Shown here piece by piece: positions 1 to 1,261 of a stretch of DNA of 1,261 bases. Origin of the DNA: Naegleria gruberi (Eukaryota); the NCBI GenBank assembly GCA_000004985.1, contig GG739468.1, one strand, 5' to 3'. The position numbers and the translations under genes were made by a program. The number at the start of each line of letters is the position of its first letter. Within the stretch, counting starts at the first letter, position 1. The notes beneath the pieces were generated by a model, which worked only from the letters and a program-made list of their open reading frames with translations, was not told the DNA's origin and did no database searches.

Positions 1-116
1 CCAAAGGAAAGACGTTGATTTTAAAACCATTGCAATATTAGAATTACATCTCTTATTATTTCAAAACACTCTCATATCCTTCATCCTTTAAATAATATTA
101 AATTGTAAATATATTA

Positions 117-138
117 TTATTAAATAATTATTAAATAT
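117..138. repeat. Short tandem repeat (2 x ~11 bp, ttattaaata[a/t]) inside an almost pure A/T low-complexity tract (~87-160).
   Basis: ttattaaata (117-126) is followed, after a one-base spacer (a127), by ttattaaata (128-137). The surrounding 87-160 region has essentially no G/C apart from single bases. This is typical intergenic simple sequence of AT-rich eukaryotic genomes. Confidence 0.4.
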
Positions 139-557
139 ACTTTTAATAATAAACATACCATCTCCATTTATCAGTTAGAATTAAATCCACACATAAATTG
201 TATCAGTGTAATGTGTTATTGATTCTGATAGACATGATGTAATAGGATATCAAGTGTTAACAACATAATATTATGACAAGAAGTAATGATGAAAATGTGG
301 AGAAGGTTGAAGTAAATTGCATTTTTTTAATAAATGAAAATTGATTGTGACGATGTTTACAACCACAGTGATTCCTGATTTGGAGAGAATAAATATGATG
401 TAATTATTGGTAAGTAACTTGAAAGATGTAACTTTGATAAACTTTTTATTAAACACCAACACACTATCCAAATATATTCAATAATTCATTACAACTTGGT
501 TCTCTCCACATTCCATTTCAATTCCAAATTCAAATTGACTGAATTCCAACTAAATTT

Positions 558-565
558 AAAAAAAA
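558..565 (+). promoter_or_regulatory. A-rich translation-initiation context (A9 immediately 5' of the ATG).
   Basis: tttAAAAAAAAATGc. A homopolymeric A run before the start codon is the preferred start context in many AT-rich eukaryotes (Dictyostelids and other protists; aaaaATG in nematodes). It supports 566 as a genuine start codon. Confidence 0.4.
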
Positions 566-1057
566 ATGCAAAATCCCAACCTTCTCTATACCAACTATTT
601 AATCTGTGTTATGGTAGGCCTTCGTGGTGGTGTTGTAGAATGTAATAAATTTGTGGAAAGTCTTGGCAGTTCAATCATTTCCAAATCATCATCTCTTCTC
701 TCCTCTCAAGAATCACTCTTTCTCAATAGTTCATTCCTATCAGAACAACGTCGTCGTCATGGAGGTGAATTTAAATTCAGAATGAATCAGAGAATTGCAT
801 TCCTTCAAGGAAATTCATTCACTCAATGGTCCAAGAATGATTATTTTAAAAATGTTAAGGAATTTAATTATGGTACTTTTGAGAATGGTGCGAAAGAATT
901 CTCGAGAGCAGATCAACTTTACATTTTGAATGAGAAGGAACAATTGGAATCAGGTGGATATGAAGCGATTTTATTATCATGGAGTAAAGTTGACATGTCA
1001 TACAAGAGAGAGAAGGTAATTGAGAATTTGAAAAGGAATTTTAAAGAATTTGAATGA
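566..1057 (+). CDS. Hypothetical protein, 163 aa. Orphan and Ser/Lys/Glu-rich, with a hydrophobic N-terminal segment (possible signal peptide or membrane anchor). No domain recognised.
   Basis: A 492-nt ORF from ATG (566-568) to TGA (1055-1057). The ATG is directly preceded by a 9-A run (558-566), the A-rich start context typical of AT-rich eukaryotes. An in-frame TAA lies at 557-559. G+C inside the ORF is clearly higher than in the nearly pure A/T flanks (e.g. 87-160). Codon third positions are mixed. An alternative in-frame start (ATG 611-613) would give 148 aa. No similarity to any family I can name from memory. The Ser-rich low-complexity stretch (aa ~32-59) is encoded by a TC-rich tract (687-724). 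Confidence 0.45.
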   Translation: MQNPNLLYTNYLICVMVGLRGGVVECNKFVESLGSSIISKSSSLLSSQESLFLNSSFLSEQRRRHGGEFKFRMNQRIAFLQGNSFTQWSKNDYFKNVKEFNYGTFENGAKEFSRADQLYILNEKEQLESGGYEAILLSWSKVDMSYKREKVIENLKRNFKEFE

Positions 1058-1124
1058 ACTGTTTTATAAAAATAACAGTATTACATCGTAGTTGGTTCGT
1101 AGACTTCATTTTAAAGAGGTGAAT

Positions 1125-1243
1125 GGCTACGGCCATATCACGATGAATGCACCTCATCCCGTCCGATTTGAGAAGTTAAGCATCGTCGAGCCACATCAGT
1201 ACTGAGGTTGGAGACAACTTGGGAACCTGTGGTGCTGTAGTCT
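1125..1243 (+). rRNA. 5S rRNA: 5S ribosomal RNA gene, about 119 nt, apparently intact.
   Basis: Sequence reads GGCTACGGCCATATCACGATGAATGCACCTCATCCCGTCCGATTTGAGAAGTTAAGCATCGTCGAGCCACATCAGTACTGAGGTTGGAGACAACTTGGGAACCTGTGGTGCTGTAGTC. It contains the universally conserved 5S blocks: 5' GNCTACGGCCATA, loop C CATCCCGTCCGAT, AAGTTAAGC (box A region, +49..+57), GTACT...GGAGAC...TGGGAA (box C region, +75..+101), and the 3' GGTGCTGTAG. The 5' end (GGCTACGGC) is complementary, with G-U pairs, to the 3' end (GCTGTAGTC), forming helix I. The length matches the canonical ~120 nt. A T5 terminator follows immediately. Confidence 0.93.
1173..1225 (+). promoter_or_regulatory. Internal control region of the 5S gene: box A-like, intermediate element and box C-like, for TFIIIA/TFIIIC.
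   Basis: AAGTTAAGCATCGTCGAG at +49..+66 matches the box A region of type-1 Pol III promoters. GTACTGAGGTTGGAGACAACTTGGGAA at +75..+101 corresponds to the box C region. Positions are by analogy to the Xenopus 5S ICR (+50..+97). The assignment is by position and conservation only. Confidence 0.5.
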
Positions 1244-1247
1244 TTTT
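1243..1247 (+). terminator. RNA polymerase III terminator (T5 run) for the 5S gene.
   Basis: TTTTT at 1243-1247 sits directly after the 3' helix-I strand of the 5S gene (…GCTGTAGTC|TTTTT CTT). Pol III terminates in runs of four or more T on the non-template strand. Confidence 0.7.
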
Positions 1248-1261
1248 CTTGTCAAATCTTA

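Follow-up and report, generated by a model that had tools for sequence, protein, structure and literature searches.

In Neurospora crassa and S. pombe, 5S rRNA genes are dispersed as numerous gene-sized solo copies, each of which has flanks of its own among unrelated Pol II genes and relies on the internal promoter and a T-run. Also known are tandem arrays of 5S rDNA that include a non-transcribed spacer, and 5S genes linked into SL RNA or histone repeats. Yeast tDNAs and Pol III genes can serve as boundary, insulator and roadblock elements. For Naegleria gruberi, 279 putative 5S copies have been listed and labelled as tandem (PMC3369914, Table 1 and Table S1). The same study reported that the 5S genes of this species are not linked to the rDNA plasmid, and that TFIIIA is absent (PMC3369914).

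The locus described here places one of these 5S copies directly behind a protein-coding gene. It resembles the dispersed 5S genes of N. crassa and S. pombe in having solo copies, unique flanks, a putative internal promoter and a T-run, and it differs from them in that Naegleria belongs to the Heterolobosea, the copy number is higher (~280) and the spacers are much tighter (genes 14-200 nt away). With tandem or linked arrays it shares a 5S gene close to other same-strand sequence; however, there is no fixed period and no conserved spacer, and the neighboring gene is single-copy and unrelated. As at yeast tDNA boundaries, a Pol III gene sits directly beside a Pol II gene and roadblock or barrier effects are conceivable. 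The putative internal control region and the T-run are as described in the published catalogue, whereas neighboring protein genes are undiscussed in that paper (PMC3369914).

A protein-coding gene and a 5S rRNA gene on one small scaffold

The window, i.e., the whole stretch of DNA analyzed, is an entire N. gruberi scaffold (JGI scaffold_1200) of 1,261 nt with 31% GC. Its features are as follows:

1-565, no strand: AT-rich non-coding region, presumably intergenic plus promoter (GC 24.8%)
566-1057, + strand: protein gene NAEGRDRAFT_77082 (XP_002668008.1), encoding a stand-alone DUF8192 (PF26612) protein of 163 aa
1058-1124, + strand: spacer of 67 nt, read from the sequence
1065-1076, + strand: putative one-mismatch poly(A)-signal variants, TATAAA (1065-1070) and AATAAC (1071-1076)
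1125-1243, + strand: full-length 5S rRNA gene (Rfam RF00001), dispersed copy R33388 (PMC3369914, Table S1)
1175-1181, + strand: box A-like core of the internal control region, GTTAAGC (5S positions 51-57)
1206-1221, + strand: box C-like segment, GGTTGGAGACAACTTG (5S positions 82-97; 14/16 by eye)
1243-1247, + strand: T5 run, Pol III terminator, read from the sequence

The original prediction was that an intact 5S gene follows an ORF on the same strand, and this juxtaposition was confirmed, with the ORF at 566-1057 and the RF00001 match at 1125-1243, both on the + strand. The gap had been given as 68 bp; it is short and lies on the same strand as claimed, but the exact count is 67 nt, as 68 is the distance from base 1057 to base 1125. 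Both the ORF and the 5S copy are already in public annotation.

The ORF begins with ATG, ends with a TGA stop codon at 1055-1057 and is the sole long ORF of the window. Its product matches “predicted protein [Naegleria gruberi]” (EFC35264.1/XP_002668008.1) with 100% identity; the single contig on record for this protein is 1,261 bp long, so the window is a complete scaffold. The GC content is 34% within the ORF vs 25% upstream, where it falls to 13% at 51-150. In the upstream region (1-565) we found no long ORFs, no Rfam matches and no tRNA. A tRNA scan of the whole window likewise returned none, and the search of the window against all Rfam families gave a single match, to 5S rRNA. Positions 51-200 (13-16% GC) are dense in short inverted and direct AT repeats.

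The 5S gene matches RF00001 with 105.4 bits (gathering score 38; E-value 8.8e-24) across model positions 1-120 of 120 and is not truncated. No non-canonical pairs were flagged in its helices (the NC line of the cmscan alignment is without “v”). The copy corresponds to row R33388 (“scaffold_1200 1128-1244”), which belongs to the commonest similarity class in the table and has its start placed 3 nt later than that of the Rfam model (PMC3369914, Table S1). By eye, the box A core GTTAAGC fits the quoted consensus N(G/C)(C/T)(C/T)AANC, and the box C segment is a partial match, with 14/16 positions of G(G/A)TGGGNG(T/A)CCN(C/T)NNG (PMC3369914). A TTTTT at 1243-1247 directly ends the gene; a run of four or five Ts likewise closes the other full-length Naegleria-type copies, with the exception of one (L014).

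Spacing of the Pol II and Pol III transcription units

The explanation that we favor, and consider likely to be correct as a whole, is that the window holds two independent and unrelated transcription units that are neighbors by chance, a Pol II DUF8192 gene and a dispersed solo 5S gene. As part of this explanation, and with the same confidence, the junction would neither come from a 5S tandem repeat unit nor be specially evolved. The DUF8192 mRNA would most likely end inside the 67-nt spacer, ~30-40 nt past the stop codon, by way of the variant hexamers at 1065-1076. The gene-internal control region would direct Pol III initiation at ~1125, with termination at the T5 run (1243-1247), and the two units would be expected not to interfere with each other. 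The close spacing would result from very short 3′ UTRs and intergenic regions combined with a dispersed 5S organization.

The 3′ UTR, the poly(A) site and whatever promoter element Pol III may use upstream of the 5S gene must all fit into the 67-nt spacer. A canonical AATAAA is absent from this interval (1058-1124), and thus an mRNA 3′ end within the spacer can only be inferred. The variant hexamers TATAAA/AATAAC (1065-1076) are followed by a GU-rich stretch. Based on direct RNA sequencing, N. gruberi has a median 3′ UTR of 39 nt, and its poly(A) signal AAUAAA precedes the cleavage site by ~15-20 nt, with UGUA on the upstream side and a U-rich region downstream (PMC11529991). If the variant hexamers are used, cleavage would fall near 1085-1096 and give a 3′ UTR of ~30-40 nt, close to the species median.

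On the 5S side of the spacer, AT-rich boxes are found at −60 to −50 and −16 to −9 of the 5S start. As the flanks differ between copies, no specific upstream 5S promoter element can be claimed. We also considered whether a hairpin after the stop codon (6 bp, 1058-1079) and the fold of the whole spacer are structural elements, and rejected both because they do not fold better than shuffled sequence (z = −0.15). An exact 10-nt direct repeat, ATTTTAAAGA, occurs at the ORF end (1038-1047) and again at 1108-1117 (−17 to −8 of the 5S gene), and is probably due to chance in AT-rich DNA.

We compared the junction with other loci in N. lovaniensis and in environmental sequences. Across the 21.5 kb that surround the DUF8192 homologue in N. 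lovaniensis, gaps between adjacent CDSs range from 26 to 851 bp, with four out of 11 being ≤99 bp, and the stop codon of the homologue itself is 60 bp from the ATG of the next gene. In this species we also noted a tRNA gene (L001 4330-4400, − strand; 66.9 bits) located 98 nt from the start of a CDS for a cNMP-binding-domain protein.

A scan of metagenome contigs using a 32-nt core of the window 5S gene returned 13 contigs, all 13 of which carry exactly one 5S gene. These contigs represent relatives (~42% protein identity) and not Naegleria itself, with the exception of one (L006) whose 5S gene differs by 1 nt. On the same strand, solo 5S genes follow the ends of genes after 14, 78 and 198 nt, and other genes start or end 32-129 nt downstream of a solo 5S gene. 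The adjoining genes were verified using Pfam (E-values 1e-10 to 1e-41) and include those for Arb2, a carbohydrate-binding/EGF protein, a SNF2 helicase, a FGGY kinase, a CitMHS transporter, a phospholipase D and an alpha/beta-hydrolase. In total, a single 5S gene lies between different Pfam-verified genes at the 13 environmental loci and at one N. lovaniensis locus, where two unrelated genes, 654 bp apart, flank the solo 5S copy (L026).

The tightest of these junctions is on contig L010, where an Arb2 ORF (290-1441; Pfam E-value 5.7e-39) is followed on the same strand by a 5S gene (1456-1512) after a gap of 14 nt. This gap is too short for a typical separate 3′ UTR, so the Arb2 mRNA probably overlaps the 5S gene. 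The best named relatives of the Arb2 protein are from N. fowleri, N. gruberi and N. lovaniensis, the two best being ~42% identical over 97-99% of the length. Therefore, the contigs derive from a heterolobosean-like relative and the C-terminus of the Arb2 protein is authentic.

One of the two explanations offered originally was that the ORF is real and the junction unusually compact. The gene and the juxtaposition are indeed real, but the compactness is not unusual: the median 3′ UTR is 39 nt, gaps of 26-99 bp are common and genes in relatives end 14 or 78 nt from a 5S gene. A 67-nt junction is normal for the gene-dense Naegleria lineage. Such tight spacing is expected for a genome with 39-nt median 3′ UTRs and ~280 scattered 5S genes, and the finding is an ordinary one.

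The two units could instead be functionally coupled, either by Pol II reading through so that the 5S gene lies in the 3′ UTR, or by a 5S gene bound by TFIIIC/TFIIIB acting on the upstream gene as a roadblock terminator or boundary, in the manner of yeast tDNAs. We consider such coupling unlikely. The 67-nt spacer without a canonical AATAAA would be compatible with it, as would the Arb2 gene of the related genome, which stops too close to the same-strand 5S gene for a separate 3′ UTR. A hand count at the 13 loci also gave a mild excess of co-oriented gene/5S neighbors (~12 vs 6), which is not significant. However, one-mismatch hexamers are placed right for a 3′ UTR of ~30-40 nt, in line with the 39-nt median, and the neighbors of 5S genes are unrelated genes in every orientation. 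The adjacency of ORF and 5S gene, moreover, is not conserved: the original prediction had proposed looking for 5S-adjacent orthologues, and there is no 5S gene within 10 kb on either side of the N. lovaniensis DUF8192 gene.

There is a more general version of this idea, to which we give only a slim chance, that heterolobosean solo 5S genes could act as Pol II termination or boundary elements for same-strand genes ending 14-80 nt upstream. If so, the DUF8192 mRNA would either be terminated by the 5S transcription complex or continue into it. Given gaps down to 14 nt in its relatives, Naegleria may be a possible system for studying how Pol II 3′-end formation and Pol III initiation coexist.

The DUF8192 gene and its relatives

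Returning to the reading of two independent units, we evaluated whether the upstream unit is a genuine gene. Counting any of the six frames, ATG ORFs of at least 163 codons arose by chance in none of 5000 mononucleotide shuffles, in one of 5000 Markov-1 sequences and in three of 5000 sequences with the composition of the ORF. The composition is eukaryote-like and the ATG is preceded by an A-rich context. A homology check of the 163-aa product had been suggested along with the prediction, and it revealed a conserved family: an exhaustive phmmer search over 1.84 billion representative sequences retrieved 40 proteins at E ≤ 1e-3.

The top homologue is a 487 aa protein from N. lovaniensis (E-value 7.9e-22), which shares 45% identity with the ORF product over its C-terminal 140 residues (43-45% identity between comparisons). 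It is named “DUF8192 domain-containing” in UniRef and has the precomputed Pfam label PF26612, and precomputed annotation assigns PF26612 to the window ORF too. Our local Pfam-A scan of the ORF and 10 homologues, the N. lovaniensis protein included, reported no family, and the PF26612 model is presumably absent there. In an alignment of 28 sequences, none of the six invariant columns (E49, G82, K90, F94, W139 and K141) is altered in the window protein, nor are five of the six near-invariant ones; at the sixth, D133 is replaced conservatively by E. Based on sequence comparison, we conclude that the ORF at 566-1057 is a real, uncharacterised gene of the DUF8192 family. We found no literature on NAEGRDRAFT_77082 or its twin (see below), on DUF8192 or on dispersed Naegleria 5S genes.

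The twin is a second N. gruberi protein, NAEGRDRAFT_62329 (166 aa), encoded on a scaffold of 941,567 bp. It differs from the window protein by two substitutions (G22S and A107V) and an in-frame GGG (3-codon) insertion. The existence of this near-identical twin on a large scaffold suggests that the window is probably a haplotig or recent duplicate of the main-assembly locus. The insertion is at window 755-765 (codons for RRRHGGEF), where the twin has HGGGGGEF vs HGGEF, a microsatellite-like in-frame indel between copies or alleles.

We also considered that the ORF could be the last exon of a larger fused gene, and rejected this, as a tblastn search with the NHL and TM portion of the N. lovaniensis homologue gave no match ahead of the ORF. 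The match of the N. lovaniensis protein to the window is confined to the DUF8192 part (nt 602-991). As there is no NHL-like or TM match upstream, the N. gruberi gene, like its bacterial counterparts, is stand-alone. The 487-aa N. lovaniensis protein carries an NHL-like region and a TM segment ahead of its DUF8192 domain, and ~1.4 kb upstream of its gene lies a separate NHL gene in the opposite orientation. Only the NHL-like part is present in the N. fowleri relative (P0047), and only the DUF8192 domain in N. gruberi.

Outside Naegleria, all named homologues are from Bacteroidota (Cytophagales, Flavobacteriales and Chitinophagales). Combined with these, the matches from a scan of species-representative genomes are also all from Bacteroidota, including Reichenbachiella, Vicingaceae, Flavobacteriales, Flavisolibacter, Chitinophagaceae and Chryseolinea. 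The bacterial homologues are ~135 aa and look secreted, with signal-peptide-like N-terminal segments. In common with the window protein they have a domain of ~110 aa, its invariant E, G, K, F, W and K residues and a C-terminal motif, SGGY(D/E)A..(V/L)SWSK; in the window protein, a hydrophobic segment at the N-terminus takes the place of the bacterial signal peptide. Some homologues (P0003, P0004 and P0007) have a tandem two-domain form. Because every named homologue outside Naegleria is from Bacteroidota, the window gene is a candidate for horizontal transfer from bacteria to Naegleria.

Such an origin raises the alternative that the ORF is what remains of a Bacteroidota gene transfer, decaying or silent and not expressed, in which case there would be no real Pol II/Pol III junction. 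The restriction of named non-Naegleria homologues to Bacteroidota is compatible with this, as are the lack of a homologue of the DUF8192 part among annotated N. fowleri proteins and the absence of literature on the gene. We nonetheless regard a relic as improbable. The reading frame is intact in both N. gruberi copies or alleles, which are separated only by the in-frame indel and two substitutions, all the invariant residues are retained, and a homologue has been kept in the deeply diverged N. lovaniensis. The eukaryote-like composition and the A-rich context before the ATG also argue against decay.

Genomic organization of 5S rRNA genes

We parsed the published coordinates of the N. gruberi 5S genes (PMC3369914, Table S1). 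The 279 copies are on 117 scaffolds, 57 of which have a single copy. The 162 distances between neighbors on the same scaffold span 462 bp to 413 kb (median 33.9 kb). No recurring period was found among these distances, as no 100-bp bin below 6 kb holds more than three. The largest clusters comprise three copies with irregular spacing of 2.2-5.5 kb. Thus, the N. gruberi 5S genes are dispersed, not tandem, and the published “tandem” statement is contradicted by its own coordinates (PMC3369914). This corrects the label and places N. gruberi with Neurospora or S. pombe.

The flanks of individual copies lead to the same picture. The 70 nt upstream of the window 5S gene share 41% identity with those of the nearly identical environmental copy (L006) and 20-40% with those of other copies (ungapped), the latter range being the AT-rich background. 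A repeat search within the window detected short, chance-level repeats only, and its two ends have no match to each other. Because flanks are unrelated between copies, the repeated unit is just the 5S gene and its T-run.

These data also bear on whether the juxtaposition is an assembly artefact of an unplaced 1.2-kb scaffold, with a chimeric join at a repeated 5S copy. Among the listed copies, 31 out of 279 are on small scaffolds (numbered ≥200), suggesting that 5S copies break the assembly. However, the window extends 18 nt past the 5S gene, the 67 nt that join the gene to the ORF are unique with no sign of a junction, and equally tight spacing of genes and 5S copies occurs in independent assemblies, which makes an artefact very improbable. 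The second explanation offered originally, that the ORF is an open frame of no meaning that happens to lie in the non-transcribed spacer of tandem 5S rDNA repeats, could appeal to the tandem label in Table 1 of PMC3369914 and to the window being a tiny unplaced scaffold, as is often the case with collapsed repeats, but is rejected given Table S1 coordinates with no repeat period and at most three loosely clustered copies, a window with one 5S gene and non-repeating ends, unrelated flanks around other copies, and an ORF that belongs to a conserved family and has a length beyond chance.

Comparison of the 5S genes themselves showed that the window copy and the environmental Naegleria-type copy (L006) agree at 118 of 119 positions, and that the window copy is fully identical to the N. 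lovaniensis solo copy over about the first 103 nt. In the latter (L026 13188-13306, − strand; 67.9 bits), a T-rich tail replaces the 3′ strand of helix I, and this copy is probably a truncated pseudogene. Truncated N. gruberi 5S copies of 80-112 nt are also listed (PMC3369914, Table S1). In the 5S genes from the VFQM/VFQO metagenome contigs (L002-L005 and L007-L013), we detected compensatory double changes within one helix, with the variants GCGTAG/CTGCGC, GTGTAG/CTGCAC, GCATAG/CTGTGC and GCTGAG/CTCAGC, which may represent several strains or functional variant copies.
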